Below are positions 1-64,000 of a DNA stretch of 64,000 nt, in pieces (positions within the stretch are counted from its first letter, which is position 1; each line of letters opens with the position of its first letter). The notes beneath the pieces were generated by a model that ran no database searches, was not told where the DNA came from, and was given only the letters and a program-made list of their open reading frames with translations. The DNA comes from a virus (taxonomy: Duplodnaviria; Caudoviricetes). The stretch is taken from the IMG/VR virus record IMGVR_UViG_3300031760_000001, positions 64,001-128,000 of that record; one strand, 5' to 3'. Both the position numbers and the translations under genes were made by a program.

Positions 1-2
1 TT

Positions 3-536
3 CTTTAATTGTTCCCCGATATTATTATATGCAACTTCACCAAACTCATCCAACGCGGAATCGTTTTGTAATGGCAAGTGACCCCAATATCCTTCATTCA
101 GTATATTATATCTATATATATTAGCATGTCTTGATAAATCACCCGAATCTTTCCTTGACCCCTTATAAACAAGTTTTATTGCAGTAGTTGGTATCGGGTT
201 GTCATATACAAAACACCCCTTCATATGTGTATCAGGGTCTGGGTTTAGATGTGTTTTATCTAATTGTTTAGTATCAACTGCATATATATCATCATCATAT
301 GTGCTATCATATTCACCAAACTCATTATAATCATACAGAAAAACATATGGTTTTAAACCATCCTGGTCATCCCAATGGGCTTTATATGAATATCCAACAG
401 AAGGTATCAATCCATTCTTTAAAATAGATTTTCTTACTGACACAGGTGCTTTGTGGTATAAAATACCAACATTATTTTCATACCCTTCCAATATGTTTGA
501 AATCAAATTTTTTACTTGTATATCTGTTAATTCCAT
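3..536 (-). CDS. ADP-ribosyltransferase-fold (Tpt1/KptA-like) domain protein, 3'-partial (runs off window)
   Basis: Not in the ORF track. Manual translation from ATG 536: MELTDIQVKNLISNILEGYENNVGILYHKAPVSVRKSILKNGLIPSVG...PYVFL...IYAVD...FVYDNPIP; the LYH-x7-SILKNGLxP pattern is typical of ART-fold domains; open to the window edge. Confidence 0.6.
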   Translation of the reverse strand, partial: MELTDIQVKNLISNILEGYENNVGILYHKAPVSVRKSILKNGLIPSVGYSYKAHWDDQDGLKPYVFLYDYNEFGEYDSTYDDDIYAVDTKQLDKTHLNPDPDTHMKGCFVYDNPIPTTAIKLVYKGSRKDSGDLSRHANIYRYNILNEGYWGHLPLQNDSALDEFGEVAYNNIGEQLK

Positions 537-539
537 AAT

Positions 540-3500
540 CTATTTTTTAGGTTTAAATCTTTTTGCAAATGTCCCACATGACCAAGCCCAGTCATATTTG
601 TCAATATCCGATACTGGAATCCACTTAAACTTCGTGTTTTCCTCGTCACCCTCGCCTGGTTTATAATCACTTGTCTTTCCTGGCAAATATATCTTGAAAT
701 TGGTACCCCACTCTTCCTTGCTTGCCAGTACCAAATCCTTCTTGTCAAACTTAATCCCAGATTCCTCCTCACATTCCCTGATAGCACCATCCTCTGGAGA
801 TTCGTATTTGTGCCTGTGACCCATAGGCGGATTCATTTTACCACCCTCGTCATCCCATTCATTCTTAATTCTCTTAGCTGCAAGGATACACCATTCGTCT
901 TTATTGTTTTTAGCATAGGCATACACTGCAGATGACTTTCTACCATCCTCACCAGTGACAGCCTCGGACAATATACTATATACTATGTTGTTAACCATCT
1001 CATTCAACCCTGGCTGCTGCTGTATGGGTTCTTCAGTTTCGTAATCACACAACACACCATCCTTTCGCATTAAATACTTTTTATCATTTAATTTAACCAA
1101 AGCCAACCCTCCATAGAAATCACTACACACATCATACCACTGGTTACTTAATAACTGACCGTTATCCTGTCGTACCCAATTATATTCACCATATAATTTA
1201 ACCCTAGCCAACCCTTCATGGAAACCCCAACACGCATCATACTCCTGATTATTTAATAACTGTCCATTATCCGCACGTACCCAATTGAATCCAGTAATTA
1301 ATTCAACCACAGCCAAGCCTTCACTGAAACCCCAACAATAATCATACCACTTGTCACTTAATAACTGACCGTTATCACGTCGTACCCAATTATATTTACT
1401 ACTTAAATTAATCACAGCCAACCCTTCATTGAAATCACCACACCCATCATACCACTTGTCACTGAATAACTGTCCGTTATCCTGTCTTAACCAATTCCAT
1501 TTACTACTTAATCTAACCTTAACCAACCCTTCACGGAAATCGCCAACATATTTAAACACGTCTTTAGGAGATTCGCCGTTCCTTAGTCTGTTCATTGCAT
1601 CGTCAACAATCCCCTGCCATTTTCCGTTCGGTTTGAACACCTCAAAGAAATTCCTCCCAATAACCTGGCTTATCTGTTTGACATTCATTATGTTGTCGTC
1701 ACCACCATTGTCATGGTTCCACCTGCATGTGCAGGTGTTCAACCTGCCGCTTTCATCAACGCTGACGGCAATCATCGACAAGCCGTAACTGTCCAACGGA
1801 CAACCTTCACCCACTTGTTCAGGTTCGTTCTCAAATCCGTTCCTCAAACAGAAATAGAACTGTCCTAAACCATTGGATGTGTACGAGTCAAGCATATTTT
1901 CGTCATGTGTCACACACCATGAGGTATATTGTCCATATTGTGAAGCTTGTTCAAAATTGTCAATTCTGACGATTTGGTAGTCACCATTCTCCGTAAACTG
2001 CATATTACCAAGTTCTTCACGTTCCTGGTCATCCATTTGTTTCATCGCAGTAGAAAAACGCTGTATGACATCCTGTGCCGACATGCCGTTAAGATTGCGG
2101 TCGTATTCGTTGAAATGACCCTGTGTCAGGAGTTTAAGTGTCTTGTTGAGATTCTGTATCGTGGAGGCATCGGTCAACTGTTTATCAAGGAACATCCTGG
2201 TCACACCCAGGATGAACTTTGCAGCGTTCTTGTCCCTGAGGACTGGCAAATCGTTTCGCAAATCCACACGGATGAATTTGTCAGCCTCTTCAGCCGACTT
2301 TCCCGTGCGCTGCATGAACAGACGTTTTGCTGCGTCGATGGATTTGCTTTCCTGACTCTCGTTAAGAGTGTATGGGTTGCCACCAACTGATTTTATATCT
2401 TTCTTTTTCTTTCTTACACTGATGCCACCGAACAACGGTTGCACAAACTCACCGCTTCCGAAACCGTTTCCGTCAACGCCAGAACAGCTTGCGGCTCCGC
2501 CACCAGCGGCACCTTCTTCGTCGAGTTTATTATCCTCTATTTTCTCGTTATATATTTCAACCGCATCGTCAAGGTATTTACCCATCCCATATTTCGGATT
2601 GCCAGCTTGGTTGATAAATCCCATAGTCAACGGAGAAGCTTTGGCAATTCTGAGGGAGTCACACATAGGGTCATGTTCAAAAAGATTTTCATTAATCTTT
2701 CCTTCAACATCAGGGAACAACATGTCATACAAAGCATCAAGCTTTTCATTGAAACGTTCCTTTGGGACTGAATATTTCACAATCATCTTAGCGGTGTGCG
2801 GATTCCCCTCGGCATCGTGGTCGTCGATTGCCATTTTCTTGGTAATGACCTTATTATCTACCAAAGCCTTGATTAATTTATTTTTATCCAAACCATTCTG
2901 AGTGAATATCATATCAGGCTCAGCACCTGTCGGGTCTTCCAACAATGCAGCCAAGAATTTCTTGATATTCGCTTTGAATTTGAACTGAGTCATTGTAAGT
3001 AAGTCTTTCAACTCACCAGCAATATCCTCGTTTATAATTATAATTCTATTTTTGTTCGTTGTTTCCGAAACTTTTTTATTACCATACGGATTTCTCGGAT
3101 GTCTATCACTTGCCTCGCCATTATTAACCAATTCGTAAGGAACTACATCATATATTTCAAACCCATTAACTGTGTTGGGATTAAAAAAGACATATCCTTT
3201 ATCGGTGGTGACTCTATAGTAACCACCATAAAAACCATCACAACTATATACTAAATATGGAAATTTCTGTAAATTAAACGCATATATCTCAAACGGTTGT
3301 CTATTTTCCCTACTATTTTGAGTATCTTGTACTTTAATGAACTGACCAGCGCATATTGATATTTCAAATTTAGGGCGGTCAAAAACAATTCTGTAAGCAG
3401 ATTCATAAATTATTGCAATATTAAAACCCGCCTCTGTCAATATGATAGCAAAAACATCTCTATCAAACTCATATACCTCACAAGCCTTAACCCATTCATC

Positions 3501-4793
3501 TAAAATTTCATTTCCGTTAATTGTGTATACAATATTGAATAATTTATTCTCATTCATTACCACAACATAACATGTACTACGTGTCTGCATAACTTTATTA
3601 TACCACTTATCTGTTATAACTCGTGGCGTGCCATATGTACATGACATAACAGTAGTTTTGTTATTTTTATTTAAAAAAATAATACCATTACGATAATCTA
3701 CATCATCATATAAATCTTCAATTAATAGTTCGCCATCATTACCGCATATAATGTATTTTGGCTTATTCATGTCATCATTTTCATAACGGAACGCAAAATA
3801 TTTTAACCCATCATTATACACACTATCTAAATCTATATATCCACCCTCTTCCTCATCATCATACTCATCTACATCAGTATCAAATAAAGGCACTAAATCA
3901 TCATCATCGGCTGTAATTGAATACCATCCGCAATATCTATCGCGAAACTCATTAATAGCCTCCGAAATAATCATTTTTCTTTTGTTAGCCAACTCTTCTT
4001 CAGTATAAGGAATAAATGTCTGATAAAAACCACGACCAATTATTTGTTCAAGCTGCTGTGGTGTCATAATGTTATCATTTCCACCATTTTCGTGATTCCA
4101 TCTACAAGTAATGGTGTTTGGACTACCGTCTTCATTAACACTAACAGCTATCATAGATAATCCATAACTATCTAACGGGCAATTTTCACCAGGCTGTTGC
4201 GGTTCATTTTCAAACCCATTTTTTAAACAAAAATAGAATAACCCCAACCCATTATTTGTATACGAATTATATGCACCTTCATCTTGTGTTACACACCATG
4301 AAGTATAATCACCATATTGGCTTGAAACCTCGAAATTAGGGACTTTTACAATATTGTATTCATTGTTTTGTGTATATGTTCTACTAGCCGATAATTCCTT
4401 TTCACGTGCGATATCGTTTGTTATTACACCAGAAAACCTCTTAATAAGGTCATTTGCCGACAAATTATTAAGGTTATAATCATATTCATCAACATGTGCA
4501 TTACTACCAATATAGCGTAATGTTTTATTGAATTGCATAATTGTATTAGCATCAGTAAATTGGTCGTCAATAAACATTCTTGTTATACCAGACAGAAACT
4601 TACATGCAGCAATCCTAGAATTGGGAATATCATGCCTTATACCATCTATAATATTCTGTGCTTGTTCTTGCGAATAACCCTTTGAAATACAGTATTTCCT
4701 AGCAAGATTTATATTTTTGCTTTCCCTGTTTTCAAATATTAAATGCTTTATTTGATTACCAATTTCCTCATTTATGATTATAATCTTTGACAT
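540..4793 (-). CDS. Modular polyprotein (1417 aa): WC-motif domain x2, WG-type beta repeats, central core, C-terminal NUDIX hydrolase
   Basis: Duplicated ~240-aa domain (YG.YTSWCVT...CPLDSYGLSMIAVSV...CRWNH.NGG); 35-aa WG-like repeats; exact NUDIX box GHRHKYESPEDGAIRECEEESGI. Confidence 0.8.
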   Translation of the reverse strand: MSKIIIINEEIGNQIKHLIFENRESKNINLARKYCISKGYSQEQAQNIIDGIRHDIPNSRIAACKFLSGITRMFIDDQFTDANTIMQFNKTLRYIGSNAHVDEYDYNLNNLSANDLIKRFSGVITNDIAREKELSASRTYTQNNEYNIVKVPNFEVSSQYGDYTSWCVTQDEGAYNSYTNNGLGLFYFCLKNGFENEPQQPGENCPLDSYGLSMIAVSVNEDGSPNTITCRWNHENGGNDNIMTPQQLEQIIGRGFYQTFIPYTEEELANKRKMIISEAINEFRDRYCGWYSITADDDDLVPLFDTDVDEYDDEEEGGYIDLDSVYNDGLKYFAFRYENDDMNKPKYIICGNDGELLIEDLYDDVDYRNGIIFLNKNNKTTVMSCTYGTPRVITDKWYNKVMQTRSTCYVVVMNENKLFNIVYTINGNEILDEWVKACEVYEFDRDVFAIILTEAGFNIAIIYESAYRIVFDRPKFEISICAGQFIKVQDTQNSRENRQPFEIYAFNLQKFPYLVYSCDGFYGGYYRVTTDKGYVFFNPNTVNGFEIYDVVPYELVNNGEASDRHPRNPYGNKKVSETTNKNRIIIINEDIAGELKDLLTMTQFKFKANIKKFLAALLEDPTGAEPDMIFTQNGLDKNKLIKALVDNKVITKKMAIDDHDAEGNPHTAKMIVKYSVPKERFNEKLDALYDMLFPDVEGKINENLFEHDPMCDSLRIAKASPLTMGFINQAGNPKYGMGKYLDDAVEIYNEKIEDNKLDEEGAAGGGAASCSGVDGNGFGSGEFVQPLFGGISVRKKKKDIKSVGGNPYTLNESQESKSIDAAKRLFMQRTGKSAEEADKFIRVDLRNDLPVLRDKNAAKFILGVTRMFLDKQLTDASTIQNLNKTLKLLTQGHFNEYDRNLNGMSAQDVIQRFSTAMKQMDDQEREELGNMQFTENGDYQIVRIDNFEQASQYGQYTSWCVTHDENMLDSYTSNGLGQFYFCLRNGFENEPEQVGEGCPLDSYGLSMIAVSVDESGRLNTCTCRWNHDNGGDDNIMNVKQISQVIGRNFFEVFKPNGKWQGIVDDAMNRLRNGESPKDVFKYVGDFREGLVKVRLSSKWNWLRQDNGQLFSDKWYDGCGDFNEGLAVINLSSKYNWVRRDNGQLLSDKWYDYCWGFSEGLAVVELITGFNWVRADNGQLLNNQEYDACWGFHEGLARVKLYGEYNWVRQDNGQLLSNQWYDVCSDFYGGLALVKLNDKKYLMRKDGVLCDYETEEPIQQQPGLNEMVNNIVYSILSEAVTGEDGRKSSAVYAYAKNNKDEWCILAAKRIKNEWDDEGGKMNPPMGHRHKYESPEDGAIRECEEESGIKFDKKDLVLASKEEWGTNFKIYLPGKTSDYKPGEGDEENTKFKWIPVSDIDKYDWAWSCGTFAKRFKPKK
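1091..1550 (-). repeat. 105-bp tandem repeats (~4.4 copies) encoding WG-like repeats
   Basis: Units start at about 1091, 1196, 1301, 1406 and 1511 and share agccaaccct / atcataccac / ataactg.cc.ttatc / cgtacccaat. Confidence 0.9.
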
Positions 4794-4800
4794 TTTAAAT

Positions 4801-5046
4801 TTACTTTTTCTTAATCATTGTTTTCCAGAATGATTTCTTCAACCACATATTTTCAATAAATTCTGCCACAACATCAACGGCTATGTTATGAACCTTCTTC
4901 TCAAAGTCCTTGCTCTTCATATAGTCCTCAATCTGGCTTTCAACCTGGCTTCTTGTCATATCCTCATTGAGTGGCATAATCTTCTTGAGGCATTCCATCA
5001 CCATCAGGTTAATATCGTTTTCTGTTATGCTGATTTTCTTGTTCAT
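4801..5046 (-). CDS. Small putative virion/head-associated protein
   Basis: 81-aa ORF with KISITENDINLMVMECL...PLNED motif; TATTTAT upstream. Confidence 0.55.
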   Translation of the reverse strand: MNKKISITENDINLMVMECLKKIMPLNEDMTRSQVESQIEDYMKSKDFEKKVHNIAVDVVAEFIENMWLKKSFWKTMIKKK

Positions 5047-5090
5047 GATATAACTAATATATAATAATAAATATTAATTAACAATAAAAA

Positions 5091-5115
5091 AAGAGCCATA
5101 TCAAATATGACTCTT
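5091..5115 (-). terminator. Intrinsic terminator
   Basis: AAGAGTCATA-TTTGA-TATGGCTCTT followed by a T-run on the minus strand. Confidence 0.7.
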
Positions 5116-5140
5116 GAAAAAACATGTTTTACTGAAAAAA

Positions 5141-5740
5141 TTAGTCTAAATCATCGCCTGGAACAATGCCATATTCACCCATTATATCATCACCCCAGCC
5201 ATAACTTTCCTGCATTGGCTGCTGTTGTGGCTGTTCCTGTGCCTCCGCACCCTGGTCACCAACAGGTGCACCGCCGTTTGCCTGTCCCTGGGTATTGTTC
5301 TGTACATCCTCTGGGTCTCTGTAATTCGACGGTCTGCAGTCCTCTGACTTGGAAATCTCGTCACGCCAGTTCTTGCACACACCATTTACTTTACTCAATG
5401 TCTGGATAGTCTTGTCTGAAATTGGCATATATGGGTTTGACCACACATAACAGCCAGCGCCGTCACCGACTTTGTATCTGAACTGGAACTTAGCGTCGTT
5501 CATTTCTGGAATTACACCACTTAATGTAATGTCACCGTCACTTGGATAATAAAGCATCGGGTTCTTAATCTGGTTGAAATCAGCGCCAAACTCCTGTTTT
5601 GCTGCTGCCAGCACATTGGTCATCAAAGTGTCCTGTGCTGAATATGGGATAGCGTCATTGTTATCCTTTGGGTCATTGTTTCTGTCATTGGCTTCCCTGA
5701 GAAGTCTGAATGACTCATAAATGTCTTGTAAATTGTTCAT
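5141..5740 (-). CDS. Hypothetical protein, putative virion protein
   Basis: 199-aa ORF; N-terminal IYESFRLLREA; Q-rich linker. Confidence 0.6.
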   Translation of the reverse strand: MNNLQDIYESFRLLREANDRNNDPKDNNDAIPYSAQDTLMTNVLAAAKQEFGADFNQIKNPMLYYPSDGDITLSGVIPEMNDAKFQFRYKVGDGAGCYVWSNPYMPISDKTIQTLSKVNGVCKNWRDEISKSEDCRPSNYRDPEDVQNNTQGQANGGAPVGDQGAEAQEQPQQQPMQESYGWGDDIMGEYGIVPGDDLD

Positions 5741-5766
5741 TTCTATATATTGTATATGTCTTCTTA

Positions 5767-6648
5767 TTAATCATAACTTACACCCATTGAAGTGGTCACA
5801 TATGTGATTTTGGTCGGCTGGGCATTGTTCTGTTTGGAGAAATCAACCCTCAGGTTTTCAACATTCAGAATAGGCTGCTTAGGTTCCTCTTTCTCATCTT
5901 CTTCTTTCCCAACTTCTGCTTTCTTTTCCTCGACTTTCGGATAGACAGCATTCTTGGTCTCATCAAGCATTTCTGAAACAACGTTCTTAATATCTTCCTG
6001 TGCTTCACTTGTCAGTCCAAGGTCTCTCCATTTTTCCTCTGGGGTCTTTTCCTCTAAAATAACTTTCACTGCCTCATTAACACTTTCAATATTGAACTCA
6101 CTGTAGTACTCAGGGTTCACTTCCTTGTCAGCATATTTGGAATCAATTCCATTTACAATAGTTTCAACATCTTCAACTGGCAAATATGGTCCCATAATAG
6201 GTTCGTTATTCCTGGTTTCTTTTTGTTCATTAATAGTCTTCTCAATCTCATCCGCAACCCTAATATTCTCTTCTGTTATCTGTTGACTGAGAATTTCATT
6301 AAGTTCAGCCTCGGCATCTATTAATTTATTTTCATCAGTCTTCTTGGTTTTTGGTGTGGTCTTTTTCTTGTTTGTGGTTTTCTTTTTCTTCTCTTCCTTC
6401 GGTAAGCTTAATGTGCAGTTTTCTGACTGCTGTGCAAACTCATCCAAAGTTTCCTTCTCTGTTTTCTTTTTCTTGGTTGTCTTTTTTGCATTATCTTCCT
6501 TCTTTGGTTCTTCAGTGAATGTCTCACCAACTACCGTATCAAGAAACTCGTCAACAACCCCAGTGCTTTCAACCTTTTTCTTGGTTTTCTTGGTTGTTGC
6601 TCTCTTCTCTGTTGTATCCGTCTTAGCTGTTTTTTTACTAGTTGCCAT
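5767..6648 (-). CDS. Low-complexity protein, Lys/Thr-rich N-terminus and acidic C-terminus
   Basis: 293 aa with repeated KKTTKKK tracts. Confidence 0.65.
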   Translation of the reverse strand: MATSKKTAKTDTTEKRATTKKTKKKVESTGVVDEFLDTVVGETFTEEPKKEDNAKKTTKKKKTEKETLDEFAQQSENCTLSLPKEEKKKKTTNKKKTTPKTKKTDENKLIDAEAELNEILSQQITEENIRVADEIEKTINEQKETRNNEPIMGPYLPVEDVETIVNGIDSKYADKEVNPEYYSEFNIESVNEAVKVILEEKTPEEKWRDLGLTSEAQEDIKNVVSEMLDETKNAVYPKVEEKKAEVGKEEDEKEEPKQPILNVENLRVDFSKQNNAQPTKITYVTTSMGVSYD

Positions 6649-6664
6649 AATATATTATAAATAT

Positions 6665-6853
6665 TTATCTATTATTTTTTCTTGTCGCTTTTTCTATTTC
6701 AATGCTAGCTTCTATAATTTTCTTCATTAGAATTTCATCCCATTCACTATCTTCAGGACGTGGCGGATAATGTCCATTCTTACCAAAACAACCGTCAATA
6801 ATTGTTCGGTCATTGGTTTCACCCAAATATGGTGCAAATACAAATCCTTCCAT
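6665..6853 (-). CDS. Hypothetical protein
   Basis: 62-aa ORF whose start overlaps the sigma stop codon. Confidence 0.5.
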   Translation of the reverse strand: MEGFVFAPYLGETNDRTIIDGCFGKNGHYPPRPEDSEWDEILMKKIIEASIEIEKATRKNNR

Positions 6854-7533
6854 TAATACAATTCCTTAAATTCAGCATAACAGTTATTGCTCATAGCTTT
6901 AAATTGAAGTTTTTCGATTGACTCGTCCTTAATCTGTCTCACACGCTCCTGTGTCAATCCCATTTCCTCACCAATTTCATCCAAAGTCTTCTCTTGGGTA
7001 TTGTTTAAACCGAAATATGCCTGTAGCACCCTGTATTCACGTTTTGTCAGACAAGACAAAAGTTCATCAATCGCATTCGACCTGCTTTGGATGTCGTGAA
7101 CCTCGTCCTCGAATTCTGTGTTAATCAATTCACTGGTGGTCTCTTCATCAAAGATGTAGTCGTCAACATTGGTGAACTCCTTATCTATGTTGTTGTTCTG
7201 CACATATAACTGGATTGCCTGTGTTATCCACGGTCTTGCACAGGTTATGAACTTCGTTCCCCTGTCTGGGTCAAACTTTTTAGCTGCCCTGATAAGACCA
7301 AGATTGCCTTCTGATATCAAATCGTAAAGTGGCAAACCTGTCCAGGCATATTTCTTGGCAATCGTTACCACGTATTTCAGATTGGCTTCAACCAACTCGT
7401 TAAGAGCCTTGTTGTCGCCGTCCTGTATCCTCAACGCCAACTCGCGTTCCGTTTCCCTGGATAATCCCTTACCCTTCTTTAATGTTCCGCAATACTTTGC
7501 TAAATCATTGAAATTTTCATCATAATAATTCAT
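6853..7533 (-). CDS. Phage-encoded sigma70-family RNA polymerase sigma factor
   Basis: Region 2 (LVEANLKYVVTIAKKY...DLISEGNLGLIRAAKKFDPDRGTKF) and region 4 HTH (TLDEIGEEMGLTQERVRQI). Confidence 0.92.
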   Translation of the reverse strand: MNYYDENFNDLAKYCGTLKKGKGLSRETERELALRIQDGDNKALNELVEANLKYVVTIAKKYAWTGLPLYDLISEGNLGLIRAAKKFDPDRGTKFITCARPWITQAIQLYVQNNNIDKEFTNVDDYIFDEETTSELINTEFEDEVHDIQSRSNAIDELLSCLTKREYRVLQAYFGLNNTQEKTLDEIGEEMGLTQERVRQIKDESIEKLQFKAMSNNCYAEFKELY

Positions 7534-7568
7534 TTTTGTAAGTTAGACAATATTTTTATTCATACCTA

Positions 7569-7579
7569 TAATATACAAA
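7569..7579 (-). promoter_or_regulatory. Class A promoter motif TTTGTATATTA (with TTGTTA 17 nt upstream of TATATT)
   Basis: Identical 11-mer at 8 gene-upstream sites. Confidence 0.7.
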
Positions 7580-7613
7580 TTTTTTGTTAAATTAACAAAA
7601 AAAAAGTAAGAAA

Positions 7614-7628
7614 TATTTATATGTAATA
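7614..7628 (+). promoter_or_regulatory. Class B (putative late) motif TATTTAT within TATTTATATGTAATA
   Basis: The same 15-mer lies upstream of paralog 21435..22610. Confidence 0.55.
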
Positions 7629-7686
7629 TTAAGAATAAATAACATTTAATTTAATAATAATTAAACAAAATCTAGATTTAAAAATT

Positions 7687-10413
7687 ATGAAGTACTTACG
7701 TAAATTCAACAGCGTCGAGGAACGCACAGCAGCACTTGCCAACGCTGGTGTCAGTATCTTGTCTTACACAACAGGCACAGGTGGCGGAATGAATATAGCG
7801 GTTTACACACCGATACCTCCTTCCAACTTAACAATCAGTTGTTCAGACAACACTGTTACTATAACTGCAACCAATGCAACAAGCATACAATACAGTCTAG
7901 ACCAGACACCATATAAAGTGTATACAGCCTACACTGAGCCGTTTACAATTTCACAAACCATCACTGTATACGCTAAAGCCATAAACAGCGACGGCGAGAT
8001 AGAAGCTTCACAGGAATGTGTATATGTTGAACCTATTGACTATACAGTACCGTTTTATCTTGAGGATATAAGTGGTAGTGATAATACGGTTCAAATAAAA
8101 AAATCAAATAAGTCAGCACCAGGACTTAGTATTCAAAAGTCAACAAATGGTACATCATGGACTACAGTGGGTACTACATCTACAACCGCAATTACTGCAA
8201 CTATACCAGCTAATGGTAAACTGTATTTAAGGTGTAATGCAAATTCATGGGGCGCTTCAACTTATTATAATTCAATCAATACCACAGGTAACTGTAATGC
8301 TGGCGGTAATATAATGTCATTGATTTATGGAAGTAACTTCACTGGAAATGAAAGAACTTTCCCATCCAATTCAACATATACATTTGCGAATTTATTCTAT
8401 CAAAACAAACGCCTTATAAATGCAGAAAATATGTTATTACCAGCTACTACCTTAGTTGCTAATTGTTATGACCGCATGTTTTGGGGTTGTGGATTAACAA
8501 CAGCACCTACATTATCAGCAACTATGTTGGCTGAAAGTTGTTATGATGGAATGTTCATTGGTTGTAAGTCATTAACAACTGCGCCAGCTTTACCAGCCAC
8601 CACATTGGCTCATGCCTGTTATGAATATATGTTCTTGGGTTGTACCTCATTAGCAACAGCACCTGCGTTACCTGCTACTACTTTAGCTACTAGTTGTTAT
8701 GGTTATATGTTTCAACAATGTACTGCATTAACAACGGCACCAGAATTGCCAGCAACTACTTTATCTGGAGGATGTTATCAATATATGTTCAATGGTTGTA
8801 CCAATCTTAATTATATTAAATGTCTTGCAACTGATATATCAGCATCAGTTGTTACAACAAATTGGGTGCAAGATGTTGCATCAACAGGTACATTTGTCAA
8901 AGCAGCTTCTATGACAGATTGGACAACAGGAAACAACGGTATACCAACGAACTGGGTTGTCAAGAACCCAAGTGGTATTTTTTTATCACAGGAATTGAAT
9001 GTAGCAACCATTATAGTTGGTAACCTTGACACAGGAACAGGTTATTACACAATCAACGGCGGTTCACACATATCATTGTCTGAAGGCACAACAAACATTC
9101 CAATCACCCAGGCAATGAACGGTCAGACACTCCTTGCCTACGGTGAATTCGACAGTGAAGCAATTCAACAAACATTGACATTATCTTGGACTGACTACAG
9201 CCCAGCTGTCACAATTACCGAGACTGACAACTATGTCACCATAACGTCAGCAACGGCTGACAGCATCACATACAGGCTTGGTTCAAGCGGCGAGTACACC
9301 ACATACACAGCCCCTGTGTACATTGCTTCTGACACAACCATATATGTCATCGCAACCAGAACTGTGTCTGATGTTGCATACACAACCAACGAATCACAGG
9401 CTGTCACACATACAGTCATTCCACCAAGCAACCTGACTATCAGTTGTGTTGCTAACACTGTTACAATAACTGCTGACAATGCACAGACAATTGAATACAA
9501 TACGGACGGCAGCTCAACGTATACAACCTACACAGCACCATTTGCAATCACAGAGACTGTGACTGTATATGCAAAGGCAACCAATGTAGATGGTTCAATA
9601 ACCGCTTCACAGGAATGTGTCTATACTAAAGACAGTATACCGTTCTATATTGAAAATGTAAGTGGCAGCAGCAATACCGTGCAAATAACAAAATCAGGTG
9701 CGAATGCCCCGTCACTTACAATATATAAGTCAACTGATGGTGAAAATTGGGTATCAATGGGTACTACATCAACAACCGCAATTACTGCAACTATACCAGC
9801 TAATGGTAAATTATATTTGAGGTGTAATACTCAAAAATGGGGCAAATCAAGTTATTATAATTCAATCAATACCACAGGCAACTGTAATGTTGGCGGTAAT
9901 ATAATGTCATTATTATATAATGATAATTTTATTGGGAAAACTTCATTTGGAAGTGGCACAACTTATATATTTAGTAATTTATTTAATTATAACACACATT
10001 TAATTAATGCATCTGAACTATTATTACCAGCCACTACATTGGTTAATTATTGTTATAGTAATATGTTCAATGGTTGTACATCATTGACCACTGCACCTGC
10101 ATTGCCAGCTACCACACTGGGTACTTATTGTTATAAATCTATGTTCTATGGTTGTACAGCATTAACCACTGCACCTGCATTGCCAGCTACCACACTGGCT
10201 GCTTATTGTTATAATCTTATTTTCTATGGTTGTACATCATTGAACTATATCAAGTGTCTTGCAACTGATGTATCAGCATCAAATTGTACAACAAATTGGG
10301 TGAAAAATGTTGCTGCAACTGGTACATTTGTCAAAGCAGCTTCTATGACAGATTGGACAACTGATAATAATGGTATTCCGTCAGGTTGGACTGTGGAAGA
10401 TGCAACAGAATAA
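7687..10413 (+). CDS. BspA/TpLRR-like leucine-rich-repeat protein with Fn3-associated/Ig-like modules; putative adhesin or receptor-binding protein
   Basis: 26-aa repeats APALPATTLxxxCYxxMFxxCTxLTT in two blocks (5+3); three YTxPxxI...TxY(A/V)xA modules; internal duplication. Confidence 0.8.
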   Translation: MKYLRKFNSVEERTAALANAGVSILSYTTGTGGGMNIAVYTPIPPSNLTISCSDNTVTITATNATSIQYSLDQTPYKVYTAYTEPFTISQTITVYAKAINSDGEIEASQECVYVEPIDYTVPFYLEDISGSDNTVQIKKSNKSAPGLSIQKSTNGTSWTTVGTTSTTAITATIPANGKLYLRCNANSWGASTYYNSINTTGNCNAGGNIMSLIYGSNFTGNERTFPSNSTYTFANLFYQNKRLINAENMLLPATTLVANCYDRMFWGCGLTTAPTLSATMLAESCYDGMFIGCKSLTTAPALPATTLAHACYEYMFLGCTSLATAPALPATTLATSCYGYMFQQCTALTTAPELPATTLSGGCYQYMFNGCTNLNYIKCLATDISASVVTTNWVQDVASTGTFVKAASMTDWTTGNNGIPTNWVVKNPSGIFLSQELNVATIIVGNLDTGTGYYTINGGSHISLSEGTTNIPITQAMNGQTLLAYGEFDSEAIQQTLTLSWTDYSPAVTITETDNYVTITSATADSITYRLGSSGEYTTYTAPVYIASDTTIYVIATRTVSDVAYTTNESQAVTHTVIPPSNLTISCVANTVTITADNAQTIEYNTDGSSTYTTYTAPFAITETVTVYAKATNVDGSITASQECVYTKDSIPFYIENVSGSSNTVQITKSGANAPSLTIYKSTDGENWVSMGTTSTTAITATIPANGKLYLRCNTQKWGKSSYYNSINTTGNCNVGGNIMSLLYNDNFIGKTSFGSGTTYIFSNLFNYNTHLINASELLLPATTLVNYCYSNMFNGCTSLTTAPALPATTLGTYCYKSMFYGCTALTTAPALPATTLAAYCYNLIFYGCTSLNYIKCLATDVSASNCTTNWVKNVAATGTFVKAASMTDWTTDNNGIPSGWTVEDATE

Positions 10414-10440
10414 AATTAATTAAATATATACAAACAAATA

Positions 10441-10465
10441 AAGCCCGCCAGTTAATGGCGGGCTT
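10441..10465. terminator. Bidirectional intrinsic terminator
   Basis: aagcccgcca-gttaa-tggcgggctt between convergent genes. Confidence 0.85.
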
Positions 10466-10491
10466 CTTTATTTTATACATAACATCCATTA

Positions 10492-11133
10492 TCACTTATA
10501 CGGGTCTGCAATGTTGTTTTCCTGGCAATATTTGTCCCACTCCTTGTTCCTTCCCCTCCTTAACTCAGTTACAGTATCACACCATTCTCTGAGTTTCGGA
10601 CATTGCATAGTATAATGAAGTTCACAGTAATCATTGACACAATCATCTCTCCAAACCCTGTCTTTACATTTTTCATGTGGACGGCAAGGCATTGAATTTT
10701 GTAGTTTTTCCTCAAGTTCTTTGAAAAAGTCATTATGCATATCCGTGTACTTTTTCTGTTCAATCCATTTCTTTCTAATTTTATCCCTGAATTCATCATT
10801 AAGGATGTCTTTAATCGGGAACATAGCCCATTTATAACTTGGGGTTGGGGATAACTCTGGAGGATGACTATGTCCATCATCCTCAGGTTCGCCCTCCTCA
10901 TATTCCACAATTATGTTTTCTGCATCCTCGCGGAGTTCACCCATATATTTAATAATGCTATACACAGCACTATACAAACCCTCATCAAAACCGTGGTACA
11001 CATCCAAGGTACGTTTGTTGGTGGCTGTTACATCATAAGTAAGGTCACCGAAATTACGTTCAGTTTCTATTTCAATGTCTGTGTCATATTCGTATATACA
11101 CAGCAATAATTTCAAAAAATCTTTTCCTGTCAT
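10492..11133 (-). CDS. Hypothetical protein with Cys/His-rich C-terminus
   Basis: 213-aa ORF. Confidence 0.6.
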   Translation of the reverse strand: MTGKDFLKLLLCIYEYDTDIEIETERNFGDLTYDVTATNKRTLDVYHGFDEGLYSAVYSIIKYMGELREDAENIIVEYEEGEPEDDGHSHPPELSPTPSYKWAMFPIKDILNDEFRDKIRKKWIEQKKYTDMHNDFFKELEEKLQNSMPCRPHEKCKDRVWRDDCVNDYCELHYTMQCPKLREWCDTVTELRRGRNKEWDKYCQENNIADPYK

Positions 11134-11147
11134 AATATTTGTTTTAT

Positions 11148-13568
11148 TTAAATTTCCTTTAATTTGGATATATTCCCATCCTTGACTATCGTGATTGTAC
11201 CGCCGTCATGCCAGTCATACAAATTCTCGTTATGGGTAATGTTCAGAATGAAATCGTAATTACTCAAAATTCTTTTGTACAATTCGTGTACATTGTCATA
11301 ATTGCAGGATGCCGTCAACCCAAGAACCTCGTCGAGAACCAAAAAATTGGGTTTAGACATGGTGCTTATACCAGCCAAAGCTGAACGCAAAGCCAGCGAA
11401 GCCATTGTCTCCTCAAAACCAGAGGCAGCGGTACCCAGATTCATATTGACACCATCCTTAACAAGGTTCATTACAACATTGTTTTTATCGTCAATATCAA
11501 GTTTGACTTCAAAGTCACACAAGCCGTCAAGTATTCGGGAAACCTCATTGTTGATGATTGGAAGAGCGTCTTTAAGCACCAGTTTGACAATGCCGTTCTT
11601 TCCAACCAATTCAAGATAAAGGTTCCAATTCCTGATAACTTTCTCCTCGGCAGCAAGCTTCACAATCATTTCCTCACGCAACTTAATCTGACTCTCATTG
11701 TTGGCTATGGTTGTCTTGGCACTCTCAATATCCTTGATTTTTGTGTCCTTGATTTTGGTCTCATTGACAATTGACACATCAATGGCACTTGATTTCAGAC
11801 GGATTTCATTGTTGAACTTAATGTTTTCCTCATTTGTCTTGATTTCATCAAGGGTCTTGCTGTCCTTCTCGATAGTCAGTTTAATATTGTCGATATTGGT
11901 TTTCAACGCCACCATTTTCAGTTCAAGGTTGGCTTTCTTCACACTTTTCTCCTTTATTTCCTCAAGCGACTTTATCTTTTTCCCACAATCATCAATCTGT
12001 AATTTAAGAGCATCAATCTGAGCTTTCCTGGAAACACCTTTTTCAATGAATTTCTGGATTTTACCATTATTATCCTCAATGGTCTTGGTCTGCTCCACAA
12101 CATCAATCTTCTGACCGCAGGTGGGGCATATGCCCTTATCCATCAATCCCTGGATTCTTTCGTTATCCTTCTTGATTGCGTTAATCTCACCCTTGATTTC
12201 TGAATTTTCCAGCTCATACTGCTTGACTTCTTTTTCCAGTTTTTCTTTGGCGATTTTCTCATTGTCCAAATCCTCCTGGTTGAACGCAATATCCTTGTAT
12301 AATTTGTATTCAGCCTTAAGACCCTGAAAAACCGCCCTTTTCTCAGTAAGCTCATTGTTGAGTCTTTCGAGTCCGTTCTTCAATGTGGTAACGTCAATCT
12401 TATCCAGATTGTCTTTAATAGGTTTCACACTGGACAAAACATCAGTCTTTTCTTTATTGTATTTGATGATATTCTCATTAGCGGTATTCAACTCGGACTG
12501 CAGACTTACCAGGACTTTATTATTATCCTCATTTACAGTTTTATAGTCCTTGATTTCTTCTTCAAGGGTTTGCTTGTTGTATGTATTGCTCAACAATTTG
12601 GAAGCGTAGTTGTCCTTCCACAGTTTCTTGGCAATTTCCTCTTTCTTCTCAATACACATAAGCCCAAGCCAGCGTGAAAACAGACGACCCTTGTCGGTCT
12701 GACCCATCCTTAGCAAGTCACCCAAACTATATGATGTTGCTGAAATGATAAGGTCATAGTCATCGGAATTTCCAATAGCTTCCCTGATTATGTTGTTTGT
12801 CTGCTGCACTGATTCACCCTCACAATTCTCTATTTCCTCAAGCTCGTCACCAACTTTCTTGAAATATTCAAGTTTCTGTGTGCATTTGCTCTTTGCTGTT
12901 CTTTTCTTCAACGCGGGTCTGGTGACTGTACGTCTGATAACATAGTCCTCACCGTCAATTTCAATACCAGCCTCAACAACCACCTGTGTCGCTTCAGGGG
13001 AAAAAATGTTGAAAACTGAATCCAAATTAGGCGATTTGTCAGCCTTTCCGAATAAAGCAAAACGCAAAAGGTCTATAGCAAATGTTGTCTTACCGCCCTG
13101 GTTGGCTGGTTCACTGTTCAACAATACAAGTCCATGAAGTTTCGAAAAATCGAAATAATTGTCCTCACCGTAACTTAAATAGTTAGACCATTTAACATAC
13201 TTGAATTTGTAGTTCTTGTACTTGGAATACTGGTCGAAATCCACAAATGCATTTACTTGGTTGTCAATTACATCAATATCATCCCAGTTAATGTCCTCAT
13301 ATTTTTTAATCTTGATGTAATGCTTCATCATATCCTTCTGGTGACCAGCATCCTGGACATTATCCTTGATATCACTAGCCAATGAAATCCTCTCACCGTC
13401 CTCATTAACGGTGATTGGCACAAAATGCACATCAACATTTGCCAATGGCAAACCGTATTTTTTAGCAATCTCTTTCCTAAGAGACGCTTTCTTTTGTTCA
13501 TTAAAGTCAATCTGGAGCATCTCCAAATCAACAACAATTCTATCAGTTGGTTTTATATTATTAATCAT
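11148..13568 (-). CDS. sbcC: Rad50/SbcC (gp46-like) recombination ATPase with N-terminal extension
   Basis: Walker A variant NQGGKTT, coiled coils, CPTCG zinc hook, ASGFE signature, LVLDE Walker B, ITH. Confidence 0.92.
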   Translation of the reverse strand: MINNIKPTDRIVVDLEMLQIDFNEQKKASLRKEIAKKYGLPLANVDVHFVPITVNEDGERISLASDIKDNVQDAGHQKDMMKHYIKIKKYEDINWDDIDVIDNQVNAFVDFDQYSKYKNYKFKYVKWSNYLSYGEDNYFDFSKLHGLVLLNSEPANQGGKTTFAIDLLRFALFGKADKSPNLDSVFNIFSPEATQVVVEAGIEIDGEDYVIRRTVTRPALKKRTAKSKCTQKLEYFKKVGDELEEIENCEGESVQQTNNIIREAIGNSDDYDLIISATSYSLGDLLRMGQTDKGRLFSRWLGLMCIEKKEEIAKKLWKDNYASKLLSNTYNKQTLEEEIKDYKTVNEDNNKVLVSLQSELNTANENIIKYNKEKTDVLSSVKPIKDNLDKIDVTTLKNGLERLNNELTEKRAVFQGLKAEYKLYKDIAFNQEDLDNEKIAKEKLEKEVKQYELENSEIKGEINAIKKDNERIQGLMDKGICPTCGQKIDVVEQTKTIEDNNGKIQKFIEKGVSRKAQIDALKLQIDDCGKKIKSLEEIKEKSVKKANLELKMVALKTNIDNIKLTIEKDSKTLDEIKTNEENIKFNNEIRLKSSAIDVSIVNETKIKDTKIKDIESAKTTIANNESQIKLREEMIVKLAAEEKVIRNWNLYLELVGKNGIVKLVLKDALPIINNEVSRILDGLCDFEVKLDIDDKNNVVMNLVKDGVNMNLGTAASGFEETMASLALRSALAGISTMSKPNFLVLDEVLGLTASCNYDNVHELYKRILSNYDFILNITHNENLYDWHDGGTITIVKDGNISKLKEI

Positions 13569-13594
13569 GTATTATTTTGTAACATATTTTAAAA

Positions 13595-13909
13595 TTAATC
13601 GCGAGAACCGTAGCTGTTTGCAAGATTTTTTGGTGTTGGATAGTATGTGTATTCCTTCCCATACATTTTCCCAAATTTATCCATCACCTCACAGAAAACA
13701 AGAAATTTCCTGTACCATTGTTCATATTCAGGAGCAGCGCAATCTTTTGTAGGTCTTGTACCTACTATTTCGTCAAACAATTTGTCTACAAATGCTCTAA
13801 TAGCATTGTCTAATGATGCATTGTCACCAAAATCAAGCCCACAGCCAATAATGTCTTTCTCAACTCGTTTGCTGTATTTGTCTATAACTTCTTTAATAAA
13901 TTCTTTCAT
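13595..13909 (-). CDS. Hypothetical protein
   Basis: ATG 13909 preferred over GTG 13915; directly follows the class A motif. Confidence 0.6.
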   Translation of the reverse strand: MKEFIKEVIDKYSKRVEKDIIGCGLDFGDNASLDNAIRAFVDKLFDEIVGTRPTKDCAAPEYEQWYRKFLVFCEVMDKFGKMYGKEYTYYPTPKNLANSYGSRD

Positions 13910-13915
13910 ACCCAC

Positions 13916-13926
13916 TAATATACAAA
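13916..13926 (-). promoter_or_regulatory. Class A promoter motif TTTGTATATTA
   Basis: Exact 11-mer. Confidence 0.7.
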
Positions 13927-13961
13927 AAAATCTCCATATCTATAAAAAATATGGAGAATTT

Positions 13962-14270
13962 TTATTTAGATGCTATCACTCTTGTCTTCCGTTTAGGCTT
14001 TTCCTCTTTTATTGGCTCAATTATCGGCTCATTTATTGGCTCATTTATTGGCTCATCAATGGGCTCGCTTGGTTTAACCTCAGCTTTTTTCCGTGTTTTC
14101 TTTGGTTCCTCTTTTGTTAACTTTTCATTTAAATCCCCGTATTTATCAATTGTAAATTTATCCCTGAACGCCTTTTCTATATATTTCCTTATATCTTCCT
14201 CACCCATATTATTCACCTGTGCCCAGGTAACAAAATCATTGTAAAGTCTGTCGTCTATCTCAATTAACAT
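13962..14270 (-). CDS. Small protein with EPINE repeats and basic tail
   Basis: 102 aa; 12-bp repeats at about 14010-14066. Confidence 0.6.
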   Translation of the reverse strand: MLIEIDDRLYNDFVTWAQVNNMGEEDIRKYIEKAFRDKFTIDKYGDLNEKLTKEEPKKTRKKAEVKPSEPIDEPINEPINEPIIEPIKEEKPKRKTRVIASK

Positions 14271-14328
14271 ATATTGTATATTTATAATATAAGATTATTT
14301 GGTAATAAATATATAACATTTTGGAATT

Positions 14329-14913
14329 ATGACAGAAAAAGGATTGAAACTTATTATGGATTTCGAAGGGCTCCCTAAAAAGAACCCCCTGGACGCTTAC
14401 TGGGACAGTTACGGTAAAGTGTGGACTATCGGCTACGGTGCAACCCATTACCTTGACGGCTCACCAGTGAAAAAAGGCGACAAACTCAAATCAAAAGAAG
14501 AGGCTGTCGAACTGCTTAAAATGATGGTTGAACAATATGAGAAAAACACAGCTAAATGTGTCACATCTGAAATCAACCCATACCAACTCGACGCTCTTAC
14601 ATCATTCTGCTATAATTGCGGTGTTGGAAGCCTGAAAAGGTCAACACTGTTGAAAAAGGTAAACAAAAACCCGCAAGACCCAACCATACGCAACGAGTTT
14701 GCCAAATGGAACAAATCTGGTGGTGAAGTGCTTAAAGGTTTGGTCAGAAGACGCGCTGCAGAAGCTGACTTGTATTTCACCGAATGGATTGAACCTGTGG
14801 TTGCTGAAGTGGAACCTGACCCCGAACCCGACCCAGAACCTGAGCATATACCGACGCTCACTGGCTATCTGCAGTCGGAAGGGCTTAAACAGGACAATAT
14901 CATCATCTGTTAA
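14329..14913 (+). CDS. GH24 phage lysozyme (endolysin)
   Basis: FEG...AYWD..G.VWTIGYG, QLDALTSFCYNCG, KWNKSGGEVLKGLVRRRAAEADLY; C-terminal EPDP tail. Confidence 0.93.
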   Translation: MTEKGLKLIMDFEGLPKKNPLDAYWDSYGKVWTIGYGATHYLDGSPVKKGDKLKSKEEAVELLKMMVEQYEKNTAKCVTSEINPYQLDALTSFCYNCGVGSLKRSTLLKKVNKNPQDPTIRNEFAKWNKSGGEVLKGLVRRRAAEADLYFTEWIEPVVAEVEPDPEPDPEPEHIPTLTGYLQSEGLKQDNIIIC

Positions 14914-14920
14914 AAACAAA

Positions 14921-14945
14921 AAAGCGACTTGATTTAAGTCGCTTT
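14921..14945. terminator. Bidirectional terminator
   Basis: aaagcgactt-gattt-aagtcgcttt between convergent genes. Confidence 0.8.
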
Positions 14946-16038
14946 ACTTTTTCTCTGCGTATCTTTCGAACATCTTCCGTTGCTCTTTCTCCATACAATC
15001 CTTGCACAACATTCTCCCGAATGTCGCCTCAGCCATTTCATAGTCCAGAAATTCGGTTGTTGTACCGTCACTGGTTGTGTCACTGGCGTTAAGGCTGTCA
15101 AGAGCCCTGGCATCATATGTCACCTCTTTTCCGCAATCAGCACACTTGTAAGTTCTGATAAGCATATCTGGGTCAAACATAATGGACATTTCTTTCTTCT
15201 CCTTGTTCTCATACTTCTTAGCCATCTTCTCGTCATAGAATTCAGCTGTCATATCGGTACCACCGTCAATGATGTTCATCATAAATTCAATGACATAATC
15301 ACCGTCAAATTCAAAAATCTTCACCAACTGCGGGTCACCGAACTCAAAGTTAATCATATCATCCAACTTGTACGCCTTGTATGTCTCAAACTGAATTGAC
15401 TTGAATTCAAACATATCTGAACGCACACCAGTGTCTATGATTCTCTCCAGTTCCCTTATGAACGGTTTCGAAGTTATGTTTTTGTCATCTGGATATTTCG
15501 ACACATACACGTCTATAATGGCTGTATAATCATCGTCACCCTTCATAACAACAACTTTCTTGGTGTAATCCTCGATTTTGAACCTTGGACAAATATCCCT
15601 TTTGAAAACCACATTGTATTCCTTTTGTTTATCAATGAACTTGCCGTCATCACCGATTCTCAACAAACTTTCAGTTACAGTCTCAATCTGCAACTTATTG
15701 TCCTGGACGGTGATAACTTCCCTGTTGTCATCGTTGGCAATCTTGATGTTCTTGAAATCGTTCACACCCTTTTTCTTAGCCAATGTAGGGGAAAAATAGT
15801 TATAATGTGAAGCTTCCCTGGCTACAGCATAAGTCCTGTACCTCAGTTCAATCACTTCCTGTGTCAACTCACCTCTTAGAAGTGCTTTGGCAACACTATG
15901 GTCTGCTACCTGTTGGTTAATAGTTGAACCATTATCCAAGTCCATACCGTTCTGGTGTAAGGTTTCATCCTCGGTTTTCTTCATACCAAGGAAAAATCCA
16001 ATCCAGAGATAGCGGAAAAAGTTTATAATTTTCTTCAT
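14944..16038 (-). CDS. Hypothetical protein, N-terminal hydrophobic segment and C-terminal Zn-ribbon
   Basis: 364 aa; CADC...CKDC. Confidence 0.65.
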   Translation of the reverse strand: MKKIINFFRYLWIGFFLGMKKTEDETLHQNGMDLDNGSTINQQVADHSVAKALLRGELTQEVIELRYRTYAVAREASHYNYFSPTLAKKKGVNDFKNIKIANDDNREVITVQDNKLQIETVTESLLRIGDDGKFIDKQKEYNVVFKRDICPRFKIEDYTKKVVVMKGDDDYTAIIDVYVSKYPDDKNITSKPFIRELERIIDTGVRSDMFEFKSIQFETYKAYKLDDMINFEFGDPQLVKIFEFDGDYVIEFMMNIIDGGTDMTAEFYDEKMAKKYENKEKKEMSIMFDPDMLIRTYKCADCGKEVTYDARALDSLNASDTTSDGTTTEFLDYEMAEATFGRMLCKDCMEKEQRKMFERYAEKK

Positions 16039-16043
16039 ACTAA

Positions 16044-16355
16044 TTATTGTTCGTCAGGGTTTAAATATTTCATAATATCGTCCTGGAGTTTTGAGTAGTT
16101 TTTCATTAAACCTGTTTTATTACCAATAAGGATATTGATTTCAGTAATCAACTCATTAACTGTGGTTTTTACACCACAAGTACTCTTGAATTGACATTTT
16201 TCACAATCAATATTTTCATTTCTAGCCATACGTTGGACACAAGCAATGTTATTTAATTGGTTCTGTTTTTCTGCTATGTTAGCGTTAACTTTTTGTATTG
16301 CAGCTCTGTAAAGCTGGTCAGCTGCGACCATTTCCGTTGGAGTTAAATTTGCCAT
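16044..16355 (-). CDS. Hypothetical coiled-coil protein with Cys cluster
   Basis: 103 aa; CEKC...C. Confidence 0.55.
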   Translation of the reverse strand: MANLTPTEMVAADQLYRAAIQKVNANIAEKQNQLNNIACVQRMARNENIDCEKCQFKSTCGVKTTVNELITEINILIGNKTGLMKNYSKLQDDIMKYLNPDEQ

Positions 16356-16414
16356 TTTCTATTCTTTATTTATTTAGTTATAATATAATAAATAGATTCA
16401 AAAAAACAAATTTT

Positions 16415-17425
16415 TCATATTCTAGCCAAAGTAAAATCGTCAAGACAATGTGCCGTCCTCAACAGACTGACTATACCCTTCCTACCGAAATCCCTGTGAT
16501 AATCTGACGGGTCATATCCATCTGGACATTCTACAATCCTTACATTGCCTGGCATTGCCGAATTAAGGAACTTGTACATTCTGTATGCTTTATTAACAGC
16601 ATCGTTGTCAAGCATTATATTAACTGGAGCATGTGCTCTCGACATCATTGTCTTGTACACCATTGATTCATCGTCAAACGCACTTCCCAACAAAGGGATT
16701 GAATTCGGGACTACTATATGGTCAAATGGCCCCTCAACCAGCGTTATCGGCTCATACCAGTTAATGAAATATTCATTGAATACAATAGCCTTTTTGTCAA
16801 CTTTGGGATTCAGAATCTTCCATTTGTTTTTCCCTGTGTAATCCCTGGCAACCCAGTAATTGAGCTCACCGTACATATCATAGGACGGAATCACAATCCT
16901 GTGTGAATATATGCCGCTTCCGTATGAACAGAACCCTATATTGAACTTTTTGACAAGAAATTCATCAACACCCCTTTTCTCCAAATAATGTATTGCGTCA
17001 TTTTTATGGAAGAATTTACCAGTGTCTTTATCAATATAGTCCTTCTCAATCAATCTAAACCCCTCAGGAAGCAATATCTCTTCCACCTGGTCTAGTTCAT
17101 CCACCGAGTCACTCAAACCCCCTGTAAGGCTAAATAAACGGCTTTCCTTGTACATTGAAAGCTCGTTCTTGTACTCACCCAAATCATCAGCACTTCCATA
17201 TTTGCGTATGATGGTGGAAAGTTTTCCCGAATACCCACATTTCCAGCAGTGACCGTAAAGTCCCTCCAGTGTTACAGCAAGATTGTATTTACCGTCCTGG
17301 TGTCCAAGTTCATCGGCACAGCAGGGACAGTTGTACTCAATCCAACCGCCACTGCTTGTGTAGCTTCGTTTGGGTTCACCGAGCACATCGGTCAGTATTG
17401 ATATGACATTCTGTTCAAAATCCAT
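16415..17425 (-). CDS. DNA primase (Zn finger + TOPRIM)
   Basis: CPCC...HCWKC; LVEGPFD; MLDND; start reassigned to ATG 17425. Confidence 0.9.
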   Translation of the reverse strand: MDFEQNVISILTDVLGEPKRSYTSSGGWIEYNCPCCADELGHQDGKYNLAVTLEGLYGHCWKCGYSGKLSTIIRKYGSADDLGEYKNELSMYKESRLFSLTGGLSDSVDELDQVEEILLPEGFRLIEKDYIDKDTGKFFHKNDAIHYLEKRGVDEFLVKKFNIGFCSYGSGIYSHRIVIPSYDMYGELNYWVARDYTGKNKWKILNPKVDKKAIVFNEYFINWYEPITLVEGPFDHIVVPNSIPLLGSAFDDESMVYKTMMSRAHAPVNIMLDNDAVNKAYRMYKFLNSAMPGNVRIVECPDGYDPSDYHRDFGRKGIVSLLRTAHCLDDFTLARI

Positions 17426-17430
17426 ACCTT

Positions 17431-17441
17431 TAATATACAAA
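17431..17441 (-). promoter_or_regulatory. Class A promoter motif TTTGTATATTA
   Basis: Exact 11-mer 5 nt before the primase ATG. Confidence 0.7.
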
Positions 17442-17464
17442 TTAAATCCGAATGGAGAAAAAAA

Positions 17465-17488
17465 TATCCGCCGTTTGTTTGGCGGATA
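17465..17488 (-). terminator. Intrinsic terminator
   Basis: tatccgcc-N8-ggcggata with T-run on the minus strand. Confidence 0.7.
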
Positions 17489-17521
17489 CCAGTTTTAGAA
17501 CTAACCTACAAAACATTTACA

Positions 17522-18346
17522 TCACTTTTTACCCTTGCGTTCTTTTTTCTCTGTCTTCTCGACAGTGATACTCTTGGTGAAAACCTGGTCACAAAATTTG
17601 TATGTGTAGTTGTAAGTGACTGTATTACCGTCAACCACATTGTCCACACACACAACTTCTGGGGTGGTTTCGCCGTATTTACATTTATTCACATACCCCA
17701 TGACACATATCAAACTGTCAGAGGCATCGAAATTCTCATCCTTAAGCTCGTTTTTCTTGTCATATACCCAGTTGATTTCTGGATATTTCTCCGAAATATA
17801 GTTCCACAGTATGAACTTCTTGGCACAGTCAAACGGATATGCCCCGAAAAGCACCAGTTCATTGTCGTTAATTGCCTTTTTAATCTTGTTCTCTGGATAT
17901 GACTCGCCATTCTTCTTGAATTTCCTCACAGCCATCAGACTTGGCACACCGTACTTTCTTGCGTCATATGACGAAATAAATTCGGGAATAAGACCAGTCA
18001 GTTTATAAACTTCAAGTGCAACCATACCATTGTATCGCAATAAAGTTCCAACTGTATATTCATTGTTTGATGATAACAAAGGCTCCTCAATCACAATATT
18101 GGTAATAAGAGTCTTTTTAGTTTCTTTATCATATAAATTATTTGAAACCAAAAGATTTTCGAGTGCCTCCATAAAAAGGTTGCATTTTAGAAACAATGCT
18201 TCAATACCGTTAATCTTGGTAGGGATTTTCGGGCGCATATGGGTTACGATGATTGGGGTAACCTTATTGTTCTCATCAACATAACAGCAACTCACGCCAA
18301 TGCATTTGGTTGAAATATCAAGTCCTAATATAATTTTCTTGTCCAT
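17522..18346 (-). CDS. RuvC-like Holliday junction resolvase
   Basis: ILGLDIST, IVIEEP and FDASDS acidic motifs of the RNase H fold. Confidence 0.75.
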   Translation of the reverse strand: MDKKIILGLDISTKCIGVSCCYVDENNKVTPIIVTHMRPKIPTKINGIEALFLKCNLFMEALENLLVSNNLYDKETKKTLITNIVIEEPLLSSNNEYTVGTLLRYNGMVALEVYKLTGLIPEFISSYDARKYGVPSLMAVRKFKKNGESYPENKIKKAINDNELVLFGAYPFDCAKKFILWNYISEKYPEINWVYDKKNELKDENFDASDSLICVMGYVNKCKYGETTPEVVCVDNVVDGNTVTYNYTYKFCDQVFTKSITVEKTEKKERKGKK

Positions 18347-18366
18347 AAAAATAATTAAATATTGTT

Positions 18367-19164
18367 TTATTTTGTAAATTTTGCATAATCCGAATTAGGG
18401 GTTATTCTTACTTTCCTGTTCAAAAAATCAATAAATTTACCACCGTTCTTATTGTCAGGCATATTATTATAGTACACATAACTGCCATGTACAAAAGTCA
18501 ATATGTATTCAGAATTTCTGTGTAAATTATAATCGCTATAATTTATCCTAAGAGTGTTTAGATATTTTGAAAGTGTGTAAGTGAAATAACATTGGTCATT
18601 TTTATCCCTGCTTTCACAGGTAGTTTCAAGTATCATATTCACATCATCAATAAAATTCAGCACTTCCTTGGTGTTTTTATAGAATTTTATGGTTGTCTCT
18701 ATCAATCCCTTAGTCTTTAAATCATAGTCACAAACAGTTTTAACAAAGATATCTAGAAACTCCTTATCTTCACCCCTGGCATTAATCCATTCATTATATT
18801 CGTCTATAAAATTATCACGGTCAGGATGTGGAGCCACCGTCATATCATATTTGAATTTATCCATATATTTGATAATATCATCCAACGGCTTATAGATTTG
18901 TATACTCCCGTCAACCTGGACAAAGTAATCATATTGCTCAAAATTAGGTATATACTTATAAAAAGTATACTTGAATTTAAGTGTCTTCTGAATGCCTATG
19001 TATTTATCAGTGTCGAATTCATTTAAATATATTACTTTCCATTTTTCAGACGTTGTGTTGGGATTGTCTGTAAACAAGAAATAGTCACAGTTTTCACCTA
19101 ATTCTACTGGTTCCCTTACAACCTCATAATCATTAAAGATAAATGTGCAAATACAATACTTCAT
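18367..19164 (-). CDS. Glycosyltransferase, DUF616-like (GT-A)
   Basis: ICTFIFNDYE, YFLFTDN, QVDGSI, HPDR, DQCYF motifs. Confidence 0.7.
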   Translation of the reverse strand: MKYCICTFIFNDYEVVREPVELGENCDYFLFTDNPNTTSEKWKVIYLNEFDTDKYIGIQKTLKFKYTFYKYIPNFEQYDYFVQVDGSIQIYKPLDDIIKYMDKFKYDMTVAPHPDRDNFIDEYNEWINARGEDKEFLDIFVKTVCDYDLKTKGLIETTIKFYKNTKEVLNFIDDVNMILETTCESRDKNDQCYFTYTLSKYLNTLRINYSDYNLHRNSEYILTFVHGSYVYYNNMPDNKNGGKFIDFLNRKVRITPNSDYAKFTK

Positions 19165-19223
19165 GTCATTTTCGTTATTTACTTTAATAATATAGACAAT
19201 TCGGGAACAAAAACCAAATAAAA

Positions 19224-19248
19224 AAGCGGGACTTTACCAATCCCGCTT
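19224..19248 (-). terminator. Intrinsic terminator after metK
   Basis: aagcggga...tcccgctt with T-run on the minus strand. Confidence 0.7.
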
Positions 19249-19276
19249 GTTATTGTTTAATCAAATTAATTTCAAA

Positions 19277-20455
19277 TTAAATTAAATTAAACATTTTTTT
19301 AATTTCACCAACTTCATTATCCCACACAATTTCCCAGGGATATCCAAAACCGATTGTAAAATGCCCAAATTTAGCTGTTTTCAGGTATCTAGGTTCCTTT
19401 AAATCCAAAGTTGTGATAATACCATAAGGGGTAAAATCAAATAACTCTGGTATTTTTTCAGCAATATAATTGTCATTTAATCCGTTTTTGGCTGTACCAT
19501 ATGTATTAACCATGAAACTGATTGGTTCTTTCTTACCAATGGCATATGAAACTTGCAAGCAAAGTCTATCAGCAACACCTGCAGCTACAAGGTGTTTGGC
19601 GACATAACGGCACATATAGGCAGCACTTCGGTCAACCTTTGAGGGGTCTTTACCTGAGAATGCCCCGCCACCGTGTGGACATGCACCACCATAAGTATCA
19701 ACAATAATCTTTCTTCCAGTCAAGCCAGTATCGCCAGCAGGACCACCGATAATGAATTGACCAGTTGGATTTACCAAAAGTTTATACCCATCAAATGAAA
19801 TTCTATCCATATATTCAGGTATAATCGATTCCTGTATAATCATATCAACAAGACTTTCAATCTCGATTTGTTCAATATCTGGGTCATGTTGCTGTGAAAC
19901 GAGTATGGTATCAACTCTAATAGGCTTGCCATCATCTGAATATTCAATGGTAACCTGTGCCTTGGCATCTGGTCTTAATCCTATAAATAACCTATCATGA
20001 CGCATACGTTGAAGTTCATTAATGATTTTACGGGAAATTACTAATGTTAATGGCATATATTCCATACTTTCATTAGTGGCATATCCGAACATCATACCCT
20101 GGTCACCAGCTCCCTGGTCTTCTGGTTTGTCTTTGTTAACCCCCATAGCAATATCAGGTGACTGTTTATTGATAGAGGTGATAATACCACAAGAATGGTA
20201 GTCAAAACCATATTCGCCTCTGTCATAACCAATTTCCTTGATTGTCTTCCTGACAGTTTCGTCAATATCAACATAGGCGTTGGTTGTCATTTCGCCAGCA
20301 ACGAAAACCTGACCCTTTGTTACCATAGTTTCAATAGCAACTCTGCTGTCTAGGTCTTGTCTCAATGCTTCATCCAAAATAGCGTCACTAATTTGGTCAG
20401 CAATTTTATCTGGGTGCCCACAGGATACCGATTCCGATGTAAATAAATAACTCAT
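19277..20455 (-). CDS. metK: S-adenosylmethionine synthetase
   Basis: FTSESVSCGHPDKIADQISD, GAGDQG, GGGAFSGKDPSKVDRSAAY. Confidence 0.97.
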   Translation of the reverse strand: MSYLFTSESVSCGHPDKIADQISDAILDEALRQDLDSRVAIETMVTKGQVFVAGEMTTNAYVDIDETVRKTIKEIGYDRGEYGFDYHSCGIITSINKQSPDIAMGVNKDKPEDQGAGDQGMMFGYATNESMEYMPLTLVISRKIINELQRMRHDRLFIGLRPDAKAQVTIEYSDDGKPIRVDTILVSQQHDPDIEQIEIESLVDMIIQESIIPEYMDRISFDGYKLLVNPTGQFIIGGPAGDTGLTGRKIIVDTYGGACPHGGGAFSGKDPSKVDRSAAYMCRYVAKHLVAAGVADRLCLQVSYAIGKKEPISFMVNTYGTAKNGLNDNYIAEKIPELFDFTPYGIITTLDLKEPRYLKTAKFGHFTIGFGYPWEIVWDNEVGEIKKMFNLI

Positions 20456-20459
20456 AATA

Positions 20460-21284
20460 TTATAAATTAATTAAATCTTCAACATCATCATTAAATGCTT
20501 CGTAATTGTCAATCTTGAACTTGAATATGCGGTAGTCGTTCTCAACCTCAACGTGTTTATATGTCATATCCTCGACATTCCATACCACATATCCATGACC
20601 AGTGACATTCTCATCCTCAGCTTTCTGGAAAACCGAGCCTGAATACACAATGGGAACACCGTCTTTCTTCAATTCCTGGAACTTGTGTATGTGACCAGCC
20701 ATCACACAGTCACACTCCGAGAATATTGAAGTGTCAACACCGTCGCCACACATTCTTCCGACATCTGTAACAGCACCCTTCACATCACCGTGATACAAAC
20801 CGATAATCTTGTGGTCTGGGTACATCTTGTGCTCAACGTTGGTTGGGGCAAAGTTATCGTGCATTGAAAAAAGTGTCCAGATTATGTTGTCATCCTCCAC
20901 ATATCCAGACTTAAAGTCTAGATACTTGTCCAGATAAATGACATTATCGTATACATTCTCAATCTCAAAAGTAGGATTTATTGAATCCATCCTGTCGTGG
21001 TTATTCTCCAACATATCGTGGTTTCCCGCAATGATATAAGTCCTGCAGAACTCATTCAAATAATTCAACAGGGTATGGAACATTGCCTTAGCCTCGTTTG
21101 TTGTCTTGATTTTGTTTGTGAAAGTGTCACCACAAACTACTATCCTTATTTCATCTGGATTGTTGTCCTTTATCTCGTTATTGTATAACTGTTTTATAAA
21201 AGATTCAAGCATCTTGTCATAAGGACGCTTCTCACATGTATTTGGTATGTGTAAATCAGCAATTTGTATTACCTTGGAAATCAT
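20460..21284 (-). CDS. sbcD: Mre11/SbcD (gp47-like) metallophosphoesterase nuclease
   Basis: ADLH, GD, GNHD, YHG, GHIH and YSGS motifs; start reassigned to ATG 21284. Confidence 0.88.
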   Translation of the reverse strand: MISKVIQIADLHIPNTCEKRPYDKMLESFIKQLYNNEIKDNNPDEIRIVVCGDTFTNKIKTTNEAKAMFHTLLNYLNEFCRTYIIAGNHDMLENNHDRMDSINPTFEIENVYDNVIYLDKYLDFKSGYVEDDNIIWTLFSMHDNFAPTNVEHKMYPDHKIIGLYHGDVKGAVTDVGRMCGDGVDTSIFSECDCVMAGHIHKFQELKKDGVPIVYSGSVFQKAEDENVTGHGYVVWNVEDMTYKHVEVENDYRIFKFKIDNYEAFNDDVEDLINL

Positions 21285-21350
21285 TTTATTATATATTTTA
21301 TTTGATATTATATTCCCTATAACCAAATTTTGGTTATTTTTTCCATGAAT

Positions 21351-21361
21351 TAATATACAAA
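21351..21361 (-). promoter_or_regulatory. Class A promoter motif TTTGTATATTA
   Basis: Exact 11-mer. Confidence 0.7.
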
Positions 21362-21389
21362 ATTTTTGGAATGTGAATAAAATAAAAAA

Positions 21390-21409
21390 GCGGGATTTTT
21401 TAATCCCGC
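21390..21409 (-). terminator. Intrinsic terminator after LRR paralog
   Basis: gcgggatt-N4-aatcccgc with T-run on the minus strand. Confidence 0.75.
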
Positions 21410-21434
21410 CTTAACATTATTTTAATATTTAAAT

Positions 21435-22610
21435 TTATGCTGTAGCTTCCTGTACTGTCCAGCCTGACGGAATGCCGTCAACATCACCAGGTATCCAACC
21501 TGACGCGTTTGGATGTTTAACAAATGTACCTGTTGATGCGACTTCACTAACCCAATCATCTGTACCTTCTGATGCTGGTATATCGGTTGCAAGACATTTA
21601 ATATAATTAAGATTACTACAGCCACTGAACATTCCATAATAACAATTAAAAACTAAAGTGGCCGCTGGCAATTCTGGCGCTGTTGTCAGTGCTGTACAAT
21701 ACTGGAACATCATACTATAACAATCACAATCCAAAGTAGTCGCTGGCAATGCAGGTGCTGTTGTCAAAGACGTACACATGATAAACATCATTTCATAACA
21801 ATGTGTTGCTAATGTGGTTGCTGGTAATGTTGTTGGTGCTGTTGTCAGTGCTGTACAACGGCTAAACATACGTGTATAACAATTATAGGTTACTGTAGTT
21901 GCTGGTAATTCAGGTGCGGTTGTTAATGATGTACAGGTTTGGAACATACAATAATAACAACTATCAGCCAATGTAGTGGCTGGTAATTCAGGTGTTGTTG
22001 TCAATGAGGTACAACCATCGAACATACCGTCATAACAATGGCTGGTTAATGTGGTTGCTGGTAATAACAAGTTAGCCGCATTGATAATGTGAGTATTTGA
22101 CATGAATAAATGATGAAAAGTATAAATAGAACCAGACGGGAATGTTGTTTCATTGCCAGTGAAGTTACTTCCATAAAGCAATGACATTATATTACCACCG
22201 ACATTGCAGTTACCTGTCATATTGATTGTGTTACAATACGGATTGTCGGTATCACACCACGTATTAGCACTACATCTTAAATACAGTTTACCGTTAGCAG
22301 GTATGGTTGCCGTGATTGCTGTTGTAGATGTAGTACCCATAGATTCCCAAGTTGTACCATCTGTTGATTTTTCAATTGTAAGGGTTGGAGCGCCTTCCAT
22401 AGGCCACTCTTCCGTGCCTTTTATTATACTTACAGTATTTGCACTACCACTAACATCCTCAATATAGAACGGAATTGTATAATCAACACCACTTGTCTTG
22501 CCAATAACAGGATTGCCATTGTTGTAAGCCAATCCAAGAAATCCAATTGTTGAATTGGCAATTGCTGCGTTCATATCAGCCACTGAGTCAAATTTACGTA
22601 AATATTTCAT
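21435..22610 (-). CDS. BspA/TpLRR-like LRR protein, paralog of 7687..10413
   Basis: Same MKYLRKF start, same beta module (GTTSTTAITATIPANGKLYLRC), six LRR units, same C-cap. Confidence 0.82.
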   Translation of the reverse strand: MKYLRKFDSVADMNAAIANSTIGFLGLAYNNGNPVIGKTSGVDYTIPFYIEDVSGSANTVSIIKGTEEWPMEGAPTLTIEKSTDGTTWESMGTTSTTAITATIPANGKLYLRCSANTWCDTDNPYCNTINMTGNCNVGGNIMSLLYGSNFTGNETTFPSGSIYTFHHLFMSNTHIINAANLLLPATTLTSHCYDGMFDGCTSLTTTPELPATTLADSCYYCMFQTCTSLTTAPELPATTVTYNCYTRMFSRCTALTTAPTTLPATTLATHCYEMMFIMCTSLTTAPALPATTLDCDCYSMMFQYCTALTTAPELPAATLVFNCYYGMFSGCSNLNYIKCLATDIPASEGTDDWVSEVASTGTFVKHPNASGWIPGDVDGIPSGWTVQEATA

Positions 22611-22670
22611 AAGTTTAAACCTAGATTAATTAATTATTATTACATATAAATAGTTTGAAAAATAAAAAAA

Positions 22671-22693
22671 AAGAACGGTTATTCGCCGCTCTT
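22671..22693 (-). terminator. Intrinsic terminator
   Basis: Hairpin overlapping the stop codon, followed by a long T-run on the minus strand. Confidence 0.55.
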
Positions 22694-23602
22694 CTGTCTT
22701 ATTTTAATCGGTATGTATTGCTGTGTGTTCTGTTTGTTTTCCAGTCTGATAATTGAATACCTGTCACCGAAATTATTTTTCTCATTGCATTTCAATTTAA
22801 TTTTTTTACCAATTACTTCCACATCCAGCCATTGTGGAACCGTTGCCACACCAACTGGTGAATCCTTTACAATTGAGTATTCTGTCTTCGACATTACCAC
22901 AACATATTCAGTTGAAATTACATTTATCTCAACTGGGTTGGTATAATTCACATCAATTTCGATTGTCTCTCCGTTATTTGTGTATTCCTTACCGTCATAT
23001 ACAACAACCATTTTGCCTATTACATCCTCAGTGGTTACTTGGACTATGGAAAATTTCTTCTCCAAATCCCATTTAGGATAATCAATACCGTTGTTCTTGC
23101 AGAACTTCTTGAACGCTGTGTAATCTGAGTGTTTCACTGTGAAATCACCTTTAAGTGTTTGTGGTATCCTCAAAATGAAGTCATTGTACATATCACTGTT
23201 GTCCCACACTTTCTGTATGTAAGGCTCCAGTTCCTTGCACTTAATCATTTGATTCGGTCCACCGTAAACTGTTAAATAGATATCATACGACTGGTTTTCA
23301 TTATAATAGTTTTGATATAACACAACATTAGACGGCATTTCAATACTTAAACTGTAATATCCTGTCTGTTCGACAATCAAGTCAATCTCATTATTGAATT
23401 TATCGAAAACCTTGACAACACCCGTCCTTGTGTTGAAGTCATATATTGTACCAACCTCCACAGTAAGGCTCATTGCACCAGTGGAAATAACAATCCAGGA
23501 GTCCTCACACTCATATCGCCAGGGAAGATTTGTTCCTCTGATATTGAAATTCTGGGTATATTTTCCCCCAGTGTAATCAAATTTTATTGTTTTACTCACC
23601 AT
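22679..23602 (-). CDS. BACON-like domain protein (tail-associated)
   Basis: WRYECEDSWI...RTGVVKV and PQWLDV...N..DRYSII..RQ; start reassigned to ATG 23602. Confidence 0.65.
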   Translation of the reverse strand: MVSKTIKFDYTGGKYTQNFNIRGTNLPWRYECEDSWIVISTGAMSLTVEVGTIYDFNTRTGVVKVFDKFNNEIDLIVEQTGYYSLSIEMPSNVVLYQNYYNENQSYDIYLTVYGGPNQMIKCKELEPYIQKVWDNSDMYNDFILRIPQTLKGDFTVKHSDYTAFKKFCKNNGIDYPKWDLEKKFSIVQVTTEDVIGKMVVVYDGKEYTNNGETIEIDVNYTNPVEINVISTEYVVVMSKTEYSIVKDSPVGVATVPQWLDVEVIGKKIKLKCNEKNNFGDRYSIIRLENKQNTQQYIPIKIRQKSGE

Positions 23603-24272
23603 CACCCAATTCAAATCCTGTTTCATTATTATTAGGTGCATACCTGACTGTTATCTGCACATTACTTTTCGGGTTGTTCCTATGACACAATTTTATTACA
23701 TAATAATTGTCATAATATAACGAAACTTTGCCATAATTGGTTATCTTAAGTTGTGAATTACTTAATTTAGTCAGTTTAAGCCCTTTGTCATAATATGTTA
23801 TAAAATAATTCTCATTATTGTCATTTCTAGCATACTCCACAATAGATGGAATAATAAAGTCACATGAACCGTTAGTTGTTGTAACTGTAATAATATGTTC
23901 TTCTTTAACAGGGTCTGTGCTGTCCAAAAGGTTGTCAAATTCAATCTCATCTGTATCAACTGATATTGAATAGTCGCAAACAGCCTGGTTAATAACAAAA
24001 GAAACATAGACACCGCTGTCCAAATTATGATGGAAACTTATAAAACCTGTGCGGACATCATATCCGTCATTTTTAGCAAAAATAATTTCAATTTCATTAC
24101 GGAGCCTTTTTATTGTAATCCAATTGTCATAACACTCGATATGGAAATCGTTTACCAGGTCGCTACCGTCAACATAAACGGTAACATTGGATGTGGTTTG
24201 TTCATACCCAATGTTAAAGAAATTACTAATTTCGCTATATTCCTGACCGTCTATGTTAACCTTCAATGTCAC
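23592..24272 (-). CDS. BACON-like domain protein (tail-associated)
   Basis: DNWITI...N.G..RTGFISF...INQ. Confidence 0.6.
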   Translation of the reverse strand: MTLKVNIDGQEYSEISNFFNIGYEQTTSNVTVYVDGSDLVNDFHIECYDNWITIKRLRNEIEIIFAKNDGYDVRTGFISFHHNLDSGVYVSFVINQAVCDYSISVDTDEIEFDNLLDSTDPVKEEHIITVTTTNGSCDFIIPSIVEYARNDNNENYFITYYDKGLKLTKLSNSQLKITNYGKVSLYYDNYYVIKLCHRNNPKSNVQITVRYAPNNNETGFELGDGE

Positions 24273-25659
24273 TATTATTTGGATTAAGTTTTATAGTCAC
24301 AACACCCTTAATGACACTTTCTTCGTTATCATCAACAAACACAAACATTAAATCACCCTTGCTTGCAAGTTCACCTTTTGTTACATTACTGCCATCTTCA
24401 ACCCATCCTTTATTCATATAATATTCATATTCTGTTTCACACTCATTAATTGGGGTCATTGGTATTTCTTTCTCAAAGGTACAACTTGGGGTATATCCGT
24501 TTGGTACAATAACATATAGCGCTTTATATTCAGTTTCGCCACCTAAATCAGTTGTATATTCAACACCGTCTTCGGAATGTAATTCTTCAGGGGTAGCGAA
24601 TACTGGACCTTCACCCGTTTCTATACAGACACACCAGTTTGATGTAACGTCACCTGGAGTCGCTTTGACACCCTTGGCTGTGATTTCGACATCAGATGTC
24701 AATACAAATGTTAGTGTATTGTCTTTATATGTACCTTCACCATCCCAAATCCAGTCAACAGTATCGTAACCCTCTTCCAGTGTTGCAGTCAATGTAATGG
24801 TGGAACCGTCATCATATGCTCCCCCGTCACTAACTGACTCACCACTATCTGACATAATTCCAGTAACCTCACTAACACCCTCGCCAGCATTGAAATTAAG
24901 GGTGTGTTGTGTTACAACCTGATTAGCTCTGGCTGTTATACCACTCACTGGACTGTTTAATGTGAAGATTAGCACATTACCTGTTGGAACCGCGCCAGTC
25001 GGTATATTCCTCCATTCATAGAACACATAACCAGGCTCTGGTGTGGCTGTCAACTTGATTACAGTACCCGCATCATATTCCTGACCGTTTTCTATTATCA
25101 CCGTTTCCAGTTCATTGGTACCTGTGATTGACAATTCTTCTGAATCATTCCATGATACACTGTATTTCTGTGCTGGGACAGGTGATGAACTCCATATTGC
25201 TACAACTTGGTTGAAATTACCAATTGTAACAATATCACCAGCATCATAATCTACATCGTCATATCGCCATTTAAAAAATGTATCGTTAGTTTTTGTTAAA
25301 GTACAATCAGGTAACCTAACCTGACTATTTGTGTCAGTGAGTATTGAGTTCTGTACACCACGTCCCCCGTTTCTGTCAAATGTGACAACCTTTACACCAC
25401 TGGGCAAACCTGCATCAGGTATTTTCTTCACTAAATCGGTATTTAAAACACCATTTTTGAACCAATATTCGACTATTCCATTATCAGTTTCAATACCCAC
25501 CGTCAATCCAATATATCTCTTTGTGTAAATTACACCATTGACTACGGTTGAGTTCAAGAGCTGTAAAGCCTCGCTTACACTTTTATAAGGACCATAATAT
25601 GAATCCAGGTTAGCGTGTGGCTCATTACATGTTATAATATTATTTATACTTGTAGGCAT
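24256..25659 (-). CDS. Tail fibre/adhesin-like protein with InlB B-type repeats
   Basis: VTFDRNGG...FFKW; LTATPEPGYVFYEW; LTATLEEGY..VDW. Confidence 0.65.
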   Translation of the reverse strand: MPTSINNIITCNEPHANLDSYYGPYKSVSEALQLLNSTVVNGVIYTKRYIGLTVGIETDNGIVEYWFKNGVLNTDLVKKIPDAGLPSGVKVVTFDRNGGRGVQNSILTDTNSQVRLPDCTLTKTNDTFFKWRYDDVDYDAGDIVTIGNFNQVVAIWSSSPVPAQKYSVSWNDSEELSITGTNELETVIIENGQEYDAGTVIKLTATPEPGYVFYEWRNIPTGAVPTGNVLIFTLNSPVSGITARANQVVTQHTLNFNAGEGVSEVTGIMSDSGESVSDGGAYDDGSTITLTATLEEGYDTVDWIWDGEGTYKDNTLTFVLTSDVEITAKGVKATPGDVTSNWCVCIETGEGPVFATPEELHSEDGVEYTTDLGGETEYKALYVIVPNGYTPSCTFEKEIPMTPINECETEYEYYMNKGWVEDGSNVTKGELASKGDLMFVFVDDNEESVIKGVVTIKLNPNNSDIEG

Positions 25660-25671
25660 TTTATATTTTAT

Positions 25672-28600
25672 TTATTGAATGATTATTTCCGCTGAATCGA
25701 CACTTATACCACCGAAGTAGTATTGAAGTACCTTGTAATCCTCTGGCAAATCTGATATATAAGTGTCTGGAATACGTACAAGGCAAGGCTGTTCATTACA
25801 TTCTGTTACTGTGCTTGTTATACCGTCACTGATGTATTCCAAAACAACAGATTTGGACTCTGGCACAGCCATTACAGTGAAATCCGCCATACCGTTTATA
25901 AAAATATGGTCATCTTCACTGAAATTCATATCACTGGTTGACAATGACTGTGGCGCTTGGTAATCTGATAGATAGAAATATCCAACATTGTTGTATGTAC
26001 CGTCTTCAAGAACAAGTATTGTAGTACTTGGTATAACCTGAAGAACATATTTCATAATAACATTATCCAGGTAATCCTTATAATATACGTTATGTATATT
26101 GTTTGTTATTGTAAGCATTTTGCTTGGAAGTATATACCGCAATTCATTATCACCAATTAAATTGACAATCTTTTCACCACTATGTTCCGTCACATCAAAC
26201 TTGAACTGTGAAGCACTGATAACATCCGAACCTGAGGTAAACCCGTAATTATCTATAAGGTATTTGAATGGCATTCTGATATGCTCCAGATATTCATTAC
26301 CTAAATCATAGCCAGAATATCCGCAATGTGGATTGTTCCCCAAATTATCAAATACAATACTGTCACAATACTGTGCAAGTTTGATATCATCTTCTGTGAT
26401 ACCTTCAAATATACCGTAACTTGGATTAACATAACCATCATAAGGAATGTTTCTCCAGCTTGAGAACTGATTTGGATAATCAGCATTCACCAGCTTGAAC
26501 AAATGTGAAACATTGTTTGGTATTATTTGGACAAAATCACTTAAATCACTGATATCAGCGACATAATATATCCTTTTATACCCAACATTGAATGCGTTGA
26601 CCATCAACAATGATGATACATTCTGGATTGTTTCCATATATGGTATTGTTTCCAAATAGTCATATTCCTGTGTTTTTACAGTATCGTAATCATAACCAGG
26701 TTCAACCGATTTGCCCCAACCGCCTCTTGTTTCGAACTGAACATTACCGTCATAAACCCTGCCATGTATGAAATAAGGTACAATATAATGGTCATTATTG
26801 ATATACACATCATGGATTGGGGAACCTGAAAATTCATCATCGTCATAATTGAGTCTGAATATCTTATTGGATATCATATAATCACAAAATTCACCAACAG
26901 TCATTGAATTTAAATCATAATATTCCCCATTTAAATCTAATTTGTTAATACTGTCCTCTGTAGCTGGATTGGTTTCTAAATATTCTTCAAGTGATTCATA
27001 TTCACCAACTGGTGTTGTATAATCCTCTGGATTAACCTCCATTGGATTCTGTAATTCATAGTAATAGAAAATATCATCACGCCTTTTCGGTACAACGCTG
27101 TAATATTTCTCCTTGAATTCGAAATCTGGGTTTTCTTCATTATGGTTTCCAATACCAAACATACCAAAAACCATCTCAATTGCCTGTTTGGTGCCCTTTG
27201 TTCTGAATATCTCGCCAGTGCTTAGTGTTAAACGCTTCATGAAGTCGTTGTCAACCATATTCTGTGACACTTGCTCAACATTTCTTGAATTATACCATTT
27301 TTCATACGATACTGTTGCATCCACATATTTGTAATAATGGTCATCCTCTTGAACAATGTATGGTAATACCAACCCTTGACCTGGTTCATATTCGTGTTCT
27401 GTTTCATTATACACATAATAAACAGTGCCACTATCAATTATCTCACCAGCTCTATATTGGTAATAATAACCCCATCGTTCATTTTGGTCTAGTTTGTCAA
27501 CATAATTGTCAAGGAAATCCTGTGTCAAATACAAATTATCATTATCATTGGTTTTTGTTGAATAAATCTCCCACCCCAACAATGAAGCTTTGTCAGACAA
27601 TTCAGCGTTTCCAAGATTTTGCTGTTCATCATTATATGTTATACAATTTTTTAAATCAATTGAATCCACATAACGTTTGATGTCATCGTAGAATCTTCCC
27701 CATATTTTCAAAATACCTTCCATCCTGGTACCGCCAAATACGCCTTCTTCTTCCTGACCAACTTCATATTGTCTTGTATATGACCAGTCAAAATTAGTAA
27801 TAGCCTCGTGGGTCATACTTCTCCATATGTTGTTACACCACAAATCATCCATCACAGTTGCCAAATTATATAAAGAACTGACATATGAACTGAATGGTAC
27901 TGAATCAACTTCGATACAGTATCCGTTGTGCGGCCAAGAATACATCCTTTCAACATACATATAATCTGGTGTATTATTGTCAAATTGTATTGGCGTTATA
28001 AGATTGGTTGTGTAAATAGGTTCATATCGTCTATCCAACAATTTAGCTTCAAAACCATCCAACCCCTTGAAATAATTATCTATAACGCTGTCTTCTGGTT
28101 GAACCACCATATCCTGTACGGTAGTTGCCCACACAAGCATATTATCATAAAACACACCATACAAATGACCAACTTGGTCACTGTCACCATAAGTGAAAGT
28201 TATGTCATATTTTATTGTATAATTTTCAACACAATCAGTATACGGTCTAATCCAAACATTCCATGTCTTTATTTCTTGTCCATTCAACCTGTATTGTTTG
28301 AACGAGAATGGCATATTCCTTAATGTGTTATCATATCTTCCAAATGTGATGTTCGTGTTATAAAAATCAATAGTAAACGGATTTTCAACAACATAAACTA
28401 AACATTCTTCTGTATCATAAGTGTATTCAATTGCATAGTTATGGTGACCGTCGGTGATTATATCCTTAATGTGCATATAATGTTCACCACTATTATCCAA
28501 TCTATCAACATATCTGTTGGTTGACCAGAACCTTCCAGGGAACCATTTGACAATGTTTTCAATGGAAACTCTCACAAGTTCAACAGCTGAACCATAATAA

Positions 28601-28911
28601 GCGTAGTCACGAATATCATTACTGGTATCAAGAATAGTTGTATCATTAACTGTGGTGTCAACTTTATCCCCAAGACTATCCTGTGTATAAGGTTCACTCC
28701 ATTCACCAGTGTTGGTCTTATAACGCCTACCAGACTTTGTATTGTCAGTAAACAGGAAATTTGAATCGGAATACACCTTTTTCTTGCCAGGTTCTATAAC
28801 ATGACGTTCTCCAAGTGTACCCCAATCCCTTTCAAAGATTGTTCCGCCCTCAACAGCCTGATGGCGTTTCCTAAGGACATAATTACTATATGATTTACTA
28901 TATCTTTTCAT
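25672..28911 (-). CDS. Baseplate/tail structural protein
   Basis: 1079 aa; IFRTKGTKQAIEMVFGMFG resembles baseplate wedge/tail-I-like motifs; context. Confidence 0.6.
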   Translation of the reverse strand: MKRYSKSYSNYVLRKRHQAVEGGTIFERDWGTLGERHVIEPGKKKVYSDSNFLFTDNTKSGRRYKTNTGEWSEPYTQDSLGDKVDTTVNDTTILDTSNDIRDYAYYGSAVELVRVSIENIVKWFPGRFWSTNRYVDRLDNSGEHYMHIKDIITDGHHNYAIEYTYDTEECLVYVVENPFTIDFYNTNITFGRYDNTLRNMPFSFKQYRLNGQEIKTWNVWIRPYTDCVENYTIKYDITFTYGDSDQVGHLYGVFYDNMLVWATTVQDMVVQPEDSVIDNYFKGLDGFEAKLLDRRYEPIYTTNLITPIQFDNNTPDYMYVERMYSWPHNGYCIEVDSVPFSSYVSSLYNLATVMDDLWCNNIWRSMTHEAITNFDWSYTRQYEVGQEEEGVFGGTRMEGILKIWGRFYDDIKRYVDSIDLKNCITYNDEQQNLGNAELSDKASLLGWEIYSTKTNDNDNLYLTQDFLDNYVDKLDQNERWGYYYQYRAGEIIDSGTVYYVYNETEHEYEPGQGLVLPYIVQEDDHYYKYVDATVSYEKWYNSRNVEQVSQNMVDNDFMKRLTLSTGEIFRTKGTKQAIEMVFGMFGIGNHNEENPDFEFKEKYYSVVPKRRDDIFYYYELQNPMEVNPEDYTTPVGEYESLEEYLETNPATEDSINKLDLNGEYYDLNSMTVGEFCDYMISNKIFRLNYDDDEFSGSPIHDVYINNDHYIVPYFIHGRVYDGNVQFETRGGWGKSVEPGYDYDTVKTQEYDYLETIPYMETIQNVSSLLMVNAFNVGYKRIYYVADISDLSDFVQIIPNNVSHLFKLVNADYPNQFSSWRNIPYDGYVNPSYGIFEGITEDDIKLAQYCDSIVFDNLGNNPHCGYSGYDLGNEYLEHIRMPFKYLIDNYGFTSGSDVISASQFKFDVTEHSGEKIVNLIGDNELRYILPSKMLTITNNIHNVYYKDYLDNVIMKYVLQVIPSTTILVLEDGTYNNVGYFYLSDYQAPQSLSTSDMNFSEDDHIFINGMADFTVMAVPESKSVVLEYISDGITSTVTECNEQPCLVRIPDTYISDLPEDYKVLQYYFGGISVDSAEIIIQ

Positions 28912-28913
28912 AA

Positions 28914-29843
28914 TTAACTATTCTTGATTGTGTCCAAATCCAAACTTCTGTCAATATTGTCACTCTTATCAAGTTTGGCTTCAGCGATTTCCTTGTTGTG
29001 ATAATTATCCTTGACCGTAGAATATTCAAACTGTTTATAAATCTCACCATCAAAATTGTATGTGGTGACACGACCGTTTTCAAGATTGCGTACCTGTTCA
29101 CCCTCAAGCATAACACTGATTGTCTCAATATCATGTTCAGTAACCTCCAATTCAAGACAAACTGGGTCAAATTTGGTGTTTTTAATTACTATAGTCTGAC
29201 TTGGTTTGCCAATAAATGGCATTGCATTACTCTTGAACGTTGGTGCTGTTGATGGTGTGACAGTTAAAAAACACAACGAACCATTAGCGTTATATGTATA
29301 TCCAGTTGCATTTGTGTTGGCTGAAGTCAGGTTCTGTGACAAAGCCTGGCACCTTCCGTTGCTGGTTATAATCCTGTAATATTCCTGTCTCATTAAACCG
29401 TCATTGTTGGCATTATAATCGAAATATTCAATGCGGTAACCTGTCAGGTTGTCATTCGAAAACAATTCCTGATAATCACTTGAAATCTCGTTTGTGTCAA
29501 TTACAAGACCCCTGATATCTGGATATGCACCAAGAGCGCCAACATCTTTAATTGTGCATTGGATTTCTTTTGGGGCTATATATACAGTGTAAATACCAGC
29601 CTGTCCGAATATGGAAACTGGGAGTTTCAATGTGTACATACCTGGAAGTCTGTTATCAGAACCGAGTATCTCAGTTTCAGTTGTTGAATTAACCAATACA
29701 TCCTGCACATTGTCGATTTTCCTGAAACCATTGTATGCTGTATCATCACTACTTCTTGTTGGTTTGTAGTTATAATACACATCCGCATCCAATGATGGAT
29801 TAAATAAAGCCTGTTTTACTGTACCGTAAGTGTTATTTGCCAT
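28914..29843 (-). CDS. Putative structural protein
   Basis: 309 aa, beta-rich, in tail cluster, TATTTAT upstream. Confidence 0.55.
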   Translation of the reverse strand: MANNTYGTVKQALFNPSLDADVYYNYKPTRSSDDTAYNGFRKIDNVQDVLVNSTTETEILGSDNRLPGMYTLKLPVSIFGQAGIYTVYIAPKEIQCTIKDVGALGAYPDIRGLVIDTNEISSDYQELFSNDNLTGYRIEYFDYNANNDGLMRQEYYRIITSNGRCQALSQNLTSANTNATGYTYNANGSLCFLTVTPSTAPTFKSNAMPFIGKPSQTIVIKNTKFDPVCLELEVTEHDIETISVMLEGEQVRNLENGRVTTYNFDGEIYKQFEYSTVKDNYHNKEIAEAKLDKSDNIDRSLDLDTIKNS

Positions 29844-29912
29844 AAATAATACAATTCTTTTAATATAAATATAATGAATTGCAATTTAAAATACAATAAA
29901 ACACCATTTATT

Positions 29913-30344
29913 CTAATTCAACATTCCATAAAGTAAATCTTCCCCGACACTGCTGGCAATATCATTGACAACATCAGGTCTTAATTTAATGGTATTGACA
30001 CAATAATTAAAAATATTCCTGTAACTGTTCATTAACGACTGATACGTATTTGGGTTATGGAATTTCTGTAATGGATTATGCGTTAATATTTGTGATACAT
30101 CGTCCATGTCATATCCACCATTTTGGCAAACATAATTCACCCAATCTCTCAAAATATCATAACCTTTCTGGTGTCTTGGATTTTGTGGAACATATTTGTC
30201 TGGACTACTTGCAAAAAAATTGGAAAATCTGTTGCCTACACCGTTCATATTTCGGCGTAAACGGGCAACATTAGACAATTCATCTATTGTCTCTTTTATC
30301 AAATTACTGATATCCTCTTCTGTTAACCGAATCACTTTTTTCAT
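29913..30344 (-). CDS. Putative head-packaged protein with RLTEEDI leader
   Basis: N-terminus MKKVIRLTEEDISNLIKETIDE. Confidence 0.55.
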   Translation of the reverse strand: MKKVIRLTEEDISNLIKETIDELSNVARLRRNMNGVGNRFSNFFASSPDKYVPQNPRHQKGYDILRDWVNYVCQNGGYDMDDVSQILTHNPLQKFHNPNTYQSLMNSYRNIFNYCVNTIKLRPDVVNDIASSVGEDLLYGMLN

Positions 30345-30360
30345 AACTATAAATAGTCAA

Positions 30361-32220
30361 CTACATCAAATTAAAGAAACCACCATTAGCATAAGTTTCA
30401 AGGTCATCAAATGTTTTTAATTCACTTAGTTTAATATGACGCTCCCAAGCTGCAGCGTTACCCCTACTAACTTGTACATCATTTTTTACATCTGGTTTGT
30501 ATGTTATACCGTTCAAATAATCGAATTTAAGTGTCGGACTTACCAGACTATCCTTCTCAATTGTGATTTGCGTTGAAAAGTCGCTTGTTATGTAATTGTA
30601 TTCAATAGGAACACCATTTACCATCATCTGTGAATATACTGTATTCATCATCGTATCAAACTCACATTTTTTGTATGTGTCTGTAACACACCTCTCCCCA
30701 TATGTTATATATGCTTCGAATTCAGTGTCATCCATTGAATCAATATCACCGCCAGGTTGATATGTGTAGGTTTCTGTATACAACACACCATGGTCAGAGT
30801 CACTGTCATCATATTCAAAGTCACCATAAAAATAATGGTCATTACCATCATCATCTGGTATATTGTCTTTGTACTTTGCTTTCAGATGGGCACCGATAAC
30901 ATATGTAAAAGTTAAAGTATGTTCAGTCGTGTCACGTTCAATATTAGTTATCACATCGCCATAAGCCATCAGATGTGTTTCATACTGGTCAACTGTTGTT
31001 ATCCTGTTTCCATCCACAACAATATTGTTAAATTCATCTGTAATTGTCTCACTGTACCCAACATCGCCAATCATATAATACCATAACCAGTCAGTGTTTG
31101 CACTGGGAGTTAATATGTCACCACCCTCATCAAGATAGTTCTCGTTATTCCTGAAACCATGAAGTTTACTGTCACTGGTTCCAGTCAATGTCCTGTCACT
31201 AATATTATATGACTCACTTAACAAAACAAAATAAGCTGTATTTGGGGATATTTGAATAGTATCACCAATTAATTTAAAATCATTTGAAGCCCAAGCACCA
31301 ATATGTCCTTCTTCGTTAATACACACATAACCCTGTTGGTTGTATTTTGTATACCCCCCAAACGGATATTTCTGATTGTTGTCAAAATCTTCAACACACA
31401 CATATGTTTTGTCATTATAAATGACATACTCACCACTCACATAAGTTTTCTTTGGGTTGAAAAACACTGTAAATGTGTTTAATATACCTTGGTCATTTTC
31501 ATTGGAAACTATATTGATATGGAAATCTAGATTGAAAATATCTGAATAATATGTATAATACTGTGCTGCAACATTTTTAGCGGTAACCGCTTTCCATCGA
31601 TAGTACTCCATCATAATCCTGCCACCCATTTTCTGGAATTTTTCAACTAGACATTCCAATTCACAATTTATTTCACCAGTAGCCTCTTTCATTTGTTCAT
31701 ATTTACGGCACATTATTGAAATATTCTCATATTCAGAATTTAGTCTAGCGGCATTAGCATAATATTCATATTCAGGAACCAGAATCCAACCGTCAAACTC
31801 TTCCTGGGTTACTGGTTCAAGTGGTGGTTGTATCAATGAATTCACATCATCCAAAGTAATTTCAAACCTACCAATTCCTGTTTCCATAAACTGTATGAAA
31901 GTGCTGTCAGGATAGTCGTCCCTGTATCTATAGTAATATATCATTAAGGTACGGTATGAATAAACCGTATCTGGATTTATAACATTAACCTGGATAATTT
32001 CCGTATCACCATCCTCATTGATTGTTTCAACATCAACAACAAGAGACACATCGGACGGTATCATTATAGTTGTAGGTATCTTACCGTAACACCCAACCCC
32101 TGAATCTGACGCTGGATGAACCGTACTGACATTGTTCACATCAAATTCGATATAAGGAAACAGCCCTGGAACACGGGATGTTATATCTTCAAGACCATAT
32201 TTTCTTTTAATTATGTTCAT
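30361..32220 (-). CDS. Structural protein with CBM5/12-like inserts
   Basis: 619 aa; FNPKKTYVSGEYVIYNDKTYVC. Confidence 0.55.
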   Translation of the reverse strand: MNIIKRKYGLEDITSRVPGLFPYIEFDVNNVSTVHPASDSGVGCYGKIPTTIMIPSDVSLVVDVETINEDGDTEIIQVNVINPDTVYSYRTLMIYYYRYRDDYPDSTFIQFMETGIGRFEITLDDVNSLIQPPLEPVTQEEFDGWILVPEYEYYANAARLNSEYENISIMCRKYEQMKEATGEINCELECLVEKFQKMGGRIMMEYYRWKAVTAKNVAAQYYTYYSDIFNLDFHINIVSNENDQGILNTFTVFFNPKKTYVSGEYVIYNDKTYVCVEDFDNNQKYPFGGYTKYNQQGYVCINEEGHIGAWASNDFKLIGDTIQISPNTAYFVLLSESYNISDRTLTGTSDSKLHGFRNNENYLDEGGDILTPSANTDWLWYYMIGDVGYSETITDEFNNIVVDGNRITTVDQYETHLMAYGDVITNIERDTTEHTLTFTYVIGAHLKAKYKDNIPDDDGNDHYFYGDFEYDDSDSDHGVLYTETYTYQPGGDIDSMDDTEFEAYITYGERCVTDTYKKCEFDTMMNTVYSQMMVNGVPIEYNYITSDFSTQITIEKDSLVSPTLKFDYLNGITYKPDVKNDVQVSRGNAAAWERHIKLSELKTFDDLETYANGGFFNLM

Positions 32221-34019
32221 TAGCTAAAATTTATTCTTGCCTCATATAAATTTATATTAATAACATTTCCATCCACCGCTTGATTTACTCCGTAAGTGTC
32301 TGGGTCTAGATAATAAATATGCCGTTTTGTATTAATGTCGTATTTTGCTTTTAAATGTATGTAACTATATCTTGTGTATTTTTTAATGCCATATCCACCA
32401 CCATTTGACCAGTCGCCTATTATTTCTTCATTTGTTTTAAATCCTTTATTATTAAGAGTGTCTCTATATGGAGCCATCATCGGTATGTTCCTGCCATATC
32501 CAGCGTGGTTAAACTCCACTTTCATATAAATGTCAGTTGGTATTGACGGTATATCGGACAATTCCCAAGTATAAAGATAAAATCCCTCACTTGAATTGTC
32601 TGACAAATATTTGTTTTTTGTTGTTATTTGAGAACTAAGCCTGTAATCCTCAATAACTTCCTTATTCATTGAAGAGACATCAAGTATGTTCATAAGTGAG
32701 CCATTTATATACTGACTGCCAGTGTTGACTTCCCTTTCTGCTTTGATGCCTTTTACAATATCCCCGTTATCATCAAAATAGCACTCAAAATTAGACCTTG
32801 CCACAAATTTTGAATACAGTTTGTTACAATCCATAAAAACAGTAGAATACGCTAACAGACTTTGACTTCCAGTATCGTCTGAATCATAAAAAGACAAACG
32901 AAGGAAAGACTTCTTTAATTTGTTTTTCTGGAATTTCACGTCGTTTGTTGTAAATCCCAAATATTTCAACAAATCAGATTGACAACTCCTATTCCATTTA
33001 TTGTCTAGTGTTGAACTGGATTGTGCATATGAATAATATTTGTTGTCAGTCCAGTTATTATTGTCACCGTCTTTAACAAAATTCCAGGAATCACTGTCAT
33101 TCACTGTCCAATCATCACCAGAATGTGCCCTGAAATGAAGATTGAAATTTATTTTGGTACAATCCTCATAAGTCTCGGTTGTCAATGTCTTTGTTTTGAC
33201 GATAACTGGTGTATATACATATTTCTCCATTTCTATTGGTGAATTGACAGCCTTTTCCTCTTCGTGTTGGACAAAATATTCTTTTATGTTAGATTCTTGA
33301 TATAAATCATTACTACTTTTCAATGAAATTGGTATATATAACTTAACATTAGTTTTAGTGATAAACACTGATTGATTATCATTTGGCATTAAGAGGGACT
33401 GATTCCACTTCATATTGTCTCGTGTAACATCCAATATACCTCGTTTACCATAATATAAATGATTTAATGGTAACTCACCTATATTACCAAACACAGCATC
33501 TGAAATGATATCAATATTCTCAATAGAGTTATCATATATCCATTTAAGTGTATTGTTGTTCATATATCTAACATCACCAATTGTTACAGTAGTATTGTTG
33601 TATTTTAAATGTAATATTATTTCTTCATTTTCATCAAAATAATGTGTTGTTTGAAATTTAAATAACCATGTTACAACATTACCATCATATTCAGCCATAA
33701 TGTCCGAAAGTTTAAGACTGGCGTATTTGTCATCCAGAAAACATATTGTTTTCTCACTTCTATCTACTGAATCAACTGTGACACTTGCATATCTACCAGA
33801 AGCTGTGGTATATTGATGACCTTCATCTATATCACCTATAAAGTAATTAACAATTAATAAACTATCACCAACATTAATTAAAGAAACATCATCACAAAAC
33901 AATGTGACATATATTTTATCATCATTGTCAATAACATTATCAACAACACTGAAATTATTATAATTTAAAGTAAATGTCTCATTACTGAATATTTGTTTAT
34001 TTAACTGGTATTTTAACAT
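32220..34019 (-). CDS. Putative structural protein
   Basis: 599 aa, overlapping both neighbours in the tail cluster. Confidence 0.55.
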   Translation of the reverse strand: MLKYQLNKQIFSNETFTLNYNNFSVVDNVIDNDDKIYVTLFCDDVSLINVGDSLLIVNYFIGDIDEGHQYTTASGRYASVTVDSVDRSEKTICFLDDKYASLKLSDIMAEYDGNVVTWLFKFQTTHYFDENEEIILHLKYNNTTVTIGDVRYMNNNTLKWIYDNSIENIDIISDAVFGNIGELPLNHLYYGKRGILDVTRDNMKWNQSLLMPNDNQSVFITKTNVKLYIPISLKSSNDLYQESNIKEYFVQHEEEKAVNSPIEMEKYVYTPVIVKTKTLTTETYEDCTKINFNLHFRAHSGDDWTVNDSDSWNFVKDGDNNNWTDNKYYSYAQSSSTLDNKWNRSCQSDLLKYLGFTTNDVKFQKNKLKKSFLRLSFYDSDDTGSQSLLAYSTVFMDCNKLYSKFVARSNFECYFDDNGDIVKGIKAEREVNTGSQYINGSLMNILDVSSMNKEVIEDYRLSSQITTKNKYLSDNSSEGFYLYTWELSDIPSIPTDIYMKVEFNHAGYGRNIPMMAPYRDTLNNKGFKTNEEIIGDWSNGGGYGIKKYTRYSYIHLKAKYDINTKRHIYYLDPDTYGVNQAVDGNVININLYEARINFS

Positions 34020-37000
34020 TGTTCTTTCAAGTCAGTTTTATTATATTCAAGTGGTGATTCGGTCTTGTCAGCCTTGCTCTCAATATCACCAAGGAACCAT
34101 TTATCTATTGCATTTAAGTTATTACAGCCATCACAATCTTGTTGTTGGTCAACATCATCACATGTTACTGTACACTTACTGCCGTCAAAATACAAACCAT
34201 TGACATTATAAGGGTCTTGTCTTTTCAAATAGAAATTAAAACAATCGTCAATATATGTGGCATTGTTAGCAAAAACATAATTGGCAACCTTTGATTCATC
34301 TGAATTTATATCCAAAATGTCCATGACATCCCTCCACAAATATGTATTTACACCCATTCTGACCGCACCAGCAGGTATGTCCATATTCTGGGCTCTTAAA
34401 GTATATGTATGGTTATTCAAATTTGTACAAATTGTAATCCAGTCAACATAATCGGGGTCATCCTTACTCACTTTCTCCATAATAAACGAATAATCATTGA
34501 CTATATAAACAACATTCAACCACCATTCTGGTGTGTTTGTTTGTACAGTGTCCCTAAGCAATACTTGAGCCTCATTTGATAGATTGTGTCTCAATGCAGT
34601 TCTTACCAAAATATATATACCATTCAGTTCATCTATCTGTACTGGAGTTGCATCTATGATTGATATATAAGAGTGTGACGCTTGTATCACTGGTGTCAAA
34701 TCCCTTAACGGTATCCTATAATGCGCTTTATAATAGTATCCTTCCTTCCTATATACCATATTTGTCGCTTTATATGTACAGATTTTGAACTCACCGTCAT
34801 AATCATCACTTACAATTTCATCAAATCTGAAAGTAACTTCACCGTTCTCATCCTTTTCCCTTTGAGCTGTATTAAATCTAAAACACACATCACTGATTGA
34901 GGTTTCCTCGCAAGTCCAGGGACAAAATTCAACAATATCCCCATAAAACCAATCATTATCAATGTTTATATCCTCTGTTGAAAATCCGTCAATTGTCTCA
35001 TTGTTAGGTATTGTTCTAACGCTAGCATCTGGATTGATTAACGTCACATCAGCGAAATCCTTCCTGATATCTCTTATGTTAACCGTGTCATTCAATTCCT
35101 GTGACAATTCAAATCCACAAGTCACTGCCCCAAAACAGTGAGAATACTCAATATCTGGGTCATTGTATAAATTATTATCACCAGTGGTGTCATCACCATC
35201 CCCAGAATACCATTTTTCATGTCCTCTGTTGGTTTTCACTATTGTCAAATACACTTCGGAAAGATTACGCCCCATATTATCCTTTAACCCACTCACATCA
35301 ATATTGTCCGTAAATACACTCTGTGCCACCTTGTCACCATATATAGTGTTTGAAAAAGCAAGCTGGTAACTTTCCTTATCCATTGTCAAACCATTTGCAC
35401 CAGGGACTTTCTTGAATTTTCTTACGTAATAACTACATTGACTGTTCTTGTTAGTCTTGGCAAATCTTATTGATATATAGTCACTCCAAATACCATTCAT
35501 TGACTGATTGACCTCTGAATTAGTATCATATATATCGTTATTAGTGAAAGCGTTGTTTATTATAGCCTGAATAAACACATTACAATCCACAGAACCATCA
35601 TAAACTATATTTCTATCATGGTTGAACAGAATATAATTAGTGGAATCGTTATCCCCATAATTCTTTACTTTAATGAATTTATCACCGTCTGACGGTATAT
35701 TTGTTAATCCACCGTCTTCATCAGTCTGGTCTGGATATTCAACAAAGTAATCATCAGTAAATTCCTTAAAATACGTCACATCCCATAAACCAGAATATTC
35801 TTCAGTTGCTATATATACCGTATTATTATGTTTGGTCAATTGACCTGGTATATATTTCTGTTTAACGTTAAAGTCCGATATTAAATTATCATCATATTCT
35901 TCATAAAAATAATCCCTCACATAATCCCACGCTGTGTACTGACCCTGATACTGACTTATGCCAGCCATTTCACACAAATATGGCGTACAGAATATCTCTT
36001 CCAATAAATCCAGATTTGTTACATAGAAATTGTATTCGGGATTCTTGTGGTTTATATCCCCAACTCCAGCAACAATATATTCAAAACGTGATTTCTTCCA
36101 TGTTCCGTTTTGTTCATCCTCATTAAAGTATATATAAACTTTATCATTAACATTCAGGTTATGTTTAGTCGCACTCCTAAAAAACACAGCTCCAAGACCG
36201 TTTGGTAACGTTCTATATCTTACTGTAATGGTTGCCAATGCATTTATATTACTATCCTTAATTAAGACAAAATCCATTTCTTTATCTCCCTCACTGGTAT
36301 GAACTTGATAGGTCATTGTACTTTCAAACGGGTATGTTATTGCATAATCCCAGTTGTATTCCAACCTGTTTCTGTATGGGTTGTATTTCGGTACAAATGA
36401 ATACAAAGTCCTGTCAGGGTACATATCAATAAACTCACAGTTACCCTTGTTGTTCATAACCCTGCTTATATCCATATCCTTACCACCTTTACTTTTAGCT
36501 GGAATAACTGATGTATTGTAAAAACCGAACCAACCGTCCTGTTCCCTTAAATTCTCACTGATAGCTTCACCAGTATAAAATGGTAATATGTCATCTTTGT
36601 CATAAAGGTGTTTCTCAACCATATTTGTGTCAGTTATTGATTTCCTGCAGCACTTTTTCAATATAGTACCGTCCGTTGAACGCATTGTGTCCTCAATTGT
36701 ATTGAATTTTTCCCAACAATTATTGTTGTTGTAATCATTAACTATGCGATAAGTCTTGTTTCTGATAATATGATTGTTGAATATGTCGAGACCTGGATGG
36801 TAATCAAAACCGATACCTTCCCTTGAATACTCTGTATTCCTTATCATATCATATATATCAACAACATCACCATTTTTACTTCCCTTACCTTTTAGTTTAC
36901 TACGGATTCTACTTAACGTCTGTCTGTCTACATTATCGTTAAACATAACAACATCAACATCATCAGACCCCTCACCCATGACAACCTCAGTGCAAGCGTT

Positions 37001-37225
37001 GAACAGAACATTGGTGCAATACGGCTTCAATGTCAATATCAATCGGTAGTTGTTACAAGCGTTACGTTCCTTAAGATATTGGTCATTAAGGTCAATCGTT
37101 GACTGCACATTATTATCATTCAATATTGAACCAGTTTGGTTGATGTCAAAGGAAACACTAGTTTGAATGTCAACACTGTCAACTGATTTACTACTATTTT
37201 TTAATATGTTAAATAACTTTGGCAT
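34013..37225 (-). CDS. Putative tail/baseplate protein
   Basis: 1070 aa; CBM-like insert FNVKQKYIPGQLTKHNNTVY. Confidence 0.55.
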   Translation of the reverse strand: MPKLFNILKNSSKSVDSVDIQTSVSFDINQTGSILNDNNVQSTIDLNDQYLKERNACNNYRLILTLKPYCTNVLFNACTEVVMGEGSDDVDVVMFNDNVDRQTLSRIRSKLKGKGSKNGDVVDIYDMIRNTEYSREGIGFDYHPGLDIFNNHIIRNKTYRIVNDYNNNNCWEKFNTIEDTMRSTDGTILKKCCRKSITDTNMVEKHLYDKDDILPFYTGEAISENLREQDGWFGFYNTSVIPAKSKGGKDMDISRVMNNKGNCEFIDMYPDRTLYSFVPKYNPYRNRLEYNWDYAITYPFESTMTYQVHTSEGDKEMDFVLIKDSNINALATITVRYRTLPNGLGAVFFRSATKHNLNVNDKVYIYFNEDEQNGTWKKSRFEYIVAGVGDINHKNPEYNFYVTNLDLLEEIFCTPYLCEMAGISQYQGQYTAWDYVRDYFYEEYDDNLISDFNVKQKYIPGQLTKHNNTVYIATEEYSGLWDVTYFKEFTDDYFVEYPDQTDEDGGLTNIPSDGDKFIKVKNYGDNDSTNYILFNHDRNIVYDGSVDCNVFIQAIINNAFTNNDIYDTNSEVNQSMNGIWSDYISIRFAKTNKNSQCSYYVRKFKKVPGANGLTMDKESYQLAFSNTIYGDKVAQSVFTDNIDVSGLKDNMGRNLSEVYLTIVKTNRGHEKWYSGDGDDTTGDNNLYNDPDIEYSHCFGAVTCGFELSQELNDTVNIRDIRKDFADVTLINPDASVRTIPNNETIDGFSTEDINIDNDWFYGDIVEFCPWTCEETSISDVCFRFNTAQREKDENGEVTFRFDEIVSDDYDGEFKICTYKATNMVYRKEGYYYKAHYRIPLRDLTPVIQASHSYISIIDATPVQIDELNGIYILVRTALRHNLSNEAQVLLRDTVQTNTPEWWLNVVYIVNDYSFIMEKVSKDDPDYVDWITICTNLNNHTYTLRAQNMDIPAGAVRMGVNTYLWRDVMDILDINSDESKVANYVFANNATYIDDCFNFYLKRQDPYNVNGLYFDGSKCTVTCDDVDQQQDCDGCNNLNAIDKWFLGDIESKADKTESPLEYNKTDLKEQC

Positions 37226-37256
37226 ATATAATAAATATCAAAAACAGTGTTATTTT

Positions 37257-40200
37257 TTAATTGTTGTTATTGGGGTCATTGTAATCATCCATCATACTTT
37301 CTATATCTTCAAATTCTTCAATTTCAACGCCTTCACCTTCTCTACCACTAGCTGTCTGAGCATTGCATTTTCTAATGACACCACTCTTGTCTTCAATAAG
37401 AACATGTAACCAAGGTAATATCCATCCATCGTCAGACATGGCATCAGTACCCAACGATGACAAACTGATTTTTATTGCTGAAGCCCAATATACATAATCT
37501 GGAACTTCATGATAATATGTGTCAGGTGTCTCAACCTCTATGGGTTGTGTTGTATTGTTAGTATGCTCAACATAAGTACATGGTGCTTGTGGATTAGGGG
37601 TTGGGTTAGTCTCAAATAAATAATACTTACCACCAACAGGAATTTGTTCGCCTATTTTATATGTTTCATATAAATTTCTTATCTTGTAGTAGAATATTTG
37701 ATGATATTGTGATATTATATACTCTCTGTCTGGAAGGATTACTTCTTTATACTCACCATCTTGTATGTAATAAAAAGGTGTATTTCGTGGTATATGATAA
37801 CCAACATCGTACAAATGGTATTCATAGTTATTTGGTTTATCCTTGTCAGTCACTTTAATGTAACAATGTTCAGCAGTGTTTTCTGGGACTGAACAGACTT
37901 GTGTGTACAAATCTGAATTATAATCATTCTTTTCAACATCATATGTTGACACACGTACAGTAAACCTGTAATACAACATATAATAGAAATCCTCTATATA
38001 ATGTATACCGTTCTTCAATGTCTCCTCACTGGTGTAATCACGTGAGTTACGAGCTGTTATGTAAATAGCGTTCTTAATTTCGTCCCTATTGTCAAATCCA
38101 TTGTAATTATAAACAACTCTGAACCACTGTGTTTCCACTACAGGTGAAATTGTGTAATAGTCATCACATTTAGCAATAACAAAGAACTTATCATTTGGAT
38201 ATAATATATTCAACGGAATTTCACCGTCATCTGTCAAGTTATATTTCTCCCTGATATAGTTTGTAATGTTAAATGAAACAGACTTTGACTTAGATACATA
38301 ACCTGAAACCACTTTATTGTCAATGTTCAGCAATAATTCTGGCATTGTTGTAAAATAATACCTGTTGTTTACTGCGTCATAACGTAAATTGGAATTCATT
38401 GGACTTTCAGCTATACCTGTATCATAATAATACAATGGATATTCTGTGTAATCTGTATCAAACACATAATACAAACTCTGGTGTCTGGTATATCCGTCAT
38501 TATTGGTATAAAATGTCCTTGTTTTAAGGAAATCATCATATTTAGTGTCAACCTCACTTAGTCTCTTGGTATTGTTTCTACCAACCAACACAGGATTGTC
38601 AATCAACACGCTCAGAGTTCCAGCAATTGGATAACGATATTCATCACCATATCCATCAGTATATATCAAATCATCATCAAGCAATGGAATTTCGGAATAT
38701 TGATATTTGTAATCATCAGATATATCGGTATCAACTCCTGTATATTCACCATATGTAGGATTTATACCTTCAGGATAGTCCGTATATATCATACGTTTTA
38801 CATTGATATTAGAGTAAATATCATCATTACCATTAGCTGTATTAGTGTATAATTTAATTTCCTGACCACCATATTCAGCTCTGATATTTGATTTCTCTTC
38901 ATCACGCGGAATGCCATTATATAAATAACCACACATAAAACCAGGCATAAAAACATCAACACCTTTCCAATTTGTAGTAATATCTTCAAGGTTCAAAACA
39001 TTGCTGTAATAAACATGATAAATAACAGATTTATACTTATATCCTCCATATATTTCCCCTGTTGGTGGTAATTGTGGGTTATATGTCTGTTTGGTATATA
39101 TATTATTGCCATAATCGTCTGTACCCTTGACATAATATACATCACCTGAACTAAATTGTCGTTCTTCTAACCGTATTTGATTACCATTTTCAAAGAATCC
39201 ATAATATCTTGCTGTACCACCATTATTATATACATATGTATTTGTTTTTGGGTTCTTTCTAACAGCCCAACCTCCGCCGTTTAAATCATCACAACACGGA
39301 TTTTGACTTGTGAACGGATAATAACAAACACCATATCCATACAAGTCTACATTCTTGATAAGAGGACGTTGGGATTTATAAGTTCTTATTGATACTATAC
39401 TAGTCTCTGGAATATCATTAACAATATGTTGTTGATAAACAACTTCATTATTATCAATTGTTCTTAGATAATACACATCCCCATAACTAAATTCAACTGT
39501 ATCATCATATATGTAATATCTTGTTATTTCAACCAATTTCGGTGGTATTTTTATAACACCACTGTTACTAGCACCAATAAGATAAATATCATTATAATAA
39601 TCAGTTTCCCCTGGAGTAGGTACCATTGATTGTTGTAAATATGCCAAATACTCCATTGCGGTTGTTTGACCATTTTCCAGGTTATTAATAATTTTCCTTG
39701 TATAAATATTTGGATAATTTACAGTATTAACATACACATAATCACCATCATATATAATTGGATTGTAATTAACGGAATCACATTCAACAAAATTTACATC
39801 ATATAATTCACTTACTGACTGTTGAGGGTCAGGAAGAGGGTATTGAGCTAATATATTACCAACAGTTTCACCGCCACTAGCTACTGTGTGTTTATAATAC
39901 ACATCATCACCAGCTGTACCAGGGGTAAAAATATAAACATAAACTACTGTATTTTGTGGTAACAATTGATAGATATCTGTATATTGAACTCTATAATATT
40001 CATACGAATTCACAGGATATAACCAGCCAACACTACCTGTTTGAGCCAAGGCATATTCAGGATATGCTGGTATATTATTTATAAAAGCCAGCAACATATA
40101 CAGATTACTCTTTAATGGTTTGTTATAAAAATGAACAGGAAATGTTGTCACCAGGTTCTTATCACCGCCAGTATTATCAAAATTAATTATAGTGTTACTT

Positions 40201-43200
40201 GGTGGTAATATCGAATTATTATCGTTTATTATTGACACATAGTACGGGTGTTTAGTTTTATCATGTAAATGATAAGGGGCAAAATTATCTAATTTCTCAA
40301 AATACTTTCCTGGACCGTCAACTGTTAAATATATAGTAGATTGGGTATTATTAGTATGACCGATATATGTTGATGTTGTCTTGTTGTATGTGTAGTACAC
40401 ACCATTTTCAGGTATACGCTTCTGTGTTGGTCGGGGTTCACCATGCCAATAATCCTCATATTCAATGTTCTTTCTGTATATAGTTTCGGCTATGTGTTTA
40501 TCATACTTATATTGTCCAACACTCTTACGGTTACTAGTCATTATCGCTTGATATTCCTTATAATCATCTTCATAATAATATTCATTCAAAGGATTAACTG
40601 TAATATCTTGTTCTGCAATATTTCTAGTGTAATTATCACCATTCCTTGTGTAATAAGCTTCACCTTCACTTATTTGGGCACCTGCTTTATATTTGAAATA
40701 TTTTATATAATATAAATCCCCGTTATTTAAATACTCATTGTTTGTAAGTACTCTAAAATTTGTACCACAAGTCAGTGTTGGATTTTTAAAGGTTAATGAA
40801 TATGTTTCCAAATTCTTATCCACCACATAACCATCCATAATATACATATCATTTGATACTGAAGCATATTTTGTGTTATTAATATCACTTGTTTTTTGTA
40901 AATTCAGTGACACAATGCGTTTTGACGATGTGTTGGCTGTAATAGTAAACTTAGAATTTGGTCTGTAATCATAAAGTACATTGGATACACTTGATTCCTC
41001 ATTTCCAACTATCAAATACCTGACAGGTCTGGCTTTAGTCTTTGATGTAATGGTCAACATTGTCTCACTATCGTTTATCCTAAAAACACCAGCCACCTGT
41101 CTTGAAAACTCACCTCTAGCGTCAATGATATCATTTATACTGTCAATGAACTCCCTATATTCAAAGAAGGACATACAAGCCAAATCAACATATTCAATGT
41201 TTGGATTACTCTGTGCCACATATGTTACTTCACCATTCTCGTTTTCTCTGGCAACATGTATAGCACCTACATAATAATTTGCTGTTAATAAAATGGAATC
41301 GTATCTTGTTACGTTTTCCGTTGTTTGTGCAACATTTTCAAAATAATCTTCATCCAAAACTGCTTCAATGATATGATTTTGGTCTGTATAATATACTACA
41401 TTACGTTGTATATCTGTTTGGGATATTGGGTTACCATTAACATCATATAAACTAACATCTGGTGCAATGGTATATGTATACACGTTTTTCTGTACAGTAC
41501 CCTTTTCGTAATCATCAGGATTATAACTAGCAGCATTGAAACAGTATTCGTCAGTCCATGTATAAGGGGTTGTACTTCCAGCACCACCACCGTTGTGCTC
41601 ATATGAGGTGGATAACACATTACATATAGCAATAACCTCACTTTTACTTAAAGTAGTATAACCAATTTTAGTTAAAGGTTTTGTAATACTACCATATGTA
41701 TATTTGCCAATATTCAATATATCATTCCAACCGCTTAATCTGGACTCCTCAAATGATGAGTGGTTACCACCATCATCTTCAAAAACGCCATTTTCTAACT
41801 GATAATCGTTCCAACCACTATTAAAACCACTGATTACATCATAATCAATACCATTAATATACATTTTGAATTCATCCTCATATACAATCACATTAATTGT
41901 TGTGACATTATCTGATTCTCCGCCATCAAGACCGCATAATTGGGTAACAGTTATCCTATATCTTTGGCTGCCATAAGGAACGCCAAAATAAAACGTTGTA
42001 ACATCATCATATGTTATGTGCCCAAGATATCCACAAATATCTGGTGGTGGGGCAGTTGGGTTATTTGGTGTAACAGTTGCAACTCCATCAACAAAGTGAA
42101 CATCCACAGAAGTACCAATATAATTATTACCAAAGAAAACCTCATTAATTGGTTTTAACTCAATTCTAAAGTCACTCTCACTAACATCTGACAATGAAAT
42201 AAATCCATATATTTCCCTATCTAATCTTGGTTCATGTTTATAATAATATTCATTTTCATTTATGACAGTAATGTTACTTATCGCCGTATGCTCTTCATAT
42301 GTTGATGTTATTGAATCTAACGTATAATAGGTTTCACCAGTCTTTATTATATAGCCAACTTCATATGATGAATACAACAAACTATCAGGGTTTCCTTCGA
42401 AATATCCACAATTGGCGATATTTGTATAAGTATAATATATATCATCTGGGTTGTCAAGGTCTTTAAATTTTGCCAACAATTCATTGTTTTTACAATTAAA
42501 TGGATTAACATCACACACAAAACCAATTCTAGGCAATTCAAAAGTAATCTCATCATAATAAACATTATCATAACCGTCAGTCAATTCAATCGTATACCTG
42601 CCACTTGGCATTATATCCACAATCTGCGTTGAATTGTCAGAATTATCATTTGCTTTTTTTATAAGATTATAAATTCTGTATTTCTCATAACCCTCTGGTA
42701 TGACATCACCACCAGAAAATATAAATTTACTTTGACTTATACTTGTCTGATAATAAACATCATTTTTATCCTTATCAGTAAATTTGACTGTATATGGTGC
42801 GTCAACATTCATATTGAAAGCAATAAAACCATCCAACGTATCTCGTGGACACCAACTGTTTCCCTGATATGTCATATCATATGGAACATCGGAAGCTGTC
42901 TTATTAGTACAGTCAGAGAAAAATTCATTGTTAAACTTGTCAATGGCAGTCTTTCCCTCATTCAAACCAAAATAGAAATAAAATGAATTTTCAAATCTAG
43001 GCTGACGGTTCTTACCATCCACACTGATAATACCTCTAGTAGTTGCTACCTTAGCCGAAATATTGTTGTTTTCGTAAAAGTATATCTTCTTGTTGTTTCT
43101 TTTGACATAATCACCATATCTGAAATTCAGATAAGCGTCACTTGATTTCTCCAAATTATAATTTCCTACATAGTTTGCTTTATCCAAAAAATCACTTTTC

Positions 43201-46200
43201 TCAGTCTTACCGTTAACTGTTTTAGCTTTCATTAACAATTCCAATGAACCGTCAAAATTATCAAGGTATATGTGGTTGAAGTCATATTCAATCAAACCAG
43301 TCTCAGGATTCAACTTAGTTCTTAAAAAATTACTATTCAACGTAGCAAACATACTCCTGTAATCTGGATTGTATATTTCATCATATGAAACAAAACCATC
43401 TGGTGTAAGATTGTTGGAATCACTTTCAGTACTTGTTGCATCTAATTCACTTGACGGTAATTCGGTTGTCTCATCCAACGAAACACCTAATTCACATATT
43501 CTAGGTAGATTTATTGTTGATTTTGGTTTGGTATACGAATCAAAACAAGTTATTCCATAAAACAACCCACCGTTATCATATTGATTTTCATTAACACCTT
43601 CACCACCCGTATTAGGGTCATTGCTCTGGTCTACACCAAGATTACCCCAGTCAGCGCCAGTGTATTCAGTTATTCTACTACCCAAATCTATTTCAGAATC
43701 ATCATCTTCATCAAGTGATGTTGCATTATTTTCATTTGTATAATCATAGGATTCAGATAACAAATCTGGCGGCATGTTATATGTTGTACTTTCAAGACAT
43801 TTGAAAAATTGTGGTATACCATGCATATCACACTCATTCAAACTACCAAGCAACACCAAATCTGTTGCAAACAATGTAACAAGGTCACTATTACCCGTGG
43901 ATGTGTCATAATCACAAGGTTTATAATAATAAACCTTATCACCTAACATAGTCTCCTTCTCATATATAAGACCCTTATACACTTTAAAATATGACCTGGC
44001 ATATTTATGACATTGATAACCATAGCAATTGTCATTATCGTATTTACTAAATATTATTGATTCACGACCAGTCTCATTATTAGCCGATGATAATAATACA
44101 GTGTTTTCATTATTAACCAATGGGATTATTTTTCCCATTGTTTTACCACCAGGTAAAGAAACCGTTCTTTGAATCATATTGGTGGAATAAAGTTTCAGAT
44201 TACGTTTCCAATTCCTTGTTTGTGCAATTGTATTGTCAGTGGAACACCAATCGTCTTTCTTGATTTCACCGTTTATTCTTTTCTTAATTCTACGATACCA
44301 TAGAGGTAAATAAACAACACCATTAATCCAATCATTATAGAAATTAAACGATGTAACTTCATTGTCTTGTGCTAACTGATTTTCGATACAATTATATAAT
44401 ATATCAACACGGTCATTGCAGGTTTCTATACCCTGTCCTTTCAATTTATTTTTAACATGGTCATTTGTACCTGGTGTTACACTGATTTCAGTACCATCAT
44501 CAGTCTCACACAAACCATTTAATGCAATACCGCACCCAATATTCAAGAACAATCTAAAAAACCAAGCAGAAACACCATCACATACAGTTGTATTGTTCTT
44601 AACATCATTATAAACAGCTCTCATATAATTGTTAGGGGTTGTACCGTCATCATCCCTGATACCCTTACCTTTATATTCAGCCAGTTTTTTTGCAACACCC
44701 TCAAACCAATACTTTCCTAACAACTCAAAGTTCAAAGCTTTACTTGCTTTATAAAACAACACACCAAAAAAATAAAAACCTAACCCTAAAGTTGTTAATA
44801 CTGCATTCAACACTCTGGTAAGTGTAACCAACACTTTCACCAAAGTACATAAAAACATGTACATAAAATTGAACTTAATTCGCAAATTGTTAAACGGCAT
44901 TGGGTTGTTTGCACCAGAATGGTTCACCATCTTAATACCTAAATGTCTCAAATTATTCGGTAATCTACTTTTCTGGAGTCGTGGAATGTAACTTTTCACT
45001 GTGTATACATTGTTCCACATCAAATCCCTGAAGTTCTCATCCTTTGTCTTTGTACCAAATTCATAATCAATTTCTTTTGTTTCAGTGAAATTAGGATAAT
45101 CACTCTCCATCAAATGTGGGTTATTCGGTATAAGGAACCTTGCGCGTTTTCTTGCTGTCACATCACTTGGAGTTTCAGCCATTGACAATCTGAAACGCAC
45201 TCTCGCCCTCGTCGGAATACCTGTGTTTGGATTATCAGTCATTACCATTTTACCAAATTCATCTGTCATTACATAATCAAGATTCATTGGAATCTGGTAA
45301 CACCAAACGCCATCACTGTTGATGTTATTGTCACCCTGGACTGAAAACTGTTCAACCTGACCATTAGGAGTTTTCCTAATCATTTCAATTTTACCCTCAC
45401 CAGTAATCATGTCACTCATATTACCCTGTTTCTTACCACCCACACATTTCTGGCTCATTGCATTTTCACCAGCATCGGTAATGACGCTACCCATGAATAT
45501 ACAAGTAGGTTCAAATTTGTAATTGATATTCATATCACATCTTGTGATAGCAGCGTTTGTCTGAGTGTCTGTTGTATCACCCCAGAACGGATAAACATAA
45601 ATGGATTGGTCTTGTGTTATGACCTGTGCAAGTGAATCTATGTTTGTGTCAACCTTGAATTTAGTTGTGTTTTCAAACATATTGGCATTGTAGCCCTTAT
45701 ATATAAGGTCTCGTGGTTTCTGTGACAGGATACCTATATCAGACAAGTCAACGTCCATATGTACAGTCTGTGTGCCAACAGGAACACCATAAATCATATA
45801 GTCACCAGATTCGTTTGTCCTAGTGGTGAACTGGTAATATTTGTCAAACACATCAATCCAGTTATTGTTATCCAACAACACCCTTTTACTAGGAAAAGTA
45901 CCAATATTTTGGTGACATTCATCATCAAGTTCATTAGGAAGTAAGTTATATCTGACACCGTTATTGTCAGTATCCCTGGTTGAAGTAAAACTATACAGAA
46001 TTTGTTTGTCAATATCCTCAGTTGTTTCATACGGAATAAAAACGGACACCTTTACATTAGGTACACCAAAACCACCGTTAGCTAGTACACGGCCAGCTAT
46101 GATACCAGTGTTCGACCCCATAAGTCTGTAGGTGTTTTTCTGGTCAATTGACAATGACAATATATCAAGTGTGTCAATAGTATTATCAACTGTGAAATTG

Positions 46201-46259
46201 ACAACACTGTCATTGTTTACATTTGTTCTGATTCTGTAAGATTTATTCTCTTTTCCCAT
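37257..46259 (-). CDS. Giant (3000 aa) tail/baseplate-associated protein
   Basis: Uninterrupted ORF; N-terminal GRVLANGGFGVPNVKVSVF/TNESGDYMIYGVP beta-sandwich-like region; hydrophobic segment; Tyr-rich modules. Confidence 0.7.
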   Translation of the reverse strand: MGKENKSYRIRTNVNNDSVVNFTVDNTIDTLDILSLSIDQKNTYRLMGSNTGIIAGRVLANGGFGVPNVKVSVFIPYETTEDIDKQILYSFTSTRDTDNNGVRYNLLPNELDDECHQNIGTFPSKRVLLDNNNWIDVFDKYYQFTTRTNESGDYMIYGVPVGTQTVHMDVDLSDIGILSQKPRDLIYKGYNANMFENTTKFKVDTNIDSLAQVITQDQSIYVYPFWGDTTDTQTNAAITRCDMNINYKFEPTCIFMGSVITDAGENAMSQKCVGGKKQGNMSDMITGEGKIEMIRKTPNGQVEQFSVQGDNNINSDGVWCYQIPMNLDYVMTDEFGKMVMTDNPNTGIPTRARVRFRLSMAETPSDVTARKRARFLIPNNPHLMESDYPNFTETKEIDYEFGTKTKDENFRDLMWNNVYTVKSYIPRLQKSRLPNNLRHLGIKMVNHSGANNPMPFNNLRIKFNFMYMFLCTLVKVLVTLTRVLNAVLTTLGLGFYFFGVLFYKASKALNFELLGKYWFEGVAKKLAEYKGKGIRDDDGTTPNNYMRAVYNDVKNNTTVCDGVSAWFFRLFLNIGCGIALNGLCETDDGTEISVTPGTNDHVKNKLKGQGIETCNDRVDILYNCIENQLAQDNEVTSFNFYNDWINGVVYLPLWYRRIKKRINGEIKKDDWCSTDNTIAQTRNWKRNLKLYSTNMIQRTVSLPGGKTMGKIIPLVNNENTVLLSSANNETGRESIIFSKYDNDNCYGYQCHKYARSYFKVYKGLIYEKETMLGDKVYYYKPCDYDTSTGNSDLVTLFATDLVLLGSLNECDMHGIPQFFKCLESTTYNMPPDLLSESYDYTNENNATSLDEDDDSEIDLGSRITEYTGADWGNLGVDQSNDPNTGGEGVNENQYDNGGLFYGITCFDSYTKPKSTINLPRICELGVSLDETTELPSSELDATSTESDSNNLTPDGFVSYDEIYNPDYRSMFATLNSNFLRTKLNPETGLIEYDFNHIYLDNFDGSLELLMKAKTVNGKTEKSDFLDKANYVGNYNLEKSSDAYLNFRYGDYVKRNNKKIYFYENNNISAKVATTRGIISVDGKNRQPRFENSFYFYFGLNEGKTAIDKFNNEFFSDCTNKTASDVPYDMTYQGNSWCPRDTLDGFIAFNMNVDAPYTVKFTDKDKNDVYYQTSISQSKFIFSGGDVIPEGYEKYRIYNLIKKANDNSDNSTQIVDIMPSGRYTIELTDGYDNVYYDEITFELPRIGFVCDVNPFNCKNNELLAKFKDLDNPDDIYYTYTNIANCGYFEGNPDSLLYSSYEVGYIIKTGETYYTLDSITSTYEEHTAISNITVINENEYYYKHEPRLDREIYGFISLSDVSESDFRIELKPINEVFFGNNYIGTSVDVHFVDGVATVTPNNPTAPPPDICGYLGHITYDDVTTFYFGVPYGSQRYRITVTQLCGLDGGESDNVTTINVIVYEDEFKMYINGIDYDVISGFNSGWNDYQLENGVFEDDGGNHSSFEESRLSGWNDILNIGKYTYGSITKPLTKIGYTTLSKSEVIAICNVLSTSYEHNGGGAGSTTPYTWTDEYCFNAASYNPDDYEKGTVQKNVYTYTIAPDVSLYDVNGNPISQTDIQRNVVYYTDQNHIIEAVLDEDYFENVAQTTENVTRYDSILLTANYYVGAIHVARENENGEVTYVAQSNPNIEYVDLACMSFFEYREFIDSINDIIDARGEFSRQVAGVFRINDSETMLTITSKTKARPVRYLIVGNEESSVSNVLYDYRPNSKFTITANTSSKRIVSLNLQKTSDINNTKYASVSNDMYIMDGYVVDKNLETYSLTFKNPTLTCGTNFRVLTNNEYLNNGDLYYIKYFKYKAGAQISEGEAYYTRNGDNYTRNIAEQDITVNPLNEYYYEDDYKEYQAIMTSNRKSVGQYKYDKHIAETIYRKNIEYEDYWHGEPRPTQKRIPENGVYYTYNKTTSTYIGHTNNTQSTIYLTVDGPGKYFEKLDNFAPYHLHDKTKHPYYVSIINDNNSILPPSNTIINFDNTGGDKNLVTTFPVHFYNKPLKSNLYMLLAFINNIPAYPEYALAQTGSVGWLYPVNSYEYYRVQYTDIYQLLPQNTVVYVYIFTPGTAGDDVYYKHTVASGGETVGNILAQYPLPDPQQSVSELYDVNFVECDSVNYNPIIYDGDYVYVNTVNYPNIYTRKIINNLENGQTTAMEYLAYLQQSMVPTPGETDYYNDIYLIGASNSGVIKIPPKLVEITRYYIYDDTVEFSYGDVYYLRTIDNNEVVYQQHIVNDIPETSIVSIRTYKSQRPLIKNVDLYGYGVCYYPFTSQNPCCDDLNGGGWAVRKNPKTNTYVYNNGGTARYYGFFENGNQIRLEERQFSSGDVYYVKGTDDYGNNIYTKQTYNPQLPPTGEIYGGYKYKSVIYHVYYSNVLNLEDITTNWKGVDVFMPGFMCGYLYNGIPRDEEKSNIRAEYGGQEIKLYTNTANGNDDIYSNINVKRMIYTDYPEGINPTYGEYTGVDTDISDDYKYQYSEIPLLDDDLIYTDGYGDEYRYPIAGTLSVLIDNPVLVGRNNTKRLSEVDTKYDDFLKTRTFYTNNDGYTRHQSLYYVFDTDYTEYPLYYYDTGIAESPMNSNLRYDAVNNRYYFTTMPELLLNIDNKVVSGYVSKSKSVSFNITNYIREKYNLTDDGEIPLNILYPNDKFFVIAKCDDYYTISPVVETQWFRVVYNYNGFDNRDEIKNAIYITARNSRDYTSEETLKNGIHYIEDFYYMLYYRFTVRVSTYDVEKNDYNSDLYTQVCSVPENTAEHCYIKVTDKDKPNNYEYHLYDVGYHIPRNTPFYYIQDGEYKEVILPDREYIISQYHQIFYYKIRNLYETYKIGEQIPVGGKYYLFETNPTPNPQAPCTYVEHTNNTTQPIEVETPDTYYHEVPDYVYWASAIKISLSSLGTDAMSDDGWILPWLHVLIEDKSGVIRKCNAQTASGREGEGVEIEEFEDIESMMDDYNDPNNNN

Positions 46260-46488
46260 GTTTCTTAAATAGTTTTCCTAAATTTATACTTCGTCCTGTG
46301 ACTGCTGCAAAAACTGCGTACCCAATTAACACAGGTGCTGCTATAATAAGTATAACAAATAATAAAATTACAATAAAAATTTTACTTATAAACATAGCTG
46401 CCCTTTCCGCTCCATGAGCTTCCTTAATGGTTTCATCATCCGTATATTTCTTGGCTTTCTTAGCCGTGTCTTTACAATTACATCCCAT
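46243..46488 (-). CDS. Small membrane protein
   Basis: 81 aa, MGCNC start, long hydrophobic stretch; overlaps the start of the giant gene. Confidence 0.65.
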   Translation of the reverse strand: MGCNCKDTAKKAKKYTDDETIKEAHGAERAAMFISKIFIVILLFVILIIAAPVLIGYAVFAAVTGRSINLGKLFKKHGKRE

Positions 46489-46518
46489 AATATATAATAT
46501 AACCTTTTTTTATAAAAA

Positions 46519-46542
46519 AAGCGAACTGTTTAAAGTCCGCTT
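46519..46542 (-). terminator. Intrinsic terminator
   Basis: aagcgaact...agtccgctt with T-run on the minus strand. Confidence 0.55.
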
Positions 46543-46571
46543 ATTATATGTTTTCCATTTCATTGGACAAA

Positions 46572-46735
46572 TTATCTTTGTTTGATTTCATGTAATAGAA
46601 TATCTTCATCTATTATAATATCTTCATTATATTTTAAATTAGAAAAATATATTATTCTAATTTTGAATAGTCATATTTATCCCCATGTACTTCTTTTACA
46701 CGTTTAATAAATTCTTCAGTAGATAATTTATTCAT
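46572..46735 (-). pseudogene. Internally deleted homing-endonuclease-like remnant
   Basis: MNKLSTEEFIKRVKEVHGDKYDYSKLE* (DUF723-like repeat) joined out of frame to RIIYFSNLKYNEDIIIDEDILLHEIKQR*. Confidence 0.65.
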
Positions 46736-46788
46736 AATAAAAATTTATTTTATTATAAAAAGTTTAATGTTTGAAATAATGTATCTAA

Positions 46789-48852
46789 CTAACGTTGTTT
46801 TATAAAAATTTTTATATCCCTATTTGGATATTTGATTTCAAACATAGTGTCAATTGCACTGTAAAGCACCTTGTCACTTGCGTTAAGGTCTATTTCATTG
46901 TCATCCATTTCACCACCAAGTGAATCATAACGACTGGCGCTAGCGCAAGATGAATAATCAACCATTGTCTGATTAATCTCATCATTGGAATATCCGTTAG
47001 CCTCGCCAACCTTATTGTAACATCTCAAAGCAATAAGATTCACAACACCATCCTCTTTAGAAATCTCTTTTTCCAAATCACCAAGGAATATATCCTCACC
47101 CATTATATGTTTTCTTATATCCATATAATCTTGAATTAAAGCAATAACCCTGTTTATCACTTCACTGCTGTCATATGCTTTGTCAACGTATATATAACAG
47201 TCAAAAGCCAAGTTTATAACCTTTCCTGAATGAATTTCAACAAAATCATTCACCATCTTATATTCTTTAAGATACTCCCTGATATTGTCACCAACAACCT
47301 CAGACAACATTGTCATTAATTTACCTTGATAATCAAGCCCTAGTGTATATACAACAACCTTATTATTCTCTTCAACAACACTGTATCTGAAAGGACATCC
47401 ATATTTAGGATGTATTTGTGAAATCCTAGCGTAATAGTCTTTCAGAGTAACACACCTATTCTGTGCTGATGCATTATACTTAATCAAATAACGTATTTCC
47501 TCATTTGATGGAGCATCCTTACCACCATAAGATGGAGTTGGGTTATTTACAGTCAACGTATTACGGACACTCATTTTCTTTTTGTTGTCATTGGGGTCAT
47601 TACAATTACCATCAAGTGTCATTCTCAATGAAGTAATTGCTGTAATTGTATTTGCACCCACATTTGAAATAACACCACCACCTACTCTATACAAAACATA
47701 CATCGTTGTTCCACTTTCAGGTAAAACACCCATATAATCGTTAGCCTCCATACGGCTCATCATATATCTAGTGAATTCATTAGCATCTGTAGGTATTGTA
47801 CCATAACCGTTTCGAATACCAGGTCCAAATGTGATTTTCAGTTTGTTTGAATCAGTAAATTCAGTTATAAATTTGTTTTTAAGTCTTTTCCATTGACCTT
47901 TCATTGCCATTCTAACAACTTCCTCAACTGGTTCACCATTATCATCAACTATAACAGCACCATCTTCATCAACTAAATCAAATTTCTCAGCAACTTCCCA
48001 TACGGGGTTATAATAACCATTATCAGTATTTTCATCAACAACATATCCAAACCTGTATTGGTCAATCAAATTATCAACCTCGAAATAACGCTGAACTGGA
48101 AGTCCCCTCTTGTCAATATATGATTCCTTGTCAACATAAAATTCAGGAAATGATGGGTCACCTGACAAATTGGTTCCTTGTTTCAATATAATACTTTCAA
48201 TATTACAAATATTATTGTCAACTATTGTGACACTCATGAATGGTTCAATATCATTATTTGTAATAATTTTCTTATATATTCTGGTTTGTCCAGCACGGGC
48301 AATAGTCAGTTTCTTATACACATAATTGACAATATTACCATTACCATCCCTGTTTGGATATATCTGTCTGTTTGATAAACCATTAGTATCAAATTGGCTT
48401 TTGAAATCAACATCTTCTATTAATTCAAACGTATTTGCACCGTCTGAAACCAAAGTACCACGTCTGACAATTGGACAATAACTTTCATCAGCTATAGCCA
48501 AGTTATTACCAGAATTACTTACAGCACTTGTGTTCATTGGTATTTGACATGACAATTCAATTTCAACAATTGCACATTTAGGACCGCTGATTTTAAGTCC
48601 ATTTGTCCTAGCTATATTCAATAAGGCATCTTTTGTGTTGGCACTGTCAACATTGGTTTCCTGATAAGTCCTGTCAATATTGTATGATAAAGTGTCAGCA
48701 ATATCAGCCTGTACATCGATAAGCCAGTTACCGATTGAAGCGTCATTATAATTAGCGAAAATATCTGGATAATATTTCTGTGTTATGTCCAGTATACTGT
48801 TCTTATAGTCATCATAAGTCCTGTTCAAATAGGAAATTCTTGATTCTGCCAT
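46789..48852 (-). CDS. Baseplate wedge protein (gp6/baseplate J-like)
   Basis: SYLNRTYDDY, LSYNIDR..QE, YRVGGG, GGKDAPS.EEIR, QNRCVTLKDY. Confidence 0.85.
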   Translation of the reverse strand: MAESRISYLNRTYDDYKNSILDITQKYYPDIFANYNDASIGNWLIDVQADIADTLSYNIDRTYQETNVDSANTKDALLNIARTNGLKISGPKCAIVEIELSCQIPMNTSAVSNSGNNLAIADESYCPIVRRGTLVSDGANTFELIEDVDFKSQFDTNGLSNRQIYPNRDGNGNIVNYVYKKLTIARAGQTRIYKKIITNNDIEPFMSVTIVDNNICNIESIILKQGTNLSGDPSFPEFYVDKESYIDKRGLPVQRYFEVDNLIDQYRFGYVVDENTDNGYYNPVWEVAEKFDLVDEDGAVIVDDNGEPVEEVVRMAMKGQWKRLKNKFITEFTDSNKLKITFGPGIRNGYGTIPTDANEFTRYMMSRMEANDYMGVLPESGTTMYVLYRVGGGVISNVGANTITAITSLRMTLDGNCNDPNDNKKKMSVRNTLTVNNPTPSYGGKDAPSNEEIRYLIKYNASAQNRCVTLKDYYARISQIHPKYGCPFRYSVVEENNKVVVYTLGLDYQGKLMTMLSEVVGDNIREYLKEYKMVNDFVEIHSGKVINLAFDCYIYVDKAYDSSEVINRVIALIQDYMDIRKHIMGEDIFLGDLEKEISKEDGVVNLIALRCYNKVGEANGYSNDEINQTMVDYSSCASASRYDSLGGEMDDNEIDLNASDKVLYSAIDTMFEIKYPNRDIKIFIKQR

Positions 48853-48854
48853 AA

Positions 48855-49244
48855 TTATATAATTTGTGTTAATTCATAATAATGTGTTATTCCGTCTTTT
48901 TCTTTGACTGAATACCTGATTTTGACTTCAAGTCCTTCACCCTCTTCACCTGTGGGCTGCGTCTCAACTGTATCAATTTCACAATTCGGAATGAATTTTT
49001 TTACTTTGTCCTTGATTTCAAACGTAACATCATCCCACGTAAGTTCATCATTCATATTAAAGAGATATTTGATTAAATTGGTACCGAACAAGGGGTCTCT
49101 CAATTTCTGTCCCTCTGGGGTGAATATAAGATGAATAAGCTGGGATTTGACATCTTCAGCCATTGTTGTGTTCAAATCCAACAAAGTTTTCTGTGATTCT
49201 ATTTTAATTGGAAACTTAATTCCATATTTCTGTGTTCTAGCCAT
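48855..49244 (-). CDS. gp25-like baseplate protein
   Basis: GIKFP...LIFTPEGQKLRDPLFGTNL. Confidence 0.85.
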   Translation of the reverse strand: MARTQKYGIKFPIKIESQKTLLDLNTTMAEDVKSQLIHLIFTPEGQKLRDPLFGTNLIKYLFNMNDELTWDDVTFEIKDKVKKFIPNCEIDTVETQPTGEEGEGLEVKIRYSVKEKDGITHYYELTQII

Positions 49245-49299
49245 AATTTACTGTCTATACACTATAAATATAATAAATTATTTTTTTATATACAAAAAA

Positions 49300-49321
49300 A
49301 AGAGCCACCGAAGTGACTCTT
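49300..49321 (-). terminator. Intrinsic terminator with cUUCGg tetraloop
   Basis: AAGAGTCAC-TTCG-GTGGCTCTT plus T-run. Confidence 0.85.
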
Positions 49322-49349
49322 ATAAAATTACAAAAAATTAACAATATAA

Positions 49350-51779
49350 TCACCCACATTTAGACCAGCCGCATCTAGGGCAATGATTACACCCTCCATC
49401 TTTAACTATTGGAGTACCACATTCAGGGCAAAGGTCTTCCGTATCCTCTTTTGTTTCCATATATTTACTCAAAACCCTGGTGATTGCCTTGTTGAATGAA
49501 ACAATACTGTCATTACATTTGTCTTCAAGTTTGATAATGTCTTCAAGACGCATACCAGTTCTGAGGTTACCACTTACATGGATTGAAACATTGCGGTATT
49601 CACGTTTTTCACTGTATTCCTTGATGTTGTAAACCGAATCACGGATAATCTCAACATCACCCTTTGAAAGTTTGTGACCCTCGTTGACAATTGAAGAAAT
49701 CTTCTCAATTTCACCGTTAATGTCATAGTCATTGTCAACCTCAATGGCAATATTAGGAATTTCCATTATCTCAGATTCAAATTTGTACACTCTCTTCTTG
49801 ACTCTGGTAATCTTGCCTCTATGGTTTTTAACCTTTTGACATTCATCACACGGCAACACAAACATTTCATAAGGTTTACCGTCCATCAAACCAACTATAA
49901 TGATAAACGCCTTGCCTTGGACTTTAACTTGATAATAGTCACCGTCCAACACTTTCGGACGTTTAGGGGCATTCACTGTATTGAAAATTACCTCATTTTC
50001 TTTTTTCTCAGTGGTTCTGTTGAGAATAGCAGCTCTTTTACACCCATCACGGAAAACTGTCACACCTTTAAGACCGTTCTTCCATGCCTGGAAATAAATG
50101 TCATAAACATCCTGTACGGTTGATTTTTCTGGAAGATTAATAGTTGAACTAATTGAAGCGTCGATATTCTTCTGCAATGCACCCTGCATCATTATTCTGT
50201 CAATAGGCTCAATCACATCCGCACTGACAAAATAGTCAGGAAGCTTATTCATATGCTCATTGATGTAATCAATGTTCAAATTGTTCTTGTCAAAATCCTT
50301 ACCTAAATAGTCAAGTACTGCCTGTGGATAAATCACATAGTCAACCTCACCGATTGATTTGGTTGTCCTGGTGTAATTCTTGGCAAACATAGGCTCACCA
50401 CCACCTGCAGTTGCATTAACCATTGTTGATGTGGTTCCAGTAGGTGCAATAGTCAACAACTGACTGTTAAGAGGATAACGACCTTTATATTTGTCGTCAA
50501 TGTAAGGTTCAATCTGTTTCTTGTAGAAATCAGAATCAAACAGTCCTGGATATTCAGCACCGACAGTATTTAAATCACAGGACTGTTCAAATGCCGCCAC
50601 AAGCATTGTATGTGTTATTTCATATGCTATATTCCTTGATTCCTCACTACCATAAGCAACACCCATCTTAATCAAAGCACCACCGAGGTCAAAAATACCA
50701 AGACCAATCTGACGGAATTTCTTTGCGCTTTCACGTTGAACTTCAAGTGGATGTAAGTCAGTTCCCTCAACCTGAATTTCATTAAGACCAATAGTGGCAA
50801 TCTTTACATCTTTCCTAAACTCATCAAACATAAACTCGCCATTATCATTTACATATTTGTAAAGATTCATGGCACCAAGCAAACATGCCCCACCATTTGG
50901 AAGTGGTTCCTCAGCACATGGGTTTACACCAGCATATTCAAAATCCTTGTTGGCGGACATCATATGCCAATTCCTAATTTTATCCCAGTAAAGGATACCT
51001 GGCTCACCGTAATCCCAGTTATTCTTGGCTAATTTCATAAACAAATCCTTAGCCTTAATCTTTTTAAGATAAACAGGACCACTGATTGTTTCAACACATG
51101 TGATTTTGTTGTATTCCTCCACTGCATTGATTTCCTTTTCGCTGATATCCATATCACAGGGCCAATGCAGCAAATAGTCAGCATCACTTTCAACAGCCTT
51201 CATAAACTTGTCGTTTACACGGATACTGATATTCGCATTGGTAATTTGGTCAGTATTTGCTTTGATGTCAACAAACTCAAGAACATCTGGATGATTAACA
51301 TCAATACTAATCATTAACGCACCACGACGACCGTTCTGTCCAATTGTACCAGTAACAACATCGAATGTTCTCATAAACGACACCGCACCAGTTGTGGTTC
51401 TGGCTGAATTATGCACCACAGCACCTGATGGTCTGAGTTTTGATATATCTATGCCGACACCACCGCCATAACTGTATGTACGAGCCATATTTGAACAGCA
51501 TTGATAGATACTCTCGATTGAATCGTCAACCGTCAATACATAACAGTTTGAAAGGGTTGACTTGATACCCTTGTTATTCAAACCACGGTTTGATAGAATT
51601 CTACCAGCTGGAATGAATTTTTGTTCAATAAAAAGACGTTTTACCTTCTGGTTTCCTCCCGAAACCCTCTCAGCCCATTCCATAAACGTCTCACCTTTTT
51701 GAAAATACTTCTTGTTAATGATGTCAGTACCTAACTGACTGTCACCTAGCCATTCTGTTAATGTTATCTCTTTATCCAT
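49350..51779 (-). CDS. nrdJ: Class II (adenosylcobalamin-dependent) ribonucleotide reductase
   Basis: SNCYV, QNGRRGALM, NPCAE, TIAPTGT, GLKGVTVFRDG, C-terminal CPECG...CPRCGWSKC; no adjacent beta subunit. Confidence 0.88.
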   Translation of the reverse strand: MDKEITLTEWLGDSQLGTDIINKKYFQKGETFMEWAERVSGGNQKVKRLFIEQKFIPAGRILSNRGLNNKGIKSTLSNCYVLTVDDSIESIYQCCSNMARTYSYGGGVGIDISKLRPSGAVVHNSARTTTGAVSFMRTFDVVTGTIGQNGRRGALMISIDVNHPDVLEFVDIKANTDQITNANISIRVNDKFMKAVESDADYLLHWPCDMDISEKEINAVEEYNKITCVETISGPVYLKKIKAKDLFMKLAKNNWDYGEPGILYWDKIRNWHMMSANKDFEYAGVNPCAEEPLPNGGACLLGAMNLYKYVNDNGEFMFDEFRKDVKIATIGLNEIQVEGTDLHPLEVQRESAKKFRQIGLGIFDLGGALIKMGVAYGSEESRNIAYEITHTMLVAAFEQSCDLNTVGAEYPGLFDSDFYKKQIEPYIDDKYKGRYPLNSQLLTIAPTGTTSTMVNATAGGGEPMFAKNYTRTTKSIGEVDYVIYPQAVLDYLGKDFDKNNLNIDYINEHMNKLPDYFVSADVIEPIDRIMMQGALQKNIDASISSTINLPEKSTVQDVYDIYFQAWKNGLKGVTVFRDGCKRAAILNRTTEKKENEVIFNTVNAPKRPKVLDGDYYQVKVQGKAFIIIVGLMDGKPYEMFVLPCDECQKVKNHRGKITRVKKRVYKFESEIMEIPNIAIEVDNDYDINGEIEKISSIVNEGHKLSKGDVEIIRDSVYNIKEYSEKREYRNVSIHVSGNLRTGMRLEDIIKLEDKCNDSIVSFNKAITRVLSKYMETKEDTEDLCPECGTPIVKDGGCNHCPRCGWSKCG

Positions 51780-51836
51780 ACTTTTTATATTTATTTTTTC
51801 ACATATAATATATATCTAAAAAAACAGAGAATTTTC

Positions 51837-53267
51837 TTATTTTTTGTAACTATTTTTTGCACTTATTGCCATCTCTGTGGAAAACTGTTGATTACTTTCC
51901 AAAGCATCGTCAACCTGTGTATCGGTGCAACCTGTAAAATCAAATTTTGTTGTACCGTTGTTAAACTTGACACCCATAAAACTGTTTGTTTTAATTCTGC
52001 CTGGTCTGAATTTATTGATGAATATATTCAACAAATCATCCTTACGCATGGCATCAGTTCTAGCGAATGAAATAATTACATGACCAATCTGTACTTTTTT
52101 GACAGAACCACCAGCTTGTGTAAGACCAACAATCTCTTGGTTGAATGAGTCTTTTGTACCCTGAACAGGACACCATAAAGCCACATTATAATCGTGTGCG
52201 ATTTTTTCCAACTTCCTCATTGTCAAACCTTCCCTAGTCCATTCACTGTCAGCATTTGAATCAGCTTTTTCAAGTTTTAGACACTCAAAATAATCAACAA
52301 TAACCAAATCAGGTTTGAAACCCATTGCTATATGTCTTTGAATAAACCTCTCAATATCAGTGGGGGACATTTCTCCATTCAATGCGTGATATCCAACAAC
52401 ATTATTCTGAATCATATCCTTCCATTCATTTTCATTTATCATTTCAATCACCCGTGGTCTGACATCAGGTAAACTAAGGTCACATGCATCAATATTGGTT
52501 AAATACGCATAATATTTACGTTTAATATTAACTTCTTCATCCTCAAAGAATATATGCAATACTTTGTAACCCTTGTAGTTATTATCTTCAGTCTTTGTAA
52601 CAGCAGCTGTTGCTGCAAAACCTGTAGTAGCACTGGTTTTACCAACACTTGACGGGGCAATGATAATACCAAGCTCACCTTTACCTAAGCCACCGTAAAA
52701 CGCTTTATCTAACAAATCAGCACCAGTTGGGATTGTGCAACGGTAATCCTCTTTAAGGGCATCTTCCATATTGTCAAACACGTGGAATCCCATGTTTTTC
52801 TTATTGCTGGTTTCAATAGCTTTCCTCACGATACCTTCAATATCGTCGTATCGTTTGTCATCACCTTTCTGTATAATCTCATAAGCCTGGTTAATTGCCT
52901 GGGTGAGATTCTGTTGTTTGAAGAATTTTTCAGAACACTCCTCGATAAGGTCAATGCCACGTGTTTCAATCGTCTGTATTTTCTCAAGCATCGCAATACA
53001 CTGGTCAACCGTGATTGCGTCACTGATTTTACTGCGAATAAGTGTATCAAGGTCTTTATATTTGGCAACGCTGTCAGTCAAAGCGTAACGGTCTTTCATA
53101 AAACCAACAATACGCTTTAAGTTAGGGTCGGTAAAATGGTTTTGGTTTACCATACTTTCAACGTTCATAAAGAATTTCTGGTCTTCAATGAAACACTTTA
53201 CCAACTCTATCTGGAAATCCTCGCCTAAATACCCTAAATTACTCTTATCAACTTTTTTATTTGCCAT
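51837..53267 (-). CDS. Replicative DNA helicase (DnaB/gp41-like)
   Basis: GGLGKGELGIIIAPSSVGKTS; VIVDY. Confidence 0.88.
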   Translation of the reverse strand: MANKKVDKSNLGYLGEDFQIELVKCFIEDQKFFMNVESMVNQNHFTDPNLKRIVGFMKDRYALTDSVAKYKDLDTLIRSKISDAITVDQCIAMLEKIQTIETRGIDLIEECSEKFFKQQNLTQAINQAYEIIQKGDDKRYDDIEGIVRKAIETSNKKNMGFHVFDNMEDALKEDYRCTIPTGADLLDKAFYGGLGKGELGIIIAPSSVGKTSATTGFAATAAVTKTEDNNYKGYKVLHIFFEDEEVNIKRKYYAYLTNIDACDLSLPDVRPRVIEMINENEWKDMIQNNVVGYHALNGEMSPTDIERFIQRHIAMGFKPDLVIVDYFECLKLEKADSNADSEWTREGLTMRKLEKIAHDYNVALWCPVQGTKDSFNQEIVGLTQAGGSVKKVQIGHVIISFARTDAMRKDDLLNIFINKFRPGRIKTNSFMGVKFNNGTTKFDFTGCTDTQVDDALESNQQFSTEMAISAKNSYKK

Positions 53268-53282
53268 AAAATTGTTTAAAAA

Positions 53283-53302
53283 GGGGTCATTTTACTGACC
53301 CC
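53283..53302 (-). terminator. Intrinsic terminator
   Basis: ggggtca-N6-tgacccc plus T-run on the minus strand. Confidence 0.7.
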
Positions 53303-53317
53303 ATTAACAGTTCAACA

Positions 53318-54139
53318 TTAGTTTCTACGCATATTGCCGTACTTCTGAGCACAATATACTCTCCACATATTCACATACTCACGGTTGTAAGGTGTGAAAG
53401 TAAGTTTCTTTGACTGATTCAGTTTTGAATACTTACTCAAATCAACAACATCGTCGGACACAATGTTAGTGTTATCCCAACACTTCACATCACCGCCTTT
53501 GGATGTAGCATTGTGAAACGCACCATCCATACCGTAACGTTCAAACTTGGCATACTGTTTTACGGTTTCCTGGTCTTTGTTTGAACACACCTCACAGATG
53601 TTTTTGATAATATTGGCTACCAAATCCTCACGTCCGTTGTTCATAATCTGAACCATAATGTACGGTGACTTGGAATTGGTAATGTCAACACTGTTACGCA
53701 CATACTTCGGGTACTGTGAACCATCCCATATACGCTCGTAAACTACGTTATCGTCAACCAGAAAAGTAAATCTGAATGTCACATCCCACGGGTTAACAAA
53801 CTCATCCTCATCCCACTCTTTTGCTGGGATGTCAACATAAACTGGCTCATTGATAGGCATACCGTTCTCGTCCTTGGCAAAACCTGTCAATTTAGTTTTA
53901 CCACCACAGTTGTTCCATAAATAAACCCTGCTCTTTGACTCAAGGTCATCCTTAATCATACGGACACAATCGTCAAGAGTCTCATAGAGTTCATAGGAAC
54001 AAACAGAATCGCTGTTATAGCGATTGATTTTGAAATAGCGCTGACAAATGATATTGTCGTTTACCTTCAAATGAAATTGGAATCTTTCACGGTAATTGCT
54101 ATTATCTACTTTTTTTACTGTTTTTTCGTTTTCTTCCAT
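53318..54139 (-). CDS. Hypothetical protein in replication module
   Basis: 273-aa ORF with its own class A motif and terminator. Confidence 0.65.
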   Translation of the reverse strand: MEENEKTVKKVDNSNYRERFQFHLKVNDNIICQRYFKINRYNSDSVCSYELYETLDDCVRMIKDDLESKSRVYLWNNCGGKTKLTGFAKDENGMPINEPVYVDIPAKEWDEDEFVNPWDVTFRFTFLVDDNVVYERIWDGSQYPKYVRNSVDITNSKSPYIMVQIMNNGREDLVANIIKNICEVCSNKDQETVKQYAKFERYGMDGAFHNATSKGGDVKCWDNTNIVSDDVVDLSKYSKLNQSKKLTFTPYNREYVNMWRVYCAQKYGNMRRN

Positions 54140-54180
54140 TAGAAATTTTTATTAAGTTAAACAATCTAGTTAGTTACTAT

Positions 54181-54191
54181 TAATATACAAA
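54181..54191 (-). promoter_or_regulatory. Class A promoter motif TTTGTATATTA
   Basis: Exact 11-mer. Confidence 0.7.
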
Positions 54192-54226
54192 AATTATTTT
54201 TGTACACAAAGATTTTTCAAAAAAAT

Positions 54227-54406
54227 TTATTCTTTCGGCATAACAAGTGCTGCCATCAGATAAAATATCAATCCAACAGGCAAACAAAGGCTCCCGAATA
54301 CAGTCAGTAAACGGACAATTGTTGCGTCTGTATCAAAATATTCAGCAATGCCACCACATACGCCGAAAATAATCTTGTTTGTAGAACTTCTTTTTAATTT
54401 CTTCAT
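54227..54406 (-). CDS. pspC: PspC-domain membrane protein (59 aa)
   Basis: Not in the ORF track; MKKLKRSSTNKIIFGVCGGIAEYFDTDATIVRLL...FYLMAALVMPKE. Confidence 0.88.
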   Translation of the reverse strand: MKKLKRSSTNKIIFGVCGGIAEYFDTDATIVRLLTVFGSLCLPVGLIFYLMAALVMPKE

Positions 54407-55596
54407 AATTCTTTATTGTTTTTCTCTTTATCTATTAAAAATTTGAATTCAGTGAAAAAATTGCCAAATCTGGTTTCATCCTTAAGGTCGTCAATGTTGT
54501 ATTCCAGCAGAATCTTGTACAAATTCTCAAGGCTCCTACCCTCGGCATCCATAGGGGCATACATCATACCATCAAGTAACTCTTTTGCTTCCTCTGGCAT
54601 CAACGGATTCCTTAAATCTATAATCTTTTCATTAATTTCATAAATTTTATCTCCCTGAGCACCATCAGTTACTCTGTTTATTATGTTTTCAGCCCATTTT
54701 AGAGGTTTCTTCTTCTCTGAAGAACGTTGTTCATTAATAGTTTTCGCACCATCAATAACCTCTTCCAGTGTCATTTTCTTTGTTTTGAAACCTGGGAAGT
54801 TATCAAACAAGGTTTTTTCCCCAACACCCTTAATACCTTTAATATTATCAGACACATCACCGCAAATTATCTTTTTAAGGGCTACATTTTGATAGTTATA
54901 TCCCATAATCTCGGTGTGGTTCCTTGAATTGATAAACTGAATACCAACTTCGGGTTTCTTAATAGCCAATATCACATCGTCTTTCTCTGGATTCAAAGAA
55001 CTTTTCTGAATTAATTGTGACAAATCCCTATCATTAGAGAAAATCACTATATTTTCTTCGGGTTTCTTATGGTTTACATAGTAGGCAATGAAGTCATCAG
55101 CCTCTGTCTCATCATATAAACACTGACGAATAAACAATTCATCAAGACATTCAATCAAAACCTCACGCTGCCAGTGAAAATTCTCCTTTTCTTCCTCAGT
55201 TTTTGACGGTTTCTTATTCATTTCACCGTAAATCTTCTTCTGCATGTATGAAATACGGTTATTTACCTCTTTCATATAGTCAGAAAGGTTGTTGTCGGTG
55301 TAATTTTTGTCTCTGTTGGCTTTATAGTCCGAATTAAGGTCATATCTTAGCTGACCACTATTATCTCCATCCCAGAAGCAATAAACATACCTAAAATTGC
55401 CTTTTTTGAGAAGAATTTTTAACTGTAAAAGGAATGCAAATATGGCTCCAATTTCTTTACCATCACTGGAGGTCTTCTTACTTGCACTGAATACAAGTTC
55501 CAAGAGACTGGAACCATCGATTAACAACGTGTTAAACGGTTTGATTCCAATCTCAGGATTTTTTTCTTTAATTTTCTTCGGTATTGGTTGTGACAT
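54403..55596 (-). CDS. 5'-3' exonuclease / flap endonuclease (PolI N-terminal, T4 RNase H-like)
   Basis: LLIDG, FWDG, YKANR, EADD, SNDRD, GDVSDNIKGIKGVGEKT; start reassigned to ATG 55596. Confidence 0.9.
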   Translation of the reverse strand: MSQPIPKKIKEKNPEIGIKPFNTLLIDGSSLLELVFSASKKTSSDGKEIGAIFAFLLQLKILLKKGNFRYVYCFWDGDNSGQLRYDLNSDYKANRDKNYTDNNLSDYMKEVNNRISYMQKKIYGEMNKKPSKTEEEKENFHWQREVLIECLDELFIRQCLYDETEADDFIAYYVNHKKPEENIVIFSNDRDLSQLIQKSSLNPEKDDVILAIKKPEVGIQFINSRNHTEIMGYNYQNVALKKIICGDVSDNIKGIKGVGEKTLFDNFPGFKTKKMTLEEVIDGAKTINEQRSSEKKKPLKWAENIINRVTDGAQGDKIYEINEKIIDLRNPLMPEEAKELLDGMMYAPMDAEGRSLENLYKILLEYNIDDLKDETRFGNFFTEFKFLIDKEKNNKEL

Positions 55597-55894
55597 CAGT
55601 AGCCTCCTCACTTTTATTGGGAGTTTTGGTTGTGTCCTCTTCCTTAAGGTAACAAAAAATGTTCCCTTTTTGGTTAATAAGAACCTCCTTGTCTAGGTCG
55701 AGGTCGTATTTGTAAGCCTCAGCCTGGTATTCCTCCTTGGTCTTGAATACGACCATCAAAGGTTCCTGTCTTGCAGTTGGTTTTTCATCTTTATAACCAG
55801 TCAATGAACGGAAAAGGTTGTGACTGATTTTTTCACATTTTTCATCTTGAAGGTTGAAATCAACCATGTCTTCTTTTACTAAAACTACTTTCAT
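55568..55894 (-). CDS. Hypothetical protein
   Basis: 108-aa ORF. Confidence 0.55.
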   Translation of the reverse strand: MKVVLVKEDMVDFNLQDEKCEKISHNLFRSLTGYKDEKPTARQEPLMVVFKTKEEYQAEAYKYDLDLDKEVLINQKGNIFCYLKEEDTTKTPNKSEEATDVTTNTEEN

Positions 55895-55930
55895 AATATT
55901 TTATTTATTTTTATGTGTTAATAATTTTCT

Positions 55931-56383
55931 TTAAAATTCTCCTCTAATAAACTTTCTCGCTTTTTCTTGTTCTTCTTCTGTTAGCTCTGAAAACGCTCTA
56001 AATGTAGGGGTGTCATCTTCATAACCAAACTCTTCAATAATCTCAGGTTTTCCACTATTGCACATTGAATAATAAATGGTTGTAACATTATTGTGTTGGT
56101 TACCGTCATTTTTTCTATTTAATTTCCTTAGAACTTTTATGGGGTCACCATTTACCGATTTTGTGCAATATTCAACGGTCGGCATCGGAAATCTTTTCAT
56201 TGTAAACGGTTCAACTAACTCCGTTACATCAACTACTTTTGCGGTAACATCCAATAGCATAGCTTCTCTTCCAATGGTATCATTGTGTTCCATTACACAT
56301 CCTGGGTTAATGTATTCCTTAATCTCAATGTAATCGCCAACCTCTGGCTCATAAATTTTCTTTGGCTTTTCTACTACTTTCAT
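55931..56383 (-). CDS. Hypothetical protein with SH3/KOW-like segment
   Basis: EVGDYIEI...TAKVVDV..LVEP. Confidence 0.55.
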   Translation of the reverse strand: MKVVEKPKKIYEPEVGDYIEIKEYINPGCVMEHNDTIGREAMLLDVTAKVVDVTELVEPFTMKRFPMPTVEYCTKSVNGDPIKVLRKLNRKNDGNQHNNVTTIYYSMCNSGKPEIIEEFGYEDDTPTFRAFSELTEEEQEKARKFIRGEF

Positions 56384-56406
56384 ATTACTTATATTTTAAT
56401 TAATAA

Positions 56407-57141
56407 TTAATTTTTCAACGTAAAACTCTTTATTTCTTTCTTTGTGTACATATTAAACACAGCGTAATTGTCTAATATTTTACTAGTTAACGCTCTTTCT
56501 TCTTCCATTAGACAATTAACAGCGTTTTCTACTTGATATTTAATTATAACAACAGCTACTGGTTTAAAGGTTTCTGGTTCATATACCTTATGTATCTCAG
56601 TTACTTTGGCTGTTATAAACGAAAAAAACCCTTTATCATATACCCTAACAGTATCACCAACTTTCACTTCTTCCACCTCACCTTTTTCGGGAGGGTTGTG
56701 GGATTCCTCTAGTGTAAATTTTAGCTTTTCTTGACTATCACTTCTATCATAGGGACACTGACATTCATACCATCCTGATTCTTTATTATAGGTTTTCCAA
56801 CCATCACCATCTTCATAATCAAAACAATCACCTTTAACATAAGCACGGATACGCCAAGGTTTAATTATATTTTCTTCAATCATATTAAAGAAAATTTCCT
56901 TTCCTTCGTCATCTAAATCTCTTGTAAAAACAGTTCCCCAATTACCATAACTTGATAATGAAAACCCATCAAGCCCAGGTGCTGAATAACTACAGTCACT
57001 ATGCATTTTTGGAGTATAACCGTATTTTTCTACATAACTATGGTCACCTATTTTACTATTTGGATTGGTTTGGTAGTCAATACTGTCACCATTCAAATAT
57101 GCCGTTCTAAACGGCTCTTTCAATAACTCTAATTTTTCCAT
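56407..57141 (-). CDS. Hypothetical protein with C-terminal SH3/KOW-like segment
   Basis: KVGDTVRV...TAKVTEI..VYEP; start reassigned to ATG 57141. Confidence 0.55.
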   Translation of the reverse strand: MEKLELLKEPFRTAYLNGDSIDYQTNPNSKIGDHSYVEKYGYTPKMHSDCSYSAPGLDGFSLSSYGNWGTVFTRDLDDEGKEIFFNMIEENIIKPWRIRAYVKGDCFDYEDGDGWKTYNKESGWYECQCPYDRSDSQEKLKFTLEESHNPPEKGEVEEVKVGDTVRVYDKGFFSFITAKVTEIHKVYEPETFKPVAVVIIKYQVENAVNCLMEEERALTSKILDNYAVFNMYTKKEIKSFTLKN

Positions 57142-57165
57142 ATTATTAACTTGCATTAAAATAAA

Positions 57166-57198
57166 GTTATTGCACCCACATAGAGCAGGTACAATAAC
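57166..57198 (-). terminator. Intrinsic terminator after Hc1-like gene
   Basis: 14-bp stem with G-U pairs followed by TTTATTTT. Confidence 0.65.
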
Positions 57199-57215
57199 CA
57201 ACCACACCTCTTTAA

Positions 57216-57413
57216 TTACTCTTCCTCAACACCGTTTTTAATATCAGACACTTGAGCACGGATTGACTGTGCAAGCTTCTTGATTTCCTGCATATTTTTA
57301 CGTACACGAGTACCAGCGGCGTTATTGCCATTGTCGAACTTCTGAGCATCAGTCATTGCAAGACCGATAAAATTCTGCATCTGTGTTAACTTGTCAATAA
57401 TTGTATAATCCAT
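57216..57413 (-). CDS. Histone H1-like (Hc1 family) protein
   Basis: DAQKFDNGNNAAGTRVRKNMQEIKKLAQSIR. Confidence 0.8.
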   Translation of the reverse strand: MDYTIIDKLTQMQNFIGLAMTDAQKFDNGNNAAGTRVRKNMQEIKKLAQSIRAQVSDIKNGVEEE

Positions 57414-57442
57414 ATCTTTAAATTTTATTATTTATTTACTAC

Positions 57443-57453
57443 TAATATACAAA
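57443..57453 (-). promoter_or_regulatory. Class A promoter motif TTTGTATATTA
   Basis: Exact 11-mer. Confidence 0.7.
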
Positions 57454-57478
57454 ATTATTTCTTTTATAGAAAAAATTT

Positions 57479-58687
57479 TTAATCCTCCTCTTCAGATTCC
57501 TGGAATTCAATATCACTTTCATTGACACTAACCTTATTATCAGCCATATTCTGCAATTCCTTCAATATTCTCGAAACATGATTTTTCTTGTAGTCGTCAA
57601 GAGACTCCAATGAAATGAAACCAGTGTCAGTTGCAACCAGCGGACCTTCGTAACACACATTGTGTGGGGCGTTCAGATGGTTCTTCAAAACCTTAATCTT
57701 GGTCTCAGTACCATAGCTATAATTCAAACCTTTTGCTGTTGCTGTCAAGCGCTTAACACCAGCAGTCAACTGACCACCCATAAGGATTTCAAGACGTGTT
57801 GCATATTTGAAAGCGTTACCACCCTTTGGACGCATGATTGCAGGACCAACAGGATTGGTTGTGTTATCCATCCATACCTTATTAATATAAATGAAAGTGT
57901 TGGTATATTTTGAACTGACTTTCCTTGATGAAGGAATCAAGTCGTTTACAACTTTCATAAATGCCACTGAAAGGGCACCTGCAGCCCACATATTGTTAGC
58001 TGAAAGTGATTTGTACTCTTTGTAACAACCAATTGAACCAACTGAGTCCCAAATAAAGACCAAACCCTGGTCAATTTCACCGTCACGCTGGGCAATAATC
58101 AATTCTTGCATACAACGGGCAATATCCTCCAAAACAGCCTCACCACGGTTCTTTGTGGTATCTTTACCAGTGCTGTAATCGAATGTACCATACTGTTCAG
58201 CAAGCTTAGTTGTATTGTAGTAAAGGAAATTACCTTCCCAGTTCACAATTCGGTTCTCGATGTGGTATGAAACCTCACCTGTCTCTGGGTCAATATCCTC
58301 AACCTGGACATCACCGTAAACTGGAGTTGCGTCAAGGCCCATCTTTACAGCATATTCAAATGAAAATGCGTTCTCAGTATCGAAATAAACAGGAATGTAA
58401 CCCTGTCTTTGTGCTGAAACCATAGCATGATTCAACAAAGTGGTTTTACCAGTATTTGAGTGACCGATAATAGATGTGACATAACCGATAGGGATACCTG
58501 GAAGTTTTGTTGCTTCCTGGAAAGCATCTGGCATTGTAAGCCACTCCATTGGTTTGTCAGCGTTGCTGACGATTGTCACTTCATTGTTGTCAGATGGTGT
58601 GTAAACCATACCCTTTTTTTCCTTAAAAGCTGAAATACCAGATTTCTTCACGATTCCAGCACCTTTTTTAATAGCTTGTTTTGCCAT
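57479..58687 (-). CDS. recA: RecA/UvsX-like recombinase
   Basis: GIPIG, GHSNTGKTT, YFDTE, IWDSVG, GGNAFKY, KNH. Confidence 0.88.
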   Translation of the reverse strand: MAKQAIKKGAGIVKKSGISAFKEKKGMVYTPSDNNEVTIVSNADKPMEWLTMPDAFQEATKLPGIPIGYVTSIIGHSNTGKTTLLNHAMVSAQRQGYIPVYFDTENAFSFEYAVKMGLDATPVYGDVQVEDIDPETGEVSYHIENRIVNWEGNFLYYNTTKLAEQYGTFDYSTGKDTTKNRGEAVLEDIARCMQELIIAQRDGEIDQGLVFIWDSVGSIGCYKEYKSLSANNMWAAGALSVAFMKVVNDLIPSSRKVSSKYTNTFIYINKVWMDNTTNPVGPAIMRPKGGNAFKYATRLEILMGGQLTAGVKRLTATAKGLNYSYGTETKIKVLKNHLNAPHNVCYEGPLVATDTGFISLESLDDYKKNHVSRILKELQNMADNKVSVNESDIEFQESEEED

Positions 58688-58691
58688 AAAT

Positions 58692-58979
58692 TTAATTTGT
58701 TTTTACATTATTGTTATCCTTTATTAAATCTTTAAAGATTTTGTCGATTTCATCGATTTTCCTTTTAACTTCAGTATATTCTTCCTCGCTAATCATCACT
58801 GGGTTTATACACTCAAGTCTGCTTCCGCCTTCATAAACTGGGATAAAATACTTATCAGTTCCATCATCGTTTTTACTTAAACTAGTGGCAACATCGTTCA
58901 TATAAGCTGAAACATCGTCTTCGTAAACACGTGACACATCTGTGTAAAAAACCAAAATTAATCTGTTATTTTCACTCAT
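58692..58979 (-). CDS. Hypothetical protein
   Basis: 95-aa ORF in operon. Confidence 0.6.
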   Translation of the reverse strand: MSENNRLILVFYTDVSRVYEDDVSAYMNDVATSLSKNDDGTDKYFIPVYEGGSRLECINPVMISEEEYTEVKRKIDEIDKIFKDLIKDNNNVKTN

Positions 58980-59000
58980 ATAATCTACTTTTTATATATT

Positions 59001-59612
59001 TTATTCCATAAAATTCTTGCGGTTGACCATATCATGGTAACACTTGCGGCACACTGGCTTGTACATATCGTTTCCGCCAACCTGTATCTGTTCACCGTCA
59101 GTGACAATTTCACCGTCCTCATTGAACCTTGCGTTGATTATCGCTTTCCTACCACATGCACATGAAAGCTTAATCTCCTCAATATTGTCAGCAAGCTCAA
59201 AAAGCCTTTTGCTGCCAGGAAACAAATGCCCAGTGAAATCGTTCCTTAATCCGTAACACATCACATTGATGTTGAGGTTATCCACAATATAGCTCAGTTG
59301 TTCCACCTGTTCCTCGGTCAAAAACTGTGACTCATCACACAGAATCCATTTAGGTGTAGGTAATCCGATTGCTTGCATATTGGCATTGTATTCGGTTATA
59401 ATACCTGTAATGTCATCATCAGCGTCAATTGCCAGACACTTCATTTCAAGTCCAACTCTTGACTTGATTACACCCTCACCATCCCTGTCATCAATAGCAG
59501 GTTTGATACACAGAATTGGTGTGTTGTTTTCCAGGAACGAATGTGCCTTCATCAACAGATAGGCACTTTTACCCGTATTCATAGGGGCAAAAATCATATA
59601 AAGTTTCGCCAT
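59001..59612 (-). CDS. tdk: Thymidine kinase
   Basis: APMNTGKS, CDESQFL, YGLRNDF, CACG...Y.PVCRKC. Confidence 0.95.
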   Translation of the reverse strand: MAKLYMIFAPMNTGKSAYLLMKAHSFLENNTPILCIKPAIDDRDGEGVIKSRVGLEMKCLAIDADDDITGIITEYNANMQAIGLPTPKWILCDESQFLTEEQVEQLSYIVDNLNINVMCYGLRNDFTGHLFPGSKRLFELADNIEEIKLSCACGRKAIINARFNEDGEIVTDGEQIQVGGNDMYKPVCRKCYHDMVNRKNFME

Positions 59613-59625
59613 AAATTTAAACTAA

Positions 59626-60615
59626 TTAAAACGGTAATTCTTCTTCATCATCACTTGAAACCACTGGTTGGGGTGCAGGCTTTGGCTCAGGTTTTGGTTG
59701 TTCCTTCAATTCCTGTGCAGCTTCCTGTTCAGCCTTTTCCTTGTCAGTGATTTCTTTCCAAGCAACCCATTTCTTGTTTTCTGCATCGAAAACGGGTGTC
59801 TTGTCATCTGCAATAAGAGCAAGATAATCAAATGACTTGGCACGGTACATATCTTTCCAGTCCTTTATGTCGTTCACCCACATTTCAATCTGTTCATCAG
59901 TACCCAATGGTTTTGGAGCAACATCCGCCATAATCTTGATAGCGGTTTTATCTGGTGAATTTTCACTCTTTTTAGGAGCTTTAGTAAGGGTAAGAATCAA
60001 ATCAATACCGTCTTTGTAGTCAAAAATGTTTCTGCCAGCAGCGTGATAAGCCATCCACAATTCTTTAATTGTGTCAAATGGACCTGTACCGTCATCGTGT
60101 TTGTTAAAACGCCAGAACTTAATACCCTCATCCTCTTTGCCACGCTCAATGCAACGCACAATATAAGAAGTCTTTGTATCATACGAATAAGCCTGTTTAC
60201 AAATAGCTTTCTTCTCATTTATGTCTGTTGCTTTGTTAGCCTCTTCAAAAATCTGGAGTTTCTTCTGACATAATGGACAGCCGTTCTGACCAACCTCATC
60301 CTTAATATGATGGTCGTTCAGACAAATGAATGACTTATAGCCACCTTTGGCTACCTTGTTCTGTCTGTTCTGGTTTAATGAAAGTTTTAATGAATGTATA
60401 TTGACTGGAATAGCGAATTTCTTTTTTCCGTCAATATCCTCGGTGAGAACTATGCGAATGTTAACCGTTCTCTTCTGCTCGTTGTCTGCGAGTCTTGTGT
60501 TCAGATAGTTTTTGGCATCGAATGCCTTTTTCTGTTGTTGTGGCTGTGTTTGTGACTGGTTGCCACAGCCGTCGTCGAATAATTCATTTTCATTTAGATT
60601 TACATCTTCTGTCAT
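59626..60615 (-). CDS. Single-stranded DNA-binding protein (gp32-like)
   Basis: FICL...CPLC, IKFWRF, G.DLILT, acidic tail DDEEELPF. Confidence 0.8.
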   Translation of the reverse strand: MTEDVNLNENELFDDGCGNQSQTQPQQQKKAFDAKNYLNTRLADNEQKRTVNIRIVLTEDIDGKKKFAIPVNIHSLKLSLNQNRQNKVAKGGYKSFICLNDHHIKDEVGQNGCPLCQKKLQIFEEANKATDINEKKAICKQAYSYDTKTSYIVRCIERGKEDEGIKFWRFNKHDDGTGPFDTIKELWMAYHAAGRNIFDYKDGIDLILTLTKAPKKSENSPDKTAIKIMADVAPKPLGTDEQIEMWVNDIKDWKDMYRAKSFDYLALIADDKTPVFDAENKKWVAWKEITDKEKAEQEAAQELKEQPKPEPKPAPQPVVSSDDEEELPF

Positions 60616-60696
60616 TGTTTTTAATTGTTAATATATTATTTTAGATTTGCATGTGATATAATATAAATAGTATTTTTTATATTTTTTTCTTATATA

Positions 60697-60707
60697 TAAT
60701 ATACAAA
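60697..60707 (-). promoter_or_regulatory. Class A promoter motif TTTGTATATTA (TTGTTA-17-TATATT)
   Basis: Exact 11-mer; class B TATTTAT also at 60663-60669. Confidence 0.7.
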
Positions 60708-60728
60708 TTTTTCATAATTTTAACAAAA

Positions 60729-60753
60729 AAAGCAACACAAATTGTGCTGCTTT
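60729..60753 (-). terminator. Intrinsic terminator
   Basis: aaagcaacaca...tgtgctgcttt with T-run. Confidence 0.65.
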
Positions 60754-60776
60754 CTTTATTGTTTTCAATAACCTTG

Positions 60777-61601
60777 TTATTTTACAAAGTAATCGTGTAA
60801 AGTACGTGGAATGTCGTCAAATTCATCGTTAATTATTTTGTCATTAACATTATCAACGTCACCCTTTGTAATTTGATACTGTGGGGCTTCATTGTTTGAC
60901 GTAATATTGTAATGATTGTTGATGTCCTCAAACTTATCCCAGAATTCCTCTGGCTTCTGGTCGAAAGGATTACCGCCAGCATTCAAACGGACATTCATAG
61001 TCTCTTCCTCGGTTGGGGTTCTTTTGATAAGTTCCCTCTTCAAATCAGAAATTTTCTGGTCGTTTGCATCAAGAGCTTTGGTAAATTTGTCAACCACATT
61101 CAGTAAAGTTGAAAGTTTTGAATCAACATCTTCCAACTGTTCTGCAGTCTGTTCTTGATTAGCTTTAAGTTCATCCTGTGCATTGGTGAGTTGGGTAATG
61201 TCCACAACATCATCGTCAGGACCTGGCTGACCGCCCATATCACCACCCATCATAGGGTCACCCATAACGTTAGGGTCACCACCGTCCATACCAGCGTTAG
61301 GTGCTAAATTAGCACCATCAATATCGCCACCTGGAGCAGGGGCACCACCCATAGCGTTAGGGTCACCACCTGGAGCAGGGGCACCACCCATAGCGTTAGG
61401 GTCACCACCTGGAGCAGGGGCACCACCCATAGCGTTAGGGTCACCACCCATAGCGTTAGGGTCGCCACCTGGAGCAGGAGCGCCGCCCATTGCATTTGGG
61501 TCACCACCCATAGCGTTAGGGTCATCATCCTCCATCACACCGTGATAGAATGAATATTCATAAAGCTGTTGCATTCTTTTTCTAGTTTCGTTCAAGTCCA
61601 T
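60777..61601 (-). CDS. Gly/Pro-repeat coiled-coil protein, putative head scaffold/internal protein
   Basis: GGDPNAM/GGAPAP repeats followed by a coiled coil; MDLNE leader. Confidence 0.6.
   Translation of the reverse strand: MDLNETRKRMQQLYEYSFYHGVMEDDDPNAMGGDPNAMGGAPAPGGDPNAMGGDPNAMGGAPAPGGDPNAMGGAPAPGGDPNAMGGAPAPGGDIDGANLAPNAGMDGGDPNVMGDPMMGGDMGGQPGPDDDVVDITQLTNAQDELKANQEQTAEQLEDVDSKLSTLLNVVDKFTKALDANDQKISDLKRELIKRTPTEEETMNVRLNAGGNPFDQKPEEFWDKFEDINNHYNITSNNEAPQYQITKGDVDNVNDKIINDEFDDIPRTLHDYFVK
61325..61524 (-). repeat. 21/39-bp tandem repeats (GGDPNAM, GGAPAP)
   Basis: Repeated accacccatagcgttagggtc and accacctggagcaggggc. Confidence 0.9.
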
Positions 61602-61602
61602 T

Positions 61603-61764
61603 TTAGTCAGTAAGCATTAACTTATTATCTTCAGTCAAAAGGATTGTACTGTTGCTAGTACGTTCATAAAGACCTTTGTCTTTCTTCATTACTTTAACCT
61701 TTCTCTCTGGAAGAGGCTGGTCATTGAGAATATTCTTAACATTTGTTAAAACATCTTTTTCCAT
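61603..61764 (-). CDS. Small hypothetical protein
   Basis: MEKDVL...KDKGLYERT...LLTEDNKLMLTD; start reassigned to ATG 61764. Confidence 0.55.
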   Translation of the reverse strand: MEKDVLTNVKNILNDQPLPERKVKVMKKDKGLYERTSNSTILLTEDNKLMLTD

Positions 61765-61768
61765 AACA

Positions 61769-62005
61769 TTAGTTGTTTTGTTCATTATTTTCGGTATTGT
61801 TATCAACCACTGGCACCGTTTCAACAGGCGCAGGTTTAGGTTTTCTGTTCTGTTTTTTCACAGACTCCTTCTCAGCCACAACAGGCTTAACTTCCTCAAC
61901 TGGTTTTGTTTCCTCTTTCCTCACCTCATGTATAATCCTGATGGGTGTCCTTGTATGGGTTTTCTTTTCCCTTACTGTTCTTTTAACTACATTCTTTTTT
62001 TTCAT
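61769..62005 (-). CDS. Small basic low-complexity protein
   Basis: 78 aa K/E/V/P-rich; TATTTAT upstream. Confidence 0.55.
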   Translation of the reverse strand: MKKKNVVKRTVREKKTHTRTPIRIIHEVRKEETKPVEEVKPVVAEKESVKKQNRKPKPAPVETVPVVDNNTENNEQNN

Positions 62006-62054
62006 ATAATTATCCGTTATATATCTTATTATATAAATAGTACCTTTTTGAAAT

Positions 62055-62651
62055 TTAATTCAAATATGTGTGCAATATCGGAATATAATGTGTATTTCCA
62101 CCGATTACCTTTCTTAAATCTGATGTTATAAAGCTGGTATCATGTATATATTCAACGTTTTTCAACAACTTGAAAATTTTCTGTTTCCTTACTCCTAAAT
62201 ATTCACACAATTCCAATGATATCCCAAATACCGTACTGTATTTCTCACTGTATATGAACATAAAATTCGAGTTCCTGGTCAAGAAAACAAATTTCTTCGT
62301 GTTGTCGCGTAGAAACTTAATGACTTTCTTTATACTATTTAATTTATAATTGATTAAGTCAATATAAGTGTACTTGATTTTCTCCATCCCGTACAATATC
62401 ACGTATTTGTAGAAACTGATTATGTCATCCTCATACTCACATCTTCGCTCTGTCTTGGTGAATGTCCACCACACATTGTCATACTGTTTGGTTAATATAT
62501 TGAAACCATTTATATGTTTCCTGGCTTCCTCGACACCTATGATAAGTGTGGGAATACCCTCAATTGCCTCGTCAAACGACTTGACCACATTGAACATATC
62601 CCCAAACACGTTCCTTTTGCTTTTTGTTATTATATTCCCGATTTTCTTCAC
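62055..62651 (-). CDS. Hypothetical protein
   Basis: GTG 62651 preferred because the track's start lies inside the promoter motif. Confidence 0.6.
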   Translation of the reverse strand: MKKIGNIITKSKRNVFGDMFNVVKSFDEAIEGIPTLIIGVEEARKHINGFNILTKQYDNVWWTFTKTERRCEYEDDIISFYKYVILYGMEKIKYTYIDLINYKLNSIKKVIKFLRDNTKKFVFLTRNSNFMFIYSEKYSTVFGISLELCEYLGVRKQKIFKLLKNVEYIHDTSFITSDLRKVIGGNTHYIPILHTYLN

Positions 62652-62656
62652 ATATA

Positions 62657-62667
62657 TAATATACAAA
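62657..62667 (-). promoter_or_regulatory. Class A promoter motif TTTGTATATTA
   Basis: Exact 11-mer. Confidence 0.7.
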
Positions 62668-62678
62668 AAATATATGAT

Positions 62679-63998
62679 TTATTGTAAATTGAATATATCT
62701 TTTAATTTCTCATTTCTGTCATCTCCGCTTATTGTAAAATATTTACCACTAGCATTAGCTATCATAAAATGACCTCTATTACCCAAATCTTTCCTATATG
62801 AAATATGCATAAAATCAATTTTTTGTTTATCTAAACATTCTTTAATTTTATCAATATTAGTAGGGCGAATACTTTCTGGTGGGTAAACAATAAACTGGTC
62901 AAACGCCATCCCACGAGCAATAATCAATTCACTAATTATACTTCTTACAAAATTATAATTATCGGGATATCGATTTCCAAGAACCTGAAAATCACTAGCT
63001 CTTCCTAACCTATGGTCACTCTTTTTTGATGCACCTTTAATGGTATTATTATACTTTTCACATCTATATCCTGAGGTTAAATGCCATTTAATGGATGGAA
63101 ATGATTTATAAATTGGTAATAAAACATTATTAACTAAATTTTTTAGATTTGTTATTATCGTGTCGCTTGATACATCACAGTCACCTGTATATACTCCATT
63201 ACTAAACAATCGTATAGTATCTCCACCATTATCTAACGCAGCTCTTGACAACTTATTTCCAACCAATTCAAAACTAGCACCCATGTTCGGTCCATTAATT
63301 GTAAATGGTGTAATCTCTTCACTGTCAACTATAGGTAAACCGTCGCCTCCAACAAAAGGTATTATATTTGAAGTATTGGTATTTGAAGTAGTATTTGTAT
63401 TTGGTATTTCAACACGGTTCTGATATGACGATGATGTGCTGGTCTGGTTTATATTTAATGATTTACAATTAGCGAACCAAACAATAGAATCACTTTCCAA
63501 TGACAGTCTACTTCTGGATAACGCTATTACTTGTATACCATCAGTTTGATTATATATTTTATTACCAGTTCTACTCAATCCTTCAGCCACATATTGGGTA
63601 TCGCCGTGGTATCCGAGATATATAGCAACATGGTCTGGTTTTACAGATGTTTTACTAGATACTTTGTTATCATGATATCCGAATAACAAATCACCAACCA
63701 CTGGTCTCACATTACCACCAACACTTCTATCACCCATGACCATATTAGCAAACGTAAAGTTGGTTATTACGGGTGAAAATAAAGTAACCGTCCAATTTTT
63801 GGTGTCTTTCTCTAATAATTGTAACATATTAGGTGTATTTTCATTTTCCCTATGATATACCAAATCACCAGTAATCAGTTCACCTTTAACTTTCTTAAGT
63901 TTTTTCGAATTTTTAAGTGTAGCATAAACATTAGTAACAAAGGTATCACAATATTTATTTTTTCCTAGATTCTGAACTATTGCGTCAGAAAGTTTATC
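62679..63998 (-). CDS. Peptidoglycan hydrolase (NlpC/P60-like + peptidase M15), 5'-partial
   Basis: GDLLF...DHVAIYLG; TSGYRC..YN...GASKKSDH..GRASDF...HIS; frame open to the window end. Confidence 0.75.
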   Translation of the reverse strand, partial: DKLSDAIVQNLGKNKYCDTFVTNVYATLKNSKKLKKVKGELITGDLVYHRENENTPNMLQLLEKDTKNWTVTLFSPVITNFTFANMVMGDRSVGGNVRPVVGDLLFGYHDNKVSSKTSVKPDHVAIYLGYHGDTQYVAEGLSRTGNKIYNQTDGIQVIALSRSRLSLESDSIVWFANCKSLNINQTSTSSSYQNRVEIPNTNTTSNTNTSNIIPFVGGDGLPIVDSEEITPFTINGPNMGASFELVGNKLSRAALDNGGDTIRLFSNGVYTGDCDVSSDTIITNLKNLVNNVLLPIYKSFPSIKWHLTSGYRCEKYNNTIKGASKKSDHRLGRASDFQVLGNRYPDNYNFVRSIISELIIARGMAFDQFIVYPPESIRPTNIDKIKECLDKQKIDFMHISYRKDLGNRGHFMIANASGKYFTISGDDRNEKLKDIFNLQ

Positions 63999-64000
63999 AT

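Follow-up and report, generated by a model that had tools for sequence, protein, structure and literature searches.

A modular protein with Leu/Ile-x-Glu joints in a giant T4-like phage, a candidate capsid cargo polyprotein

Introduction

The stretch of DNA analysed here (the window, 64,000 nucleotides) comes from a giant, T4-like, uncultured phage and carries an open reading frame of 1417 aa, P0001 (window 540-4793, minus strand), built as a string of modules. Its architecture raises the question of whether the chain acts whole or is a precursor that is taken apart at its joints. An earlier note, made from the letters alone, had proposed that the locus encodes enzymes packaged as polyproteins, cut apart at [ILV]-x-E motifs during head maturation and injected with the DNA. 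We lean, with restrained confidence, towards a reading of this kind, in which P0001 would be a tagged capsid cargo, a multi-enzyme polyprotein cut by the head protease in the manner of T4 Alt and the internal proteins.

Module organization of P0001

P0001 comprises, in order, a leader, a first WC domain (WC-A), a beta region, an internal leader, module H, a Gly-rich linker, a second WC domain (WC-B), WG repeats, a short helix and a NUDIX module. All window coordinates given here and below are on the minus strand. The tag-like leader (residues 1-21; 4731..4793) contains INE9 and IFE21 and scored 12.1 bits with the tag HMM. In the AlphaFold model it formed a helix at residues 9-19 and a break at 20-22, with a pLDDT of approximately 72; the break and the lower pLDDT suggest a leader that is separable from the folded protein. 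WC-A (residues 22-262; 4008..4730) was modelled as an enzyme-like fold (pLDDT 92.5) with a conserved Trp-Cys pair and RWNH. Residues 263-330 (3804..4007) form a long helix (265-288, with ISE278 and INE282) and an acidic linker in which pLDDT was down to 57 by residue 300. The beta-rich region (residues 331-560; 3114..3803) gave 0 matches in a Pfam search and is weakly similar to WG repeats (residues 366-458 against the protein's own WG region, BLAST E 4e-4).

A disordered stretch and, after it, the internal leader (IIIINE-D...; together residues 561-605; 2979..3113; pLDDT 41-62) precede the helical module H (residues 606-702; 2688..2978; helices, pLDDT 62-79), which ends in KINE. An optional insert (residues 703-759; 2517..2687; pLDDT 22-44) lies between KINE and KLDE. 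The Gly-rich linker (residues 760-812; 2358..2516) has a GEF-x-x-P-x-FGG core, a Lys run and a GNPYTLNE end, and is highly conserved in relatives. WC-B (residues 813-1056; 1626..2357) is 51% identical to WC-A, and its fold starts at residue 812 in the AlphaFold model. A helix and WG beta repeats (residues 1057-1260; 1014..1625; pLDDT > 90) were recognized by Pfam PF14903 at 54.1 bits (cut-off 25.6), with a regular paired-strand run at 1090-1250 in the model. A tag-like helix between LNE1265 and LSE1277 (residues 1261-1277; 963..1013; pLDDT 38-46; tag HMM 8.6 bits) leads into the NUDIX hydrolase module (residues 1278-1417; 543..962). This module matched PF00293 at 36.1 bits (cut-off 21.1), had a high-confidence fold and retains an intact Nudix box, which reads G-HRHKY-E-SPEDGAI-RECEEESGI for the pattern G-x5-E-x7-R-E-U-x-E-E-x-G-U. 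The WC, H and beta regions were assigned to no family in searches of Pfam and PHROGs.

Joint motifs and their placement

All the motifs listed by the earlier note were present and, numbered by their Glu, are INE9, IFE21, INE589, INE702/LFE706, LDE759, LNE812, LNE1265 and LSE1277. The duplicated domain, which had been described as beginning at such sites, starts at the motif Glu in both copies (21-262 and 812-1056), and the NUDIX module begins directly after LSE1277, as had also been stated.

As a generic signal, [ILV]-x-E did not hold up, its count being at chance level and Val being rare at P3. P0001 contains 25 [ILV]xE (19.5 in shuffles, P = 0.10) and 17 [IL]xE (14 in shuffles); raw enrichment of either motif in P0001 and P0003 was not significant and was dropped. 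The narrower [IL][TNS]E occurred 9 times compared with 2.6 in shuffles, and this apparent enrichment did not stand against the phage's own proteome (6.4 vs 3.5 per 1000 aa, P = 0.06). The features above chance were the location and conservation of the motifs, not their number. The chance-level count favours an unlikely alternative in which P0001 is no capsid cargo and is instead a cytoplasmic, virion-surface or lysis-related multidomain protein, with hydrophobic-x-Glu as a structural N-cap or linker habit and the leader as an oligomerisation or docking element. A conserved hydrophobic-x-Glu ahead of a first helix could be structural.

In the models, the motifs fell in or beside low-confidence inter-domain stretches, as would be expected from the earlier proposal. 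Between 6 and 7 of the 13 modelled [IL]xE sites lay in the low-confidence 19% of residues (AF2, P = 0.02 to 0.005), and WC-A, WC-B and the WG region held none. In WC domains family-wide, [IL]xE was found at 0.82 of expectation, with control motifs at 0.99 to 1.49. This avoidance was mild and the controls were scattered, and it was dropped as support for cutting at the joints; weak avoidance inside domains counts towards the non-cargo alternative. Since the depletion is only mild, accessibility would have to pick the cut sites.

Conservation and exchange of modules at the joints

In other phages, the residues ahead of the WC domain followed one rule, for N-terminal and internal copies alike: of 161 copies, 154 had Leu or Ile at P3 and 153 had Glu at P1. 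Among WC copies from IMG/VR, P3 was Ile or Leu in 44/46, through 9 different codons, and P1 was Glu in 42/46. The P3 residue lies outside the AF2 folded domain, yet is approximately 96% conserved, which argues against the motif being a mere structural habit of a protein that is not packaged.

A hydrophobic-x-E also preceded seven further module families: NUDIX (29 copies), the Gly-rich linker (30), Y (5/5), the Zn ribbon (8/8), Z (2/3), X (2/2) and H. In the 29 tabulated NUDIX copies the N-boundary read hydrophobic-x-E and then AVTG or a variant of it, and [ILMV]-x-E stood ahead of the Gly-rich linker wherever upstream sequence was present. As exceptions at the joints, no Glu site precedes the first NUDIX copy of P0012, and in P0003 module Z has Cys at P3. 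Eight unrelated module families share a three-residue N-boundary rule that matches what proteases of the family encoded in the genome are known to cut, which again speaks against a non-cargo protein.

The ortholog comparison suggested with the earlier proposal came out in favour of it: among relatives, modules have been added, dropped, split off and put in a different order, with the motifs as breakpoints. P0070 and P0155-P0168 have their Met start exactly at the internal leader of P0001, so that the second half of P0001 is a stand-alone gene elsewhere. The 703-759 insert is missing from P0163-P0167, where the INE site runs directly into the Gly run. Downstream of the Gly-rich linker, of which the genome has two copies only (in P0001 and P0003), relatives carry WC, NUDIX or a Zn ribbon; one protein has WC after GNPYTL[NT]E where another has NUDIX. 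Of 29 homologs of near-equal length found for module H, most carry a NUDIX domain by Pfam and some are free-standing proteins made up of leader, H, linker and NUDIX, and the P0003 leader is fused to another module in P0061. A related-locus search with P0070 gave no pattern match.

The coexistence of split and fused forms also suits an unlikely account in which the leader brings the protein into the head and only the N-terminal propeptide is lost, as with most known substrates, the 160-kDa chain staying whole and the internal sites being leftovers of fusion between tagged genes that were formerly separate. The internal leader, which has no second Glu site, could then be such a relic, and the cuts mapped in SPN3US, protease self-cleavage aside, all yield N-terminal propeptides (PMC10052503), so that several mature enzymes from one chain would be without measured precedent. 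Relics would be expected to decay, yet internal WC copies keep P3 in 53/55 and P1 in 52/55. Untagged modules (NUDIX, the Gly-rich linker, Y and the Zn ribbon) have such sites ahead of them too, and the internal sites are exposed in low-pLDDT linkers, where a Glu-specific prohead protease would be expected to reach them.

A portable N-terminal tag

The leader belongs to a tag of approximately 24 aa with up to three Glu sites, of which the genome holds approximately 19 strong copies, N-terminal and on unrelated proteins. P0001 is a weak match to the tag HMM; its 12.1 bits were found at residue 1, the best position in the whole protein, and 12 bits was reached in 0.2% of control windows. The internal leader scored only 2 bits and is called a leader because relatives start there. 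The tag is optional, since stand-alone forms of module X exist that have it and others that lack it. Such optional use on one domain is as for a targeting peptide and speaks against the non-cargo alternative.

Operon and control signals

P0001 is the second gene of a putative late operon ordered P0004-P0001-P0003. Upstream, a terminator-like hairpin (5091..5115; 11-pair stem followed by a T run) closes the preceding transcription unit, and a late-promoter-like site with the core TATTTATTAT (5060..5079) lies 33 nt upstream of the ATG of the first gene. A late-promoter PWM was built from 27 TATTTATA[AG] sites ahead of the major capsid, scaffold and many tag genes. The TATTTATTAT site scored 12.1 bits, ranked among the top 48 of approximately 490,000 positions and has 1 mismatch to the motif preceding the capsid and scaffold genes. 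From this promoter-like motif, the operon is predicted to be expressed late, which sits poorly with a protein unrelated to the capsid. The cluster adjoins a sigma factor and is approximately 130 kb away from the head genes, a distance that favours the non-cargo alternative.

P0004 (4801..5046) is a small basic protein of 81 aa, internal-protein-like, with a strong tag copy (37.4 bits). Its stop is 8 nt ahead of the P0001 start, and the part after LNE28 is 6.4 kDa with a pI of 9.0. Megablast found no close relative among cultured phages; tblastn against cultured phages returned WG-repeat similarity only, in two Clostridioides phage records.

The neighbouring protein P0003

The window contains the first 178 residues of P0003 (3..536), the full ORF of which is 658 aa (L002:4564-6537, minus strand). 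Its chain consists of a leader, module X, Y, Z, a tag-like helix, a Gly-rich linker and a Zn ribbon. The earlier note had described an ART-fold domain between two Glu sites; the sites were confirmed as ILE17-G and LNE148-G, and the fold was left with weak leads only. Pfam and PDB sequence searches with the whole of P0003 gave no ART match. A profile of module X against the PDB had Tpt1/KptA as its best hit (E 0.25), covering the N-terminal Y-H...SIL..GL.P element only, and the nearest named Atlas clusters were Arr and DarT/PARP. Module X is possibly ART-like on this basis.

The WC domain

The WC family comprises 995 clusters, with invariant residues W166, C167, R231, W232, N233, H234 and D240. 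Foldseek against the PDB returned nothing below E 0.4, and VIA-align against 48,161 chains reached Z of 4.8 or less, with no fold assigned; weak GNAT and malonyl-CoA-decarboxylase rows appeared for residues 142-262. Foldseek against BFVD gave repeated weak matches to PcfJ-like proteins (E 1e-3 to 1e-1, TM 0.2-0.3), and one Atlas cluster had 33% PcfJ. The PcfJ-like Pfam family PF14284 had 0 matches in P0001 or in 59 WC family members. Arms on WC domains in relatives include BspA LRR, choline-binding and PlyG CBD; these are of cell-surface type and favour a surface or lysis role over packaging.

In the chain, C167, which opens a short helix, comes before RWNH and D240, an arrangement that resembles a papain-like order. 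On this ground the WC domain might act as a cysteine peptidase on its own chain and cut the joints without the head protease, which we regard as very improbable. The domain has no fold match to any peptidase, its nearest structural leads are the PcfJ-like proteins, and proteins and genes without WC (the P0155 type, P0174 and approximately 19 tagged genes) have such joints and tags too.

Head protease and proposed processing

The gp21-type protease that the earlier proposal called for was found in the genome. It is an S77 prohead protease (genome 209952-210698, minus strand; PF03420 match at 210054-210599, 82.6 bits, cut-off 27) with visible His and Ser motifs, and S77 proteases were present in 5/5 other tested giant phage records carrying WC genes. 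The gp23-type capsid protein has LRE then Ala ahead of its conserved core. T4 gp21 cuts after Glu in (L/I)-x-E, and the T4 CTS proteins and Alt are precedents for such cargo (PMC9026906); head proteins of giant phages are also cleaved after Glu (PMC5694885, PMC10052503). As the joints match the T4 head-protease rule and a homologue of the protease is encoded, P0001 is probably loaded, cut and injected.

By analogy with T4, we infer docking, cutting, head retention, ejection and the enzyme roles as follows. P0001, P0003 and P0004 each begin with a short leader of the tag family, which would dock them onto the scaffolding core during prohead assembly, as the CTS does in T4. The gp21-type serine protease would then remove the leader and cut exposed (L/I)-x-E at each module joint. 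P0001 would be expected to yield WC-A with its beta arm (approximately 66 kDa), H (approximately 13 kDa), WC-B with its WG arm (approximately 52 kDa) and NUDIX (approximately 16 kDa), and small linker peptides would also be freed. The cargo would be retained by the head and would reach the host together with the DNA, ahead of all phage gene expression.

Discussion

A broader proposal, which we hold tentatively and regard as possible, is that, in a large set of giant T4-like phages from gut or rumen, the head protease doubles as a polyprotein processor for combinatorial enzyme chains (WC, NUDIX, ART-like, Zn ribbon and others). Every module would come with an (L/I)-x-Glu joint and in many cases with a tag helix as well; cargo genes could then be added, dropped, fused and split freely, and their products would still mature into separate injected proteins. 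The Gly-rich GEF-x-x-P-x-FGG linker would be a second docking or ejection signal. If P0001 is cut as proposed, the phage would deliver a multi-enzyme first strike from one gene, and the capsid protease, regarded so far chiefly as an enzyme that trims propeptides and scaffold, would mature injected effectors as well. By the joint rule, the capsid cargo of uncultured giant phages and its mature ends would be predictable from sequence alone, and the injected proteins would thereby become directly testable by targeted mass spectrometry. The portable tag might serve to load foreign proteins into capsids. The WC domain is itself a very large uncharacterised enzyme-like family (approximately 1000 clusters). 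Its likeness to PcfJ-like proteins (PF14284) is weak, structural and from language models, and phages and mobile elements commonly carry both; for PcfJ we know of no function.

The closest known system is that of the T4 CTS proteins IPI, IPII, IPIII and Alt, in which, as here, unrelated proteins share a short N-terminal leader whose last residues are (L/I)-x-Glu and a gp21-family protease is encoded in the same genome. The small basic tagged P0004 beside enzyme cargo adds to the likeness, as does the possible ART-like module X of P0003, which recalls Alt. A cargo set that differs among related phages is a further shared feature (PMC9026906). The leader described here is longer and of unrelated sequence. 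In T4 each cargo protein is one unit that is trimmed at one end or at both, whereas a single chain here holds as many as six or seven modules and has internal leaders. With a site at each joint of the chain, one gene would give rise to several mature proteins. We know of no established case of tailed-phage cargo made as a cut polyprotein.

The inner-body and ejection proteins of phiKZ, 201phi2-1 and SPN3US are likewise many cargo proteins in giant myovirus heads, with cuts after Glu and redundant propeptide sites (PMC5694885, PMC10052503). They have no sequence similarity to P0001, and their mapped cuts, protease self-cleavage aside, strip N-terminal propeptides and do not separate enzymes. 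The gp175/gp245-type proteases of these phages prefer a small P3 (A/S/G-x-E), in contrast to the T4-like Leu or Ile found here. RNA virus polyproteins and the polyvalent proteins of mobile elements resemble P0001 in carrying many enzymes per chain, conserved short joints and reshuffled modules. The difference is that the candidate processor here is a capsid maturation protease inside the prohead.

Module layout of P0001

P0001, the 1417-aa module-chain protein encoded by the ORF at 540-4793(-), was divided into modules using Pfam, self-comparison, two AlphaFold models on homolog alignments, and homology breakpoints. A leader (residues 1-21) is followed by a first Trp-Cys-bearing domain (WC-A, 22-262), a helix and acidic linker (263-330), a weakly WG-like beta region (331-560) and a disordered stretch (561-583). 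Next come an internal leader (584-605), helical module H (606-702), an optional insert (703-759), a Gly-rich linker (760-812), the second WC domain (WC-B, 813-1056), a helix with WG repeats (1057-1260), a short helix (1261-1277) and a NUDIX domain with an intact Nudix box (1278-1417). At the level of Pfam matching, the NUDIX and WG repeat assignments are secure.

All the motifs listed for this ORF in the earlier note are present. The duplicated domain was said to begin right after a hydrophobic-x-Glu site, and self-comparison agreed: residues 21-262 match 812-1056 at 51% identity (E 3e-86), the alignment beginning on the site Glu in each copy (IFE21 and LNE812). The TAG stop of P0001 (540-542) and the ATG of its 658-aa neighbour, P0003 (534-536), lie three bases apart in the same frame, and one read-through would join the two chains; no evidence of read-through of this stop into P0003 was found.

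Number and placement of motifs

The number of hydrophobic-x-Glu motifs by itself carries no meaning in P0001. Observed counts were 25 for [ILV]xE (19.5 ± 3.8 in shuffles), 17 for [IL]xE (14 in shuffles) and 9 for [IL][TNS]E (2.6 in shuffles), the last giving P = 0.06 against the phage's own proteome (3.5 per 1000 aa).

Placement was assessed in the AlphaFold models. In model 1 (residues 1-300, pLDDT 92.5) the leader forms a helix at 9-19 (pLDDT ~72), and a break at 20-22 sets it off from the helix that opens the domain. In model 2 (residues 561-1417), pLDDT drops below 50 at 561-583, 653-677, 698-811 and 1261-1284; WC-B is folded from 812 on, and the strands of NUDIX start at 1287. INE589, INE702, LFE706, LDE759, LNE812, LNE1265 and LSE1277 therefore all fall within low-confidence stretches or border on them, as expected if the motifs sit in disordered linkers. 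The low-pLDDT blocks hold 19% of residues and 6-7 of the 13 modelled [IL]xE sites (binomial P = 0.024 to 0.005); no such site falls within WC-A, WC-B or the WG region.

Conservation of joints across relatives

Comparison of the joints, the hydrophobic-x-Glu sites between modules, across relatives is the main evidence. When 1.84 billion representative sequences were scanned in full with HMMER, the WC domain turned up in 995 clusters (50% identity), each protein having between one and four copies. The top 150 proteins supplied 161 full copies whose N-boundaries were compared (106 N-terminal, 55 internal). The boundary position (P1) was Glu in 153/161 and the residue two before it (P3) was Leu or Ile in 154/161, at equal rates in N-terminal and internal copies; a complete internal tag stands ahead of many internal copies. 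A protein that was packaged and lost nothing but its leader would resemble the mapped cuts of SPN3US, which, protease self-cleavage aside, remove N-terminal propeptides (PMC5694885, PMC10052503); with the site equally frequent at internal boundaries, this reading is judged quite unlikely.

In a separate set of 46 WC copies on IMG/VR contigs, P3 was Ile or Leu in 44 (through nine different codons) and P1 was Glu in 42 (GAG 25, GAA 17), so the constraint acts on protein and not on DNA. In the AF2 models P3 falls outside the folded WC domain; that a residue so placed is almost fully conserved suggests a linear motif. In a multidomain protein that is not cargo, the joint motif would be structural; this alternative, compatible with the motif count in P0001, is unlikely but to be taken seriously.

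The same rule was found at the N-boundary of unrelated modules, behind unrelated upstream sequence: NUDIX (29 copies; P3 Leu/Ile in 26, Val in 3), the Gly-rich linker (~30 copies; P3 I/L/M/V) and module Y (5/5, (L/I)-N-E then G-x-W-G). The site also precedes the Zn ribbon in 8/8, module Z in 2/3 and module X in 2/2. Exceptions were the first NUDIX copy of P0012, from a relative, which is without a Glu site, and module Z of P0003, with Cys at P3. In the WC domain, which has an alpha plus alpha/beta fold, W166-C167, R231-W232-N233-H234 and D240 are invariant, and the domain looks enzyme-like; that it processes the chain itself is very improbable.

Module shuffling and the Gly-rich linker

P0070, a relative 76% identical to P0001 over residues 582-1415, and P0155-P0168 have their start Met exactly at the P0001 internal leader. 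The second half of P0001 thus exists elsewhere as a separate tagged gene, commonly leader-H-linker-NUDIX of ~370 aa. P0012, P0021, P0073 and P0091 carry P0001 modules in different orders and numbers. Segment 703-759 is present in some relatives and absent from others, as a unit bounded exactly by KINE and KLDE. After the linker end GNPYTL(N/T)E comes WC in P0001, but NUDIX in P0012 and in proteins of the P0155 type. The leader of P0003 stands before module X in that protein and before module Z in P0061, and P0158 has a short scar where P0001 has WC-B and WG repeats. Gain, loss, splitting and reordering of modules at the joints are in line with the reading in the earlier note. P0169 and P0204 show fusions of module H and linker with a cyclophilin-type fragment (PF00160) and of module X with GNAT (PF00583); these may be further joint-swapped cargo modules, and could also be chimeric assemblies.

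The Gly-rich linker (2358-2516(-)) has a GEF-x-x-P-x-FGG core and a Lys run before its GNPYTL(N/T)E end. Relatives whose other parts diverge by 10-55% show almost no change in it, and the genome has only two copies, in P0001 and in P0003 (~4720-4890(-) of L002, a stretch of the same genome). Such conservation is more than a passive tether would need, and the linker may be a docking, ejection or modification signal.

Identity of WC and of the neighbouring protein

The two WC copies of P0001 are encoded at 4008-4730(-) and 1626-2357(-). PDB fold searches with the WC domain gave no match, and Pfam and PHROG gave no model; weak leads point towards PcfJ-like proteins. Binding arms fused to WC in relatives are WG, BspA-LRR, and choline-binding or PlyG-type. 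Several giant phage records each hold three separate WC loci.

The P0003 ORF extends beyond the window and in the whole genome encodes 658 aa, with the previously reported ILEG and LNEG recovered as ILE17-G and LNE148-G. The ART fold proposed for this neighbour is retained as possible for its module X, for which ART-clan leads were weak (Tpt1/KptA E 0.25; Atlas clusters named Arr and DarT/PARP).

N-terminal tag and P0004

A tag HMM was built from 16 N-termini and scanned against the six-frame translation of the genome, giving 19 strong copies (E below 1e-4). Each copy opens with basic residues, runs through a short hydrophobic strand to the first (L/I)-(T/N/S)-E, and continues as an amphipathic helix that ends in I-x-E; a third site, LNE, often follows. 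P0004 (81 aa, 4801-5046), directly upstream of P0001, carries a strong tag (37 bits) and would mature to a 6.4-kDa basic protein. The P0001 N-terminus scored weakly (12.1 bits) but, at residue 1, is the best-scoring place in the protein; this score is reached by 0.2% of control windows and, among the N-termini of WC-family proteins in other phages, by 25%. P0001 and P0155, a stand-alone H-NUDIX protein, share the same first ten residues. Module X occurs in databases as 105-177-aa proteins, some with the full canonical tag and some without any leader; the tag is separable from the fold.

A small ORF just outside the window (L002 ~2100-2700(-); genome 60102-60700) contains two tag copies, one at or near the start and the other internal at 37 bits. 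Its annotated ATG probably truncates the first.

A probable late-type promoter motif

Upstream of the capsid, scaffold and baseplate genes, and of many genes with a tag, stands the motif TATTTATA(A/G), at a distance of 11-97 nt; such sites occur genome-wide (e.g. window 6663(-), 30355(-), 49270(-)). It is probably the late promoter of this phage, and differs from T4's late promoter, TATAAATA. Scored with a PWM of these sites, one that lies 33 nt ahead of P0004 reached 12.1 bits and ranked among the 48 best in the genome. This site comes after a clean terminator hairpin, and the gaps in P0004-P0001-P0003 are only 7 and 3 nt, making late co-transcription of the three genes plausible.

Head genes and prohead protease

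The source virus is a T4-superfamily giant phage (parent IMG/VR record 244,784 bp, estimated 69% complete), and the window covers bases 64001-128000 of that record. The major capsid protein is of the gp23 type (PF07068, 197 bits), and its nearest matches in the phage collection are from uncultured huge phages and from T4-like phages of Flavobacterium, Microcystis and Rhodothermus; the genome also has a scaffold gene, baseplate wedge, RNR, DnaB, primase and SbcC. The gp21-like protease that the earlier note proposed to look for elsewhere in the genome is a Peptidase_S77 protein (T4 gp21 family) at genome 210054-210599(-), scoring 82.6 bits vs a cut-off of 27.

The capsid protein (L003, a further stretch of the genome, 1456-3516(-)) is 687 aa, with a large insertion separating its two Pfam-matched parts. 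L-R-E then Ala, ~17 residues before the conserved core, is a likely propeptide site. Against a proteome-wide 3.5 per 1000 aa, the highest [IL][TNS]E densities were in a head-module protein (genome 212264-213199(-), 16.1) and the scaffold gene product (201426-203114(-), 8.9), as expected for protease-chopped core proteins.

Comparison with known phage cargo systems

In T4, the ~10-residue CTS directs internal proteins, and foreign proteins fused to it, to the core of the prohead, and gp21 cuts it off after Glu; the ADP-ribosyltransferase Alt is trimmed at both ends and injected, and the set of CTS-bearing cargo differs between T4 relatives (PMC9026906). Proteases of phiKZ, 201phi2-1 and SPN3US also cleave after Glu, with small residues at P3 (PMC5694885, PMC10052503).

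The reading of this locus as a packaged, cut and injected polyprotein is partly supported: it passes every computational test proposed in the earlier note, and packaging, cutting and injection are predicted steps. We consider it somewhat probable that the locus fits the CTS/gp21 scheme extended to a chain: the leader would dock the chain, every exposed joint would be cut, and folded modules would be kept and then ejected. Predicted mature P0004 is much like the T4 internal proteins, and P0001 would follow the T4 cargo scheme with a multi-module chain.
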